Positions 1 to 64,000 of a stretch of 64,000 nt of DNA are shown piece after piece. Source of the DNA: Nitrospirota bacterium (GTDB lineage: Bacteria; Nitrospirota; Thermodesulfovibrionia; Thermodesulfovibrionales; Dissulfurispiraceae); the NCBI GenBank assembly GCA_040758355.1, contig JBFLWF010000009.1, positions 1 through 64,000 of the forward strand, in the 5' to 3' direction. The translations under genes were made by a program, and so were the position numbers. The notes beneath the pieces were generated by a model, which ran no database searches, was not told the origin of the DNA, and saw nothing but the letters and a program-made list of their open reading frames with translations. The first letter of the stretch is position 1. Each line of letters begins with the position of its first letter.

Positions 1-62
1 ACAAGTTTTACTGCCTCCTGCCGAAATTCCTTCGTGTACCTTCCATACGGTAACCTTTCCAT
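1..62 (-). CDS. IS3-family transposase OrfA, N-terminal part (partial)
   Basis: Manual translation MERLPYGRYTKEFRQEAVKL; not in ORF track. Confidence 0.75.
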   Translation of the reverse strand, partial: MERLPYGRYTKEFRQEAVKL

Positions 63-126
63 CTGAACACCTCCGTTAACTTATTTTACCTCAACTTTTG
101 GTGTCCACTTTTCTTATCCTACCTCA
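1..126 (-). mobile_element. Left end of an IS3-family insertion sequence (IRL plus start of orfA), running off the window
   Basis: Minus strand reads TGAGGTAGGATAAGAAAAGTGGACACC (TG-initial IS3-type end), then RBS GGAGG and ATG at 62 encoding MERLPYGRYTKEFRQEAVKL, a typical IS3 OrfA start (Y-x-x-EF-R/K-x-EAV). Confidence 0.8.
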
Positions 127-925
127 AGCGTTCTTTACATCCCTCTCTTCCGACCTCTCCGCATCGTTTTTCCCATTTGAGATTATTATTTTCCTTGAAT
201 GCAAAATGATATGTGTAGCCGCCTTTATTGTTTTTAACTCTAAACTCAATTTTATTGTCGCCTCTGTGCAGTTTGTTAGTAATATCTACCCATCCTGTAT
301 CGCCATAATAGCCCACGGATACGACCTTTGTTCCATTTACAAAACATTCTCCAACATCGTCAATGTTGGTTATGCGGATGTAGTATGATTGCTTAGGCTG
401 TGGCTGTGGTTGCGGCACCGGAGACGGTGAAGGCATGGGAGGTTGAGGTTGAGACTGCGCTGATAGCAAAACAAATCCCAATACTGGATACCGTTTACTT
501 TTAAATCCTGCACTTTTTCTAAAAGCGTACTTATTGTTATTTTCTAAAACGAAAACTTCATGGTCTGCTTGGTAGTCACAATCAAAATTTGAATGGTCAA
601 CTGTCACCTCATTACCATTTACCGATGTTACATACGCAACATGTCCAGCTGTATTGTTACCCCAACTATTAAAAACCATTATGCTGTTTGGTTGTGGCGT
701 TGGGGATTGTTCATCTCGCTTTGCAAGTGACCACCAATTTTTTGCCTCACCTATTCCCTTATGCCATTTTGAGCCTGGGGGAAGTTTTGATTTAACATAA
801 TTAACGCATGACCCTGGATTTCTTGGGTCGTCACATTTCTTGCCGGCTTCCCCTATCCCACTTCCGAAAAGAACAACACAGAACAACACTACAACTGAAA
901 AAATATGTTTCATAAATATACCCAC
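119..925 (-). CDS. Secreted CHAP-domain (Cys/His amidase/peptidase) protein with Pro/Gln linker and C-terminal beta-rich domain; C-terminus probably truncated by the IS
   Basis: Signal peptide (likely start MKHIF at 913); SCVNYV...G-A--WW...AGHVAYV...SNF CHAP pattern; QPQPPMPSPSPVPQPQPQP linker; stop codon lies inside the IS end. Confidence 0.8.
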   Translation of the reverse strand: MGIFMKHIFSVVVLFCVVLFGSGIGEAGKKCDDPRNPGSCVNYVKSKLPPGSKWHKGIGEAKNWWSLAKRDEQSPTPQPNSIMVFNSWGNNTAGHVAYVTSVNGNEVTVDHSNFDCDYQADHEVFVLENNNKYAFRKSAGFKSKRYPVLGFVLLSAQSQPQPPMPSPSPVPQPQPQPKQSYYIRITNIDDVGECFVNGTKVVSVGYYGDTGWVDITNKLHRGDNKIEFRVKNNKGGYTYHFAFKENNNLKWEKRCGEVGREGCKERLR

Positions 926-926
926 C

Positions 927-1970
927 CTATTTTTTCTTCATCTTGCCGCGGTGTTGCAATTCGGATTTTGGAATAATTTTTTCCTCTTTCTCTTCAACTG
1001 CGACTGTTGGCGGCGCAGACGGCAGCGATACCTTAGCGGGAGTCACTGTATAACCAGCGTCTTTTATAAGACCTCTAAACACATTTTCTGCATCGGTACC
1101 GTAGCTTTTTTCAAAGGCAGCCTGTATGATGCCGAGGTTGCCTGATAGTTTTGGCTCTACCTCGTCAAGGGCTGTCTTGCTTCTCCTTAAGAGGTCAACG
1201 AGATCAGGTCTTTTTATCAGATTTGTGCTAAACCGCCTGCCCAGCTCGTCGCCCATGACCTTGAATGTTTGATGGTAAATCTCTTTTTTAAGAATTTTAG
1301 GGTCTGGAATATCAAGTGCGCCGAGTGTTTTGCCTTTGCTGTAATCCAATACGAGCAATGTCCCGCCTTCCGATACCTGCGTCATCAATGCGCCTTCCTT
1401 TAACATCTTCTGTGTTTCGTGGTATTTGGCAGAATACTCATCAACAAACCGCGCTATAAAATTCTCTCTGTCTTTCTGAGAACCCTCGGCAATCAGCGTG
1501 ATAAATACATCAATTGCCCTCTTGAGAGTCTTTGCCCATCCTTCTTCAAAGTCCTGAATAACCTTAACAAATCGCTTGCCCGTTACATTGCCTATAGTGG
1601 CAGCCGCCTTATTGAGATGAGGATCCAGCACAAGGTCTGCTGTCCTGTCCTGATAGCCAAGCCTGTAACCCTTAACAAAAGCGTCTTTGAGGTCAGCATG
1701 AACCCAGAAGTAATCCAGATTGTTTTCATCTATAAGCGCCTCTACAAACCGCTCATCCAATATCTCTTTAGTAGCCTTTTCAGCATCAAACTTCAAATCC
1801 CAGTGCCTTTTCCCCCACCATTGTCCGGCCTTTTCATAATCGGCTACAGTTTTAGCAGGCCTGAAAAACTCATCGTCCTTTTTAGTAAATGAATCAACAG
1901 TTACACATCCTCCGAGAAAACAAACTACTAACAAAACGATCACTATTGAAACCGCCTTTTTGTTAAACAT
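927..1970 (-). CDS. Hypothetical lipoprotein
   Basis: Lipobox LGGC after a hydrophobic N-terminus; 347-aa ORF with RBS; no recognised domain. Confidence 0.75.
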   Translation of the reverse strand: MFNKKAVSIVIVLLVVCFLGGCVTVDSFTKKDDEFFRPAKTVADYEKAGQWWGKRHWDLKFDAEKATKEILDERFVEALIDENNLDYFWVHADLKDAFVKGYRLGYQDRTADLVLDPHLNKAAATIGNVTGKRFVKVIQDFEEGWAKTLKRAIDVFITLIAEGSQKDRENFIARFVDEYSAKYHETQKMLKEGALMTQVSEGGTLLVLDYSKGKTLGALDIPDPKILKKEIYHQTFKVMGDELGRRFSTNLIKRPDLVDLLRRSKTALDEVEPKLSGNLGIIQAAFEKSYGTDAENVFRGLIKDAGYTVTPAKVSLPSAPPTVAVEEKEEKIIPKSELQHRGKMKKK

Positions 1971-2014
1971 ACCTCGCCCCCCTTTTAGATAAAAACCTTT
2001 TTCACGCTATAGCT

Positions 2015-2043
2015 TTTATACACTTTTTAAGTTGTATTGTCAA
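2015..2043 (-). promoter_or_regulatory. Sigma70 promoter for the lipoprotein-CHAP operon
   Basis: Minus strand TTGACA (2043-2038), 17 bp spacer, TATAAA (2020-2015). Confidence 0.65.
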
Positions 2044-2052
2044 TAAAAATTT

Positions 2053-2073
2053 CTACAATTTAAAGCATTGTAG
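2053..2073. promoter_or_regulatory. Candidate operator palindrome for the XRE regulator
   Basis: CTACAAT-N7-ATTGTAG between divergent genes. Confidence 0.4.
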
Positions 2074-2105
2074 TAAGCATAGCATAAGGGTTGTTATAGT
2101 GGTTT

Positions 2106-2465
2106 ATGGCGAAGAAGAGAATAAAGACGAGTAAAGAAATCGGTGAGAAGATTAAAAGGCGGAGAAGGGAGCTTGGAATCTCGCAGGAACAACTGGCTGA
2201 GATATTGGGTGTTACATATCAGCAGGTGCAGAGATACGAAAACGGGAAAAACAAGCTCAATGTTGAAAATATTCAGGCCGTAGCTGATATACTGTCCGTG
2301 CCTGTGTCTTATTTCTTTGAACCCGACAAGACATTAATGATTGCTGAAAAGCCGGCTCCATATTTGGCTGAAAATAAGCTCCTGAAGTATTTCAGAAAAA
2401 TCAAAAGTATTAGTTCCAAAAATACAGTCATTCAGGTTGCCAGAATTGCAGCAAAGGCAGACTGA
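2106..2465 (+). CDS. XRE-family helix-turn-helix transcriptional regulator
   Basis: GISQEQLAEILGVTYQQVQRYENG HTH_3 motif. Confidence 0.9.
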   Translation: MAKKRIKTSKEIGEKIKRRRRELGISQEQLAEILGVTYQQVQRYENGKNKLNVENIQAVADILSVPVSYFFEPDKTLMIAEKPAPYLAENKLLKYFRKIKSISSKNTVIQVARIAAKAD

Positions 2466-2466
2466 C

Positions 2467-2898
2467 TCATATATCTCCTAAAAATCCTTCCCTCTCCTCG
2501 CCAACCCTCACCTCTTCTCCCGCAAGCCTCTCAAGGAGCACCGGAATTCCTTCGATGTCCTTTATGTCCTTCTGGCAGAGGATTTTAATTATCTCCCTGA
2601 AAGGAGAGAACTCCTCCCACATCCCTTTCAGGTGCCCTGATACATTTTTATGAAGGCTTTCGCCCTTCTCATCCCAGTCCATGAGGAGAATTATTTTGTG
2701 GAATCTTTCCGCAATATCGTCGCAGAACTCATAAAGCCCTTTTCCTCCATGAAGGGCAATGATATCTCCAACAAGCCCTATCTTTCTCAATGCGCTTATA
2801 TCCCTTTTGCCCTCAACGATGATGGGTATGCGCTTATTGACATCATAGAGGGACTCAAAGACCTCTTTCAGCCTCTCTGCCCTTTCAAAATCATTCAT
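2467..2898 (-). CDS. Stand-alone TOPRIM-domain protein
   Basis: IIVEGKRD and DWD (DxD) TOPRIM motifs in a 143-aa protein. Confidence 0.8.
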   Translation of the reverse strand: MNDFERAERLKEVFESLYDVNKRIPIIVEGKRDISALRKIGLVGDIIALHGGKGLYEFCDDIAERFHKIILLMDWDEKGESLHKNVSGHLKGMWEEFSPFREIIKILCQKDIKDIEGIPVLLERLAGEEVRVGEEREGFLGDI

Positions 2899-2900
2899 GC

Positions 2901-3131
2901 TTATTCCACAGCGACAAATGTCTCTGTGCGGTTTATACCTTTAATCAATCTAATCTTTTTGAGGACCTTGTCAAATATCTCCGAACTGTTTTTAGCCTCT
3001 ATAACAGCTACTATGTCATAATGCCCCGTAACCACATCCGCATTCACAACCCCCTTTATCCCCCTCAGCGTATCCCTTATTGATACATCCTTTCCAGGCA
3101 ATACATTCGCAAGCAAATATACCCTTGCCAT
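2901..3131 (-). CDS. Lrp/AsnC ligand-binding-domain protein (no HTH)
   Basis: VTGHYDIVAVIEA...GINRTET pattern; 76 aa. Confidence 0.8.
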   Translation of the reverse strand: MARVYLLANVLPGKDVSIRDTLRGIKGVVNADVVTGHYDIVAVIEAKNSSEIFDKVLKKIRLIKGINRTETFVAVE

Positions 3132-3200
3132 AAGAACCTCCTGACAGTGATTTTATTAAAATTATACGATTTTTAAGGCAATTTAGCTAAAAGAAAAAAA

Positions 3201-4466
3201 TCAGCGGTAGGCAGCAGGCTCTACAAGATAGCCGAATCTGTTTTTAAATTCCTCCGGTCTTAATTTCACTGTTTTTGCAAGGCGTTTTAAATTCTCTCCC
3301 TCAAGATCTTCCTTTTCGAGGCGGATCATATATTTCCTTCCCACTTCATAGGTCTCGGAGGCAATATCCACCTTTCTTACCTTCACCTTTCCGGTGGAAT
3401 AATCCATTACCTCCACAAAGGGGACGGGCCTCAGATGCCCTTCAAAGAATGTTATCATCGAGCCTGTGCCGCCTCTCAGCAGATAACGCACAGCGCCGTA
3501 GCCTAAATTTCTTGTGTATTCGATATCGAATGGGATGGGGTCTGCGGCCCTCAATTCGTATCCTATATTTTTATCAACTATGGTAATCTTTATCCCTAAA
3601 GAATCGAGGGTCTTTTTCACAAGGTTTTTAAGCACCCTTCCCAGTTGAATCTCTGAGAGCCTTATCCTGCCTGTCTCATCCTTTTCGAGTTGTTCATACT
3701 GGCTCAATTCTTCGATGTCGAACTTCTCTGCTATTCCCTCTGCAAGTACTGCCACGCCGTGGTCTCTGCCCATGGAGAGCCTTTTTATTATTGAGCCTGC
3801 AAGTATATCGGCAATCTTTTTTAATGAGAGCCTTTCTTCGAATTCCTCTGAAATAAGGGTTATTGTTGCACCTGCTGCCTTTCCCATGCCAAGCGCAAGA
3901 TGCCCTGCGTGTCTGCCCATGGTGGTTACGAAGTACCACCTCCCCATGGTCTTTGCATCTTCCATTATGTTTTTGACAATTTCCACTCCCCAATGCCTTG
4001 CTGTCTCGTATCCGAATGTGGATGCGCCTCCTGGAAGTGGAATGTCGTTATCTATGGTCTTTGGCACATGAACAACATTAATAGCACCCCTTGCCTCTTT
4101 TTCTATCCAGTTGGCCATAAAAAGGGTTCCTTCGCCGCCAATCGTTATGAGGTGTTTAATTCCGAGTTGCTTAAGGGTCGTCATGAGAATTTTAAACCTC
4201 TCTTTTATCCTGTCTGGATAGTCACGGGAGGTTCTAAGGATAGAGCCTCCCTGCGTATGTATTCTCGATACATCGTCTATGGTGAGGGGAATTGCAGCGC
4301 TCCTGTCGCCGTTAAAGAGGCTTTTGAATCCGCCCCTGATTCCAACAACACCCTTGCCTTCGTTAATAGCCTCGATAGTGGCTGCACTTATAACGCCGTT
4401 TATGCCAGGCGCAGGTCCTCCACCAACTATTATGCCGACTACATCCTTAGCTTTACTCGCCCGCAT
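3201..4466 (-). CDS. pfk: 6-phosphofructokinase (PfkA superfamily)
   Basis: GGGPAPGIN, PKTIDND, MGR and GYELR motifs. Confidence 0.9.
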   Translation of the reverse strand: MRASKAKDVVGIIVGGGPAPGINGVISAATIEAINEGKGVVGIRGGFKSLFNGDRSAAIPLTIDDVSRIHTQGGSILRTSRDYPDRIKERFKILMTTLKQLGIKHLITIGGEGTLFMANWIEKEARGAINVVHVPKTIDNDIPLPGGASTFGYETARHWGVEIVKNIMEDAKTMGRWYFVTTMGRHAGHLALGMGKAAGATITLISEEFEERLSLKKIADILAGSIIKRLSMGRDHGVAVLAEGIAEKFDIEELSQYEQLEKDETGRIRLSEIQLGRVLKNLVKKTLDSLGIKITIVDKNIGYELRAADPIPFDIEYTRNLGYGAVRYLLRGGTGSMITFFEGHLRPVPFVEVMDYSTGKVKVRKVDIASETYEVGRKYMIRLEKEDLEGENLKRLAKTVKLRPEEFKNRFGYLVEPAAYR

Positions 4467-4938
4467 TTTTTAATATCTCCAGAATAAGCGCATCTTTTAA
4501 ATAGAAACCTACTTCTTTTAATTTGTCCATTAGAGGTTTTATCTGTGTTAGATGACCTGCTTTTTTGGCTTTTACCAAAACGCCTGCAGTTCCTGTTAAT
4601 TTGAATTCTTGAAGTTTAGCAATCCTTCTTGCGAGGGAATCGTCAATAACGAGAAGGGGATTATTTTCCTGACAGCCCAAGGCCAAAACTTCGGCTTCTC
4701 CATTTCCCAGATCTGGAATTATTTTTATAAATGCAGGAACAACTACATTTTTTACTGTTATCCAACTGTAGTCTTCTATCTCAGGCACATCTTCGCCAAC
4801 CGTTTTACCTTCCTTTAGCTCATTTACCACCGCCTCTGGAATAACAATATTTCCATAAAGCTTTTCAAGAATACGAATACAGCCAAGCCGGTGAAGATAA
4901 AAAAGAGGCGATGTATTAACAATTACCGTTTCATGCAT
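4453..4938 (-). CDS. PIN-domain protein, DUF3368-like (putative toxin)
   Basis: IVNTSPL...IPEAV--E...GEAE-LAL...IDD-LARR-A...TGTAG pattern. Confidence 0.8.
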   Translation of the reverse strand: MHETVIVNTSPLFYLHRLGCIRILEKLYGNIVIPEAVVNELKEGKTVGEDVPEIEDYSWITVKNVVVPAFIKIIPDLGNGEAEVLALGCQENNPLLVIDDSLARRIAKLQEFKLTGTAGVLVKAKKAGHLTQIKPLMDKLKEVGFYLKDALILEILKNAGE

Positions 4939-5185
4939 TCTGAATATCCTGCTGCAATTCTTCAGGACTTAATTCAAAAATAGGCACACCGTATCGTGAG
5001 AGTGATTGCAGAAAACTTACTCTTGGAATACCTGCAAGTTGAGCGGCCCGTCCTGAAGACAATCTGCGCATCTGGTACAGATGAACAGCAGCCAGCATAC
5101 GGATTTCTCTTGAAAACTCTTCAGAGGTTTCCTTTAACGAGATTAACACTTCATCGGGGATATCCAAAACTATTTTTTCCATCAT
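4931..5185 (-). CDS. UPF0175-family protein (putative antitoxin)
   Basis: LSSGRAAQLAGIPRVSF motif; translationally coupled upstream of the PIN gene. Confidence 0.85.
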   Translation of the reverse strand: MMEKIVLDIPDEVLISLKETSEEFSREIRMLAAVHLYQMRRLSSGRAAQLAGIPRVSFLQSLSRYGVPIFELSPEELQQDIQNA

Positions 5186-5200
5186 GCACCTCTCTGGTGT

Positions 5201-5899
5201 TTATTTGTTTTCACTTTCAGTTTTTTCGATATTTTCTTTTTTTATAATTTTAGAATCACCGTCTTGGTTGTGCTGAGAATGATATTTACCATATGGCAAT
5301 GAAGACATCGTCATAAAATTTGCTTGTCTTGCTACGGGCATATAATCAGCGGCTGCCGTTTGGACGGCTGTTAGAACTACTTTAACAAGTAAGCCCGCTA
5401 ACCCACCGGCACCGCCATCGCTTCCAGTGGTATCAAGCACCATAGTCCCATCATATTTCCATAAATTTTCTCCAGAAATAGTAGACTTTAGTACACAATC
5501 TACACTAACTTTCACATTGCCGCCTATAACATAATAAGATGTATCCCACTTTAAAACTTTGATATACATTACGGCATCAGCACCAAAATATTGCCTAAAC
5601 TTCTGTGGAGGAGTATTTATTAGCAACTCTGTATCATAAAATCCTTCGTTCCTTAATATCTCCGATGTAACCTCCATGGGGAATACATAATAACCCATTA
5701 AACTAAGTGGTTCTGCCACTGTAACGCTATAGTATTCTTTTGCATCAGATGCCGTGGTCAGATTTATAGGGGGTAAAACTAAAATTGACAAAGGGTGTTC
5801 ATTATACATGTGAGGGAAAGCCTCTTTTTTCGTTGTATAGCTTGCGCACCCTGCAGTAAACATTAACACAAATAATATTAGTACTTTAAAGAGACGCAT
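5201..5899 (-). CDS. GNA1162/DUF799-like lipoprotein
   Basis: Lipobox TAGC; SILVLPP-N, GYYVFP and FGADAV motifs; usual partner of DUF4810/CsgG. Confidence 0.8.
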   Translation of the reverse strand: MRLFKVLILFVLMFTAGCASYTTKKEAFPHMYNEHPLSILVLPPINLTTASDAKEYYSVTVAEPLSLMGYYVFPMEVTSEILRNEGFYDTELLINTPPQKFRQYFGADAVMYIKVLKWDTSYYVIGGNVKVSVDCVLKSTISGENLWKYDGTMVLDTTGSDGGAGGLAGLLVKVVLTAVQTAAADYMPVARQANFMTMSSLPYGKYHSQHNQDGDSKIIKKENIEKTESENK

Positions 5900-6303
5900 T
5901 ATATACCCTCCTTTTTCTTTGCTGTTTCAGAACTGCTAATGTTGGCATTACTCGGTTTGTCACTTTTATCTATATATGATTTAAGGTTTTGCATAAACAC
6001 AGCCGATTCTGGGTAGGCTTTTTCCTCGAGGTCAAAATATTTTAACGCCTCATCCTTTTTCCCGTCCTTTAAAAGGATAAATCCATATTCACAATAAATA
6101 CCAGGAGGAACCCGCAAGTCTTTTTCTTTAGAATTTTCCATGATGGCTACAAGCATTTCTTTGTGTTTTTGCAAGTTTTCATCTGTAGGGTCTTTTTTAT
6201 ACTTGTAAAGCGAAAGGGGATACCGCTCCCAATTGTATAATTGCTGTTTAGCGCAGCCTGACATTAAAAAACCGATTAAAAGGAAAAGAAGCAACTTTTT
6301 CAT
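5899..6303 (-). CDS. DUF4810-like TPR lipoprotein
   Basis: Lipobox MSGC; LY-W--Y, VPPG---EYG and E---YPES motifs. Confidence 0.8.
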   Translation of the reverse strand: MKKLLLFLLIGFLMSGCAKQQLYNWERYPLSLYKYKKDPTDENLQKHKEMLVAIMENSKEKDLRVPPGIYCEYGFILLKDGKKDEALKYFDLEEKAYPESAVFMQNLKSYIDKSDKPSNANISSSETAKKKEGI

Positions 6304-6641
6304 GGCACAAAAACCTCCATAATCGCCTGATTTTCTAATAATAAAAGTCTGTTTACTACCATGATTCCATCTTTATAAATTTTTATCGTATGTTTCCCGG
6401 GTGGAAGTTGATATAATTTGTCTTCAGGAGATTTTTTTTCTGTTGTTCCGGTTTCGTTAGTGCTAACAATAAAAGTTTCGAGCTTAAATTGCGTTGTATC
6501 ATCAATCTGAACTAATGCGTTCTGCCAATTACCTACAAACTTGAGATAGCTTTTTTCTGCTTTCTGTACAATTCCTTCTTTATATCCACATGAGGTTAAA
6601 AAAAACAATAATACAAAATATATAAGAATTATTTTTTTCAT
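6300..6641 (-). CDS. Hypothetical lipoprotein
   Basis: Lipobox LTSC; PGKH-I-I PEGA-like C-terminus; overlaps the next gene by 4 bp. Confidence 0.7.
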   Translation of the reverse strand: MKKIILIYFVLLFFLTSCGYKEGIVQKAEKSYLKFVGNWQNALVQIDDTTQFKLETFIVSTNETGTTEKKSPEDKLYQLPPGKHTIKIYKDGIMVVNRLLLLENQAIMEVFVP

Positions 6642-6655
6642 TTTATCCTCCAGAT

Positions 6656-7606
6656 TTATTTTTCAAGGATGTATAAATCAGCAAAGTTATAAGCAGCCAT
6701 ATTCCCTTCCAATAACGTGCAAATAGAAATTTCATTGTTTGGATCGTCTCCTACTGCAGACAAGACCTTAAGTTTTCCAATCGGCTGGCCGGGAAGTTCA
6801 ATAAACATCCCCGTTTGTGGGTTTTTAACTTTATTGCCTTTTTTATAGACGGTAAATACATCTCCCTCTTTTATTCCTTGAGCCTTGCCTCCGGAAATTA
6901 TATAATTTCTGCTTTCTTGGGAAAGGATATATGCTTTCCATGGCTTATCTAAAAGTTTTTCTGCGACGTTGTTTGCCAGCTTGGATATTGCTGCAGAAAT
7001 AGCCTTGTCATTTAAACTGGAATCATAATCTGCCCTGGCCCCTATCCCCATAACAGATCCTGCTTCGGAGAAAGCCTGTCCGTCCCCTTCTTCTGAATAA
7101 ATAATCTGGCCTGTCTGAACATCTACCAATCGTACATTTACTTTGGCATATGCCTCTTGTTTTTTGACACGACTAAACCATCCTACATCACTTGTTGTTT
7201 TCCTGCCGAATTCTGAAACAGATCCAAGGATTAAGTAATCTGCTGGTATATTTAAAGAGGCTAAATTGCCTATCTTCAACTCCTTGTTAATTTTCTCAAT
7301 ATCTGCTCTTTCAAGCAAAATAAACTTGTCTGTAGCTGCGAGTTTTGCCGATAATATATCCATAGCCTGTTTCCCTATTTGATCTTTATTCTCATCTACA
7401 AAAAAACCTTTCCCGTATATTGTTTCGTTAGTAAATCTTGCTATGGCTACCTTTCTTTTAAGCATTCTTACAGCCGGTTTTTCAAGGACTTTGCTAACTT
7501 GCGGTTTTTGTTCGACAATTTCAACTTCCTCTTTTTTTACGGTCGCGCAGGACTGCAATAAAAAAATTCCTGCAAATAAAAAAATAACAACCAATCGCTG
7601 CAACAT
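6656..7606 (-). CDS. CsgG/HfaB-family outer-membrane lipoprotein
   Basis: Lipobox LQSC; KVAIARF-NE, F-LLER and VRLVDV-TG motifs. Confidence 0.8.
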   Translation of the reverse strand: MLQRLVVIFLFAGIFLLQSCATVKKEEVEIVEQKPQVSKVLEKPAVRMLKRKVAIARFTNETIYGKGFFVDENKDQIGKQAMDILSAKLAATDKFILLERADIEKINKELKIGNLASLNIPADYLILGSVSEFGRKTTSDVGWFSRVKKQEAYAKVNVRLVDVQTGQIIYSEEGDGQAFSEAGSVMGIGARADYDSSLNDKAISAAISKLANNVAEKLLDKPWKAYILSQESRNYIISGGKAQGIKEGDVFTVYKKGNKVKNPQTGMFIELPGQPIGKLKVLSAVGDDPNNEISICTLLEGNMAAYNFADLYILEK

Positions 7607-7721
7607 AAACTCCTCCCCGATTATTAATATCAGCTAATGTAACTTACTGGTAATTATGAGGAAGTATATCACAAAACTTTTTCAATGGAAAGCACAGAAT
7701 AATATCGCAGAAATCATGGTC

Positions 7722-7776
7722 AATGGGTTCAGCCGTTCCAAATGGGTCAAACGAAACTGGAACGGCTGAACCCATT
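7722..7776. repeat. 19-bp perfect inverted repeat (REP-like or terminator)
   Basis: AATGGGTTCAGCCGTTCCA (7722-7740) / TGGAACGGCTGAACCCATT (7758-7776), just after the aldolase stop. Confidence 0.75.
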
Positions 7777-7790
7777 ATTGCATTTAATGC

Positions 7791-9149
7791 CTATATCCCC
7801 AGCAAACCTGCATTAATCTCCTTTTTCACAGCCACAGGCTTCACTGTCCTTTTCACAATATCGGTTGTATTTGTGACTTTCAATTTTTCAAACAGCAATG
7901 CAAACTTTGCCTCAAGCTCTTTCATTATCGGCTCTTTTACGCTTGATGGCAAATCCCACCACTTTTTCTTTATCGGACCGAAGCCCTTCTTCCTCACGCT
8001 GTAGAAAAACTGCTCGTCTGTCTGTCCTTCCTTCCTCTCCTTTGCGCACTCCTGTTTCAGATACTCATAAACCTCTGCCTTGAAATCTGCTGGGAGGTGT
8101 TTGCTGTCATAGATGATGTTCTGGAATCCTGTCGCAAGATGAACCTCAGAAGTCCCTGTCTCAGGAAACATATTGAATGCCTCTTCAGGGAGTGTTGATG
8201 CCCCATGCTGCACACAGCCCGAAAGCCCGTACTCCTTTCTTGCGAGGTCTGACAGTTGCCTTAATGTGTCGAAGTCTATCTTTACCTTTGCAAGACTTCC
8301 GTCGGGAAGGACAACTCCGCCGTGGCTTGTGCCTGTCTGCACGCTGAGTTTGCTCAGGCCTTTTATGCCTTTAAAGGTCTCTTTGAACCCGTCGAGATAC
8401 GCCCTCAATTCATCCGGGTTGCTGTTCTTTCCGCCTATCTCGCCGATTTCACCGCCTATTGAAATGTCGACGCCTGATGGCTGTAATTGCCTGACATGCT
8501 CTGATAGCTCCGAGGTCTTTTCGAAATTAGGCCTCTGCTGCTCCTTTGTTGTCGGCTTGTCGAGGTCAACGATTGTGGATGTGTCAATGTCTATGTTGTA
8601 GAATTCAGCTTCTATGGCCTCTTTGATCAGCCCTTTGACATAATCGGTCTCGGGCTCCGGGCCGCTCAGGTAATTCTTCCTTACGAGCTGGAAATGGTCT
8701 CCCTGTATAAACACAGGACCTTCAAAGCCTTCCTTTACCGCTGCAGCAAGGACGACTGCTGCATATTCTATGGGCCTCTGCTTTGTGTATCCTATCTCTG
8801 ACCTTGCGATCTCAAAAATAAATGCCCCGGCCTTCATCTCCAATGCCTTTCTGAATACTGCCCTTGCAGCATCGTATGTGAGTCCCCTGATGTTCATGGC
8901 AGGCACTGTAAACCCCGGATAACTCCTTCCCATTTCTTCATAGAGCCCCTGAATGGATGCAGGCACAGCACCGCATGCCTTTGCAATTTCCTTGACAAGT
9001 ACGAATTTTGCCTTTCTTTTTTCGTCGTCCGATTCAAAAACTGCATCATAAATAAGGCTGTCCATGAGGTTTCTGACAGCGTTTTTGTCTTTTACATAAA
9101 CAGAACCGTCTTTGATCTCGATAACATCTTTCAGACCTTGTATAGACAT
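7791..9149 (-). CDS. Class II fructose-bisphosphate aldolase family protein
   Basis: GDH, GEIGEIGG, GTSHGG and QHGAS metal-binding motifs; start moved to ATG 9149 behind RBS AGGAGG. Confidence 0.8.
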   Translation of the reverse strand: MSIQGLKDVIEIKDGSVYVKDKNAVRNLMDSLIYDAVFESDDEKRKAKFVLVKEIAKACGAVPASIQGLYEEMGRSYPGFTVPAMNIRGLTYDAARAVFRKALEMKAGAFIFEIARSEIGYTKQRPIEYAAVVLAAAVKEGFEGPVFIQGDHFQLVRKNYLSGPEPETDYVKGLIKEAIEAEFYNIDIDTSTIVDLDKPTTKEQQRPNFEKTSELSEHVRQLQPSGVDISIGGEIGEIGGKNSNPDELRAYLDGFKETFKGIKGLSKLSVQTGTSHGGVVLPDGSLAKVKIDFDTLRQLSDLARKEYGLSGCVQHGASTLPEEAFNMFPETGTSEVHLATGFQNIIYDSKHLPADFKAEVYEYLKQECAKERKEGQTDEQFFYSVRKKGFGPIKKKWWDLPSSVKEPIMKELEAKFALLFEKLKVTNTTDIVKRTVKPVAVKKEINAGLLGI

Positions 9150-9235
9150 AAGACCCTCCTCGGAAATTTTTGAAATAATTATACCAAATCTCGTATTATT
9201 TGACATTAAGGTTGACAAAAATCAATAATTAAGAC

Positions 9236-10171
9236 ATGACCCGGAGATATAATGCATTCGGCCCATATTTAAAAAACAAATTCGGTACGGTAGTCTACAA
9301 GGTGAATGTGGATGCAGGCTTCACCTGTCCAAACAGGGACGGTACACTCGGAGTAACAGGCTGCATATACTGCAACAACGACAGCTTCAGGCCTTTCAGA
9401 TGCAAGCCCGAGCTTTCCATAAAAGAGCAGATAAGAAACGGGATAGGGTATCTTTCAGGAAGATATAAGGCCAGAAAATTCCTCGTGTATTTTCAGCCTT
9501 ACACAAACACATATGCATCTGTATCGGAGTTGGAGCAGCTTTACAGTGAGGCATTGTCCGGATTTTCGGCAGAGCCCTCAGTAATAGGCCTTGCCATAGG
9601 CACGAGGCCTGACTGCGTGGACGAAGAAAAGATCGAATTGCTTGAAACCCTCGCAAGGGACTATTTCATCCTTGTTGAATATGGATTGCAATCCATATAC
9701 GACAAATCCCTTAGCTATATCCTCAGAGGGCATGATTATCAAACATTCCTCGATGCCGTGAATATGACTAAAGACCGCGGCATCCATATCGGCGCCCATA
9801 TCATCGCTGGATTTCCGACAGAGACGGCCGATGAGATGGTCGCAATGGCTGATGAGATTTCGGGCCTTCCCGTGGAATTCTTGAAGATACACCAGTTGCA
9901 GATTGTCAAAGATACAGTTCTTGCAGAGCAATACATGAAAGAGGCTTTTCATACATTTGAATACGAGGAGTATCTCGATTTCCTCGTGGATTTTATCGAG
10001 CGTCTTTCGCCTGATATAGTTCTCCAGAGGCTCTTCGCAACCGCCCCTGATGAGATCCTCATAGCGCCCCAATGGGGAAGAACAAGGCAACAAATCATCC
10101 ATGACATAGAGGAGAGGTTTCTAAAAAAAGATGCTGTCCAGGGTTCTAAGTGCGTGTGTTTACGGCATTGA
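9236..10171 (+). CDS. TIGR01212/YhcC-family radical SAM protein
   Basis: GFTCPNRDG---GCIYC, YFQ-YTNTY and GTRPDC motifs. Confidence 0.9.
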   Translation: MTRRYNAFGPYLKNKFGTVVYKVNVDAGFTCPNRDGTLGVTGCIYCNNDSFRPFRCKPELSIKEQIRNGIGYLSGRYKARKFLVYFQPYTNTYASVSELEQLYSEALSGFSAEPSVIGLAIGTRPDCVDEEKIELLETLARDYFILVEYGLQSIYDKSLSYILRGHDYQTFLDAVNMTKDRGIHIGAHIIAGFPTETADEMVAMADEISGLPVEFLKIHQLQIVKDTVLAEQYMKEAFHTFEYEEYLDFLVDFIERLSPDIVLQRLFATAPDEILIAPQWGRTRQQIIHDIEERFLKKDAVQGSKCVCLRH

Positions 10172-11663
10172 TGCACATTTAGTCGAGGTCGAAGTAGACA
10201 TTACATCCAAAGGTCTTCCACACTTCTCGATGGTCGGCCTTCCCGATGCTGCTGTCAAGGAGAGCAGGGACAGGATAAAGGCTGCCCTGAAAAACATAGG
10301 CTTCAATTTCCCCTTAAAACAGATTACTGTCAATCTTGCGCCTGCTGATTTGAAAAAGGAAGGGTCGTCCTTTGACCTTCCAATTGCAGTAGGAATAATA
10401 GCAGCAGAGGAAGTGATACCGACAAATCCCCTCAATGATTATATCCTTGCAGGAGAGCTTTCCCTCGACGGAAAGATAAAACCCATAAGGGGGGCATTGC
10501 CCGTAGCAATCGAGGCAAAACGGCTCGGACTGAAGGGCGTTATCCTTCCGAAGGAGAACGCAGCAGAGGCAGCAGTGGTAAACGGAATAGATGTATTCGG
10601 CATGGATGGGCTTCCGGAGGTTATAGAGTTTTTAAGCGGAATATCAAAAAGAGAGCCCTTCGTAATTGACATAAACACTACAATGACAGAGAGCTCCTTA
10701 TACGAGGATGATTTCTCTGATGTCAAGGGACAGGAGCATGCAAAAAGGGCATTGGAGGTTGCAGCAGCAGGCTCGCACAACATGCTGATGATAGGCCCTC
10801 CAGGAAGCGGCAAGACCATGCTTGCAAAACGTATACCCTCCATCCTTCCTCCAATGACATTCGATGAGGCCCTCGAAACAACAAAGATCCACAGCGTTGC
10901 AGGGCTTTTGAAAAACGGCCAGTCCCTTCTTGCAACGAGGCCTTTCAGAACGCCACATCATACGGTTTCTGATATTGCACTTATAGGCGGCGGACAAACA
11001 CCCCGTCCTGGCGAGGTATCCCTGTCACATCACGGAATACTCTTCCTCGATGAATTGCCTGAATTCAAAAGGAATGTTTTAGAGGTACTAAGACAGCCTC
11101 TCGAAAACGGTTTCGTTACAGTATCGAGGGCTCTTGCGAGCGTAACATATCCTGCGCAATTCGTTCTCGTTGCGGCAATGAACCCTTGCCCCTGCGGATA
11201 TTTTGGAGACTCAAGGCATCAATGCACATGCACACCGCGCATGATAAGCAGGTACAGATCAAGGGTTTCAGGGCCATTACTTGATCGCATCGACATTCAC
11301 ACAGACGTTCCTGCTGTGCCTTATAAAGAACTGTCCAACGACTATGCCGGGGAAAGATCGGAGGTTATAAGACAGAGGGTTACAGAGGCGAGGCAAAGGC
11401 AGTTGAAGAGATTTAAAGACGATAAGATATTTGCCAATGGACAGATGAAGACAAGGCATATCAAGAAATACTGCAAGCTTACAGAGGACGCTCACAGCCT
11501 TCTTGATGCAGCCATGCAGAGGCTTGCCTTAAGCGCCCGTGCTTATTCGAGGATATTGAAGGTATCAAGGACAATTGCTGATCTGGATGGCTCGGATGAC
11601 ATACACAGCCATCATGTCTCAGAGGCAATACAGTACAGGACGCTGGACAGAGGGCAGGTTTAA
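10131..11663 (+). CDS. comM: ComM/YifB Mg-chelatase-like AAA ATPase
   Basis: VGLPDAAVKES, NLAPADL-KEGS-FDLP, GPPGSGKT and NPCPCG motifs. Confidence 0.92.
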   Translation: MLSRVLSACVYGIDAHLVEVEVDITSKGLPHFSMVGLPDAAVKESRDRIKAALKNIGFNFPLKQITVNLAPADLKKEGSSFDLPIAVGIIAAEEVIPTNPLNDYILAGELSLDGKIKPIRGALPVAIEAKRLGLKGVILPKENAAEAAVVNGIDVFGMDGLPEVIEFLSGISKREPFVIDINTTMTESSLYEDDFSDVKGQEHAKRALEVAAAGSHNMLMIGPPGSGKTMLAKRIPSILPPMTFDEALETTKIHSVAGLLKNGQSLLATRPFRTPHHTVSDIALIGGGQTPRPGEVSLSHHGILFLDELPEFKRNVLEVLRQPLENGFVTVSRALASVTYPAQFVLVAAMNPCPCGYFGDSRHQCTCTPRMISRYRSRVSGPLLDRIDIHTDVPAVPYKELSNDYAGERSEVIRQRVTEARQRQLKRFKDDKIFANGQMKTRHIKKYCKLTEDAHSLLDAAMQRLALSARAYSRILKVSRTIADLDGSDDIHSHHVSEAIQYRTLDRGQV

Positions 11664-11679
11664 ATCTCAATCACAGTAT

Positions 11680-12021
11680 TTACTCGGACAAAAATTCTAT
11701 GAATCTGCTGCCTGTCTTATCAGGGACAGGCTGTTTCGTTAATTCCAACCTCTCCTCATACAACTTTATCTCCTCTTCAATATTCCTTTTTGTCTCCACA
11801 AGGAGGAACCTCAGGTATCCATCATCTTGAGGACTGATGCCCCTGAGACGTTCCTTCAGTGTAAGGAAATAACAGTAATGAAACAGGTCTTCGCCGGCCT
11901 GGTAGCACCTGATGTCAATGGCCTCTTTGGCCTTTCTCAGAAAGAACAGCTTCTCCGAGGAAGTAAATTCCCTGATGAATTTTTCCTTGAGCTCTTTTCT
12001 TAGTGACAAATTATCAGACAT
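11680..12021 (-). CDS. Hypothetical protein
   Basis: 113-aa ORF with RBS GAGG, co-oriented with the nitroreductase gene. Confidence 0.6.
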   Translation of the reverse strand: MSDNLSLRKELKEKFIREFTSSEKLFFLRKAKEAIDIRCYQAGEDLFHYCYFLTLKERLRGISPQDDGYLRFLLVETKRNIEEEIKLYEERLELTKQPVPDKTGSRFIEFLSE

Positions 12022-12031
12022 TGTGTCTTCC

Positions 12032-12739
12032 TCATTTCCTCCCCACAGGCATTATGCACAGGGGATGTTTTTCATCAGGCATGTTCATGACCTTTCTTAC
12101 TGCTTCGTCCCAGAAGGCTCCCATGACAACTGTTCCGAGATTTAAGGATTGTGCCTGTAAATAGATATTCTGCGCTGCATGCCCTGCTTCCATGTGAACA
12201 TACCTGCTGCCCCTTTCTCCATACTTTTTTGTTGTCCGTTCATAAACAGCAGACAGCACAATAACAGCAGCGCCTTTTCTAATCCAGTACTGGCCTAAGG
12301 CAGCAAGGGTCAACTCGTTTTTCACATCTCCATGTTTAACCTTCACAAGTTCATGCTTATGCGGGCTGTACTTGTAAGCGCCTTTTGCGATTCCCTTCAC
12401 GTTGAAAATGGCTATGTAAATTTCGAGGGGATATAAAGCACCAGCCGATGGCGCAGTCCTGAATCCCCTTGAATCGGTTATCCCCTGCGCTGCCCATAGG
12501 AGTTGTGAGACCTCATTTATTGTCAATGGCTCGTCCCTGAGATCCCTGACCGATCTCCTCTCAAGCAGGGCTTTTTCCACAGAAGTTGTACTGTCATGTC
12601 TTGGCAATGGCAGTTTTATCTTTTCATTGATTAAATCCCTCTTGGCCGGCTGCGATAAACCAGAGGATAAACCTGTTGTTACGGCAATAAATGCCAAGAA
12701 TATAATTACAAATATTTTATTCATAGATACCATAAACAT
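12032..12739 (-). CDS. SagB/ThcOx-family nitroreductase-like dehydrogenase
   Basis: RRSVR, LLWAAQG, RTAPSAGALYP and EAGHAAQN motifs; N-terminal signal-like segment. Confidence 0.88.
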   Translation of the reverse strand: MFMVSMNKIFVIIFLAFIAVTTGLSSGLSQPAKRDLINEKIKLPLPRHDSTTSVEKALLERRSVRDLRDEPLTINEVSQLLWAAQGITDSRGFRTAPSAGALYPLEIYIAIFNVKGIAKGAYKYSPHKHELVKVKHGDVKNELTLAALGQYWIRKGAAVIVLSAVYERTTKKYGERGSRYVHMEAGHAAQNIYLQAQSLNLGTVVMGAFWDEAVRKVMNMPDEKHPLCIMPVGRK

Positions 12740-12833
12740 ATCTTAAATTGACCGTTCTTTCAAGCAGAGACGTCTCTTGATACTTTTCGTGGTATAATTT
12801 GTCATGGCAAGGCCGAGAGCGACAGAGGGGAAA

Positions 12834-13841
12834 ATGCCTGAACTCAGATTGAATTTAGTAACTCGTGAATGGGTTATTGTTGAAAAGGCCACAGGTGTTA
12901 ATCCTGTTGATTTCATTGAAAAAAGAGCCGCCAAAAAGTTGCCGGAATATCTGGACGCCTGCCACTTCTGCTTTGGAAACGAAGGTTTTGTCCCTGATGA
13001 GGTGTATCGCATCGAGGGCGAAAAGGGCTGGGCAGTGAGGGTTGTGCGGAATAAATTTTCGAGGCTTTCAGCAGAAGGGGCTCATATGCGCTGGAGCGAT
13101 AGATTGCAGAGGTCTGCCAATGCAGTAGGCGTGCACGAGATCGTCATAGAGACCCCCTTTCATAATCTCTCAACTGCAGACCTGCATATCCAGCAATTGA
13201 AGTCTGTTATCGAGACTTACAGGAACCGTTTTATAGAAATGTACAAGGACGCAAGGGTGGAGTATGTAGTTATATTCAAAAACAGCGGGGTCAGTTCCGG
13301 AACCTCCTTTGAGCATTCACTCAGCCATGTCGTTGGAATCCCTGTGACGCCATTGCAGATAAGGGATAGGATGGAGGCATACATGAGGTTTTATGATGAC
13401 ACGGGCGAGTGCTTGATGTGTAAAATGCTTGGCGAGGAACTCCAGGCAGGCTCAAGGGTAATAGTAAATACAGAACATTTCGTGTCATTTATACCTTATG
13501 CTGCAATGTCGCCATTTCATATATGGATATTCCCAAAAAGGCATTCCGGATCGATTGCTGACATGAGCAATGAAGAAATGCGGGACTTTGCTTCAAATCT
13601 TAAATCTACCCTGTCAAAGTTATATTACGGCCTCGAAAATCCTGACTTCAATTATGCAATACGATCAGGTGGAATCAATGACACTAAATCGAAATTCATA
13701 CACTGGTATATATCCATAGTGCCGAGGATAGGGTATATATCGGGATTTGAGATTGCAAGCGGCATGTATATAAATCCTATAGAGCCGGAAGCAAGTGCAC
13801 AATTCCTTAGGAATGTACAGATACCGGAAGGGCATAAATAA
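12834..13841 (+). CDS. GalT-like (galactose-1-phosphate uridylyltransferase) protein lacking the catalytic His
   Basis: ELR---T-EWV, CHFC-GNE, NKF, HEIVIETP-H and GFE--SG-YINP motifs; HxHxQ appears as HSLSH. Confidence 0.8.
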   Translation: MPELRLNLVTREWVIVEKATGVNPVDFIEKRAAKKLPEYLDACHFCFGNEGFVPDEVYRIEGEKGWAVRVVRNKFSRLSAEGAHMRWSDRLQRSANAVGVHEIVIETPFHNLSTADLHIQQLKSVIETYRNRFIEMYKDARVEYVVIFKNSGVSSGTSFEHSLSHVVGIPVTPLQIRDRMEAYMRFYDDTGECLMCKMLGEELQAGSRVIVNTEHFVSFIPYAAMSPFHIWIFPKRHSGSIADMSNEEMRDFASNLKSTLSKLYYGLENPDFNYAIRSGGINDTKSKFIHWYISIVPRIGYISGFEIASGMYINPIEPEASAQFLRNVQIPEGHK

Positions 13842-13878
13842 TTTATAATACTATAATCTTCATCATCGGGAGGCATTT

Positions 13879-14211
13879 ATGACATCAAAGGCACCGCTTC
13901 ATTTTGAAATCAAGCCGGAATGGGAAGAAGCCATAAGGGAAGGGCATAAGACCATAGATGTGAGGGTTAATGCAAAACCATTTGCAGATGTGGAAAAGGA
14001 AGACATCATCCGCTACAGCTCTACAAAAGTAAAAGTCAAAAAGATCCGTGCATATCCTGGCCTATCAGATTTGCTCGCACATGAAGACCGCAGGAAAATA
14101 GTCCCTGAGGCAAAAGACAATCAAGAGGCTCTACAAAAGCTGCTTGAGGCAATTCCTCACAACGAGCCTCCCCACGGCGTGCTGGCATTCGAGATAGAGA
14201 AGGTGGGGTAA
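13879..14211 (+). CDS. ASCH-domain protein
   Basis: I--G-KTIDVR motif; 110 aa. Confidence 0.75.
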   Translation: MTSKAPLHFEIKPEWEEAIREGHKTIDVRVNAKPFADVEKEDIIRYSSTKVKVKKIRAYPGLSDLLAHEDRRKIVPEAKDNQEALQKLLEAIPHNEPPHGVLAFEIEKVG

Positions 14212-14214
14212 ATA

Positions 14215-14249
14215 AGAATCCCGGCATTTTTTAAATGTCGGGATTCTTC
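14215..14249. terminator. Hairpin between convergent genes (probable bidirectional terminator)
   Basis: AAGAATCCCGGCATT...AATGTCGGGATTCTT. Confidence 0.65.
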
Positions 14250-14258
14250 GAGGGTTCT

Positions 14259-14462
14259 TTATTTAATTTTAACTACATTGACTGCCTTGGGCCCTTTAGG
14301 TCCCTGTTCGACATCAAAGCTGACTCTGTCGCCCTCGGCAAGGGATTTGAATCCACTACCTTGAATGGAAGAATGGTGGACGAATATATCGCCGCCTTCA
14401 TCACTCGTAATAAAGCCAAAACCCTTGGAATCGTTGAACCACTTCACTGTACCTGTAGCCAT
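14259..14462 (-). CDS. cspA: Cold-shock protein
   Basis: [15 protein letters not shown] and DIFVH RNP motifs. Confidence 0.95.
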
Positions 14463-14545
14463 TCAGAAATACCTCCTTGTGTAAAAAATAAAGTCTCATG
14501 GACTTCCTGCTGCATCACAGATGCGCAAACTGACAACTGAAACTT

Positions 14546-17062
<2,517 letters not shown>

Positions 17063-17064
17063 GC

Positions 17065-18165
17065 CTATAGCCTCATCGGCATTACTACGCATTTATAGTC
17101 CTCCCCTCCGTCCTCTGTAATCATGGCAGGGCTAAGGGGTTCATTCAGTTTAAGTATGACCTTTTCAGAAGACATGACATTTAATGCATCCAGTACATAC
17201 CTCGCATTGAAGGCCATGGTCATTGCATCTCCTGAATAGCTTGCGCTGATCTCATCGCTTGCCTCTCCAAGGTCTGGGTTTGAGGCAGAAATCACCATAT
17301 TGCTGGAATCTATATCCACCTTTACCGCGTTGCTCCTCTCCCTGCTCATTATCGAGACCCTTCTCAGGGACTTTGTTAGCAGGTTCCTGTCCACCGTGAG
17401 TATCTTCTCGTTTGCAGTTGGAATGACCTGTTCATAATTTGGATATGTCCCCTCTATCAGCCTTGTCAGAAACTGTATGTCGTCTATCTTAAAAAGGACA
17501 TGGTTTTTCCCAACAACAACCTTTACGGGTTTTGCTTCATCGCTTAAAAATCGCCTCAGCTCGGCTACGGACTTTCTCGAAACAATCATCTTTTTCTCTT
17601 CTTTTGATTTGGATGCTATGGCCCTTTCAGAAAGCGCCAGCCTGTGGCCGTCTGTACCGACAACAATAAGCGCTCCGCCGGGTTTTACATGAAAGAGAAG
17701 GCCGTTCAGTACATACCTTGTATCCGACTCTCCAGCAGCGTATATGGATTTGTCTATCATCTCGAGGAGCAGTGAAGAGTCTATCTCCATTTCTTCTGTT
17801 GATTCAAGGGAGGGCCAGACAGGGAAATCGTCTGCAGAGAGGCTTGCAAGGCGGAAATTGCTCTTTCCCGATTTAACCTTTACCCATTGGGTGTCTGCGG
17901 ATTCGAGGTTTACTTCTCCGTCCATCTCCTTTACAATCTCGAACAGCTTCCTTGCAGGAATGCACATCCTGCCTTCTTCTGCTATGCCGAGTTTAATTGG
18001 CTCTTTAAAAGCTGTTTCAAGGTCTGTGGCAGTAATATACGCCCCCCCCTTTTCTGCTGTGAGAAGGAAGTGGTTCAATATGGGCATGGTATTTTTCTTT
18101 TCCACGATATTCTGGATATCGGAAAGTTTCTTTTGCAATTCGTCCTTTTCTACTGATACCTTCAT
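17065..18165 (-). CDS. dnaN: DNA polymerase III beta clamp
   Basis: ATDLE, TDGHRL, FNARY and VVMPMRL motifs; downstream of dnaA. Confidence 0.97.
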   Translation of the reverse strand: MKVSVEKDELQKKLSDIQNIVEKKNTMPILNHFLLTAEKGGAYITATDLETAFKEPIKLGIAEEGRMCIPARKLFEIVKEMDGEVNLESADTQWVKVKSGKSNFRLASLSADDFPVWPSLESTEEMEIDSSLLLEMIDKSIYAAGESDTRYVLNGLLFHVKPGGALIVVGTDGHRLALSERAIASKSKEEKKMIVSRKSVAELRRFLSDEAKPVKVVVGKNHVLFKIDDIQFLTRLIEGTYPNYEQVIPTANEKILTVDRNLLTKSLRRVSIMSRERSNAVKVDIDSSNMVISASNPDLGEASDEISASYSGDAMTMAFNARYVLDALNVMSSEKVILKLNEPLSPAMITEDGGEDYKCVVMPMRL

Positions 18166-18187
18166 TGTTCCCTCCGTTTTATAGAGA

Positions 18188-19531
18188 TTATCCTCTCAGC
18201 TTTTTATTAATATTCTCTATGCTTTTATTCAGGTTTTCATCCCTGCTGCGCCTGTCCTCTATCTGCTTGCATGCATAGATCACAGTGGCGTGGTCCTTTC
18301 CGCCAAAGCACCTGCCGATTTCGCTTAAGGATAGCTGCGTATGCTGCTTTGCGATATACATTGCTATCTGCCGTGCATTTGCCACTTCCTTCGTGCGCTT
18401 TTTTGTTTTCAGCTCCTGTGCCTTCATCCCGAAATATTCACAGACTGCCTTTTGTATGGTCTCTACGGTTATGGGTTTGTCGTCTTCGGATATCAGGTCT
18501 TTCAGCACATTCTTTGCCATATTTATGTCTATTGGCATGCCTGTGAGTGACGCATGGGCGCCTAACTTTATAAGGCATCCCTCCAGCTCTCTTATGTTGG
18601 ACTTTATCTTCGTGGCTATGAAATATGCTACTTCGTCGTTTATTGAGAGCTTCTCCGCATCCGCCTTTTTATATATAATTGCAACCTTTGTCTCTACCTC
18701 CGGAGACTGTATGTCCGCAATAAGCCCCATGCTGAATCTCGACCTGAGCCTGTCTGTAATATCCGCTATTTCCATGGGCGACCTGTCGCTGGAGATCACT
18801 ATCTGCCTCTGCTTTTCATAAAGGGAATTGAATGTGTGAAAGAACTCCTCCTGCGTTGTGGTCTTTCCTGATATGAACTGTATGTCGTCGATAAGCAATA
18901 CATCAACATTTCTGTATTTCTCTTTTAGTTCCGCCATCTTTTCGTGCCTTATGGATGAGATGACCTCGTTGGTGAACTGTTCTGCAGAGACATAATAGAC
19001 TATCATCCCTGGATTTTTATCCACTATGGCATTTCCGATTGCATTTATTATGTGCGTCTTGCCGAGACCGACTCCGCCGTATATGAATAACGGATTGTAG
19101 GCATAGCCCGGGTTCTCTCCAACCCTCATGGCAGCAGCATGGGCAAACTGGTTTGAAGGACCCACAACAAAGGTATCAAAGGTATATCTCGGATTTAAAT
19201 AAATGCCCCTGCTTGCCAGTTTGTTCCTTCTGTTTTCGAGCCTCGAATCCATCCTCCTTAGGGCAGCATCCTCTTTCTCTGCAGTCTTGTATTTTACGGT
19301 CAGGGGATATCCGAGGATGCTTTCCACAGCGTCTGCAATAATTGTAGGATAATTGTCCTCTATCCAGTCTCTGAAAAACCTATTCGGAATCTCCAGTGCT
19401 ATAGTTTTGTCTTTCAGTTGAAGGAGTTTTATTGGCTTGAACCAAAGGTCAAAGGTGCTGTCTCCAACCTTTTCAGCAATCTTGGAGAGGCTTTTATCCC
19501 ATATTTTTTCTATGTTGGTAACCGCTGCCAT
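18188..19531 (-). CDS. dnaA: Chromosomal replication initiator DnaA
   Basis: YNPLFIYGGVGLGKTH, LLIDDIQF, TQEEFFHTFN and GGKDHATV motifs. Confidence 0.98.
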   Translation of the reverse strand: MAAVTNIEKIWDKSLSKIAEKVGDSTFDLWFKPIKLLQLKDKTIALEIPNRFFRDWIEDNYPTIIADAVESILGYPLTVKYKTAEKEDAALRRMDSRLENRRNKLASRGIYLNPRYTFDTFVVGPSNQFAHAAAMRVGENPGYAYNPLFIYGGVGLGKTHIINAIGNAIVDKNPGMIVYYVSAEQFTNEVISSIRHEKMAELKEKYRNVDVLLIDDIQFISGKTTTQEEFFHTFNSLYEKQRQIVISSDRSPMEIADITDRLRSRFSMGLIADIQSPEVETKVAIIYKKADAEKLSINDEVAYFIATKIKSNIRELEGCLIKLGAHASLTGMPIDINMAKNVLKDLISEDDKPITVETIQKAVCEYFGMKAQELKTKKRTKEVANARQIAMYIAKQHTQLSLSEIGRCFGGKDHATVIYACKQIEDRRSRDENLNKSIENINKKLRG

Positions 19532-19559
19532 CCCTTATCCTCTTCTGAGAAAACTGAAA

Positions 19560-19825
19560 TGTCCATTATTTATTAACATGTTATTAACATTTGTTAATAA
19601 TTCCATCCACTTTCACCTGCTCATTATAGCCTATATGTTAAAACAAGGGCAATAATATGTTAGTTAATAAGAACCGAAAATCTTTTCAACACCAAATGCA
19701 ATTCCATATAAAAACAATACTGATTTCTTACATCTATAACTTATTGATAAATAAATATCTATATAGATTATTAACAAATAAACAGTGCCTACTATAACTA
19801 CTATTTATTATTTAAATAAAAGAAT
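19560..19825. other. Chromosomal replication origin (oriC) with non-canonical TTATTAACA boxes, DnaA-trios and AT-rich unwinding element
   Basis: TTATTAACA at 19570, 19581, 19768 and inverted at 19592; 19768-19821 reads TTATTAACA-AATAAACA-GTGC-CTA CTA TAA CTA CTA-AT-rich; intergenic, upstream of dnaA. Confidence 0.85.
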
Positions 19826-19832
19826 AGTAGTA

Positions 19833-20946
19833 TTACTTCTTAGTATTTGTTAAGATTTTTAGATATCCCTCAATAAAGGCATCGATATCTCCATCAAGAA
19901 CTGCATCCACATTGCCGACCTCTATATTAGTCCTGTGGTCTTTAACAAGCCTGTAAGGCTGAAGCACATAAGATCTTATCTGATTTCCCCATGATATCTC
20001 CTTTTTATCGCCTACTATACCTTCAAGTTTCTGTTCCCTCTCTTTGAGAGATATATCATAGAGCCTCGATTTTAATATCTTCATTGCAAATTCCCTGTTT
20101 CTGTGCTGTGACCTCTCACTCTGGCACGAAACTATTATTCCTGTAGGAATATGGGTAATCCTTACAGCAGATGAGACCTTATTCACGTGCTGTCCGCCTG
20201 CACCTGAAGCCCTGAAGGTGTCTGTTTTCAGATCCTCATCCCTTATCTCTATCTTAATATCATCCTCTATTTCAGGATACACAAGCACGGCAGAAAAGGA
20301 TGTATGCCTTCTCTTATTTGCATCAAAGGGCGATATTCTTACGAGTCTGTGTATGCCGGCCTCTGCCTTCAGATAGCCATAGGCATAAGGGCCTTCGACC
20401 GTGAAGGTCACTCCCTTGATCCCAGCCTCATCCCCTATCTGTAAATCAACTATTTCCGTCCTGTATCTATGCATCTCAGCCCATCGCAGGTACATCCTCA
20501 TCAGGATCTGCGCCCAATCCTGGCTCTCTGTACCGCCTGCACCCGGATGGATTGTCACTATCGCACTATTTTTATCAACATCTCCTGAAAGGAGGAGTTT
20601 TAATTCTATAGCCTCTAAATCTTTTCTGAGCTCATCAGCCTCTCTTTTAATGTCCTCAAAGAATATCTCCCCCTCATCCTCGCTCAGGATTGCAAGAGAC
20701 TCCTCGAGGTAAAGGATCTTGTTTATTGCATTTTCTATGGGCCGTATGGTCTCTTCGATATTGGCCTTTGCCTTCTGCAGACCCTTCAGTTTTTCTGGAG
20801 AAGACCATACGTCTTCAGATGATAGTTCCTTCTCTATATTCGACAGTTCGGTCTTGAGCCTGTCGACATCAAAGATAACCTCTTAAAGAGGCTGCCTTCT
20901 CTTTTAATTCAGAAATGTAATCTTTAAGCTCGTTCTGTAACAGCAT
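19833..20946 (-). CDS. prfB: Peptide chain release factor 2 with programmed +1 frameshift
   Basis: SPF and GGQ motifs; upstream frame MLLQNEL...RGYL from ATG 20946 ends at CTT TGA (20874-20869) after SD-like AGAGG; the +1 frame continues DVDRLKTEL into the ORF-track frame. Confidence 0.93.
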
Positions 20947-20970
20947 ATCTATTCCTCCATATATATTCTA

Positions 20971-21031
20971 AGTGACTAAGTCATTGAGTAATTAAGTAAT
21001 TACTTATTTACTCATTCACTCATTTACTTAT
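20971..21031. repeat. Palindrome of 8-bp tandem units
   Basis: ctaagtca ttgagtaa ttaagtaa / ttacttat ttactcat tcactcat ttacttat in the lnt-prfB spacer. Confidence 0.65.
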
Positions 21032-22585
21032 TCTTTTAATCAGCAGCAACACCGAACAAACAATGCATAGATACGAAAATATATCCCCGTATTTCGTATA
21101 TGGGGCCAGTGTCCTGTCTGTTTTTATATCCTTAACCAAAGATGTCCTGTCAAACAATTTTGTTGTACCTACTATCCTTCCGCTGCTGTCGATAAATCCG
21201 GAGATCCCTGTATTTGCAGCCCTTATAACAGGTTTTCTGTTCTCTATGGCCCTGAACACGGCCATGCTGAAATGCTGATAAGGGCCGTGTGTTTTTCCAA
21301 ACCATGCATCGTTGGTGATGGTTACAATAAAGTCTCCCCCCCGGACATAAAACTTCCTGACAAGGCCAGGGAATATGATTTCGTAACAGATTAGCGTGCC
21401 GAAACTTCCGAAGGGGGTCACTGCCTTTATATAACTATCCCCGGGGATATAATCCCCTACGCCGACAACCAATTTATCAACAAAGAACAGGAGGTTTCTC
21501 AGGGGGACATACTCTCCGAAAGGAACTATATGTATTTTATCATAGATATATGAGATATTTCCATTTTTATCGAGGAGCACAGCGCTGTTGGTATACCCGG
21601 TTCCTGGCCTTGGGCTCCTTTTATTGTCTGTCTTCTGTTCCTTGGCCAGTACGCTCCCGAAGAGGAGGTAAGAATTCAACTGCTTCTGAAAGGAGACGAG
21701 ATTTTCTGTGAATTCCCTGTCTCTTCCAAAATAAAACGGGACGGAAGTCTCTGGCCACACAATAATATGTGGGTTGTCCCGGGACACAGCAAGGGAAAGT
21801 TCCTGATATGTGTTTATAACAGCATTCTGGTATGCGGGATCCCATTTCTTGTCCTGCTCTATATTGCCCTGAATTACAGCAGCCCTTATATTAAATCCAT
21901 CCCTTTTCTGGTTGAGTTTATAAAGGCCGTAGGAAAAGGTCGATAAAAGGGCTATAAAGAGTATTACAAAGCCGCTGATGGTTGGAATAAGGGAATAAAG
22001 GGGCCGCTCCAGCCTTCTCTTTTTTAACAAAAGGGCATCGGCAAAGGCGCCATTGATTGCCATCAAAAGGAAGGAGATGCCGTAAACGCCTGTGATATCC
22101 GCAACCTGTATGAATGCCAAAAACTTATACTGGCTGTAACCGAGACTTGACCATGGAAATCCGGTCATGGCATACGAACGGCCAAACTCAAGTACCGTCC
22201 AGAAGACCGGAGCCACAAGCATCACAGGCAGGTCGGTTTTTCTTATATACGACGAATATAAAAATGAAAACAGCGCAGGATAAAGGCTCAGGTAGAGGCA
22301 CAAGAGGAGGACTATCAGAATGCTCGGAACAAATGGTATGGAGCCGTACTTGTTTATAGAGTGGTAAATCCAGTAGGTTGTGCCGAAGAAATATACTATG
22401 CCAAAGAAAAGCCCTGCCTTAAATGCCTCTTTTTTATTTTTATCGTAAAGAAACACCAGCAAAGGTATGAGGGCAACCCATGCAAGGAGATAAAGGTCTA
22501 TCTTCGGAAAAGACAGAATGAGCAAAAGCCCTGATAATAGGGCAGGCCCGTAAAATTGATTGAATTTTGCCTTGAGATTGTCCAT
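21020..22585 (-). CDS. lnt: Apolipoprotein N-acyltransferase
   Basis: TM helices; GFPW, QGNI, WPET, K---VPFGEY, ICYE, TNDAWF and RAANTG motifs. Confidence 0.95.
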   Translation of the reverse strand: MDNLKAKFNQFYGPALLSGLLLILSFPKIDLYLLAWVALIPLLVFLYDKNKKEAFKAGLFFGIVYFFGTTYWIYHSINKYGSIPFVPSILIVLLLCLYLSLYPALFSFLYSSYIRKTDLPVMLVAPVFWTVLEFGRSYAMTGFPWSSLGYSQYKFLAFIQVADITGVYGISFLLMAINGAFADALLLKKRRLERPLYSLIPTISGFVILFIALLSTFSYGLYKLNQKRDGFNIRAAVIQGNIEQDKKWDPAYQNAVINTYQELSLAVSRDNPHIIVWPETSVPFYFGRDREFTENLVSFQKQLNSYLLFGSVLAKEQKTDNKRSPRPGTGYTNSAVLLDKNGNISYIYDKIHIVPFGEYVPLRNLLFFVDKLVVGVGDYIPGDSYIKAVTPFGSFGTLICYEIIFPGLVRKFYVRGGDFIVTITNDAWFGKTHGPYQHFSMAVFRAIENRKPVIRAANTGISGFIDSSGRIVGTTKLFDRTSLVKDIKTDRTLAPYTKYGDIFSYLCIVCSVLLLIKRISK

Positions 22586-22643
22586 AATGTTCTAAACCCT
22601 GTTATTTATTACTGCTGCCTTTTATGTTATCATAAAAAAAGTT

Positions 22644-25619
<2,976 letters not shown>

Positions 25620-26391
25620 TACTCTATCTCTATTTTCCCCCGCTTGTCTTTATGATTGATTTTTACCTTAGTTCCGAGTGATCTGGTTAATTTGTTTTCG
25701 AGGTCTGCAACCTCAGGTAATTTTTCGTTTTTCTTTTTCGGCTTTATCGGCTGGGATAACCTTTTGCATAAAGCCTCAGCCTCCCTTACGCTTAAGCCCT
25801 TTTTAATAATCTCCTTTGCAGCCTCTATCTGTTTCTGCCTGTTTTCTAATGTCAGCAATGCCTTTGCATGTCCGATGGATATGCTGTCATTGTTTATAAA
25901 TGCCTTAATTTCATCAGGAAGCTTCAGGATGCGGAGATAATTTGCTATGGTTGCCCTGTCCTTTCCAACCCTTTGTGAAAGCTCTTCCTGCGTCAGATTG
26001 AATTCCTTAAGAAGCCTGTTGAATGCCTCTGCAGTCTCAACTGCATTCAGTTCTTCTCGCTGGATATTTTCTATAAGGGCTATCTCTATTGCATCCTGCG
26101 AGGATACATCTTTTATGAGTGCAGGAATTTTTTTCAGGCCTGCTAATGTTGCAGCCCTCCATCTGCGCTCGCCTGCAATGAGCCTGAAAGTGCCGTCTCC
26201 AACACGGGATACAATCACTGGCTGGAGCACGCCCTTTTCTTTTATTGAGGCGGAAAGCTCTTTCAAAGCCTCGTCCTTAAATATCTTTCTCGGCTGATGC
26301 TGGTTGGGTATTATCTTTTCTATTTCGAGCCTGATGACCTCTTCACCTTTTTCAGGGAGCAGGGCCTCAAGCCCTTTGCCTAATGCAGCCT

Positions 26392-27150
26392 TCATTTTGC
26401 GAGCATCTCCTTTGCAAGGGATAGATAGCTCTGGGCGCCCTTTGAGCGGGCATCATAGAGGATTGCGGGTTTTCCATGGCTCGGCGCCTCGCCGAGTGAG
26501 ACATTCCTCGGTATAAGGGTATGATAGACCTTTTCCCTGAAGAATTTCCTGACCTCTTCTGCCACCTGATGAGAAAGGGTATTCCTTGCATCAAACATTG
26601 TCAGGAGTATTCCTTCGATATCCAGTGATGGATTAAAAGAGCCGCGCACAAGCTTAAGGGTCCGTGATAAAAGGCCGAGGCCTTCGAGGGAATAATACTC
26701 GCACTGCACAGGCACAATGACAGAATCAGCGGCAACAAGGCCGTTGAGCGTAAGCAGTCCAAGAGACGGAGGACAATCAATAAATATATAGCGGTAACTA
26801 TCTTTTATCCTTGCAATCGCATTTAACAGTATTTTCTCCCTTCCTTCTCTCTGGACAAGCTCCACTTCTACTCCGAGGAGGTCTATATTTGACGGGACGA
26901 TATGAAGGTGGGGAACCGATGTTCCGATAATTACCTCTTCTATAGGAAACTTCCCTGTATAGATGTCATATAGGCTTTTCTGCAAATCGTCCCTGTTTAT
27001 ACCGAGGCCGCTTGTTAGATTGCCTTGCGGGTCAGTGTCTATAACGAGTATATCTTTTTCAGCAAGGGCGAGCGATGCAGCAAGATTAAGGGTTGTTGTT
27101 GTCTTTCCTACTCCGCCTTTTTGATTGGCTATAACGATTGTCTTTCCCAT
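26392..27150 (-). CDS. parA: Chromosome partitioning ATPase ParA/Soj
   Basis: NQKGGVGKTT, DPQGN, DCPPSLG and EAPSHG motifs. Confidence 0.95.
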   Translation of the reverse strand: MGKTIVIANQKGGVGKTTTTLNLAASLALAEKDILVIDTDPQGNLTSGLGINRDDLQKSLYDIYTGKFPIEEVIIGTSVPHLHIVPSNIDLLGVEVELVQREGREKILLNAIARIKDSYRYIFIDCPPSLGLLTLNGLVAADSVIVPVQCEYYSLEGLGLLSRTLKLVRGSFNPSLDIEGILLTMFDARNTLSHQVAEEVRKFFREKVYHTLIPRNVSLGEAPSHGKPAILYDARSKGAQSYLSLAKEMLAK

Positions 27151-27171
27151 GGGTAATTTATTGTATCATTT

Positions 27172-28941
27172 TCAATGGATATTTTTCATAAACTCAATCC
27201 ATATGGGCAGAGCTGCCTTTGCACCGGCCTCTTTTGGGCCTATGGGCTTGTGGTTGTCCCTTCCAACCCATACGCCTACAATGAGCCTGTCATCAAAACC
27301 TATGAACCATGCATCCGAAAAGTCGTTTGTTGTTCCTGTCTTGCCGTAAACAACTCTCTTAATCTCCCTTGCCTTTGTTGCTGTTCCCATTTCGATAACC
27401 GCTCTCAACAGCACCTTCATCTTATCCACGGTCTCCGGCTCGAGAATACTCTCCGATGATGGAAAAGACTCTTCTAAAAGGGCGCCGTCCCTGTTGATTA
27501 TTTTTTCATAGGTAATGGGTTCGACCCTGTTGCCCGTGGCAAAAACACCGTAGGCAGACGTTAATTCCAGAAGGGTGACATCCGATGCGCCGAGGGCTAA
27601 TGGCAGATATGGCTGGAGAGTGCTTTTAATTCCGCATTTTTTTGCAATGTCAATTATGCTGTTAATCCCCACATCATTTGCAAGGCGAACTGTTGCCACA
27701 TTCAGCGAGAGGGCGAGGGCTGTTTTTAGCGGTACATATCCATGATATTCGCCGTCGTAATTTTTTGGAGACCAGAGTGTGTTCGGCCTTCCCCCTGGAA
27801 AGGATACAGGCTCGTCCAGTACTTCGTCGGATTCCGACATGCCGTTTTCGAGGGCAGCCATATAAACGAAGGGCTTAAATGCAGAGCCGGGCTGCCTCAA
27901 AGCCATGGTTGCCCTGTTAAACTGAGTCTCCCAAAAGTCGGTGCCGCCCACCAATGCTTTTATATGCCCGTTCCTCTGATCAACGGCTATCAACGCAGCC
28001 TGAATGCCCTTTTTTACGCGCTTCTCAATAGCATTTATTCCATTTGCCACAGCCTCTTCTGCAATTTTCTGCATATTATAGTCAATGGTTGAATATACCC
28101 TGAGACCGGATGTGTAAATGGCATTTCCGTACTTTGCCTCAAGGTTCTGCCTCACAACTTCCACAAAGTAAGGGGCCTCGTATTTTCTGTAAAACGGCTT
28201 GACAGGCAATGGCTCTGCATTTGCCCTTTCGTATTCTTCCCGGGATATAAATCCGCTCTGGAACATTTTTTTTAGAACGAGCTGTCTTCTCATGGATGCC
28301 TTTTCAGGGTTTTTGAAAGGCGAATACAGCGTGGGCGCCTTCTGCAGGCCTGCAAGCAGGGCAGCATCTGACAGCGATAATTCATTTGCGGATTTTCCGA
28401 AATAGGTCTGGGCAGCAGCCTCGATGCCATAAGCCCTCGTGCCAAAGTAAGCCTGATTCAGGTACATGCCCATTATCTCATCTTTTGTATATCGCTTCTC
28501 TATCTGGACGGATATGATTGCCTCTTTTATTTTCCTTGACAGGCTCTTTTCCGGTTTTAGAAAGAGCATCTTTGTAAGCTGCTGTGTGATGGTGCTTCCG
28601 CCTTCGACAATGCTTTGTGCCATAAGGTCTTTGTAGAGGGCGCGCAGGATTCCTATAATGTCCACACCCGGATGGGAATAGAATCTCTGGTCTTCGATAG
28701 CGATGAAAGCCCTTTTTATGCGGTCAGGGATATTGTAATGGGGAATGAAGTTTCTTCTTTCGAGATAGAGCTCGGCCAGAACCTTTCCGTCAGAGGAATA
28801 TACAAAAGAGGACTCGGATGGGGTGTAGCCTTCGAGGGATCTTACTTCAGGAAGGTCAGAAAGGCTCCAGTAAATAAATCCTCCGAATGCACCAATGGTT
28901 ACCGATAGAAGAACAACGATCAGAAGCTTTGACCAATGCAT
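27172..28941 (-). CDS. Class A penicillin-binding protein (PBP1A family)
   Basis: EDQRFY-H-G and GGSTITQQ glycosyltransferase motifs; SAFK, SLN and KTG transpeptidase motifs. Confidence 0.93.
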   Translation of the reverse strand: MHWSKLLIVVLLSVTIGAFGGFIYWSLSDLPEVRSLEGYTPSESSFVYSSDGKVLAELYLERRNFIPHYNIPDRIKRAFIAIEDQRFYSHPGVDIIGILRALYKDLMAQSIVEGGSTITQQLTKMLFLKPEKSLSRKIKEAIISVQIEKRYTKDEIMGMYLNQAYFGTRAYGIEAAAQTYFGKSANELSLSDAALLAGLQKAPTLYSPFKNPEKASMRRQLVLKKMFQSGFISREEYERANAEPLPVKPFYRKYEAPYFVEVVRQNLEAKYGNAIYTSGLRVYSTIDYNMQKIAEEAVANGINAIEKRVKKGIQAALIAVDQRNGHIKALVGGTDFWETQFNRATMALRQPGSAFKPFVYMAALENGMSESDEVLDEPVSFPGGRPNTLWSPKNYDGEYHGYVPLKTALALSLNVATVRLANDVGINSIIDIAKKCGIKSTLQPYLPLALGASDVTLLELTSAYGVFATGNRVEPITYEKIINRDGALLEESFPSSESILEPETVDKMKVLLRAVIEMGTATKAREIKRVVYGKTGTTNDFSDAWFIGFDDRLIVGVWVGRDNHKPIGPKEAGAKAALPIWIEFMKNIH

Positions 28942-28970
28942 ACGGATATTATAACTGATATACTATTTTT

Positions 28971-30734
28971 ATGACCTTAGAACTATCAAAAGTTCCTCGC
29001 AAGCCGGGTGTCTATATTTTTAAAGGCGTGAAGGAGAAGGTGCTCTATGTGGGCAAGGCAAAAAATCTGAGAAACCGCCTGAGGAGCTATTTTCAGGATT
29101 CTGCAAGCCTCGATCCGCGCAAGACAGCGATGGTCAGGATGGTTAAGGACTTTTCCTTTATTGCCACGGATAATGAATTAGAGGCGCTGATATTAGAAGC
29201 AAACCTCATAAAGCAATACAAACCCAAGTTTAATATCATCCTGAGAGATGATAAGAATTATCCCTACATCAAGCTGACTGTTACAGAACAATGGCCGAGG
29301 ATAGAGGTTGTGAGAAGAATAAAAAAGGACGGCAATCTATATTTCGGCCCTTATGTGCCTTCGCAGGCAATGTGGGAGGCACTCACTTTTATCAGAAGGA
29401 ATTTTTTAATCAGGACATGCGGGTATTCCCTCGATAAGCCTATGAGGCCATGCGTCCAGTACCAGATGAAGAGGTGCTCTGCTCCATGCGCAGGACTTAT
29501 CAGCAGGGAAGAATACAAGAAGATAATAGATGATGTAATCCTCTTTCTAAAAGGCGAAAAGAGGGAGTTGCTGCATCGGCTTGAAGAAAGGATGCAGAGG
29601 CTTTCGGATGAGATGAGATTTGAGGAGGCTGCAAAGATAAGGGACAGGGTATTCAAGCTCCAGAGGGCATTTGAGTCGCAAAAGGTTGTTTCTCCTGAAC
29701 TCGGGGATATAGATGTTATCGGTTATTGCAGAGAAGGCGATGACATAGCTGTAAATGTCTTATTCGTGAGAAACGGCACGCTCATAGGAGCGAAGGATTT
29801 CTTTTTGGAAAAGGTTCTGACATCAGACAATTCAGAGATGATGCACAGCGTTATAGAATTCTTCTACGCAAAGGAGATAATTCCGCCGGAAGTTATTCTG
29901 GTTAATGCAATGCCTGACAGTGCAAGGTCACTGAAGGCATGGCTTAAGAAAAAGAAAGGGGAGATCGTTAATATAGAGGTTCCTGCAGATGGAAAGAAAA
30001 TGGAACTCCTCCATATGGCAAATGAAAATGCAAGGCTTCATTTCGGGACAAAAAAGAAGTCCACTTTTGACGAGACCTTAAAAATATTGAAGGACAGATT
30101 GCATCTAATAAAAGTCCCTTCATCTATTGGAGCCTTTGATGTATCCACGATTCAGGGCAGCGAATCAGTAGGAGCGTTTATTTATTGGGAAAATGGTGAG
30201 TTCAAAAAGGATAATTACAGACATCTGAAAATAAAGGGCGTTCTTGGAGTTGATGACTATGCGATGATGCATGAGATTGTAGAACGCGTATTGAGAAAAG
30301 AACACTTAGTGCCAGACGTAATTGTCATAGATGGAGGCAAGGGGCAACTTGAGGTTGCAAGAAAAGTTATGGAGGATTTAGATATAAAGACCGATCTTAT
30401 CGCTGTTGCCAAAAAGCCTGACAGGGCATTTTTATTGAATGATGAAATTATAGACCTTGAGGACAGAAGCAAAGAATCTCTGCTTTTGAAAAAGATAAGG
30501 GATGAGGTTCACAGGTTTGCGATTTCTTTTCACAGGAAATTAAGGGATAAGAGATTGATGGAATCTCCTCTCGAAAAAATTCCCGGCATTGGTAAAAAAA
30601 GGAGGCTCGAACTCCTGCGCCATTTCGGAAGTCTTGAAAACATCCGCAAGGCAACAGTTGATGAGATTGCGAAGATTAAGGGGTTTAATAAGAAGATTGC
30701 GGAGAAGGTGAAGGAGGGGGTGAAGAAGGGTTGA
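28971..30734 (+). CDS. uvrC: Excinuclease ABC subunit C
   Basis: PGVY, YVGKAKNL--R, DDK-YPY, IDGGKGQ, RDEVHRFA and HhH motifs. Confidence 0.97.
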   Translation: MTLELSKVPRKPGVYIFKGVKEKVLYVGKAKNLRNRLRSYFQDSASLDPRKTAMVRMVKDFSFIATDNELEALILEANLIKQYKPKFNIILRDDKNYPYIKLTVTEQWPRIEVVRRIKKDGNLYFGPYVPSQAMWEALTFIRRNFLIRTCGYSLDKPMRPCVQYQMKRCSAPCAGLISREEYKKIIDDVILFLKGEKRELLHRLEERMQRLSDEMRFEEAAKIRDRVFKLQRAFESQKVVSPELGDIDVIGYCREGDDIAVNVLFVRNGTLIGAKDFFLEKVLTSDNSEMMHSVIEFFYAKEIIPPEVILVNAMPDSARSLKAWLKKKKGEIVNIEVPADGKKMELLHMANENARLHFGTKKKSTFDETLKILKDRLHLIKVPSSIGAFDVSTIQGSESVGAFIYWENGEFKKDNYRHLKIKGVLGVDDYAMMHEIVERVLRKEHLVPDVIVIDGGKGQLEVARKVMEDLDIKTDLIAVAKKPDRAFLLNDEIIDLEDRSKESLLLKKIRDEVHRFAISFHRKLRDKRLMESPLEKIPGIGKKRRLELLRHFGSLENIRKATVDEIAKIKGFNKKIAEKVKEGVKKG

Positions 30735-30753
30735 TGCCTGATAATTTAGGCAT
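30730..30753 (-). pseudogene. Remnant of a hicA toxin gene (first 8 codons)
   Basis: ATG overlapping the hicB 3' end encodes MPKLSGIN, a HicA-like start, then runs into the uvrC antisense strand. Confidence 0.45.
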
Positions 30754-30946
30754 GAGCTACTTCAACATAACGGCTTTCTTTATTTTTGGTCAATTTATCA
30801 ACTGTCTCTAAATAAGATTCTATCGCATCTTTAATGTTTTCCAGAGCCTCATCTTCTGTTTTACCCTGAGACCAACAGCCGGGAAGACCAGGAACCCATA
30901 CAGAATAGCCTTCTTCTGTTTTTTTGAGATTTACTTTATACCTCAT
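30746..30946 (-). CDS. hicB: HicB-family antitoxin
   Basis: GY-V-VPGLPGCWSQG-T--EAL-NI-DAI motif. Confidence 0.9.
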   Translation of the reverse strand: MRYKVNLKKTEEGYSVWVPGLPGCWSQGKTEDEALENIKDAIESYLETVDKLTKNKESRYVEVAHA

Positions 30947-31074
30947 AAATACCCCCACGCGGTTTTAGAGTGATGTCTTATTTTATCTTAATAAAGGCTT
31001 AACTTCAAACTTTCTATTCCGCCCCCTACGGCTGCCATAGAAAAATCGGGTGTTTTGATATAGAATAAAATGTA

Positions 31075-31271
31075 GAGGCTGTTTAATAGCTAAGACTGGT
31101 TTAGGGCGTTATTCCTGCGAAAGCAGGAATCCAGAAAAATGAAAAATCATTAGAAAACAACTGGATTCCCGTTTTCACGGGAATGACAGAATTGCGGTAA
31201 AAGCAAATTTAATATACTCTCGAATTCTGAATTCTTGTTTTTCAAGGCTTCGTGAGTTATTGAACAGGCTC
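31075..31271. mobile_element. MITE-like element with imperfect terminal inverted repeats and internal paired ATTCC-N-GGAAT palindromes
   Basis: Ends GAGGCTGTTTAATAGCT / AGTTATTGAACAGGCTC; internal GTTATTCCTGCGAAAGCAGGAATCCAG ... CTGGATTCCCGTTTTCACGGGAATGAC. Confidence 0.65.
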
Positions 31272-31296
31272 ATGTAAGTCGAGGAGGTATGAGAAA

Positions 31297-31548
31297 ATGC
31301 AAAAACAGCAAACAGCAGATTTATTGGACAGAATCACTGTTAACCCTGATGTGATGGTTGGCAAGCCTACGACCCGGGGGTTAAGAATAACTGTTGAGCA
31401 AATACTGAAGGCCCTTGCAGGCGGCATAACAGTCGAAGAATTATTGGAGGACTATCCCGAACTCGAAAGAGAGGATATTCAGGCGGTTCTGCTATACGCC
31501 TCCGAGAGAATCAGCGAAGAACAGGTTTTTGCCGTTAACGCAGGATAA
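31297..31548 (+). CDS. DUF433-domain protein (antitoxin-like)
   Basis: RI--NP-V--GKP--RG-RI-V...EELL-DYP-L--EDI motif. Confidence 0.9.
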   Translation: MQKQQTADLLDRITVNPDVMVGKPTTRGLRITVEQILKALAGGITVEELLEDYPELEREDIQAVLLYASERISEEQVFAVNAG

Positions 31549-31634
31549 AAAATAAGTTTTGCGTATTTCAGGATAAAAAACTCAGAATATCCCGTGCATA
31601 AAAAACAAGAACTTTTTAAATATAAGGAGACACG

Positions 31635-32567
31635 ATGAACATTTATATTTCCGGCTCGATGGCGTATGACAGGATTATGGACTTTCCGGGGAAGTTCTCC
31701 GACCATATCCTGCCTGATAAAATACACATCCTGAATGTCTGCTTTACCGTAAACGGCATGATCGAGAAATTCGGAGGCACTGCGGGAAACATTGCCTATT
31801 CCTTAAGCCTTCTTGGAGAAAAGCCCATAGTCATAGCAACTATAGGAAAGGACTATGACAGGTATTTTGAATGGTTAAAGAAAAATAACATTTCCACCGA
31901 AGGCATCAAAATAATTAATGAAGAATTCACCGCAGGGGCTTATATAACAACGGACAGGGCAGACAACCAGATAACAGGATTTAATCCCGGAGCAATGAAG
32001 TATCAATCAGAATATGATTTTAAAAATCCTGAATCAAAGGACTCGGCAGTCATCATCGGGCCAGGCAATCTTCAGGACATGAAAGAATATGCAAAGAAAG
32101 CCAAAAGCAAAGGTATCAAGTGCATCTGCGACCCAGGTCAATCTCTCACACAATGGGACGGCAATTCTCTCAGGGAATGGGTTGACGGCTCATATATGTT
32201 GATTACCAATGATTATGAGCTTGAGCTTGTTATGAAGATGACAGGAATGGACAAAAAAGGTCTTTTAGGAATGACGAAAACAATTGTTACAACACTCGGA
32301 GAAAAGGGCTCTCTTATTAGCACTTCTGATGGCGATATGCAAATACCTGCGGCCAAGATTTCAGAGATTCTTGACCCGACAGGCGCAGGAGACGCTTATA
32401 GGGCAGGGCTGATTAAAGGGCTTGCAATGGGCAAGAACATCGAGACTGCTGCAAAAATGGGAGCGGTTGCCGCTGCCTACGCGATAGAGAAATACGGCAC
32501 TCAGGAGCATTGTTTTACTTATAATGAATTTGTAGAAAGGTACAGGAGCAATTTTGGAGAGCTGTGA
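31635..32567 (+). CDS. PfkB-family carbohydrate kinase (adenosine kinase-like)
   Basis: GSMAYD-IM, FGGTAGNIAY, DPGQ, NDYE and DPTGAGDAY motifs. Confidence 0.9.
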   Translation: MNIYISGSMAYDRIMDFPGKFSDHILPDKIHILNVCFTVNGMIEKFGGTAGNIAYSLSLLGEKPIVIATIGKDYDRYFEWLKKNNISTEGIKIINEEFTAGAYITTDRADNQITGFNPGAMKYQSEYDFKNPESKDSAVIIGPGNLQDMKEYAKKAKSKGIKCICDPGQSLTQWDGNSLREWVDGSYMLITNDYELELVMKMTGMDKKGLLGMTKTIVTTLGEKGSLISTSDGDMQIPAAKISEILDPTGAGDAYRAGLIKGLAMGKNIETAAKMGAVAAAYAIEKYGTQEHCFTYNEFVERYRSNFGEL

Positions 32568-33643
32568 TTAACGAAGATGCAATAAAATCCTACCTTAAGA
32601 ATAAGTTTAAAGATGCCGATATATTCATCACAAAGCTCGGCGCTGGCGTTCACGGCGCCGGCTTCCTCATAGAGATTCAGACGACTGAAGGAATTAAGCA
32701 GTATGTCATAAAAGGACTTTTCCCTGAGGGCTTGGGGCATGATTATCCATCGGACAGGGCGCAGGTCTTCTTACTCGACCTCGAAACATACGAGAGACTT
32801 CCAAAGCATGCAAAGGCAGTAGATGTGCTTGCAGAGATGGAGGATGGCTCAATAAAGTCTATTGGCGGCGGGAAGGAATATTATCTGTTGATGGAGAGGG
32901 TCGAGGGAATAGATTATTTCAATGACCTGAGAGAGTTTTCCAAAAAAGAAAGGCTTGAACCTTCAGACATCGAAAAAATAAAGGCAATGACATCTTATCT
33001 GGCAGATATCCATTCTGTGAAAAAAGATTCCCGTTCCCTATACTGGAGAAAAATGAGGGACATTATAGGGCATGGTGAATGCCTGATGGGGGTGTTTGAT
33101 ATATACCCTGACAGGACTTTAAGCTATGAGGAGATGGCAGAAATAGAAAAGATGTGCGTGGATTGGAGGGCAAAACTAAAACCCAAGACCCATCGACTGT
33201 GTCAGATTCACGGAGATTTTCATCCGGGAAATATATGGTTCAAAGAAGCCAGCAGTCAGCAATCAGCGGTCAGCAGTCAGGGAAGTATAGACTTTGTCTT
33301 GCTCGACCGAAGCAGAGGGCCTTATGGTGATGCAGCAGACGATGTTACTGCCCTTTGCATTAACTATATATTTTTCTCTCTTATGTATCATGGAGAGATA
33401 AAAGGGGCGTATCGCGAAGGTCTTAATCTGTTTTTCGAAGAGTACATCAAACAGACGAAGGATAATGAATTGTTCGAGGTGCTCGCTCCGTTCTTTGCTT
33501 TCAGAGGCATTGTTGTTGCCAATCCAGTATTTTATCCTGAATTGAGCGATGATGCGCGAAATAAGATATTCAGGTTTGTTAAGAGTGTGCTTTCATCAGA
33601 AAGGTTTGATACGAGTAAAGTTAATTGCTATATAGCTAATTAG
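32564..33643 (+). CDS. Aminoglycoside-phosphotransferase-like kinase
   Basis: HGDFHPGN and LLDRSRG motifs; contains a (CAGCAGT)n insertion. Confidence 0.8.
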   Translation: MINEDAIKSYLKNKFKDADIFITKLGAGVHGAGFLIEIQTTEGIKQYVIKGLFPEGLGHDYPSDRAQVFLLDLETYERLPKHAKAVDVLAEMEDGSIKSIGGGKEYYLLMERVEGIDYFNDLREFSKKERLEPSDIEKIKAMTSYLADIHSVKKDSRSLYWRKMRDIIGHGECLMGVFDIYPDRTLSYEEMAEIEKMCVDWRAKLKPKTHRLCQIHGDFHPGNIWFKEASSQQSAVSSQGSIDFVLLDRSRGPYGDAADDVTALCINYIFFSLMYHGEIKGAYREGLNLFFEEYIKQTKDNELFEVLAPFFAFRGIVVANPVFYPELSDDARNKIFRFVKSVLSSERFDTSKVNCYIAN

Positions 33644-34343
33644 ATTTAGTATTACCTGTGCCTACTTTTATATAATTTCCCCAGATTAAGAATAATTCCT
33701 TTGTAGCCCTGAGATCTCCTGCACAATACCGCGCAATATCCACATAGCGGCCTGATTTAAAGAGGTCTTTTACCTCATAACCCGTTATTACTTCGCCTGA
33801 TTCATTGGCTGATTTCGGGCTCTTTATATTAAATGTTTTGCACCACATATCGAGGCTGAATCTTCTCTTTGATGCACCGTAAAATGTTAACTGGTCGAGG
33901 AGGTCTATGTGTGCGCTATTATATCTGTTTGGCATCAAATCCCTTGTGGGTTTTATCTTGTTTACTGCCGAGCGGATCATGATAAAAGGGCAGTCAAAGC
34001 CCCTGCCATTGAAGGTAATAAACTGATCGCATGTCTTTATGGCATTCCAGAATTTCTGGAGCATCTCTGCCTCTGTCCCGCATTCATATCTAATGCCGTC
34101 TTCTTCGAAGGGCAGGAGCATGTCTCCTGGTGTCTGGAAATATACAGCGCCTTTGTTTGAATCCGGGTTGAGCATTCCTATGGCAACTATCTCGCCTGTG
34201 AGGGGATAGAAAGAGAGGCTTTCTCTGACCCTCTCTTCTTCCTCTTCTGTCTCAGCCCATTTCAAGAGATATTCCTGCGTTGACGGGTCGAGGGAGTCGA
34301 AATCCACCCCAACCGTTTCTATATCGAAGATTATTTTACTCAT
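33636..34343 (-). CDS. PolB-type 3'-5' exonuclease domain protein (DEDD)
   Basis: FDIET, FNGRGFD, HIDLLD and YC--D motifs. Confidence 0.85.
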   Translation of the reverse strand: MSKIIFDIETVGVDFDSLDPSTQEYLLKWAETEEEEERVRESLSFYPLTGEIVAIGMLNPDSNKGAVYFQTPGDMLLPFEEDGIRYECGTEAEMLQKFWNAIKTCDQFITFNGRGFDCPFIMIRSAVNKIKPTRDLMPNRYNSAHIDLLDQLTFYGASKRRFSLDMWCKTFNIKSPKSANESGEVITGYEVKDLFKSGRYVDIARYCAGDLRATKELFLIWGNYIKVGTGNTKSN

Positions 34344-34352
34344 CTCGTCACC

Positions 34353-34391
34353 GGGGGTTTCGTAAGGGGGACATTGTCCCCCTTACGAGTT
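34353..34391. repeat. REP-like hairpin, copy 1
   Basis: TCGTAAGGGGGAC-ATT-GTCCCCCTTACGA; homologous to 43328-43366. Confidence 0.7.
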
Positions 34392-35682
34392 ACGCTGCCT
34401 TTTTCATCTTTTCAAAAACTTTCCATGTCTTAAGGGTGTCGATGGCCCTTTGTAATTGATTGTCGTCTTTTTCATCCACATCTAATGGAGCCATCTCTTT
34501 TTCTTCGGGACCCTCCTTTTGCTGGTCGTTTTTAAGGTGTCCTTCCAGATCTTTTTCCCTTATAACCCTGTGCTGCTCCTTTCCATCCTTAACCTCGAGT
34601 TTTACGACTATATCAGGGGTAATTCCAACACCCTGAATGCTTGTGCCCTTTGGCGTATAGTACTTTGCAGTGGTAAGTCGCAGCCCCGAACCGTCGCTGA
34701 GGGGAATAAGGCTCTGCACAGAGCCCTTTCCAAAGGTCTGGACACCGATAATTACTGCCCTGTTCCAGTCTTTCAATGCGCCTGCAACGATTTCTGATGC
34801 ACTTGCGCTGCCCTGGTTGACGAGGACTACCATAGGCATATCCGCATATGGTTTTTCCCCCTCTGTAAAGTATTCTGTTTTTTCACCGCTTTTGCTCTTT
34901 ATGTAAACTACGAGCTTTTTGGGCGGAAGGAACTGTTCGGTAACCTCCACAGCGCTGTTCAGGAGGCCCCCAGGATCGTTTCTCAGGTCAATGATCAGCG
35001 AGGTCATGCCTTCCTTTGACAGCTTCTCCAGCGCAGTGGAGAGGTCAGGACCTGTGGACTCCTGAAACTGGGTTATTTTTATGTACCCTATTCCGTCTTG
35101 AAGCATCCTTGACTTTACGCTCTTGATCTTTATGATATCCCTGACTATTGTAAAATCCTTTGTCTCTTTCCAGCCTTCCCTGAATATGGTCAATATAATG
35201 GATGTGCCTTTCGGCCCACGCATTTTAGAAACAGCATCCGTCAACCCCATATTCTTTGTAGACTCTCCGGAGATCTTGAGGATCTTATCGCCTGCCTTAA
35301 TGCCTGCCTTAAATGCCGGCGTGTCTTCGATTGGAGCTATAACCGTGAGTATTCCGTCCTTAATCCCTATGTGAATGCCGAGTCCCCCGAATTCGCCCTT
35401 TGTTTCTACCTGCAGTTCCTTTAATGCCTCGGGCGTCATATAGCTTGAATGCGGATCGAGGGAGTTAATCATCCCTTTAATGGCGCCAACCACGAGGTCC
35501 TTTGTTTTGACCTCATCGACATAGTTTTTCTTTACAAGGGTAAGAACCTCGGTAAAGGTACGCAACTCTTCATACCCGTTTTGTGCATTTACAGTTTCTA
35601 CCGCCCATCTGCCCGCTACTATTCCGATTAAGGCGATGGAGAATATTACTGTTACAAAAAGCCATCTCTTCCTTCGAAACAT
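34390..35682 (-). CDS. ctpA: Carboxyl-terminal processing protease (S41)
   Basis: LDPHS, GLG-HI PDZ, DLRNDPGG, SASASE and TFGKGSVQ motifs. Confidence 0.93.
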   Translation of the reverse strand: MFRRKRWLFVTVIFSIALIGIVAGRWAVETVNAQNGYEELRTFTEVLTLVKKNYVDEVKTKDLVVGAIKGMINSLDPHSSYMTPEALKELQVETKGEFGGLGIHIGIKDGILTVIAPIEDTPAFKAGIKAGDKILKISGESTKNMGLTDAVSKMRGPKGTSIILTIFREGWKETKDFTIVRDIIKIKSVKSRMLQDGIGYIKITQFQESTGPDLSTALEKLSKEGMTSLIIDLRNDPGGLLNSAVEVTEQFLPPKKLVVYIKSKSGEKTEYFTEGEKPYADMPMVVLVNQGSASASEIVAGALKDWNRAVIIGVQTFGKGSVQSLIPLSDGSGLRLTTAKYYTPKGTSIQGVGITPDIVVKLEVKDGKEQHRVIREKDLEGHLKNDQQKEGPEEKEMAPLDVDEKDDNQLQRAIDTLKTWKVFEKMKKAA

Positions 35683-35704
35683 CCTTTATCCTCCGTAACG
35701 ACTC

Positions 35705-36889
35705 TTATTTCTTCAGCCATTGTTGAGGGTCAAGGGGTTTCCCTTTATATCTGAGCTCGAAATAGAGACCGCTTGCTCCGATGGTGCTGGATTCCCCCAC
35801 CTCTCCGATGGTTGTATGTTCTTTTATTATAGCTCCATTTTTCAAAAAAATCTTGGACAGGTTTCCGTACAGCGTATGATAACCGCCTCCATGACTGATT
35901 ATAATTAGTTGACCGTATCCCTTGAAATCGTCGGCAAATACAACCTTGCCTTCATGAACTGCCTTCACGGAAGACCCATTGGATGTTTTTATATGAATAC
36001 CGCTTCTGAAGACAGGCAGGTTAAACAAGGGGTCGACCTGTGTTCCGTACTGAATGGCCACGGTGCCGTTTACCGGCCACGAGAGTTTTCCCTTTAATCT
36101 CGCAAACCCACTGTCCTCAACCGGCTCCTCTTCCTTTATTCCAGGTCTTGTTCCTTTCTTTTTCCTCAGCTCGCTTTCCCGCCTTTCGGATTCCTGTATT
36201 ATTCTCATGAGCCTGTTTGATGCCTCCTGCAATTCCTTTATCATTTTTTCATAAGTCTTTTTTTCCTTTCTGACGCTGACCAAGAGAGACTCCCTCTCTT
36301 TTTTCTTTTCTTTCAAAGAGCCTTCCAATTTGGTGAGTTTTCCCTCTTCTGTTTTGAGTTCTGAAGATAATTTTTTAAGGTTGTTCTGTTTTTCGCTTAA
36401 GACCCTGACGGTCTCTTTGTATTTGTTTATAAGCCTGTAGTCGTATGTGGATATATCGCTTATGTACCGCAGCGTCCTTAAGGTTTGCGATATATCCTCT
36501 CCGCCTATTAGTATGAGGAGAGCGTCGTTTCCCTTGCTTATCCTCTGTAATACCCGCAGTCTTTTTTTGAGGAGATTACCTTGTAAATTAAGGCTCTCTT
36601 TGTTGTTGTTAATATCCACCTGCAAGGCCGATATATTGCTTTGTATTTTTTTTATTTTTCCGCGCTGGACTGTAAGCTGGTCTTCTATTTCATCGAGCTC
36701 CGCATTTGTTCTTCTCAGTTCTTCAATGACGGATTTTTCTGCCTTTTTTACCGATTCGAGTTTTTTCTTATGAGTCTTTATATCTTTTTGTATCTGTTTG
36801 TACTCTTCGTGAGGGCTCTCGGCATGAACAACAGTAAACAATAAACATAAAAGAATGGAGTAATGGAGTAGTGGAGTGATGCATTTCAA
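35705..36889 (-). CDS. envC: Murein hydrolase activator EnvC (coiled coil plus degenerate M23)
   Basis: Long coiled coil; WPV-G, G-V-FA---GYG and LYFELR motifs; downstream of ftsEX. Confidence 0.88.
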   Translation of the reverse strand: MKCITPLLHYSILLCLLFTVVHAESPHEEYKQIQKDIKTHKKKLESVKKAEKSVIEELRRTNAELDEIEDQLTVQRGKIKKIQSNISALQVDINNNKESLNLQGNLLKKRLRVLQRISKGNDALLILIGGEDISQTLRTLRYISDISTYDYRLINKYKETVRVLSEKQNNLKKLSSELKTEEGKLTKLEGSLKEKKKERESLLVSVRKEKKTYEKMIKELQEASNRLMRIIQESERRESELRKKKGTRPGIKEEEPVEDSGFARLKGKLSWPVNGTVAIQYGTQVDPLFNLPVFRSGIHIKTSNGSSVKAVHEGKVVFADDFKGYGQLIIISHGGGYHTLYGNLSKIFLKNGAIIKEHTTIGEVGESSTIGASGLYFELRYKGKPLDPQQWLKK

Positions 36890-37761
36890 AGCTTTAATCT
36901 CCCGATGGCAATGACAGAGCCTACGATTCCCAGCGCAATTCCTGTTACTGGCAGCAGGATTAAAATTTCGAGGGGAAAGACTAATGTCTTGAGCATGGGA
37001 ATAACCATGCTCAATCTGTATGTAACTGCAAAATAAAAGAGCAGTGCGCCGATTATTCCAAGAATTCCTCCGAAGAATCCGATGGCGCCGCCCTCTATGA
37101 GAAAGGGCATTCGTATAAAGCCCTTTGTTGCTCCAAGGAGTTTGATTATCTCTATCTCATCTTTTTTTCTGTAAAATAAGATCTTTACCGTGCTGTAAGT
37201 AACAAAGACAACGCCTGTGGAGATCGTTACGAAGATTATGATGCTCATGTTCTGCAAGGATTTTTTCAGGAGGTGAATCGCCTCTGCTATTTTTTCTCCG
37301 TAGTACACATCATCAATGCCAGATACCTTTTTTATCTCCTCGGAAATCCGTTTTGCAGCGGCGGATGTTACAAAATCTCTTTTCAGTCTTATTTCGATAG
37401 ACGACGAGAGCGGATTTTCATCCAGCCCTTCAAGAATATAGCGGGTATCCTTCAAGGTCTGTTTTAACTCTTTTATGGCATCATCCTTTGATATATATTT
37501 CAAGCCCGCAATGTCGTTCCTCTTTTTGAGGGCATCCACGATGCCCTGTACTTCTTCCTGCGAAACGTTGTCATTAAGATATGCCACCAGAGAAAAGCGC
37601 TCGGGAAGATGGCTCGCAACAAGCTCTACATTGTAGAGGAAAAAGGCAGTGAGGGTTATTATCAGCAGGCTGGACGCCACGGTAAGTATGGAAAGGATGT
37701 TAATCCATTTCTCCCTGCAGAGGCTCTGGAAAGCCGATTTAAATGAATAGGCCAGCGTCAT
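36886..37761 (-). CDS. ftsX: Cell division permease FtsX
   Basis: TM pattern, ENPL and EI-IIKLLGAT--FI--PFL-EG motif. Confidence 0.92.
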   Translation of the reverse strand: MTLAYSFKSAFQSLCREKWINILSILTVASSLLIITLTAFFLYNVELVASHLPERFSLVAYLNDNVSQEEVQGIVDALKKRNDIAGLKYISKDDAIKELKQTLKDTRYILEGLDENPLSSSIEIRLKRDFVTSAAAKRISEEIKKVSGIDDVYYGEKIAEAIHLLKKSLQNMSIIIFVTISTGVVFVTYSTVKILFYRKKDEIEIIKLLGATKGFIRMPFLIEGGAIGFFGGILGIIGALLFYFAVTYRLSMVIPMLKTLVFPLEILILLPVTGIALGIVGSVIAIGRLKL

Positions 37762-38423
37762 CAGCCTACCTCCTCGCCAACGAGATTTCCGCCGTCCAAT
37801 TTCAGCACACGCCTTCCGGTATTTCTGAACAACTCCCTGTTGTGGGTTGCGATGAGGATTGTCGTTCCCTGGAGATTTATCTCTTCAAATAGTTTTATTA
37901 TGTCAATCGATGTGTTGGGATCGAGGTTCCCTGTCGGTTCATCGGCAAGCAAAACGAGGGGCTCTGTTACAATTGCCCTCGCAATAACAACCCTCTGCTG
38001 CTCGCCTCCTGAAAGGCTGCGCGGATAGCTGTCCGAGAGGTGGCGGAGGTGAACTTTTTTTAATGCCTCGGAAACGAGGTTCTTAATCTCCTTTTCGCTA
38101 ACCCCCTTGATCCTCAAAGCCATGGCTACATTGTCGAATACGGTAAGGTTATTTATGAGCTTGAAATCCTGAAATACAACGCCGATGCTTCTTCGCAGGC
38201 GGGGTATTTGAGGCGTCTTTAAGGATTGAAGGTGAAAGTCTCCGATAACTATGTCTCCTTCATCGGGCCATTCAGCAAGATACATAAGCTTTAAGAGAGT
38301 GGATTTGCCGGCGCCGCTGGGGCCTGTTAAAAAAGACATTTCGCCCTTCCGGACGGAGAAGGTTATATTTTTAAGGACGCTCTGATGTTCGTAATATTTC
38401 GAGACATTTTGGAATGCTATCAT
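37761..38423 (-). CDS. ftsE: Cell division ATP-binding protein FtsE
   Basis: GPSGAGKST, VFQDF, LSGGEQQRV and ADEPTGNLD motifs. Confidence 0.94.
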   Translation of the reverse strand: MIAFQNVSKYYEHQSVLKNITFSVRKGEMSFLTGPSGAGKSTLLKLMYLAEWPDEGDIVIGDFHLQSLKTPQIPRLRRSIGVVFQDFKLINNLTVFDNVAMALRIKGVSEKEIKNLVSEALKKVHLRHLSDSYPRSLSGGEQQRVVIARAIVTEPLVLLADEPTGNLDPNTSIDIIKLFEEINLQGTTILIATHNRELFRNTGRRVLKLDGGNLVGEEVG

Positions 38424-38430
38424 AGCTTTA

Positions 38431-38505
38431 ATGGTGGATGAGTTTATGAACAGATGAGAAAAAAATAATCATTAACTTATTAACCCATTTACCCATTAAC
38501 TCATT
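38431..38505. repeat. Degenerate palindrome of 8-bp tandem units
   Basis: atgagttt atgaacag atgagaaa / taacttat taacccat ttacccat taactcat in the tkt-ftsE spacer. Confidence 0.55.
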
Positions 38506-39481
38506 TCCTCATAAACTCAATCACTGTCTTTACTATATCTTCTGCTGTAAGCCCGTAGAGCTTCAGCAGCTCATCAGGCTTGCCAGAGCCTCCAAAGGTA
38601 TCCCTTGTGCCGATTCTCTTCACAGGGATCGGATGGTATTCTGATAAGAACTCGGCAACAGCGCCACCAAGACCCCCTATTATGGAGTGCTCCTCTGCAG
38701 TTACTATGAGCTTTGCGTTTTTTGCAGCCTCAAGCAATGTTTCTGCATCAAGAGGCTTTACTGTGGACATGTTAACGACACCTGCATCTATTCCCTCTTT
38801 TGATAGCATCTCCCTTGCCTGCAGTGCCGCAGAGACCATTATCCCGTTGGCAATGATATTTACATCACGCCCGATATGGAATTTATATGCCTTCCCTATC
38901 CTGAACTTATAATCAGCAGGCATTACAGCGGGAACCTTAGCCCTCCCAAGTCTTACATAAACAGGGCCTTCGTAGTCTGCCACGGTATCGATTACCTGTT
39001 TTGTCTCGAAACCATCAGAAGGGACTATTACAACTATTTCAGGCAGGACACGCATCAGGGACACATCTTCCAATGCCTGATGGGATGCGCCGTCCTCTCC
39101 AACAGTTATGCCGGCGTGGGTGGCAACAAGCTTTACATTGAGGCGAGAGTAACAGATGGTCTGTCGTATCTGCTCCCATGCCCTTCCTGTTTCGAATATG
39201 GCGAATGTTGATGCAAATGGTATCTTTCCTGCGAGGGATAATCCTCCTGCTGTTCCCATCATATCCTGCTCCGATATGCCCATATTGAAGAATCTATCGG
39301 GAAATGCCTTTGCGAATTTGGCTGTCTTTGTTGAGCCTGAAAGGTCTGCATCGAGCACTACGATTTTTTCATTTCTTTTTCCCAGTTCTGCAAGGGCTGC
39401 GCCGTAAGCATCTCTTGTTGCAACAGCCTGCCCGGCGAAACTTTGAGATTCGACTGCTGACTTTTCTTCCCTACTTCCCAT
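38501..39481 (-). CDS. Transketolase, C-terminal subunit
   Basis: DADLSGST, GISEQ, GEDGASHQ, Y-RLGR and EEH---GGLG motifs. Confidence 0.93.
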   Translation of the reverse strand: MGSREEKSAVESQSFAGQAVATRDAYGAALAELGKRNEKIVVLDADLSGSTKTAKFAKAFPDRFFNMGISEQDMMGTAGGLSLAGKIPFASTFAIFETGRAWEQIRQTICYSRLNVKLVATHAGITVGEDGASHQALEDVSLMRVLPEIVVIVPSDGFETKQVIDTVADYEGPVYVRLGRAKVPAVMPADYKFRIGKAYKFHIGRDVNIIANGIMVSAALQAREMLSKEGIDAGVVNMSTVKPLDAETLLEAAKNAKLIVTAEEHSIIGGLGGAVAEFLSEYHPIPVKRIGTRDTFGGSGKPDELLKLYGLTAEDIVKTVIEFMRK

Positions 39482-40313
39482 TTCCGCCCAACTCCTTTAA
39501 TGCGATTTCAAGCTCTTCCTTTGTGGGTGCAAGTCCGTGATATTCCACCTTGCCTTCGAATATGGATACTCCTTTGCCCTTTATTGTCTTTGCAAGTATC
39601 ACAGAAGGCTTGCCTTTTATCTTTTCTGCCTCATCGAGGGTATTTACAATTTCTTCCATGTTGTGGCCGTCTATCTCAAATATATGCCAGTTAAAAGCCT
39701 TCCATTTTTCAGCCACAGGATCTATTTTCATTACATCTTCACATCTTCCGTCTATCTGCAAACTGTTTAGATCCACAATGGCGCATAAGTTATCGAGGGC
39801 ATAATGCCCTGCTGTCATTGCAGCCTCCCATACCTGGCCTTCCTGGATCTCGCCGTCGCCCAGAAGGCAATAAACCCTTGCAGGGCTATCATCGAGCCTC
39901 AATCCTAATGCCATGCCGTTTGCTATGGACAATCCCTGACCCAGAGAGCCTGTGGAGACCTCTATGCCCTGAAGCATTTTTGATGAAGGATGTCCCTGTA
40001 GAGGGCTACCAGTTCTTCTGAGGGTGCCAAGAAGGGATTTGTCGAAATAACCTGTTAAAGCAAGGACCGTGTAGAGAAGAGGTGCTGCATGGCCTTTTGA
40101 TAGAATGAACCTGTCCCTTTCGGGCCATTTTGGATCATCGGGTCTGTGTCTCATTTTATAGAAATATAATGCAGTAACAATATCTGCCGCGGATAAGGAG
40201 CCGCCTGTGTGGCCTGAGCCTGCCTGTGCGAGCATTTTCAATATCTCTATCCTGACTGTACGCGCCTGCTCTTTAAGAAATTCAATATCGCGAGATTGTG
40301 TTACAGTGGCCAT
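39471..40313 (-). CDS. Transketolase, N-terminal (ThDP-binding) subunit
   Basis: GH-GGSLS, DRFILSKGH, TGSLGQG and GDGE--EG motifs. Confidence 0.93.
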   Translation of the reverse strand: MATVTQSRDIEFLKEQARTVRIEILKMLAQAGSGHTGGSLSAADIVTALYFYKMRHRPDDPKWPERDRFILSKGHAAPLLYTVLALTGYFDKSLLGTLRRTGSPLQGHPSSKMLQGIEVSTGSLGQGLSIANGMALGLRLDDSPARVYCLLGDGEIQEGQVWEAAMTAGHYALDNLCAIVDLNSLQIDGRCEDVMKIDPVAEKWKAFNWHIFEIDGHNMEEIVNTLDEAEKIKGKPSVILAKTIKGKGVSIFEGKVEYHGLAPTKEELEIALKELGGNGK

Positions 40314-40442
40314 TAACAATTTCCTTTCCCGGTCAAAAAATTAGAATATTATATACCATGCGGATAAAAAAATGTAATGATGAACTCGCTACGGTGATCT
40401 GCCAGCTTATTGTATCCGACCGGATACAGGCATTTTCTGGTC

Positions 40443-40799
40443 TCAACACGCCATAAGGTTTATATCATACCCATGCAACTGAAAGGCAAACCGCAAGTCC
40501 CTCCTCTGTTCCGAAGCAAGGGATGCATATATCTCCTTCACCTTTTCTCCGGAGCGCTGTGTGCAATTATATTTATAGAGGTTATCCTTTACATCTTGTG
40601 ACAGATGGGTGTCATTGAGTATTTTGCTCAAATCACCCGATTCGCAGAGCATTTTATAAAGCCCTTCCCTATTGCTCCCGAAGAAGTAACCCTTGCCATG
40701 CTTGGTAACCACAAAGGTATCAGAACAGCCCCAAAGGACGATTAAGCTTAACAGCGCAGTTAGCAGTGTCAATAATTTTATATTCTTTGCGCTCTTCAT
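40443..40799 (-). CDS. Cys-containing lipoprotein; possible Cys-Sec readthrough to 40407
   Basis: Lipobox LWGC; ends ...INLMAC-TGA followed by a SECIS-like hairpin. Confidence 0.75.
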   Translation of the reverse strand: MKSAKNIKLLTLLTALLSLIVLWGCSDTFVVTKHGKGYFFGSNREGLYKMLCESGDLSKILNDTHLSQDVKDNLYKYNCTQRSGEKVKEIYASLASEQRRDLRFAFQLHGYDINLMAC

Positions 40800-41305
40800 T
40801 TTTTACCTCCCAATAGTTTTAAAATTTTCTCCTTCATCTGGGGAGAATCCCACTCCCTTTCACCCATAATCTTTTCTATTACGACCCCGTTTCTGTCTAT
40901 TAAAAAGGTTGTTGGAAGCCCTAATACAGCATACTCATCAAAGGAAACAGCCTTGTCTTTATCCATGAGTACGGGGAATGTGAGCTTAAGTTCCCTTGCA
41001 AAGGACTTCACAGGTTTTTCCGATGCATCCACAGATACTGCGAGGACAACAAGACCTTTATCCTTGTATTCATTGTAGAGATTATTCAGAGACGGCATCT
41101 CTGCCCTGCATGGGCCGCACCACGTTGCCCAGAAATTGAGAAGAACAGCCTTGCCCCTGAATTCCGAGAGATTCACTTTTTTGCCATTGATGTCATTCAG
41201 CGTAAAATCAGGGGCACTCCCTTGTGCCGCAGAGACAGGATTCGAAAGGATGGTACATAAAGCCAAAAGAGCGATTAGTGTAAGGAAAAGCCTGAACTTC
41301 ACCAT
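40796..41305 (-). CDS. TlpA/ResA-family thiol:disulfide oxidoreductase
   Basis: APDFTL, NFWATWCGPC--EMP and LPTTFLID motifs; signal anchor. Confidence 0.92.
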   Translation of the reverse strand: MVKFRLFLTLIALLALCTILSNPVSAAQGSAPDFTLNDINGKKVNLSEFRGKAVLLNFWATWCGPCRAEMPSLNNLYNEYKDKGLVVLAVSVDASEKPVKSFARELKLTFPVLMDKDKAVSFDEYAVLGLPTTFLIDRNGVVIEKIMGEREWDSPQMKEKILKLLGGKK

Positions 41306-41424
41306 GCCACCTCCCACAAGTGCATAGTTTATTAATTTATAAACAGTATAGCACTTAGTTTGTGAAAAAACAATGAACGAACTAATGCGAGTGCGGGAAT
41401 AAAGCGGAGACTGTGAAGGATAAA

Positions 41425-41453
41425 AAAGGGAGGGGCGTACGCCCCTCCCTTAA
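41425..41453 (-). terminator. Rho-independent terminator after the porin gene
   Basis: AAGGGAGGGGCG-TA-CGCCCCTCCCTT followed by a T-run on the minus strand. Confidence 0.75.
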
Positions 41454-41473
41454 ATTTAATGATAAGTTAGCGT

Positions 41474-42988
41474 TTAGAATAAGACATCAAAGGTCAGGTA
41501 GATGTCTGTCGCTTTGTCAACTACCTCATGGAATACACCCGCGCCAGTCCCTGTTTGTCTTAAATCGGAAATTTTCTGTGGTGCGCCGACCCAGTTATTG
41601 CTTCCAGTGTATTTGAAGTCATAGTACTGATAGCCGAGCCTGAAGAAAGCCTTGCCTCTCTTAGCAATAGGCTTCTTACTGAGTTCCTGGATAAGATAAA
41701 CCTCGTAAACATTGCCTCTTGTGCCGAGCTTGCCTGTCCATATGTCGTCATTTGCAGGAACGAATGTTATCCAGTTCTTTGAGCCGTGGTTGTATTCTGC
41801 TCCGATCTTTGTGCCTGTGGATTTAATGTCATACCTGCCGCCGAGATAGAAGGCATTTCCAGTACGTGATTTTTTGCCTTCGACAGTGTCCCACATTAAT
41901 CCGAAAGAGTTACCATCTGCGAATGGTCCCATAGAGTTAGGATTGGGACGTGTTTTGCTGATAGCGCCAGATGCGAAGAGATTGAGGTCTCCGACCTTGC
42001 CCATAGCTGTCACACCATACCAATCTATCTCGCCCAAATTTGTATTCGCGTTTGCGGTTAGGTTATCTGGGCGGAAAAATATATTAGAGCCTCTGTTCCA
42101 GTTGAGTTCGACATGGAAGTTATCGGTATCGTAAGGAACCACATCTAAGCCGAACATGGATGTATCTTTAAGATTATTGTTCTGCGGTCTGAATCCGCTG
42201 TCCAAGCCTTTCCCGTAACAGAATTTTGCATAGGCGCCGGGAAGGGCATCTATGTCAGGGGCATAACCTAATGTTAAACCATCAAATGCATAATCAACCA
42301 ATAAAGAGGGAACTCCTGCTGTTCCTGTTTTTTCGGTATTCATCCTCAGGTTTTGCGGGATGCCGCCTGTTGATGGCCTTCTACCAATGGAGAACCATAC
42401 CGGTGCGCCGCCAATATTGCTCCACGTTGCATATGCCTGGTCAACCCTGAGGGTATTGTCCTGTGGAATGTGGCTGGTTGTTCCATCAAATACGGTCCTG
42501 TCAGCAAAGAAGGCATTGTTTGTTACGGGGTTGGCATTACCCATTCCCCATACCTTGTACATGAGGAGCCTTGCCTTGACATTAATGTCTTCTGTTGCCT
42601 TTGCATTCAAATTAAGTCCAAAGCGATTGGTGAATAGAGAGTCATTCTTTACATCTCTTCCTGCAGTTGCATTAACTGCCGAACCGTCTGCATTGAAGAC
42701 CCGTGCATCGTGCGTTTTACCGCTTAAGCTGTCAATCCTTGCCCTGAAGTCTCCACCAATCTCCAGCCATGAAGGCCCTGCGGCTTGTTCAGCCTTTTTC
42801 TCAACAACCGTGATTCTTTCCTCCTTTGCGGTCTCTTTCTGCTGCATCTCCTGCATCTGCTGTTTCAGGCGATCGAGCTCTTTTGAAAGCGCCTCGATCT
42901 TCTGAAGAAGGTCGCCCTGGTCGGCAGCAAATGCGGGGAGAGGAAGTAGAAAAGAGAGTGAAAGGAGAACTGCCAAAAACTTCTTCAT
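41474..42988 (-). CDS. DUF3373-like outer-membrane beta-barrel protein
   Basis: Signal peptide, coiled coil, GDFR-R-D, IGRRPST-G-P, EYNHGSK-W, C-terminal Phe. Confidence 0.8.
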   Translation of the reverse strand: MKKFLAVLLSLSFLLPLPAFAADQGDLLQKIEALSKELDRLKQQMQEMQQKETAKEERITVVEKKAEQAAGPSWLEIGGDFRARIDSLSGKTHDARVFNADGSAVNATAGRDVKNDSLFTNRFGLNLNAKATEDINVKARLLMYKVWGMGNANPVTNNAFFADRTVFDGTTSHIPQDNTLRVDQAYATWSNIGGAPVWFSIGRRPSTGGIPQNLRMNTEKTGTAGVPSLLVDYAFDGLTLGYAPDIDALPGAYAKFCYGKGLDSGFRPQNNNLKDTSMFGLDVVPYDTDNFHVELNWNRGSNIFFRPDNLTANANTNLGEIDWYGVTAMGKVGDLNLFASGAISKTRPNPNSMGPFADGNSFGLMWDTVEGKKSRTGNAFYLGGRYDIKSTGTKIGAEYNHGSKNWITFVPANDDIWTGKLGTRGNVYEVYLIQELSKKPIAKRGKAFFRLGYQYYDFKYTGSNNWVGAPQKISDLRQTGTGAGVFHEVVDKATDIYLTFDVLF

Positions 42989-43017
42989 AAACACCCCCTG
43001 TTAAAATTTTGTAAACA

Positions 43018-43046
43018 TTTATACCATCAATCGATAAATAAGTCAA
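43018..43046 (-). promoter_or_regulatory. Sigma70 promoter of the porin gene
   Basis: TTGACT (43046-43041), 17 bp spacer, TATAAA (43023-43018). Confidence 0.6.
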
Positions 43047-43142
43047 GAGTTTTTTTATTAAAAGATTGCGAAACTATCTTCTTAAATTCCATAATCAGCA
43101 GCCAAACTTTTAAGTGTATGCAGGGTGTGCTGAATTTGTTAT

Positions 43143-43272
43143 GGCGGAAGACAAAGTATTTTCGCTTCATTCTCGGAAGACATCCAGCCTTCCTCCGAAG
43201 CAAAGGCAGCCAGCTTTGACATCCATGTCACGCTTAGGCTGCCCAAGTCGCTCCAATACTTTGTTTTCCGCC
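43143..43272. repeat. Structured ~130-bp nested-palindrome element (MITE or sRNA candidate)
   Basis: Outer stem GGCGGAAGACAAAGTATT / AATACTTTGTTTTCCGCC encloses two hairpins with ACATCCA near their apices. Confidence 0.6.
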
Positions 43273-43327
43273 TTGACTGTCCGTAATTTATGAATAATGT
43301 GGGTTAGGAATCCATAAGTTCAAAAAG

Positions 43328-43366
43328 AGGGATTTCATAAGGGGGACCCCGTCCCCCTTATGAGTT
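43328..43366. repeat. REP-like hairpin, copy 2
   Basis: TCATAAGGGGGAC-CCC-GTCCCCCTTATGA; homologous to 34353-34391. Confidence 0.7.
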
Positions 43367-43382
43367 ATGGTATAATGACCAG

Positions 43383-43865
43383 ATGGAACTTCACAGAGAG
43401 ATAAGGGCGTTTTATATAAAGCTGTCTTATTCGTATAAGGACATTACCCCGGACATTGTGGATAGTCTATGGGATCTTTCAAAAGACCTTGCCATAAATG
43501 CCATAGACATAAGTAAAAATAGCGAGGTGCTGATACATTCCGATATTGAATTCAGTTTGGCAAACTGGAATGAGGCTGTAGGGTACCTGAGGTCTGTGAC
43601 CACGCTCTTAAATGCAAAGAGCGGGTATTTGCTTGTGAGAAAAATAATAGGATTAAAGAATTCTGTCAGGACAGAATTGGAGGGATACAAGGTTACAAAG
43701 AGGGGTGTTTATAATGCAGAGATGCCGGAGTCCCCTGACTTTATAGAGGATGTAATAAGGTTTTCCGGCAGGAACAAAAAACTCCAGCAGATAGATGCAA
43801 TGGAAAAGCTGTTCAGGTTTATTGAGGAACAGGAGAAGGACAAGGATAATGAGGACGCCGGTTAG
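43383..43865 (+). CDS. Hypothetical protein
   Basis: 160-aa ORF with TGnTATAAT just upstream; no recognised motif. Confidence 0.6.
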   Translation: MELHREIRAFYIKLSYSYKDITPDIVDSLWDLSKDLAINAIDISKNSEVLIHSDIEFSLANWNEAVGYLRSVTTLLNAKSGYLLVRKIIGLKNSVRTELEGYKVTKRGVYNAEMPESPDFIEDVIRFSGRNKKLQQIDAMEKLFRFIEEQEKDKDNEDAG

Positions 43866-43866
43866 T

Positions 43867-43896
43867 TTGACAATGATTCAAATTTTTTGATATAAA
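43867..43896 (+). promoter_or_regulatory. Sigma70 promoter for tRNA-Asn
   Basis: TTGACA at 43867; TGnTATAAA at 43888-43896. Confidence 0.6.
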
Positions 43897-43913
43897 TAAG
43901 TTTTGTTAAAATT

Positions 43914-43986
43914 TCCTGGGTAGCTCAGCCGGCAGAGCGGGTGGCTGTTAACCACTTGGTCGGGGGTTCGAGTCCCTCCCCAGGAG
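43914..43986 (+). tRNA. tRNA-Asn (GTT); CCA not encoded
   Basis: Acceptor stem TCCTGGG/CCCAGGA, TAGCTCAG D-arm, anticodon loop CTGTTAA, GGTTCGAGTCC T-arm. Confidence 0.95.
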
Positions 43987-43995
43987 CTTAAAGGC

Positions 43996-44030
43996 ATAAA
44001 GATGGCGGGATAAAATCCCGCCATCTTTAT
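43996..44030. terminator. Bidirectional terminator between tRNA-Asn and hsp20
   Basis: ATAAAGATGGCGGGAT-AAA-ATCCCGCCATCTTTAT. Confidence 0.8.
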
Positions 44031-44034
44031 ATTT

Positions 44035-44499
44035 TTACGATACTTCTATCTTAATTTCCTTCGGCTTTGCCTCTTCCCTCTTTGGAAGTACTATCTCGAG
44101 CACCCCGTTTTTAAAGGATGCCTTTGCCTTTTCGCTGTCAACCTCTGCAGGCAAAGCAATTGTCCTCGTGAAGCTTCCATAGCTTATTTCAGCGGCATAA
44201 TAATCTTCTTCTTTCACCTCTTCTTCCTTCGTTGTCTCCCCTTTCAGGGTGAGGGAGTCCTTGGTTATTGTGAGGTCTATATCTTCCTTAGCAACGCCTG
44301 GAAGCTCTGCCTTCACTACAATTTCGTTTTTCCTGTCATACATCTCGATGTTTGGAACAATCACTCCCATTTCCGGCTTAAGCCAGCCCCTCCTCCTTCT
44401 GGTAATGGGAGAGAAAAACTCCTCGAAGAGCCTGTCCATGTCTTTTCTCATCTCTTCGAGTTCTTTTAATGGGCTCCATTTTACGATTGACATAGCCAA
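44035..44499 (-). CDS. Hsp20/alpha-crystallin small heat-shock protein
   Basis: AELPGV--EDI, YGSF-R-I-LP and A-FKNGVL-I-LPK motifs. Confidence 0.95.
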   Translation of the reverse strand: MAMSIVKWSPLKELEEMRKDMDRLFEEFFSPITRRRRGWLKPEMGVIVPNIEMYDRKNEIVVKAELPGVAKEDIDLTITKDSLTLKGETTKEEEVKEEDYYAAEISYGSFTRTIALPAEVDSEKAKASFKNGVLEIVLPKREEAKPKEIKIEVS

Positions 44500-44535
44500 C
44501 CTCCTAATTTAGCTAAATTCAAGGGTCAAAGACCC

Positions 44536-47178
44536 TTATGACACAGTTTCAGCAACTGCCAACTTGCTGAATACCATTTTGTCATCTGCAAAATCCACTT
44601 CTACCACATCTCCTTCCCTGAATGTGCCGTCAAGTAGCTTCAATGCAAGGGGATTGAGTATCTCCTTCTGAATTGCCCGTTTTAAAGGCCTTGCTCCGTA
44701 AACAGGGTCATATCCTGCCTTTGCAATGAACTCTTTGGCGCCATCGGTAAGGACGATATCAAGCCTCTTTTCGTGGAGATATTTTTTCATCCTGTTTACC
44801 TGAATCTCAACAATCTGCTTAAGCAGTTCCTCGCTCAGAGGATTGAATATTATGGTCTCGTCAATCCTGTTGAGGAATTCCGGCCTGAAGAATGTCTTAA
44901 GGTCCTCCATGACTTTTTCTTTTAATTCCTTTTCATTTTCGCTCCAATGTGAAGGCCTTTTTATCCTCTCCTCTAATATCTCCTGAATATGGGTGCTGCC
45001 GATGTTTGATGTCATTATGACCACGGTATTTCTGAAATCCACAGTGCGTCCATGCCCGTCTGTAAGCCTGCCGTCGTCAAGCAACTGGAGCAGGATGTTG
45101 AAGACCTCCTGATGCGCCTTTTCCACTTCATCGAATAGGATTACGGAATAAGGCCTTCTCCGTACTGCTTCTGTAAGCTGTCCGCCCTCTTCATATCCCA
45201 CATAGCCCGGAGGCGCTCCAACGAGTCTTGACACGGTATGCCGCTCCTGATATTCGGACATGTCGATCCTTATCATTGCAGCCTCATCGTCAAACATAAA
45301 CTCCGCAAGTGCCTTTGCCAGTTCTGTCTTTCCCACGCCTGTAGGCCCGAGGAACAGAAAAGAGCCTATGGGCCTGTTCGGGTCCTGAAGACCTGCCCTT
45401 GCCCTTCTTATGGCATCGGATACTGCAACAATCGCCTTATCCTGACCAACAACCCTGAGCCTCAGCCTGTCCTCCATATGTATGAGCTTCTGCACCTCTG
45501 TCTCCAGCATCCTTGAAACAGGAACACCTGTCCATTTGGATACGACCTCTGCAATGTCCTCTTCATCCACCTCTTCCTTAAGCATCTTCCTTCTCTTCTG
45601 TGTTTCCTGAAGCCTTATATTTTCTCCATCCAGCGCCTTCTGGAGTTCGAGGAGTCGACCGTATCTCAGTTCAGCAGCCTTTGTGAGGTCTCCTTCCCTT
45701 TCTGCCCTTTCAGACTCTGTCTTTGTCTTTTCTATCTGCTCCTTTATATCCCTTATCTTCTGTATCACCTCTTTTTCGCTCAGCCACTGCGCCCTTAATG
45801 AATCCCTTTTTGCCTGAAGTTCTGCCATTTCCCTGCCGAGTTTTTCGAGTTTTTCCTTTGCATCGAGGGAGCCGTCATCCCTCATCAATGCCTGTTTTTC
45901 TATCTCAAGCTGTCTCAATCTCCTCTCTATCTCGTCCAGTTCCACGGGCATGCTGTCTATCTCCATCCTGAGCCTTGCTGCAGACTCGTCAATGAGGTCT
46001 ATGGCCTTATCAGGAAGGAACCTGTCTGTTATGTATCTGTGGGAAAGGACGGCAGCGGCTATAAGGGCGGAGTCCTTTATCTTCACGCCGTGATGCACTT
46101 CGTATTTCTCCTTGAGCCCTCTCAAAATAGAGATGGTATCCTCTACAGAAGGTTCTTTTACATAGACAGGCTGAAACCTCCTCTCAAGGGCAGGGTCTTT
46201 TTCTATGTGCTTTCTATATTCATCAACGGTTGTGGCTCCGATGCATCTCAATTCCCCCCTTGCAAGGGCGGGTTTCAGCATATTGGCTGCATCGACAGCA
46301 CCCTCTGCCGCACCAGCACCAACAAGGGTGTGGAGCTCATCAATGAAGGTTATTATCTTCCCTTCGGACTGTTCTATCTCTTTTAATACTGCTTTTAGTC
46401 TCTCTTCAAATTCTCCTCTGTATTTAGAACCGGCAACGAGACTTCCGATGTCAAGGCCTATCAAACGTTTATCCCGCAATGTTTCGGGCACATCGCCTGC
46501 AATTATCCTCTGTGCAAGTCCTTCTGCTATTGCTGTTTTTCCAACGCCCGGGTCGCCTATAAGCACCGGATTATTCTTTGTCCTTCTCGACAGCACATGA
46601 ATTACCCTTCTTATCTCTTCATCCCTTCCGATTACAGGGTCAAGCTTTCCCTTTTTTGCAAGGTCTGTAAGGTCTTTGGCATATCGTGCAATCGCCTGAT
46701 ATTTTTCTTCGGGATTAGGGTCTGTTACACGGTGAACTCCACGGATCTCCCTCATTGCAGAAAGAATGTTATCAGAATCTGCACCGTATCTCTTAAGGAT
46801 ATCAGATGCCGGGCCATATGCCTTTGAAATGGAAATGAGCAGATGCTCAACGCTTATGAATTCATCTGTTAAATGTGTTGCCTCTTCAAATGCCTTTTCC
46901 AGCACGGTTTTTAGTCTTGGAGCTATATAGATCTGTCCGAGAGGTGTTGCACCGGAGACCTTCGGGAACTTTTCTATTTCCTTATCAATGTCTGTCTTTA
47001 AAGAATTTATGTCTACATTAAGACGCTTGAGTATCTGGTATGCTATTCCCTCTTCGTCCTCAAGGAGCGCATAGAGGAGATGCTCCACATCGAGCTGTTG
47101 ATTGCCCTTTGCCTCTGCAATCCTCTGGGCCTCCTGCAGCGCCTCCTGGCTCTTTACTGTCAATTTATCCAATCTCAT
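44536..47178 (-). CDS. clpB: ATP-dependent chaperone ClpB
   Basis: Two AAA modules ([16 protein letters not shown]), [10 protein letters not shown], coiled-coil M domain, GAPPGYVGY. Confidence 0.97.
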
Positions 47179-47192
47179 GTTTCCTCCGATCA

Positions 47193-47246
47193 TTAAGTCA
47201 TTGAGTAATTTTTTAATAACTTAATTACTTATTTACTCAATGACTA
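47193..47246. repeat. Palindrome of 8-bp tandem units
   Basis: ttaagtca ttgagtaa / taacttaa ttacttat ttactcaa tgact in the hspR-clpB spacer; shares TAAGTCATTGAGTAATT with 20977. Confidence 0.65.
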
Positions 47247-47597
47247 TTCTTCTGAGAATATCCTTCTTAATTTCTCTTCGAAATGACGTCTTATGTCTTC
47301 TTCCATGAAACGCATCATTTCCCGCATCTCTTCCTGCATTGACTGCATCCTGTTCCGCATCCGAAGGATTATGTCCACACCCGCCTTATTAACTCCGAGC
47401 TCTTTTGTTAGTTTTATAACAAGATTTAACCTCTCTATATCATCATCAGAATAGAGTCTCTGCTTGTTTACTCTATGGGGCTGGACAAACCCCTCCCTCT
47501 CGTACATCCGCAATGTCTGGGGATGCACTTCAAGGATCCTTGAAACTACGCTTATCATATATACAGGGCTGCTCTTATCCTGCCTTCTTCTAACCAT
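47244..47597 (-). CDS. hspR: HspR-like MerR-family heat-shock repressor
   Basis: Y-ISVV---L-VHPQTLR-YEREG, RLYS--DI and LT-ELGVN-AGV motifs; lies between dnaJ and clpB. Confidence 0.88.
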   Translation of the reverse strand: MVRRRQDKSSPVYMISVVSRILEVHPQTLRMYEREGFVQPHRVNKQRLYSDDDIERLNLVIKLTKELGVNKAGVDIILRMRNRMQSMQEEMREMMRFMEEDIRRHFEEKLRRIFSEE

Positions 47598-47598
47598 T

Positions 47599-48672
47599 TT
47601 ATTGCCTCCTCATCCCCTTTCGCGGGCTTTCTTTATAAAGGGCCTCTATTTTATTTATTGCCTCTTTTGCGCTCTCAGGAATATCCTTTGGAACCACTAT
47701 CTTTATATCTACATATTCATCGCCTCTGTGTTTTGTTTTGGGAGAGACGAATCCCTTTCCTGAAAGCTTGAATCGCTGCCCTCCCTGTGTACCAGGCGGA
47801 AGCTTCATGGCAGCAGTGCCGTCTATTGTCGGCACCTCTATCTTTGCACCAAATGCTGCCTCCCCAAATGTTACAGGCAACTGCACATAAATATCATCGC
47901 CCTTACGTTTAAATACAGGATGCGGTTTTATGGTTATTTCGAGCAGCAGGTCGCCTGCCGGCCCTCCCCCTATGCCTGCATTGCCCATGCCTTTTAGTTT
48001 TACGATAGAACCGTCGTCAACGCCGGCAGGAATTTTTACTTTTAAGGGTTCTGTGTATACAGTTTTGCCTCTTCCTCCGCATTTCTTGCATACGGATGTA
48101 ATCTTTCTTCCCGAGCCGTGGCATTCAGGGCATGTCTGGGCGATCTTGAAAAAGCCCTTTGATGTCTGGATTTTTCCTGTCCCCCTGCACGCAGGGCATG
48201 TTTGAGAAGATTCAGCGCCCGTGCTATTACATGCATCGCAATTAATAGTGCGCGTAATGCTTATTGGTCTGGTTACTCCAGTGAATGCATCCTCGAGGGT
48301 GAGTTCAATGCCCATGAGGATGTCTTCGCCCCTGGCATAATGCTCTGCTGCCCTGAATCTCGTGCCAAATATATCTCCGAATATATCGCCGAAGTCAAAG
48401 GTTTCTTCAAATCCAGGCCACTTGAATCCTTCAAATCCTGGAAACTCATAAGCGGTTCCTGCCCTATCGTATTCTGCACGCTTTTGTGGGTCGCCGAGCA
48501 CAGCGTATGCCTCGTTTATCTCCTTGAATTTCTCCTCGGCAGTCTTGTCTCCGGGATTCAGGTCAGGATGATACTTCCGCGCAAGCTTTCTGAAAGCCTT
48601 TTTAATCTCATCCTGAGATACATCCTTACCTACGCCGAGTATCTGGTAATAGTCTTTTACTGTTGTGGGCAT
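47599..48672 (-). CDS. dnaJ: Chaperone DnaJ
   Basis: J domain with HPD, G/F region, four CxxCxxxG zinc-finger repeats. Confidence 0.93.
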
Positions 48673-48694
48673 CTTCTTACCTCTATTTGCTCAT

Positions 48695-48724
48695 ATAATA
48701 ATACTTTAGTCATAGCTTGTCAAG
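48695..48724 (-). promoter_or_regulatory. Heat-shock operon promoter overlapped by a HAIR-like HspR operator
   Basis: Minus strand CTTGACA-AGCTATG-ACTAAAG (HAIR consensus CTTGAGT-N7-ACTCAAG); TTGACA, 17 bp spacer, TATTAT. Confidence 0.65.
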
Positions 48725-48853
48725 TATTTTTATCCGATTGCAGTCCGCAAAGAAACTTTCTAATGCACAAATTGAGCGATTCTTAGCATAAATATATGTC
48801 AGCACACCAGCTGCCACATGTCTCAAGCAAATTCGGTTTTATTTGATTGCAGT

Positions 48854-49573
48854 CTATTTGCCCACAAGGACTGCCTTGACAGAGCCAAGCTGTACTTTGG
48901 TTTTCAGCAGCACCGGCGTTCTCTTTTTATCATCGGTAAGCCAGATCAGGATGTCCCCTTTTCTGTAAAAGATGCCCTCTGATTTTATGATGGGTTTTAT
49001 GAGGATGGTTTTGAATGTGCCGAGGGGTGTCTCAACAGTCTCTTTATTTAAGACCTGTACCTCAACCTTATATAATTTTTTGCTATCGAATACTTCAATA
49101 AAAACCGATTTGCCCACTTCCAAAGGAAGCCTTCTGACATAATAAAGGCATGAGAGGGGATCGAGGGTTGAATCGTTTATGTCATAACTTGTTGTTTCAT
49201 TGTTGAGATGGTTTATGTATTTGGCCTTTTTTGCTGCATGGTCAAAGATGATCTCCTTATCCCTCCTGTATTTCCCTTCCCTGAGCTTTATCCTGTAGTT
49301 TTGAGGAATTCCGACAAAATTCTGGGATCGCTCTTTCTTCAGGGTACTGACCACAGTATCCTCCACCTTATAGAAAATGGATACCCAATTTGCCGAGTTT
49401 GCCTTTGATATGAATTGTACGTCAGCGCCGTTGTCTTTTGCCTCAAGGATAGATTCCCCTGCTTTTATTCCTGCCCATGTGAGGTCATACTGGAGCTTCT
49501 CAGGAATATCAAAAGCAAAGGCATCAGCAGAGATATGCATGGCGAATACAAAAAGCAAGAATTTAAATTTCAT
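48854..49573 (-). CDS. DUF3108-like exported protein
   Basis: Signal peptide; E-L-Y---W-GI-AG, DPLS--Y--R and IWLTDD--R-PV patterns. Confidence 0.75.
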
Positions 49574-49610
49574 ATTTCATTTCCTGAAACACTTTTTGTT
49601 ATATTACCCT

Positions 49611-50336
49611 ATGATTGTAATTCCTGCAATAGATTTAAAGGATGGCCTCTGTGTAAGGCTCCTTCAGGGAAAGAAGGAGGATGCCACAGTTTATTCCGAT
49701 GACCCTGCATCAACCGCTCAAAGATGGGAGTCATGCGGCGCAAGACTCCTCCATGTTGTTGACCTTGACGGCGCATTTACTGGCAATCAAAAAAATATAG
49801 AGAGCATTTGCAGAATCAGGGAAGCAGTGAAAATGGATATAGAAGTGGGCGGAGGAATAAGGGATATAGAGAGGATTGATCTGCTTATATCCATTGGAAT
49901 CAACAGGGTGATTCTGGGCACTGTTGCCATAGAAAAACCAGAGCTTGTAAAAGAGGCATGTAAAAAATATCCCGGCAGGGTGCTTGTGGGGATCGATGCA
50001 AAAAGCGGTTTTGTCGCTGTAAAGGGCTGGGTGGAGGTGACCCATATTGAGGCAAAGGAGCTTGCGTTAAAAATGCAAGATTACGGAGCTTCAGGAATCA
50101 TCTATACCGATATTTCTAAGGACGGGATGATGACCGGGCCGAATATCGAGGCAACACGTGAAATGGTGGAGACTCTAAATATCCCGATTATAGCATCTGG
50201 AGGAGTATCCTCAATCAATGACATAAAAAATTTAATGACAATAAAAAATCTCTGGGGAGCAATCACAGGGAAGGCAATATATTCCGGTGCAATTGATTTA
50301 AACGAAGCAATAAAATTAACCGAGGGGCGTTCTTAA
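49611..50336 (+). CDS. hisA: ProFAR isomerase HisA
   Basis: [29 protein letters not shown] and TDI-KDG motifs; start is ATG 49611, not 49377. Confidence 0.95.
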
Positions 50337-50337
50337 G

Positions 50338-51201
50338 ATGCTTGCAAAAAGAATAATACCATGTCTTGATGTGAAGGATGGAAGGGTTGTGAAAGGTGTG
50401 AAGTTTGTCGAAATCAGGGATGCAGGAGACCCTGTTGATAATGCTATATTCTATGACGAACAGGGCGCTGATGAGCTTGTATTCCTCGATATAACTGCAT
50501 CTCACGAAAAGAGAAAGATTATCCTCGATGTTGTGGAAAGAACAGCAACAGATGTATTCATGCCATTGACTGTGGGTGGAGGCATAAAGACACTGGATGA
50601 CATAAGAGACCTGCTTAATGCAGGATGCGACAAGGTTTCGATAAATACTACTGCTGTGAATAATCCTGATTTTATAAGACAGGCTGCAGAGAGATTTGGA
50701 AGCCAGTGCATTGTTGTTGCAATCGATGCAAAGAGAGTTCATGATTCGAGATTCGAGATCAGGAATCCTGACGAAGTTCCCGATTGGCTAAGATCGTCAG
50801 AAGAACTCAGTGAGAGGTTACTAATTACGCCTCACGCCTCACGCCTTACGAGTCTATGGGAGGTCTTTACCCACGGAGGAAGAAAGCCAAAGAGCATGAA
50901 TGCTGTTGAATGGGCAAAATACATGGAGGAGCTTGGCGCAGGAGAAATCCTTCTTACGAGCATGGACAGGGATGGCACAAAGGATGGATATGATTTAGAG
51001 CTTACGAGGGCTGTATCTGAGGCGGTATCTATACCTGTAATCGCATCCGGAGGCGTTGGAAATCTTGAGCACCTGTATGAGGGCATTGTTACAGGCAAGG
51101 CAGATGCTGTTTTGGCAGCATCAATATTTCACTACAGGGAATATACAATTAGAGAGGCGAAGGAGTATCTTAAGACAAAGGGAGTGCCTGTCAGGCTGTA
51201 A
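50338..51201 (+). CDS. hisF: Imidazole glycerol phosphate synthase cyclase HisF with a ~35-aa insertion
   Basis: [38 protein letters not shown] and LAASIFH motifs. Confidence 0.96.
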
Positions 51202-52225
51202 CTTCTTTAAGAGTCTGTATCCTGAAATGATCAAGAATGCCGTTTGTGGCAGGAGTCGCCTGAATCTTAATTTCCGAGCCTTTTCCAAGCACTGTAACTT
51301 CAACAATAGGCAGTCTCTTTGCATCGGAATACCTTGCACATATCGATGCAGCCAATTTTAAATCCTCATCGGTTGGGTCACCATCTGCATTGGCGCAAAC
51401 AATTGTTAAAGGGCTTCCAAATCCATCCACCCATAATAGATAATCGTCAGCATCTGCCAATGACTGGATTGTGTTATTCTCGTTCTCGTCCCTTCCGACA
51501 ATTATCCTGCACTCATCAGAAATTCTGAAGTGGCGGCCAATTCTTAAGAGATTTATATCCTTTACAGAAGGTGATGGATTGTGGGTCAGCAATTCTTTTA
51601 AACGATAAGAATATAAGGGGTCTGTAAGCAGACAGCCGCCTGCTGGTGCTGGATATTCTGTCAATCCCATTTCCTTTGCCAAGGCCATCTGCGGTTTTCT
51701 CGACCTTCCGTGAAAGTTACAAAGCATTTCTCTGTTTACAACGCCCATCTGTTCGGGAGTGGTTGGTTTTAAAAGCTTTGCGCTTAGAGGTCTTAATACA
51801 TAACCCTCCAAGCCTGCCTCTCTGTCTATCTTCGGGAATGTATCTCTCCTCTGGCTCATGGGCCGTTGGTAGAGCACTTCTCCTGTTATGATAAAATCAG
51901 CTCCGGTCATTTTCATAAATTCCTTTGCCTCTCTAAGCATCAATATTCTGCAGTCAATGCACGGGTTCATGTTCTTGCCGTGTCCGAATTTAGGATTTTT
52001 CACAATCTCTATGAATTTGTCCGATAGATGGCAGAGCTTTACCTCGAAGCCGAACTTTTCAGAGGCTGCAAAGGGATTCTTTGAACAAGATGATTTATCA
52101 GAGATGTCGCAGCCGAAATGTGTAAGGAATGTGATTGCAGTGACCTCTATCCCCTGCCTCATTGCAACGAGTATGGCAAGGGTGCTGTCAAGACCTCCTG
52201 AATATAGTGCAATTGCTTTAGGCAT
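51191..52225 (-). CDS. PP-loop tRNA thiolation-type protein (ThiI/MnmA-like, DUF814-type C-terminus)
   Basis: SGGLDS PP-loop, NPCIDC, TGEV--QRPMSQ and PAGGCLL motifs. Confidence 0.75.
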
Positions 52226-52238
52226 ATTTGTGTACTTC

Positions 52239-53216
52239 TTATTCCTGCAGAGAGATTATAAGTCTTTCCGGAGTTACTACTGCGGTTCCAACTTCTCCCA
52301 CAACTATTCCGGCTGCGTGGTTTGCTATTACTGCTGCCTCTTCGAGGGATGCTCCGGCAGCATGGGCAAGGGTAATGGTTGCGATTACCGTATCTCCTGC
52401 GCCTGTAACATCAAATACCTTTTTTGCTACAGTTGGAATGTGGGTCACCTTAAATTTTTTTAATGCATCCCTTTCGAACAGACTCATGCCATCCTCGCTG
52501 CGTGTTATAAGTACAGACTTGCAGGATAATTTGGTCATCAATGTCTTTCCTGCCTTTAAAAGGCTCTGCTCGTCCTTTATCTCAACACCTGAGCCCTGCG
52601 ATGCCTCCATAAGGTTTGGGGTTATCAGCGATACGTTTTTATAAAAATGGAAATGCCCCACCTTTGGGTCTACTGCAACAAATGTATTATTAGGTCTTGC
52701 GTATTTTACTACTGTTTTTATGAGGGATGAGGATATAACGCCCTTTTTATAGTCCGAAATAATTACCGCATCGTGATCCTTTAAAGCCTTTTTAATATAG
52801 TCTGCAAGATTTATGAGATTCTTACCCTCGAGCCTTTTCCTGTCTTCCCTGTCAAATCTCACCACCTGCTGGTGATGGGCAATAACCCTTGTTTTCACTG
52901 TGGTCGGCCGCTTGTCCTCGATCATTCCCTCTGTGTTTATGTTCCTTTCTTCAAACAACTCCTTCAGGATCCTTCCTGCCGTGTCTTTTCCAACTATTCC
53001 TGCAATGGATACCTTTCCGCCAAGCGCTATAATATTGTTTGCGACATTTGCAGCGCCGCCGAGGAGGAACGATTCGCTCACCACATCAACCACGGGTACA
53101 GGAGCTTCAGGGGAAATCCTGTTCACCTTCCCGTAGATGAAACGGTCGAGGATCAGGTCTCCGATGATTAATATTTTTTTGTTTCTGAAGGAATTGATGA
53201 TCTGAGTAAAGCCCAT
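52239..53216 (-). CDS. rfaE1: D-glycero-beta-D-manno-heptose-7-phosphate kinase
   Basis: RISPEAPVPVV, GGAANVA, SDY-KG, DPK and DVTGAGDTV motifs. Confidence 0.92.
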   Translation of the reverse strand: MGFTQIINSFRNKKILIIGDLILDRFIYGKVNRISPEAPVPVVDVVSESFLLGGAANVANNIIALGGKVSIAGIVGKDTAGRILKELFEERNINTEGMIEDKRPTTVKTRVIAHHQQVVRFDREDRKRLEGKNLINLADYIKKALKDHDAVIISDYKKGVISSSLIKTVVKYARPNNTFVAVDPKVGHFHFYKNVSLITPNLMEASQGSGVEIKDEQSLLKAGKTLMTKLSCKSVLITRSEDGMSLFERDALKKFKVTHIPTVAKKVFDVTGAGDTVIATITLAHAAGASLEEAAVIANHAAGIVVGEVGTAVVTPERLIISLQE

Positions 53217-53308
53217 TATTGGAAAATAACCTACAGAAGGCAAAAAAATCAAATGAGATTTGACATTTTATATGGATATTATTTAAAGTTAAAAAATTTG
53301 GGAGGCGT

Positions 53309-53935
53309 ATGGAACACTCGGCAATTCAATTAATCCTTCAGGCAGGAGTTATAGTAAAAATAGTCCTTGCAATCCTTCTCTTCTTCTCTGTCGTGTCATG
53401 GACGATAATTTTCCAGAAGTGGCGCCACTTTACCAATGCTGACAAGGAAACATACAATTTCCTGAGAATATACGAGGCAACACAGAACCCGAAGGACCTC
53501 TTTTCATCTTCAAAGAAATTCTCTGTGAGCCCGCTGGCAAATTTATTCAGGTCTGTTTATTCGGAGAAGACCTATACAGACAGGGATGAGCTCAAGAGAA
53601 TGCTCAAAAGATACAGCGCCCTTGAGTCAGCAAGACTCGAAAGGTATCTGAACTTCCTTGCTACAACTGGATCCTCAACACCGTTCATCGGCCTTTTCGG
53701 AACTGTTTGGGGCATAATGAATTCCTTCAGGGGGATCGGCGCTGCCGGATCAGCATCCCTCGCAGTGGTTGCACCGGGCATTGCAGAGGCGCTAATAGCA
53801 ACTGCCATAGGTCTTGCTGCTGCCATACCGGCGGTCATCGCATATAACTACTACCTCAGCAGGGCGAACCGGATGATAATAGAGATGGAAGACTTTTCAG
53901 CAGAGCTTGTAGATTATATCCTGAAGAGCTGGTAA
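53309..53935 (+). CDS. tolQ: TolQ
   Basis: LAT-GS-TPFIGLFGTVWGIM and APGIAEAL-ATA-GL motifs. Confidence 0.93.
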   Translation: MEHSAIQLILQAGVIVKIVLAILLFFSVVSWTIIFQKWRHFTNADKETYNFLRIYEATQNPKDLFSSSKKFSVSPLANLFRSVYSEKTYTDRDELKRMLKRYSALESARLERYLNFLATTGSSTPFIGLFGTVWGIMNSFRGIGAAGSASLAVVAPGIAEALIATAIGLAAAIPAVIAYNYYLSRANRMIIEMEDFSAELVDYILKSW

Positions 53936-54342
53936 TGGCATCCAGACCTGCAAGACATAGGACAGTCCTTTCCGAGATAAATGTTACCCCCCTTGTTGAC
54001 GTAATGCTTGTTCTTCTTGTCATATTCATGGTCACTGCTCCGCTGCTCCAGCAGGGCGTTGATGTGAACCTTCCAAAGGCAAAGGGAAAGGATCTGCCTC
54101 CGGAGGAAAGGATTACCATTGTTATAAAAAGGGGCGGGAACATTTTTATGAATGACAATCCCGTATCTATGAACGATATGGTAAAAAAACTCTCTGCAAT
54201 AAGCAAGCTCAATCCGAATGTCTTTCTTAAGGCAGACAAGGACGTGCCTTATGGATTGGTGGTCGAGGTCATGGGAGAGATAAAGGAGGCAGGGATAGAG
54301 AAATTAGGCATGATAACCGAGCCTAAGATTGCCCTGCCATAA
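53935..54342 (+). CDS. tolR: TolR
   Basis: EINVTPLVDVMLVLL-IFM and AD--VPYG motifs. Confidence 0.93.
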   Translation: MASRPARHRTVLSEINVTPLVDVMLVLLVIFMVTAPLLQQGVDVNLPKAKGKDLPPEERITIVIKRGGNIFMNDNPVSMNDMVKKLSAISKLNPNVFLKADKDVPYGLVVEVMGEIKEAGIEKLGMITEPKIALP

Positions 54343-54351
54343 TTTTGGGCC

Positions 54352-55046
54352 ATGAAGACTTCAGGCATTTATAGTGCCTTTACCTTTTCCGTTTTTCTAC
54401 ATGTCTTGATAGTTGCTGCTGCATTTGTTATTGCAAGACATTCGAGTTTATACAAAATACCCTCGGCATATATAGTAACAATCGTGGACAGCGCAGCAGT
54501 CAGCAGTCAGCAGTCAGCAGTCAGCAGTCAGCCCCCCGAAGCAGAAGTCCGGGATTCGAAGCCTCAAGATGTAAAACCTAAAACTCAAAGCATGGATGCA
54601 TCACCTAAATTAAAAGACATTTCAAAAAAGGATGAAATGACAGTTAAAGAACGGATAGAGGCGCTTCAGGCCAAGAAAAGGATAGAAAAATTGGCAGCGC
54701 TCAGGAAAATGGTGGATATCGGAGGACAGAAAAGCCTTCCTCAAGGTAAAACAGGAGGGGCACTACAGGGCAGCAACAAACAAGAAGTAACTACAGGCAG
54801 CGGCGACTATTATTCGATGGTTATAAATAAAATAAGGCAACAGTGGATATTCCCTGAAAGCATTGACAGGGATTTGCTTGCAATAATCACAATCAAAATA
54901 GCAAGGGATGGAAGCGTGACAATTGGCAGAATGGAACAAAGCTCAGGCAATGCGCTGTTTGACCGTTCTGCATTAAGGGCAATAAGCAAGGCAAGTCCAT
55001 TACCGCCTCCGCCGCAGGAGATGGAGATGGGAGTAAGGTTCAGGCC

Positions 55047-55050
<4 letters not shown>
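54352..55050 (+). CDS. tolA: TolA/TonB-like protein with a (CAGCAGT)5 insertion
   Basis: S---H TM motif; C-terminal SSGN-LFD-SA-RAI...P-PP; lies between tolR and tolB. Confidence 0.82.
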
Positions 55051-56405
<1,355 letters not shown>

Positions 56406-56424
56406 GCAAGGTATTTCTTGATGT

Positions 56425-56709
56425 TTAGCAGCCTTCTGCCTTTCTAAAATCCGTGGCTACATTCTTTCCGCCTTTGCTTTCGTATTTGCCTTTGACCTTA
56501 TCGCCAACGCTGTATTTGCTAAGCTTTCCTTTGTCTTCCAGTGTTAGTGTTACGTCTTTGCCATCGCTGTCTGTGACAACGACCGTACCGGCGCCGGAGT
56601 CTATGTTCTTGATCGTGCCTTTGATTTTTTCTGCTGCAATTGCAAGCCCTATAAGCATTGCAATGCACAGGATCGTCCCTAAAAGAACCGTTACTGTTTT
56701 TGATCTCAT
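56425..56709 (-). CDS. Small exported beta-rich (OB-like) protein ending in EGC
   Basis: Signal peptide (AIA-A); GTIKNID---GTVVV...VGDKV---Y pattern; C-terminal Cys. Confidence 0.75.
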   Translation of the reverse strand: MRSKTVTVLLGTILCIAMLIGLAIAAEKIKGTIKNIDSGAGTVVVTDSDGKDVTLTLEDKGKLSKYSVGDKVKGKYESKGGKNVATDFRKAEGC

Positions 56710-56765
56710 TTGCTACCCCCTGTGAACTGCGATTTAAACTTCAGGGGCAAAGCCCCAACTCTGTT

Positions 56766-58418
56766 TTAGAATTTAAACCATTCAATGGATTTCTGTATTT
56801 TAGAGCTTATTCCTGCAAGCCCTGATGCAGCATCTTTTACCTGGCCGATAGCCTCGGTTGTGCGGCTGACGGCTGATGAGATGTTGGTTATGTTATGCGT
56901 AATTTCCTCTGCCGCTGCTGACTGCTCTTCGGATGCAGCGGCAATCCTCTGGACCATATCCATCGCATTGGAGGATGCCGATACGATGGAGTCCAGAGAC
57001 TGGCTTGCAGCCTTCGAGAGATCGAGTCCTTTGTCCACTTCTGCACTTCCACTCTTCATTGCATCTACAGACCGTTTTGCCTCTGCCTGAATTACGGATA
57101 TCCTCTGTGTAATATCCTGCGTTGCCTTTCCTGTTCTTTCCGCGAGTTTTCTGACCTCGTCAGCCACAACCGCAAAGCCCCTTCCCTGCTCTCCTGCCCT
57201 TGCAGCCTCAATGGCAGCATTTAAGGCCAGAAGATTGGTCTGGTCAGCTATGTCGCTGATAATTGCAGCTATCTCGCCTATCTGTACAGAACTTGCATCC
57301 AGCTCTTCGATGATCTTTGTGGTATCTTTAACATTCTCTACAATGTTGTACATTCCATGGGTGGTCTTTTCTACAACCGATTTCCCCTTCGTGGCCTCTT
57401 CTGATGAATTTCTCGATGCATCAGCAGCCTGAGCAGCATTTTTTGCCACATCCATTATTGTCTGTGACATTTCCGTTGCTGCTGTTGCCACCTGCTGTGC
57501 CTGCAGGGATTGTTCGTTTGCCGACCTGCTCAGGTCTTCTGCAGTGGTCGAAAGTGCTCCGGACGAAGAGAGGAGGTTTTGCATATCAGCCTTTATATCG
57601 CCTATTATGGCGGTTATTCTACGGGACATGGTCGTAAAGTCTTTCAGCATCATCCCGATCTCATCCTTGCGGTTTATTTCTATGTCAGCGGCGCTGAAGT
57701 CTCCATCCGCCATTGCCCGCGACTTTTGCGATACCAATGCTACCGGAGAGATTACGGATGAAGACAGAAATTTTGCAATGAGTACGAGTAAGGCAACAAA
57801 CACAACGCCTCCTGCTACAAAGCTCCATCCCACGATTTTTCCCTCTTTTTTCAAGGCGCCAACCATTTTAGGGACATTTGCCCTTGCCTTTTCAACAGTA
57901 TGCCCTGTTTCTTCTAAAATAGTGTTGTACCTTTCAGCCTGGATTCCGCCTGCTATCTCTTTTGCCTTTTCTATATTACCGGCAAATATCAATGGTATTA
58001 ATTCCTTATCCCGTGTATCCTTGAAGGCATTCCATGCTTCCCGGGCTTTTGCTATTGATGGGGATTCGGCTGAAAGATTAGCAGCGCTCAAAGACTTCGC
58101 TATTTTGTCAAAAAGCTCATCTATTCGTTCTGTCATATCCTCTATATCATCTTTAATATCCTCTAACTTTTCCCTGTCCTTTTCTATCATCATACTTAAG
58201 AGTTTAGAGCGAACAAGAGTGAGATTGTATCGCTGCCTCGCAATGTCGTCGGCTACAATCATGCTTTTTTCTATTTGTGCATAGGCATCTCCGCCAACCT
58301 GAACCCTGTTAAAGAATATCTGGCCTATGGATATGCCAATTACTGCAAAGCCAATAAGGGCACCGAAAACAATGTACAGCTTTTTCTTGAGGCTCATGTC
58401 TTTAAACTTTTGAAACAT
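56766..58418 (-). CDS. Methyl-accepting chemotaxis protein (periplasmic 4HB sensor, HAMP)
   Basis: Two TM helices, [45 protein letters not shown]. Confidence 0.96.
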
Positions 58419-58568
58419 CTCTCCCCCCCAATAAAGTTTTTTATAAAGAGTTTTTAAAGTATAAGAGTTTAGATTCTTCTTAAGAAAGAAATTAATAATT
58501 TATTTACAATAGTTATAGCACAGCAATTTTTATATAGTCAAATACAATAGTGATATGCAATTTACAGT

Positions 58569-58609
58569 CCTAAAAATAAGGCTGAGGGGGCCTCAGCCTT
58601 ATTTTTAGG
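58569..58609. terminator. Terminator after the first seleno-rhodanese gene
   Basis: CCTAAAAATAAGGCTGAGG-GGG-CCTCAGCCTTATTTTTAGG. Confidence 0.75.
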
Positions 58610-58621
58610 ATATCAGATGAT

Positions 58622-59971
58622 TTATTCCTTGAATATTCCGTATGTCCCGTTGCTCTCAACCTTGATGACAGCATTGAGAAAGAGCGCCTTATATCCTGCA
58701 TCCTTCAGGGTATGGTATACCATTTCTGCCCGCGCCCCGGTTGTACAGTGGATAATTATTTCTCTATCCTTCGGGATCTCGGAGAGGCGCGATGCTGCGT
58801 CTTTTGCAGGTATATTTTTAGCGCCTTTTATTATTCCCCTCATTGTTTCGTCCTTATCTCTGACATCGAGGATCAATTTATCAGGTGGTAATGTCTCTGC
58901 AATTTTCTTGAAATCATCAACAGAGATCTCCCCCGGCTTCGGTTTGGGCACATATACAATCGCTGTCTTAAGCTCATTGCTCGCAACAGGGTTTCCTGCC
59001 TTCTTCCATGCCTCGATGCCGCCTGCAAGGTATGCGAGGTTGCTGTAGCCCCACTTCCTTACTATTTTAAACGCATCTTCAGAAAGTTTCTGCGTGTCGC
59101 AGCAAATAATAATAGGAGCTTTTTTGTCAGCAGGGAACCCATCCTTTGCCTGTGCAAGCTCGCTTAAAAAAATTGATACGGCACCTTTAATATGCTCCTT
59201 CTTTGCCGCGTCTGCTGGCCTTATATCAATGAGCACATGAGGGATGTTCTTATCCATGGAATCCTTGAGATTTATAACAGAGGAAGCTACAAGATTGCCC
59301 TTCTTCTTCCACTCCGGCATACCGTCGATGAATACCTTCACATTTGTGTAGCCTGACTTTTCTGCCTTACTGGCAGAGGATGGGCTGAGTCTTCATGTAG
59401 GGCCGGCGCAGTAGAAAATGAGCAGTTTATCTTTTTCCTTTGGAAGTTTATCTATATTCTTTTCAAATTCAGCGTCATAGATCGATATTGCTCCGGGTAT
59501 GTGGCCTTCATGGAATTTCGGTGCAGGCCTTGAATCAATGAGTACAAAGTCGCCTTGAGTTTCTATGAGCCTTGAGAGTTCATCAATCTTAATCTTTTTT
59601 TCATCAGGTAGCGTTGCAGGCTGTTTAACTGCAACGTACGCGGCATACAGGATCCCGTCCCGCTCAGTGAGGGTAATGGCAATCTCCTTTTCCTTAGGGA
59701 TTTTTTCAAGTTCGCTTATTCCTTTTACCTTTGTATTGTCATCGTATTTTACAATCCATGAGGCAGGGCCGATCTGGATCTGTATCGTCTCTGCACGATC
59801 AGACACACCGACCATAGTACCCATTAATGTTTTTTCGTCCGGTGCGTGGCATTGCTTGCATGGCGGCGCTATCTTCGGTTTTTGTGCCTGCGCCATACTT
59901 GCGGAATATGTCAGGAGCAGGCTGGCTGTTGCAAGGACGACGATTGCAATTAATAATAACTTTTTTCTCAT
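58622..59971 (-). CDS. Exported multi-rhodanese selenoprotein with CxxCH heme motif (copy 1; Sec UGA at 59395-59393)
   Basis: ORFs 59393-59971 and 58622-59341 are in frame; readthrough gives YCAGPT-U-RLSPSSASKAEKSGYTNVKVF, completing a rhodanese domain; SECIS-like hairpin at 59377-59361. Confidence 0.88.
59361..59377 (-). promoter_or_regulatory. Bacterial SECIS-like hairpin (copy 1)
   Basis: UCUGCC-AGUAA-GGCAGA; loop begins 21 nt after the UGA. Confidence 0.7.
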
Positions 59972-60095
59972 ATATCCCCCAGATTTTTTTGTTTGCCTGC
60001 AAAGGCAGACAGGTGATCCTATATTTTAAATTTGCAAGGGAAATATATCATAAAACTTCAGAATTGTAAATTATAATACGTAGAATTGGGGTAAA

Positions 60096-60125
60096 ACAGG
60101 CGGCCAGCCAAAGCTGGCCGCCTGT
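60096..60125 (-). terminator. Terminator between the two seleno-rhodanese genes
   Basis: ACAGGCGGCCAGC-TTTG-GCTGGCCGCCTGT followed by TTT on the minus strand. Confidence 0.75.
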
Positions 60126-60131
60126 AGAGGA

Positions 60132-61493
60132 TTATTCCTTGCTTATCTCGTACTTGCCGTCTTTGTCGATTTTGATATTGGCATTGAGGAATCTTACTTT
60201 ATATCCTGCTTCCTTTAGTGTGTGGAATGCCATTTCAGCCCTGACCCCTGTTGAGCAATGGGCGATTAGCTCTTTGTCCTTTGGCATTTCTGAAAACCTT
60301 GACTTCATGTCCTGGGCGGGAATATTTTTTGCCCCTTTGAGCATCCCCTGCATTGCCTCATCTTCATCCCTTACATCGAGGATGAATTTATCTGCCGGCG
60401 ATGTCTCTGCGATCTTCTTAAAATCTTCAACGCCTATCTCACCGGGTCTTGGCTTCGGAACATATACAATAGCTGTTTTGAGGTCTCCGCTTGCAACAGG
60501 ATTCCCTGTCTTTTTCCATGCCTCGATGCCGCCGTCAAGCACAGAGGTGTTTGTATATCCCCAACTTCTTACAACCTTAAATGCATCGCCGGCAGTTTTT
60601 GCATCATCTGCATAAAGGACTATCGGCGCTTTTTTGTCAGCAGGGAATCTGTCTTTTGCAGTGCTGATTTCCTTTGACGGAATAGATACAGCGCCTTTTA
60701 TGTGGCCTTTTTGGGCATCATCCGGGGGCCTTAAATCAATAATAACCTGCGGCATGTCCTTATCTATGTTCTCCTTCACATATTGAGAAGTGGAGACTAC
60801 AAGATTTCCTGCTTTTTTCCATGCAGGCATCCCATCGTGAAATATCTTTACATTTGTATATCCGAGTTTCTCCGCCTTACCGGCAGAGGAAGGAGAGAGC
60901 ATTCAGGTGACTCCGCCGCAGTAAAAGATGAGGAGATTGTCCTTCTCTTGTGGAAGCCTGTCGATGTTTTTATCGAAATCGGCATCATAGATAACTATAG
61001 AGCCAGGGATGTGACCTTCATGATACCTCGGAGCAGGACGGGAGTCTACAATGACATATCTGCCTTTTTCAGTCCCAATATCAATAAGCTTTGTCAGCTC
61101 TTCGGTCTTTATCTTCTTCTCTTCAGGGACTTTTGCCGGCTGCTTCACGGATATGCTCAGCGCATAAATGGAGCCGTCCTTTTCCTCATAGGCAACCGCA
61201 ATCTCTTTTTCCTTTGGAACCTTGTATATTGGCGGCTGCCAGCCTGTTAACTTTGTTTTGTCATCGAACTTCACGAGCCATACTGCCGGGCCGATCTGGA
61301 TCTGCAGTGTTTCCGCCTTTCCTGACGCACTTGCCAGACTTCCCCTGAGGATTTTCTCATCAGGTGCGTGGCATTGCTTGCACGGCGGCGCTATCTTCGG
61401 TTTTTGTGCCTGCGCCATACTTGTGGAATATGTTAGGAATAGCCCTGCTGCCACAAGGACAGCGATTGCAATTAATAATAACTTCTTTCCCAT
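60132..61493 (-). CDS. Exported multi-rhodanese selenoprotein with CxxCH heme motif (copy 2; Sec UGA at 60905-60903)
   Basis: ORFs 60903-61544 and 60132-60902 abut in frame: YCGGVT-U-MLSPSSAGKAEKLGYTNVKIF; start ATG 61493 with a GGGGGA RBS; SECIS-like hairpin at 60888-60870. Confidence 0.88.
60870..60888 (-). promoter_or_regulatory. Bacterial SECIS-like hairpin (copy 2)
   Basis: CUCUGCC-GGUAA-GGCGGAG; loop begins 21 nt after the UGA. Confidence 0.72.
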
Positions 61494-61683
61494 ACATCCC
61501 CCTTTGTGTTTGATCTTCCACGCCAAAGGCATGGATTTAGGCAATCTATATTTACAATTATAAGTTTAGGAAAAGACGGTTAACATGTCAATAGATTTTT
61601 AAACTTATAAACTTATAGACAGCTAAATTGGGCGATTTTGCAAGGCAGGCACTGCTCCAAGACTTTAAAAAGTCCTCGTTCAT

Positions 61684-61875
61684 GTGCATATGAGAGATAA
61701 CAAATGCATCATCCATCAAGTATCCAATGTAGTAGATGACGGATACAAGATAAAGTTTTATACAAGTGCGGAGTTTAAAGTCTTTCTGCAGCACCTGCCT
61801 TGCAAATCTGAATATAGAATCGCTCAACTCAGGAGACAGATAAGCCAGTTGTTTAGAAGAGATGGATTTGGTTAG
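61684..61875 (+). CDS. Possible small hypothetical protein
   Basis: 63-aa ORF upstream of moaC on the same strand; no motif recognised. Confidence 0.3.
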   Translation: MHMRDNKCIIHQVSNVVDDGYKIKFYTSAEFKVFLQHLPCKSEYRIAQLRRQISQLFRRDGFG

Positions 61876-61906
61876 AATGAAGTAATGTTTAGTCCATGGA
61901 GGATGT

Positions 61907-62383
61907 ATGAAACTGACACATTTTGACGATGAAGGCAAGGCGAGGATGGTTGATGTTTCGGAAAAGCCTTTGACCAAACGCGAGGCTATAGCTGTAGGCT
62001 CTGTTCATATGAAGCCTGAAACCATAAAGCTTATAAAGGACAGGCTGATTTCAAAGGGTGACGTGCTCGGAGTTGCGAGGGTTGCAGGGATTATGGCTGC
62101 AAAAAAGACATCAGAGTTGATACCCATGTGCCATCCTTTGAACATAACGTCTGTAGGCATTGATTTCGATATCGATGAAGATAAAAACAAGGTCGACATT
62201 AAAACAACGGTCAGGATTATGGGGCATACAGGTGTGGAAATGGAGGCCCTCACAGCAACATCCGCAGCAGCCTTAACCATTTATGACATGTGTAAGGCAG
62301 TAGATAAAGAGATGGTTATTTCGGACATAATGCTTAAGGAGAAAAGGGGCGGCAAAAGCGGAGAATTTAAGAGGGGAAAATAA
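61907..62383 (+). CDS. moaC: Cyclic pyranopterin monophosphate synthase MoaC
   Basis: [26 protein letters not shown] and YDMCKAVD motifs. Confidence 0.97.
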
Positions 62384-62384
62384 G

Positions 62385-63104
62385 TTACCCATGTGCTACT
62401 GAACTCAGCAGGTCTTTGAGTTCTTTTGCCTTTTTATCGCTGAGTTCCAGAAATTTAACAGCTACCTTAATATATTCAGAATCAATAAAGGCCTCTGCAG
62501 CCTGAATCCTGACAACGAATCCCTCCAGACCTGAAACCTTGCTGTTGTTGTCCATTTTTATATCGCATGCCAGTTTTTCGAATATCATGGGAATCGGGCT
62601 TTTTCTATGAACATTACAGAGGAAGCCGCCTATGCTTAGGTCCAGGAGATTTCCTCTGGAGACGAGGTCTCCAAACTGTAGAATAACTTCTCCGCTTAAA
62701 TCAAAGCGTTCGTACTGCCTCCTGTCAAATTTTCTGTTAACCTCTGCCATCTTTTGTATCAGTCCCTCGATGGTAAAGGGTTTTATGACATAACTGTTTA
62801 CGCCTGCCTGCATAGCCTGTATAACGTTCTCCTTCTCGTTTCTGGCTGTTACCATTATAAACGGCAGGTTTTTGAGAGCGGGATGGTTTCTTATCCAGCT
62901 TAATAATTCCGGCCCGTTCATGGATGGCATTTCCCAGTCGCATAAAATAAGGTCATATTTGTCTGTCTCCAACAAGGCTTGCGCTTCCTTGCCGTTGCTC
63001 GCTTCAAAAATCTCCACATTAGGGTGGTTTTTTTCGAGGCCGAATTTTATGAATCTCCGAACAGATGCCATATCATCAACAATCAGTATTTTATTCTTTG
63101 CCAT
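62385..63104 (-). CDS. CheY-like response regulator with C-terminal PilZ domain
   Basis: ILIVDD, CDWEMP-M-G, VTA and KPF receiver motifs; RRQYER and DLSIGG PilZ motifs. Confidence 0.88.
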   Translation of the reverse strand: MAKNKILIVDDMASVRRFIKFGLEKNHPNVEIFEASNGKEAQALLETDKYDLILCDWEMPSMNGPELLSWIRNHPALKNLPFIMVTARNEKENVIQAMQAGVNSYVIKPFTIEGLIQKMAEVNRKFDRRQYERFDLSGEVILQFGDLVSRGNLLDLSIGGFLCNVHRKSPIPMIFEKLACDIKMDNNSKVSGLEGFVVRIQAAEAFIDSEYIKVAVKFLELSDKKAKELKDLLSSVAHG

Positions 63105-63110
63105 AAATCT

Positions 63111-63626
63111 TTATTTAAACCTCTCAACAGTGAATTTAAATATTTCTACGTCTTTATCCGACTGGTCTATGCCTGCCTTCATCTTTGTAATCATTAATTG
63201 TTCTTCAACAGTATCCACTCCCTCGAGGTCAGGCAGTAAAAGCCCTTTCCTGTAGCCTTTAGCAACGATTATCCCATACCTCTTTGGATCGAGCTCTGAA
63301 ATGTCTTTTACCTTTTCAGGCTCTGACAATACATCTACGGAATAAGTTATATCGTTGAGTTCGTCTTCCTGTACAGGATAGAATCGCGGGTCTTCTGTGG
63401 CAGCGGCAACGGCGTTTCTCACGATCTCCTTATAGATATTTTCCTCGCATGGCAGAAATGTGCCGATGCACCCCCTTAATTCTCCATGCTTCTTTAATGA
63501 CACGAAGACCCCTGCTTTTTTCTTCATCTCAGGCGGTATTTCCTTTGGACAGGCGAGGACATTCCCATTTTTTACATACTCCTCAATGGACTTTCTGGCG
63601 AGCTCTGCGTAAGGGTGCATTTTCAC
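63111..63626 (-). CDS. amrA: AmmeMemoRadiSam system protein A (AMMECR1 family)
   Basis: [23 protein letters not shown] and GLLLPDL-GV motifs. Confidence 0.9.
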
Positions 63627-64000
63627 TTTTCCCTCTGCATGGCATATTCGGCCATTATGAGGAGGGCATCTTTTTCTCTGGAAGCAGGAAAGATATTCAA
63701 TTCTGATTTTGCCTCATCCACGAGAGAGCGGGCTACCTTTAAGGACTCTTCTATTGCATTGTATTTTGAGAATAACTCCAATATCCTGTTCAATCCAATG
63801 TTTTGGCCGGAGTTTATGCCTGAGTTTGGATTGCCTCCTGACTTCTGGTGGGAACCTGTTTCTTTAATGATATTTTTTATTTCATTCCTTTCCTGCTCCG
63901 ATGCGGTTCTCAGGAGATATATCAGCGGCATGGTAATTTTCCCTTCTTCGAGGTCTTTGCCCAGTCTTTTGCCGAGCTCCTTCTGTTCAGCCACATAATC
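63623..64000 (-). CDS. Polyprenyl diphosphate synthase, C-terminal part (partial)
   Basis: DY-A----LGK-LG-DL-EGK-T-P pattern; runs off the window. Confidence 0.85.

Follow-up and report, generated by a model that had tools for sequence, protein, structure and literature searches.

Under genetic code table 11, the locus reads as four open reading frames on the minus strand (58622-59341, 59393-59971, 60132-60902 and 60903-61544) of the window, that is, the whole 64-kb stretch of DNA analysed here. The question it raises is whether these are four small proteins or, as an earlier note made from the sequence had claimed, two tandem genes for exported selenoproteins, each combining a haem c motif, an OB-like domain and three rhodanese domains, and each hidden as two pieces by one in-frame TGA. 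If the latter holds, one must also ask what such proteins could do in the periplasm.

Two genes split at the same loop codon

When the TGAs are read through, two minus-strand frames result, which we call gene A and gene B (Table 1), the frame of gene B being given with the signal-peptide ATG as its start. Their products are 66% identical over the full length, so that the tandem paralogues described in the earlier note are indeed present. The junction between the two genes is bridged by contigs from three other studies, which are independent assemblies.

Table 1. Coordinates of the features described in the text.
Feature	Position	Strand	Description
Gene A	58622..59971	-	Predicted export; CxxCH, OB fold and three rhodanese domains; 449 aa, predicted Sec193, loop CAGPTU
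Gene B	60132..61493	-	Paralogue of gene A, 453 aa, predicted Sec197, loop CGGVTU
Gene A in-frame TGA	59393..59395	-	Read as selenocysteine (predicted); context YCAGPT-U-RLSPSS
Gene B in-frame TGA	60903..60905	-	Read as selenocysteine (predicted); context YCGGVT-U-MLSPSS; ATG directly after
SECIS-like upper hairpin, gene A	59360..59378	-	7-nt arms CUCUGCC/GGCAGAA, loop AGUAA at 59367-59371
SECIS-like upper hairpin, gene B	60870..60888	-	7-bp stem CUCUGCC/GGCGGAG, loop GGUAA at 60877-60881
CKQCH, gene A	59846..59860	-	Residues 38-42; predicted haem c attachment site
CKQCH, gene B	61368..61382	-	Residues 38-42; predicted haem c attachment site
OB-fold beta-barrel domain, gene A	59618..59836	-	About residues 46-118; structure model
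Promoter-like site upstream of gene B	61563..61591	-	TTGACA-17-TAAACT; consensus match only
Promoter-like site 5' of gene A, between genes B and A	60042..60070	-	TTTACA-17-TATATT with TG; consensus match only
Terminator-like hairpin and T-run just 3' of gene A	58577..58595	-	Consensus match only

The single TGA of each gene is the sixth codon of the active-site loop in rhodanese domain 1 (C-x-G-x-T-U), five residues past a loop Cys (C188 in gene A) that is invariant in the family alignment of 36 proteins. The Pfam rhodanese domain (PF00581) runs across the TGA, its best stretch covering residues 130-224 of the gene A protein, and the frame continues unbroken into rhodanese sequence, as had been claimed. 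Opposite the U, 32 of 34 aligned homologues carry Cys, the correspondence that the earlier note had proposed to look for. Among 101 distinct family genes, chosen by a required C-x4-[C/U] loop, the codon at this position is TGA in 27 and TGC or TGT in 74. Exactly one TGA was found in 23 of the 29 matches within the order and in 66 of 71 matches within the phylum, where the family is common (65 of 301 sampled genomes).

The hairpin downstream of the TGA and the selenocysteine machinery

A conserved hairpin whose G-U-containing loop starts 21 nt downstream had been described for both genes. The position is exact, the apical loop beginning 21 nt past the TGA in gene A and in gene B alike. In gene A the arms form six standard pairs and the outermost C-A is unpaired. 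A weaker lower helix may stretch the hairpin to 59350-59391 in gene A and to 60860-60901 in gene B.

Each hairpin taken alone is weak by folding energy (z of -1.5 and -1.2 against shuffles, neither significant); the evidence for it lies in comparing many genes of the family. At least five consecutive pairs in the same register were present in 23 of 27 TGA genes versus 1 of 74 Cys genes, two groups that belong largely to different lineages and have different residues at the hairpin region; under a looser criterion, any six of the seven pairs, 21 of the 74 Cys genes qualify too. Pairing in the upper helix reaches 92.6%, and five of the seven pairs show changes on both sides (compensatory), while slid controls gave 35-44% pairing for the whole structure, and the G at loop column 26 is conserved in at least 90%. 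Against synonymous recoding, the mean z was -1.10 for TGA genes and -0.73 for Cys genes (one-sided p 0.019, with kin counted as though independent). An Rfam scan of 58500-61700, with E up to 10, returned chance-level matches only and no SECIS family.

The genome contains selA, selB, selD and a tRNA-Sec with anticodon TCA, all above curated cut-offs; a genome lacking this machinery would have spoken against the earlier note. The selD of this genome itself has a TGA. Both selD and an FdhA-like gene of the same genome carry similar short GC-rich hairpins, with a loop GU at +21 to +24. With Cys opposite the TGA, a conserved and co-varying hairpin and the Sec machinery in place, the selenoprotein reading is well supported at the level of sequence, and both genes very likely have their UGA translated as selenocysteine.

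Could the TGAs be true stops, so that the locus encodes four small proteins in their own right or holds a pair of genes in decay? Gene callers do split the family, as 21 of the best 120 public matches are C-terminal pieces of about 256 aa, and in gene B an ATG lies directly 3' of the TGA. The split would, however, cut a rhodanese domain within its active-site loop, and across the phylum matches the single TGA is kept with both halves around it in frame and conserved. Together with the Cys of the homologues, the co-variation of the hairpin and the presence of the Sec machinery, this makes true stops scarcely credible.

Rhodanese domains, OB fold and CxxCH motif

Pfam finds three rhodanese stretches in each protein, as had been proposed (164 and 171 bits against a gathering score of 22.2). 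Beside the invariant Cys of domain 1, domain 3 has a loop Cys (C409) conserved in at least 90%, within the motif HCTTGAR in gene A and HCSTGVR in gene B, in agreement with the HC(T/S)TG-R pattern seen before. Domain 2 contains CC in gene A and lacks the loop Cys in gene B (LYADDAK). The full-length model of the gene A protein has a pLDDT of 86.9; searched whole with Foldseek, it retrieved only generic multi-rhodanese enzymes, with TM about 0.2, and multi-rhodanese sulfurtransferases are the sole structural matches for the protein body.

Residues 30-129 are modelled confidently (pLDDT 92.8), and the model agrees with the OB-like domain of the earlier note. By fold, this N-terminal domain best matches CusF (Foldseek E 5e-4, TM 0.54-0.71) and SilF, two Cu/Ag chaperones of the periplasm, and it also matches many OB-fold proteins with Z of 6-7.5, values that the tool itself describes as middling. 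A 94-aa open reading frame at 56425-56709 was considered as a relative of the OB domain and rejected (hhalign probability 4.8%).

Both proteins begin with a hydrophobic N-terminus, judged by eye, that ends in SMAQA followed by QK, and both have the predicted signal peptide and CKQCH. C38, C41 and H42 are invariant across the 36 aligned proteins, apart from the CX4CH spacing of some family members, and CX2CH or CX4CH occurs in 97 of the 101 genes of the family; of the four without it, two are cut at the N-terminus. The genome has two sets of ResB and CcsA-type haem-attachment genes, as cytochrome c maturation would call for.

The haem binding claimed earlier stands in part. The invariant CxxCH, the export and the ResB/CcsA system of a c-type cytochrome are present, but Pfam gave no cytochrome family match for either protein, the N-terminal domain folds as an OB barrel in the model, and besides H42 the family alignment shows no conserved Met or His in this domain that could be the sixth haem ligand. 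Relatives with the OB domain behind a lipobox or a plain signal peptide, and with no haem motif, keep the C-x4-U loop, and because such forms exist, haem is dispensable for the core function. We regard haem c binding by CxxCH as predicted.

Without haem, CxxCH could instead bind metal (Cu/Ag/Zn) or act as a dithiol on the CusF-like OB domain, making these proteins metal-linked or thiol-disulfide rhodaneses. The resemblance of the N-terminal domain to CusF and SilF and the lack of a cytochrome fold or family would fit such a site, but the invariant His right after the second Cys and the CX4CH variants are typical of haem c sites, and the two ResB/CcsA sets also speak for haem; we hold a haem-free site to be very improbable.

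Relatives, gene neighbourhoods and possible function

Selenocysteine rhodaneses are already catalogued, as forms 1-5, in the available portion of PMC13188914. Form 1 is given in the portions at hand of PMC13188914 and PMC9312934 as a rhodanese-like selenoprotein with the motif UxxS, represented by WP_010941598.1 of Geobacter sulfurreducens; compared by motif description only, genes A and B share with it a Sec followed by x-x-S in a rhodanese domain (URLS and UMLS). Sec lipoproteins of Geobacteraceae resemble them further in the C-G-G-x-T-U-x-x-S loop, the OB domain and the three rhodanese domains, but the Geobacteraceae Sec forms examined have a lipobox and no CxxCH, whereas genes A and B combine CxxCH with a plain signal peptide. 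Form 1 is reportedly to be credited to Zhang & Gladyshev 2005. In what was available of the literature, PMC1794560 (Zhang & Gladyshev 2006) names rhodanese only among its references, the rhodaneses mentioned in Pelobacter and Desulfurivibrio papers are unrelated ones, and a search for a haem-linked Sec rhodanese found no description of one. The earlier view that the form with haem motif, OB domain and three rhodaneses is uncharacterised agrees with this search, but its class is catalogued and its family common: genes A and B are a real, often mis-split member of a catalogued class of selenium-containing sulfur-transfer proteins, and what they add in detail is the form with a haem motif and its arrangement as a tandem pair.

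Other relatives are more distant. TsoB (NF045694) is form 5, a rhodanese/DsbD fusion-like selenoprotein with the motif UxxxxU, according to the accessible part of PMC13188914. Domain 1 of our proteins matches it (E 3e-21) and shares the four-residue spacing of two chalcogen residues in the rhodanese loop, but the scores (75.1 and 74.5 against a cut-off of 805 bits) come from domain 1 only, the DsbD part is missing, the first loop position is Cys and not Sec, and a haem motif stands where TsoB has a thiol-disulfide relay. The rhodanese-related (seleno)protein model NF041203 (form 3, CxU, a single domain of about 126 aa) scored 91.6 and 77.9 bits, under its cut-off of 115, and differs from the C-x4-U loop and four modules of genes A and B. 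Among single-domain proteins, the one that matches domain 1 best in sequence is BH2092 of Bacillus halodurans (PDB 3nhv, 3o3w; E 2e-10, 31% identity, rmsd 1.5 Å), whose loop Y-C-W-G-P-A-C has Cys at both positions; it is, however, a cytoplasmic-type single domain from structural genomics, with neither Sec nor haem motif.

The neighbours of genes A and B in the 64-kb window are MCP, TolQRAB, MoaC and PilZ response regulator genes; no sulfur-respiration gene adjoins them there, and a DUF3373 gene lies 16 kb away. The Cys forms are common in Betaproteobacteria and Geobacteraceae. In a search that used 14 closer Cys forms as query, the Cys orthologues of Geobacteraceae/Desulfuromonadales were preceded by a DUF3373 outer-membrane protein (porin; a cluster of 21 loci, with one representative checked) and followed by a PhsA/PsrA-like molybdoenzyme and NrfD. 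The proposal of a sulfur or selenium transferase coupled to electron transfer draws some support from these Geobacteraceae neighbourhoods and none from the window, and is itself drawn by inference.

We infer that the most likely function is the handling of periplasmic sulfane sulfur with a redox-active Cys/Sec pair. The loop Cys of domain 1 would take up sulfane sulfur, for instance from polysulfide or thiosulfate, as a persulfide; the adjacent Sec would then attack the persulfide, so that the sulfur is set free or handed on and a Cys-S-Se-Sec bond arises, which electrons returned by the predicted covalent haem c would open again. Domain 3, with its C-x-T-G-x-R motif, would carry sulfur at a second site, of the ordinary kind, which might supply a Psr/Phs-type reductase encoded elsewhere in the genome. 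Taken whole, two intact paralogues with UGA as Sec, encoding exported proteins of about 450 residues with CxxCH, OB and three rhodanese domains and with a haem-fed Cys/Sec sulfur cycle, we give this reading a probability of about 55%.

For a Cys-S-(S/Se)-Se-Sec intermediate to which haem would deliver electrons, MccSep serves as a working analogy; it is described in the part of PMC13510729 available as a periplasmic pentahaem selenoenzyme polysulfide reductase of G. sulfurreducens, in which haem, Cys and Sec together reduce polysulfide. Genes A and B would share with it, by prediction, the periplasmic location and the use of haem c, Cys and Sec for S-S bond chemistry, but no homology between them was found, and MccSep has five haems, an Ig-like domain and a Cys that ligates haem iron, against one CxxCH, an OB fold and rhodanese domains here. 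The analogy could be pressed further, with the Cys-x4-Sec loop of domain 1 set against the covalent haem so that each protein is itself a one-haem selenium-dependent reductase of persulfide or polysulfide (or selenite) on a rhodanese scaffold, convergent with MccSep. In such a reductase the loop Cys or Sec might be a haem-iron ligand and the tandem pair would be two tuned isoenzymes; we consider it distinctly unlikely.

Real selenoproteins could also be pure sulfur carriers. Sud is the polysulfide-sulfur transferase of Wolinella, ExtH is a rhodanese-like lipoprotein of Geobacter, and both are periplasmic rhodanese-type proteins tied to polysulfide or selenite respiration; no haem motif or Sec is known in either. 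As carriers of this kind, the proteins of genes A and B would bind polysulfide sulfur and pass it to a Psr/Phs reductase without themselves undergoing redox turnover, and the haem would be structural or sensory. The PhsA/PsrA-like enzyme and NrfD beside the Cys orthologues, the Sec loop retained in haem-less forms and a protein body that matches only multi-rhodanese sulfurtransferases in structure all fit a carrier, but simple carriers do not have a further nucleophile at five residues' distance from the loop Cys, as almost every member of this family does in the form of Cys or Sec, and TsoB, in the part of PMC13188914 available, pairs the same spacing with a DsbD-like reductase module. We judge a pure carrier unlikely.

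Selenium rather than sulfur might be what is handled, by selenite reduction or selenium delivery in the periplasm through selenotrisulfide-type Sec/Cys intermediates. Two Geobacter proteins that act on selenite, according to the part of PMC13510729 available, are ExtH, which is rhodanese-like, and MccSep, the haem selenoenzyme; gene B is weakly similar to ExtH in NCBIfam (NF040901), gene A having no match listed. That score is, however, 21.9 bits against a cut-off of 200, the Cys forms are common in Betaproteobacteria and Geobacteraceae and sit next to PhsA/PsrA-like genes, and the 64-kb window holds no selenium-specific neighbour; a role in selenium metabolism appears quite improbable.

Returning to the haem-fed Cys/Sec sulfur cycle, if haem and the Cys/Sec pair do cooperate, these proteins would be a second, simpler case of haem-plus-selenium S-S chemistry after MccSep, and, at 50 kDa, a tractable object for its study. 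The family's Sec and Cys versions, found in various lineages, offer a natural comparison of selenium and sulfur within the rhodanese loop. Because gene callers halve the family, annotations and proteome databases lack a periplasmic selenoprotein that is common among anaerobic bacteria of the sulfur cycle.

Probable selenocysteine codons in a tandem pair of rhodanese genes

Under the standard bacterial code the region 58622-61544 contains four minus-strand ORFs, which the earlier note had taken for two tandem exported selenoprotein genes, each split by a TGA in the first rhodanese active-site loop. Read-through of TGA gives two frames in place of the four ORFs (see table), and the proteins of gene A and gene B share 66% identity along their full length; as the start of gene B we chose the ATG that opens a signal-peptide-like sequence. 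According to Pfam each protein contains three rhodanese stretches, of which the best one in gene A (residues 130-224) spans the TGA. Both proteins carry a hydrophobic leader ending SMAQA before QK (read by eye), CKQCH at residues 38-42 and HC(T/S)TGxR in domain 3, as described previously, while the loop Cys of domain 2 is present in gene A (IIICCD) and absent from gene B (LYADDA).

The gene pair is not an assembly artefact. Contigs from the sequencing runs of three other studies span the spacer between the genes (X2 record 3, X4 record 20, X5 record 25), further contigs cover each TGA, and no alternative base appears at either TGA among the rows listed, 154 more rows lying beyond that listing. 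A contig of run X5, from a hot-spring metagenome at high depth and aligned to window 58699-60928, shows four single-base indels relative to gene A (near 59185, 59595, 59830 and 59984), and is either a frameshifted copy or carries contig errors.

Features of the gene pair and its surroundings
Feature	Position	Strand	Remark
ORF	58622-59341	-	standard bacterial code
ORF	59393-59971	-	standard bacterial code
ORF	60132-60902	-	standard bacterial code
ORF	60903-61544	-	standard bacterial code
Gene A	58622-59971	-	449 aa, U193; read-through frame
Gene B	60132-61493	-	453 aa, U197; read-through frame
TGA of gene A	59393-59395	-	context YCAGPT-U-RLSPSS
TGA of gene B	60903-60905	-	context YCGGVT-U-MLSPSS
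Methyl-accepting chemotaxis protein (MCP)	56766-58418	-	flanks the pair
Receiver-PilZ response regulator	62385-63104	-	flanks the pair
94-aa exported ORF	56425-56709	-	between TolB and MCP gene
DUF3373 outer-membrane gene	41474-42994	-	the genome's only one; 16 kb from the pair
AhpC/redoxin-type gene	40796-41317	-	follows DUF3373 gene
selA	G000:C9:78293-79648		same contig (C9 of the window's own genome, G000), ~14 kb past the window end

We read the TGA of both genes as selenocysteine (Sec, U), with a probability of about 0.93. Several independent lines, namely homologues, their alignment, relatives and machinery, support this reading. A public protein search gave 795 matches (E ≤ 0.001) among 8000 candidates scored; the best 120 of these are mostly full-length (~450 aa), and 21 of the 120 are pieces of ~256 aa holding only the part after the TGA. 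When 34 full-length homologues were aligned with both window proteins, Cys stood opposite U in 32, and the first loop Cys, C38, C41 and H42 were invariant. At the level of the order (Thermodesulfovibrionales), 24 of 41 genomes contained a match; of the 29 matches, 23 carry a single TGA, five are free of TGA and one has four. Likewise, 65 of 301 genomes in the phylum sample match at E ≤ 1e-60, with one TGA in 66 of 71 matches. The genome encodes selA, selB, selD (which itself carries a TGA) and tRNA-Sec (anticodon TCA), all above curated cut-offs. Two of the checks proposed in the earlier note, Cys opposite the UGA and Sec genes in the genome, both strengthen the selenoprotein reading.

Two loci differ in their TGAs. 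L039 (G016:C10), a CAGCH-type relative without the C-x4-C loop, has its single TGA near the N-terminus, outside the loop and at the signal-peptide/mature junction (LTAF-U-QQAKP), where it is probably an upstream stop followed by a later start. In the homologue L042/L049 (G006:C102, about 4828-6182) four TGAs lie in frame, two of them at the two loop positions (FY-U-GGYH-U), and the reading frame changes further downstream; it either has a double-Sec loop like the UxxxxU of TsoB or is a decaying gene.

A hairpin downstream of the TGA

The hairpin said to follow each TGA was analysed in 101 distinct genes of the family, drawn from relatives and public genomes and all with the C-x4-[C/U] loop, forms without the second residue being left out. 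The second-loop codon is TGA in 27 genes, TGC in 66 and TGT in 8, and the 48 nt from this codon onward align without gaps in all 101. The upper helix pairs columns 18-24 with 30-36, enclosing a loop (columns 25-29) that starts 21 nt past the TGA, as had been noticed. In the 27 TGA genes 92.6% of upper-helix cells are paired, and in five of the seven pairs both partners vary (e.g. CUGCC/GGCAG, CCGCC/GGCGG, UUACC/GGUAA); the whole structure reaches 78.3% pairing, versus 35-44% with the partners slid. At least five consecutive pairs from the loop outward are formed in 23 of 27 TGA genes and in one of 74 Cys genes, that one closely related to Sec forms, whereas a looser criterion, which accepts any 6 of 7 pairs, also admits 21 of the 74 Cys genes. 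Loop column 26 is G in ≥90% of TGA genes.

Folding energy relative to synonymous recoding parts TGA from Cys genes only weakly (mean z -1.10 and -0.73; one-sided p 0.019, the sequences being related); the single window hairpins have z of -1.5 and -1.2. Rfam gave no match for the region of the pair.

Two further selenoprotein genes of the window's genome, selD (G000:C13:51565-52479) and an FdhA-like molybdoenzyme gene (G000:C3:41507-43033), have one in-frame TGA each and, behind it, a short GC-rich hairpin whose loop reads GUC, G being at +21 and +23. The gene A/gene B family has G at +26, and some of its relatives have a GUC loop like selD.

The N-terminal module and a possible mechanism

The full-length model (pLDDT 86.9) is confident except at residues 22-32. 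Modelled separately with 44 sequences, residues 30-129 (pLDDT 92.8) are predicted to form a short helix bearing CxxCH followed by a six-stranded barrel. The top Foldseek match of this domain is CusF, a periplasmic copper/silver chaperone (E 5e-4, TM 0.54-0.71), followed by cold-shock and other OB-fold domains, and an independent search also returned OB-fold proteins (Z 6-7.5, middling by the tool's own grading). Together these matches support, for the modelled domain and at the level of fold, the OB-like assignment made earlier.

The haem motif is at the expected site in 97 of 101 genes (CX2CH in 95, CX4CH in two); two of the other four are N-terminally cut, and the remaining two are genuinely haem-less and retain the OB domain. 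Since the genome also contains two ResB/CcsA-type haem-attachment sets, which the earlier note had suggested seeking, haem binding by CxxCH is predicted. Neither protein matches a cytochrome family in Pfam, and no invariant sixth haem ligand is seen in the N-terminal domain of the family alignment. A CxxCH serving some non-haem role appears improbable.

Within the 64-kb window the neighbours of the pair (MCP, TolQRAB, MoaC, the PilZ response regulator and housekeeping genes) give no pathway clue. In Geobacteraceae/Desulfuromonadales, a Cys orthologue lies directly downstream of a DUF3373 outer-membrane protein in a cluster of 21 loci (DUF3373 Pfam-confirmed for one representative), followed in some loci by an octahaem tetrathionate-reductase-family cytochrome and then a PhsA/PsrA-like molybdoenzyme with an NrfD-type membrane subunit. 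A PhsA-like gene of the window's genome is on a different contig and scores below the model cut-off.

Given this context elsewhere, the second nucleophile five residues beyond the loop Cys of domain 1, the same spacing in the rhodanese/DsbD-like reductase fusion TsoB (catalogued as UxxxxU in PMC13188914) and the C-W-G-P-A-C loop of BH2092, a solved single-domain homologue, we tentatively propose a redox-active Cys/Sec pair that would resolve a persulfide and then be re-reduced through the predicted haem. PMC13510729 describes haem, Cys and Sec jointly reducing polysulfide in MccSep, which serves as an analogy for such chemistry and implies no homology. A pure Sud-like carrier role seems somewhat less likely than this redox mechanism, and selenium handling is more doubtful again. 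Of the haem- and Sec-dependent sulfur/selenium transferase first suggested, then, the Sec part has strong support, and both haem binding and function stand as predictions.

Relatives and place among selenoproteins

The 2026 review PMC13188914 lists five forms of rhodanese-like selenoprotein (1, UxxS; 2 and 4, UxxG; 3, CxU; 5, TsoB UxxxxU), the early ones identically listed in the 2022 review PMC9312934. Form 1 is the closest entry, by motif alone, because the window proteins show UxxS. Neither protein passes an NCBIfam model, the best selenoprotein models scoring 91.6 bits (cut-off 115) and 75 bits (cut-off 805). A haem-motif Sec rhodanese was nowhere described in the full texts searched, which did not extend to subscription papers or to the 2005 original, in keeping with the earlier impression of an uncharacterised form. 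The pair is a CxxCH + OB + triple-rhodanese, C-x4-U variant of an already known selenoprotein class.

In a quick maximum-likelihood tree, gene A clusters (support 95) with genes present as single copies in three other genomes, one of which belongs to the same genus, and gene B falls in a region of poor resolution, close to two other genera; the duplication is therefore not recent. The Sec/Cys state changes at least two to three times on the tree. In order relatives the single gene is flanked on one side by the tolQRAB cluster and on the other by moaC and a response regulator; of 14 loci retrieved, 5 have TolB as the direct neighbour and 3 have MoaC. At this place the window has in addition the second paralogue, the MCP gene and the 94-aa ORF. 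The MCP is missing at the corresponding position in a same-genus relative (G003). The 94-aa ORF, which looks beta-rich on inspection and closes with KAEGC, belongs to no Pfam family, and as a relative of the OB domain it was ruled out (hhalign probability 4.8%).

Among Geobacteraceae, 66 of 101 genomes have a match; the 45 best matches are stop-free, and 15 of the 33 weaker ones have one TGA. The TGA forms examined are lipoproteins with the loop C-G-G-x-T-U-x-x-S and either an OB domain without CxxCH or none at all. Another tandem pair, in a same-family genome (L182, G410:C40:8000-11735), places a CxxCH form whose loop lacks the second Cys (CVGGCLSP) beside a Sec form that is haem-less (CGGVTUGMSP). 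The CxxCH/C-x4-U variant is widespread and usually mis-annotated, and is present here as an old tandem pair.
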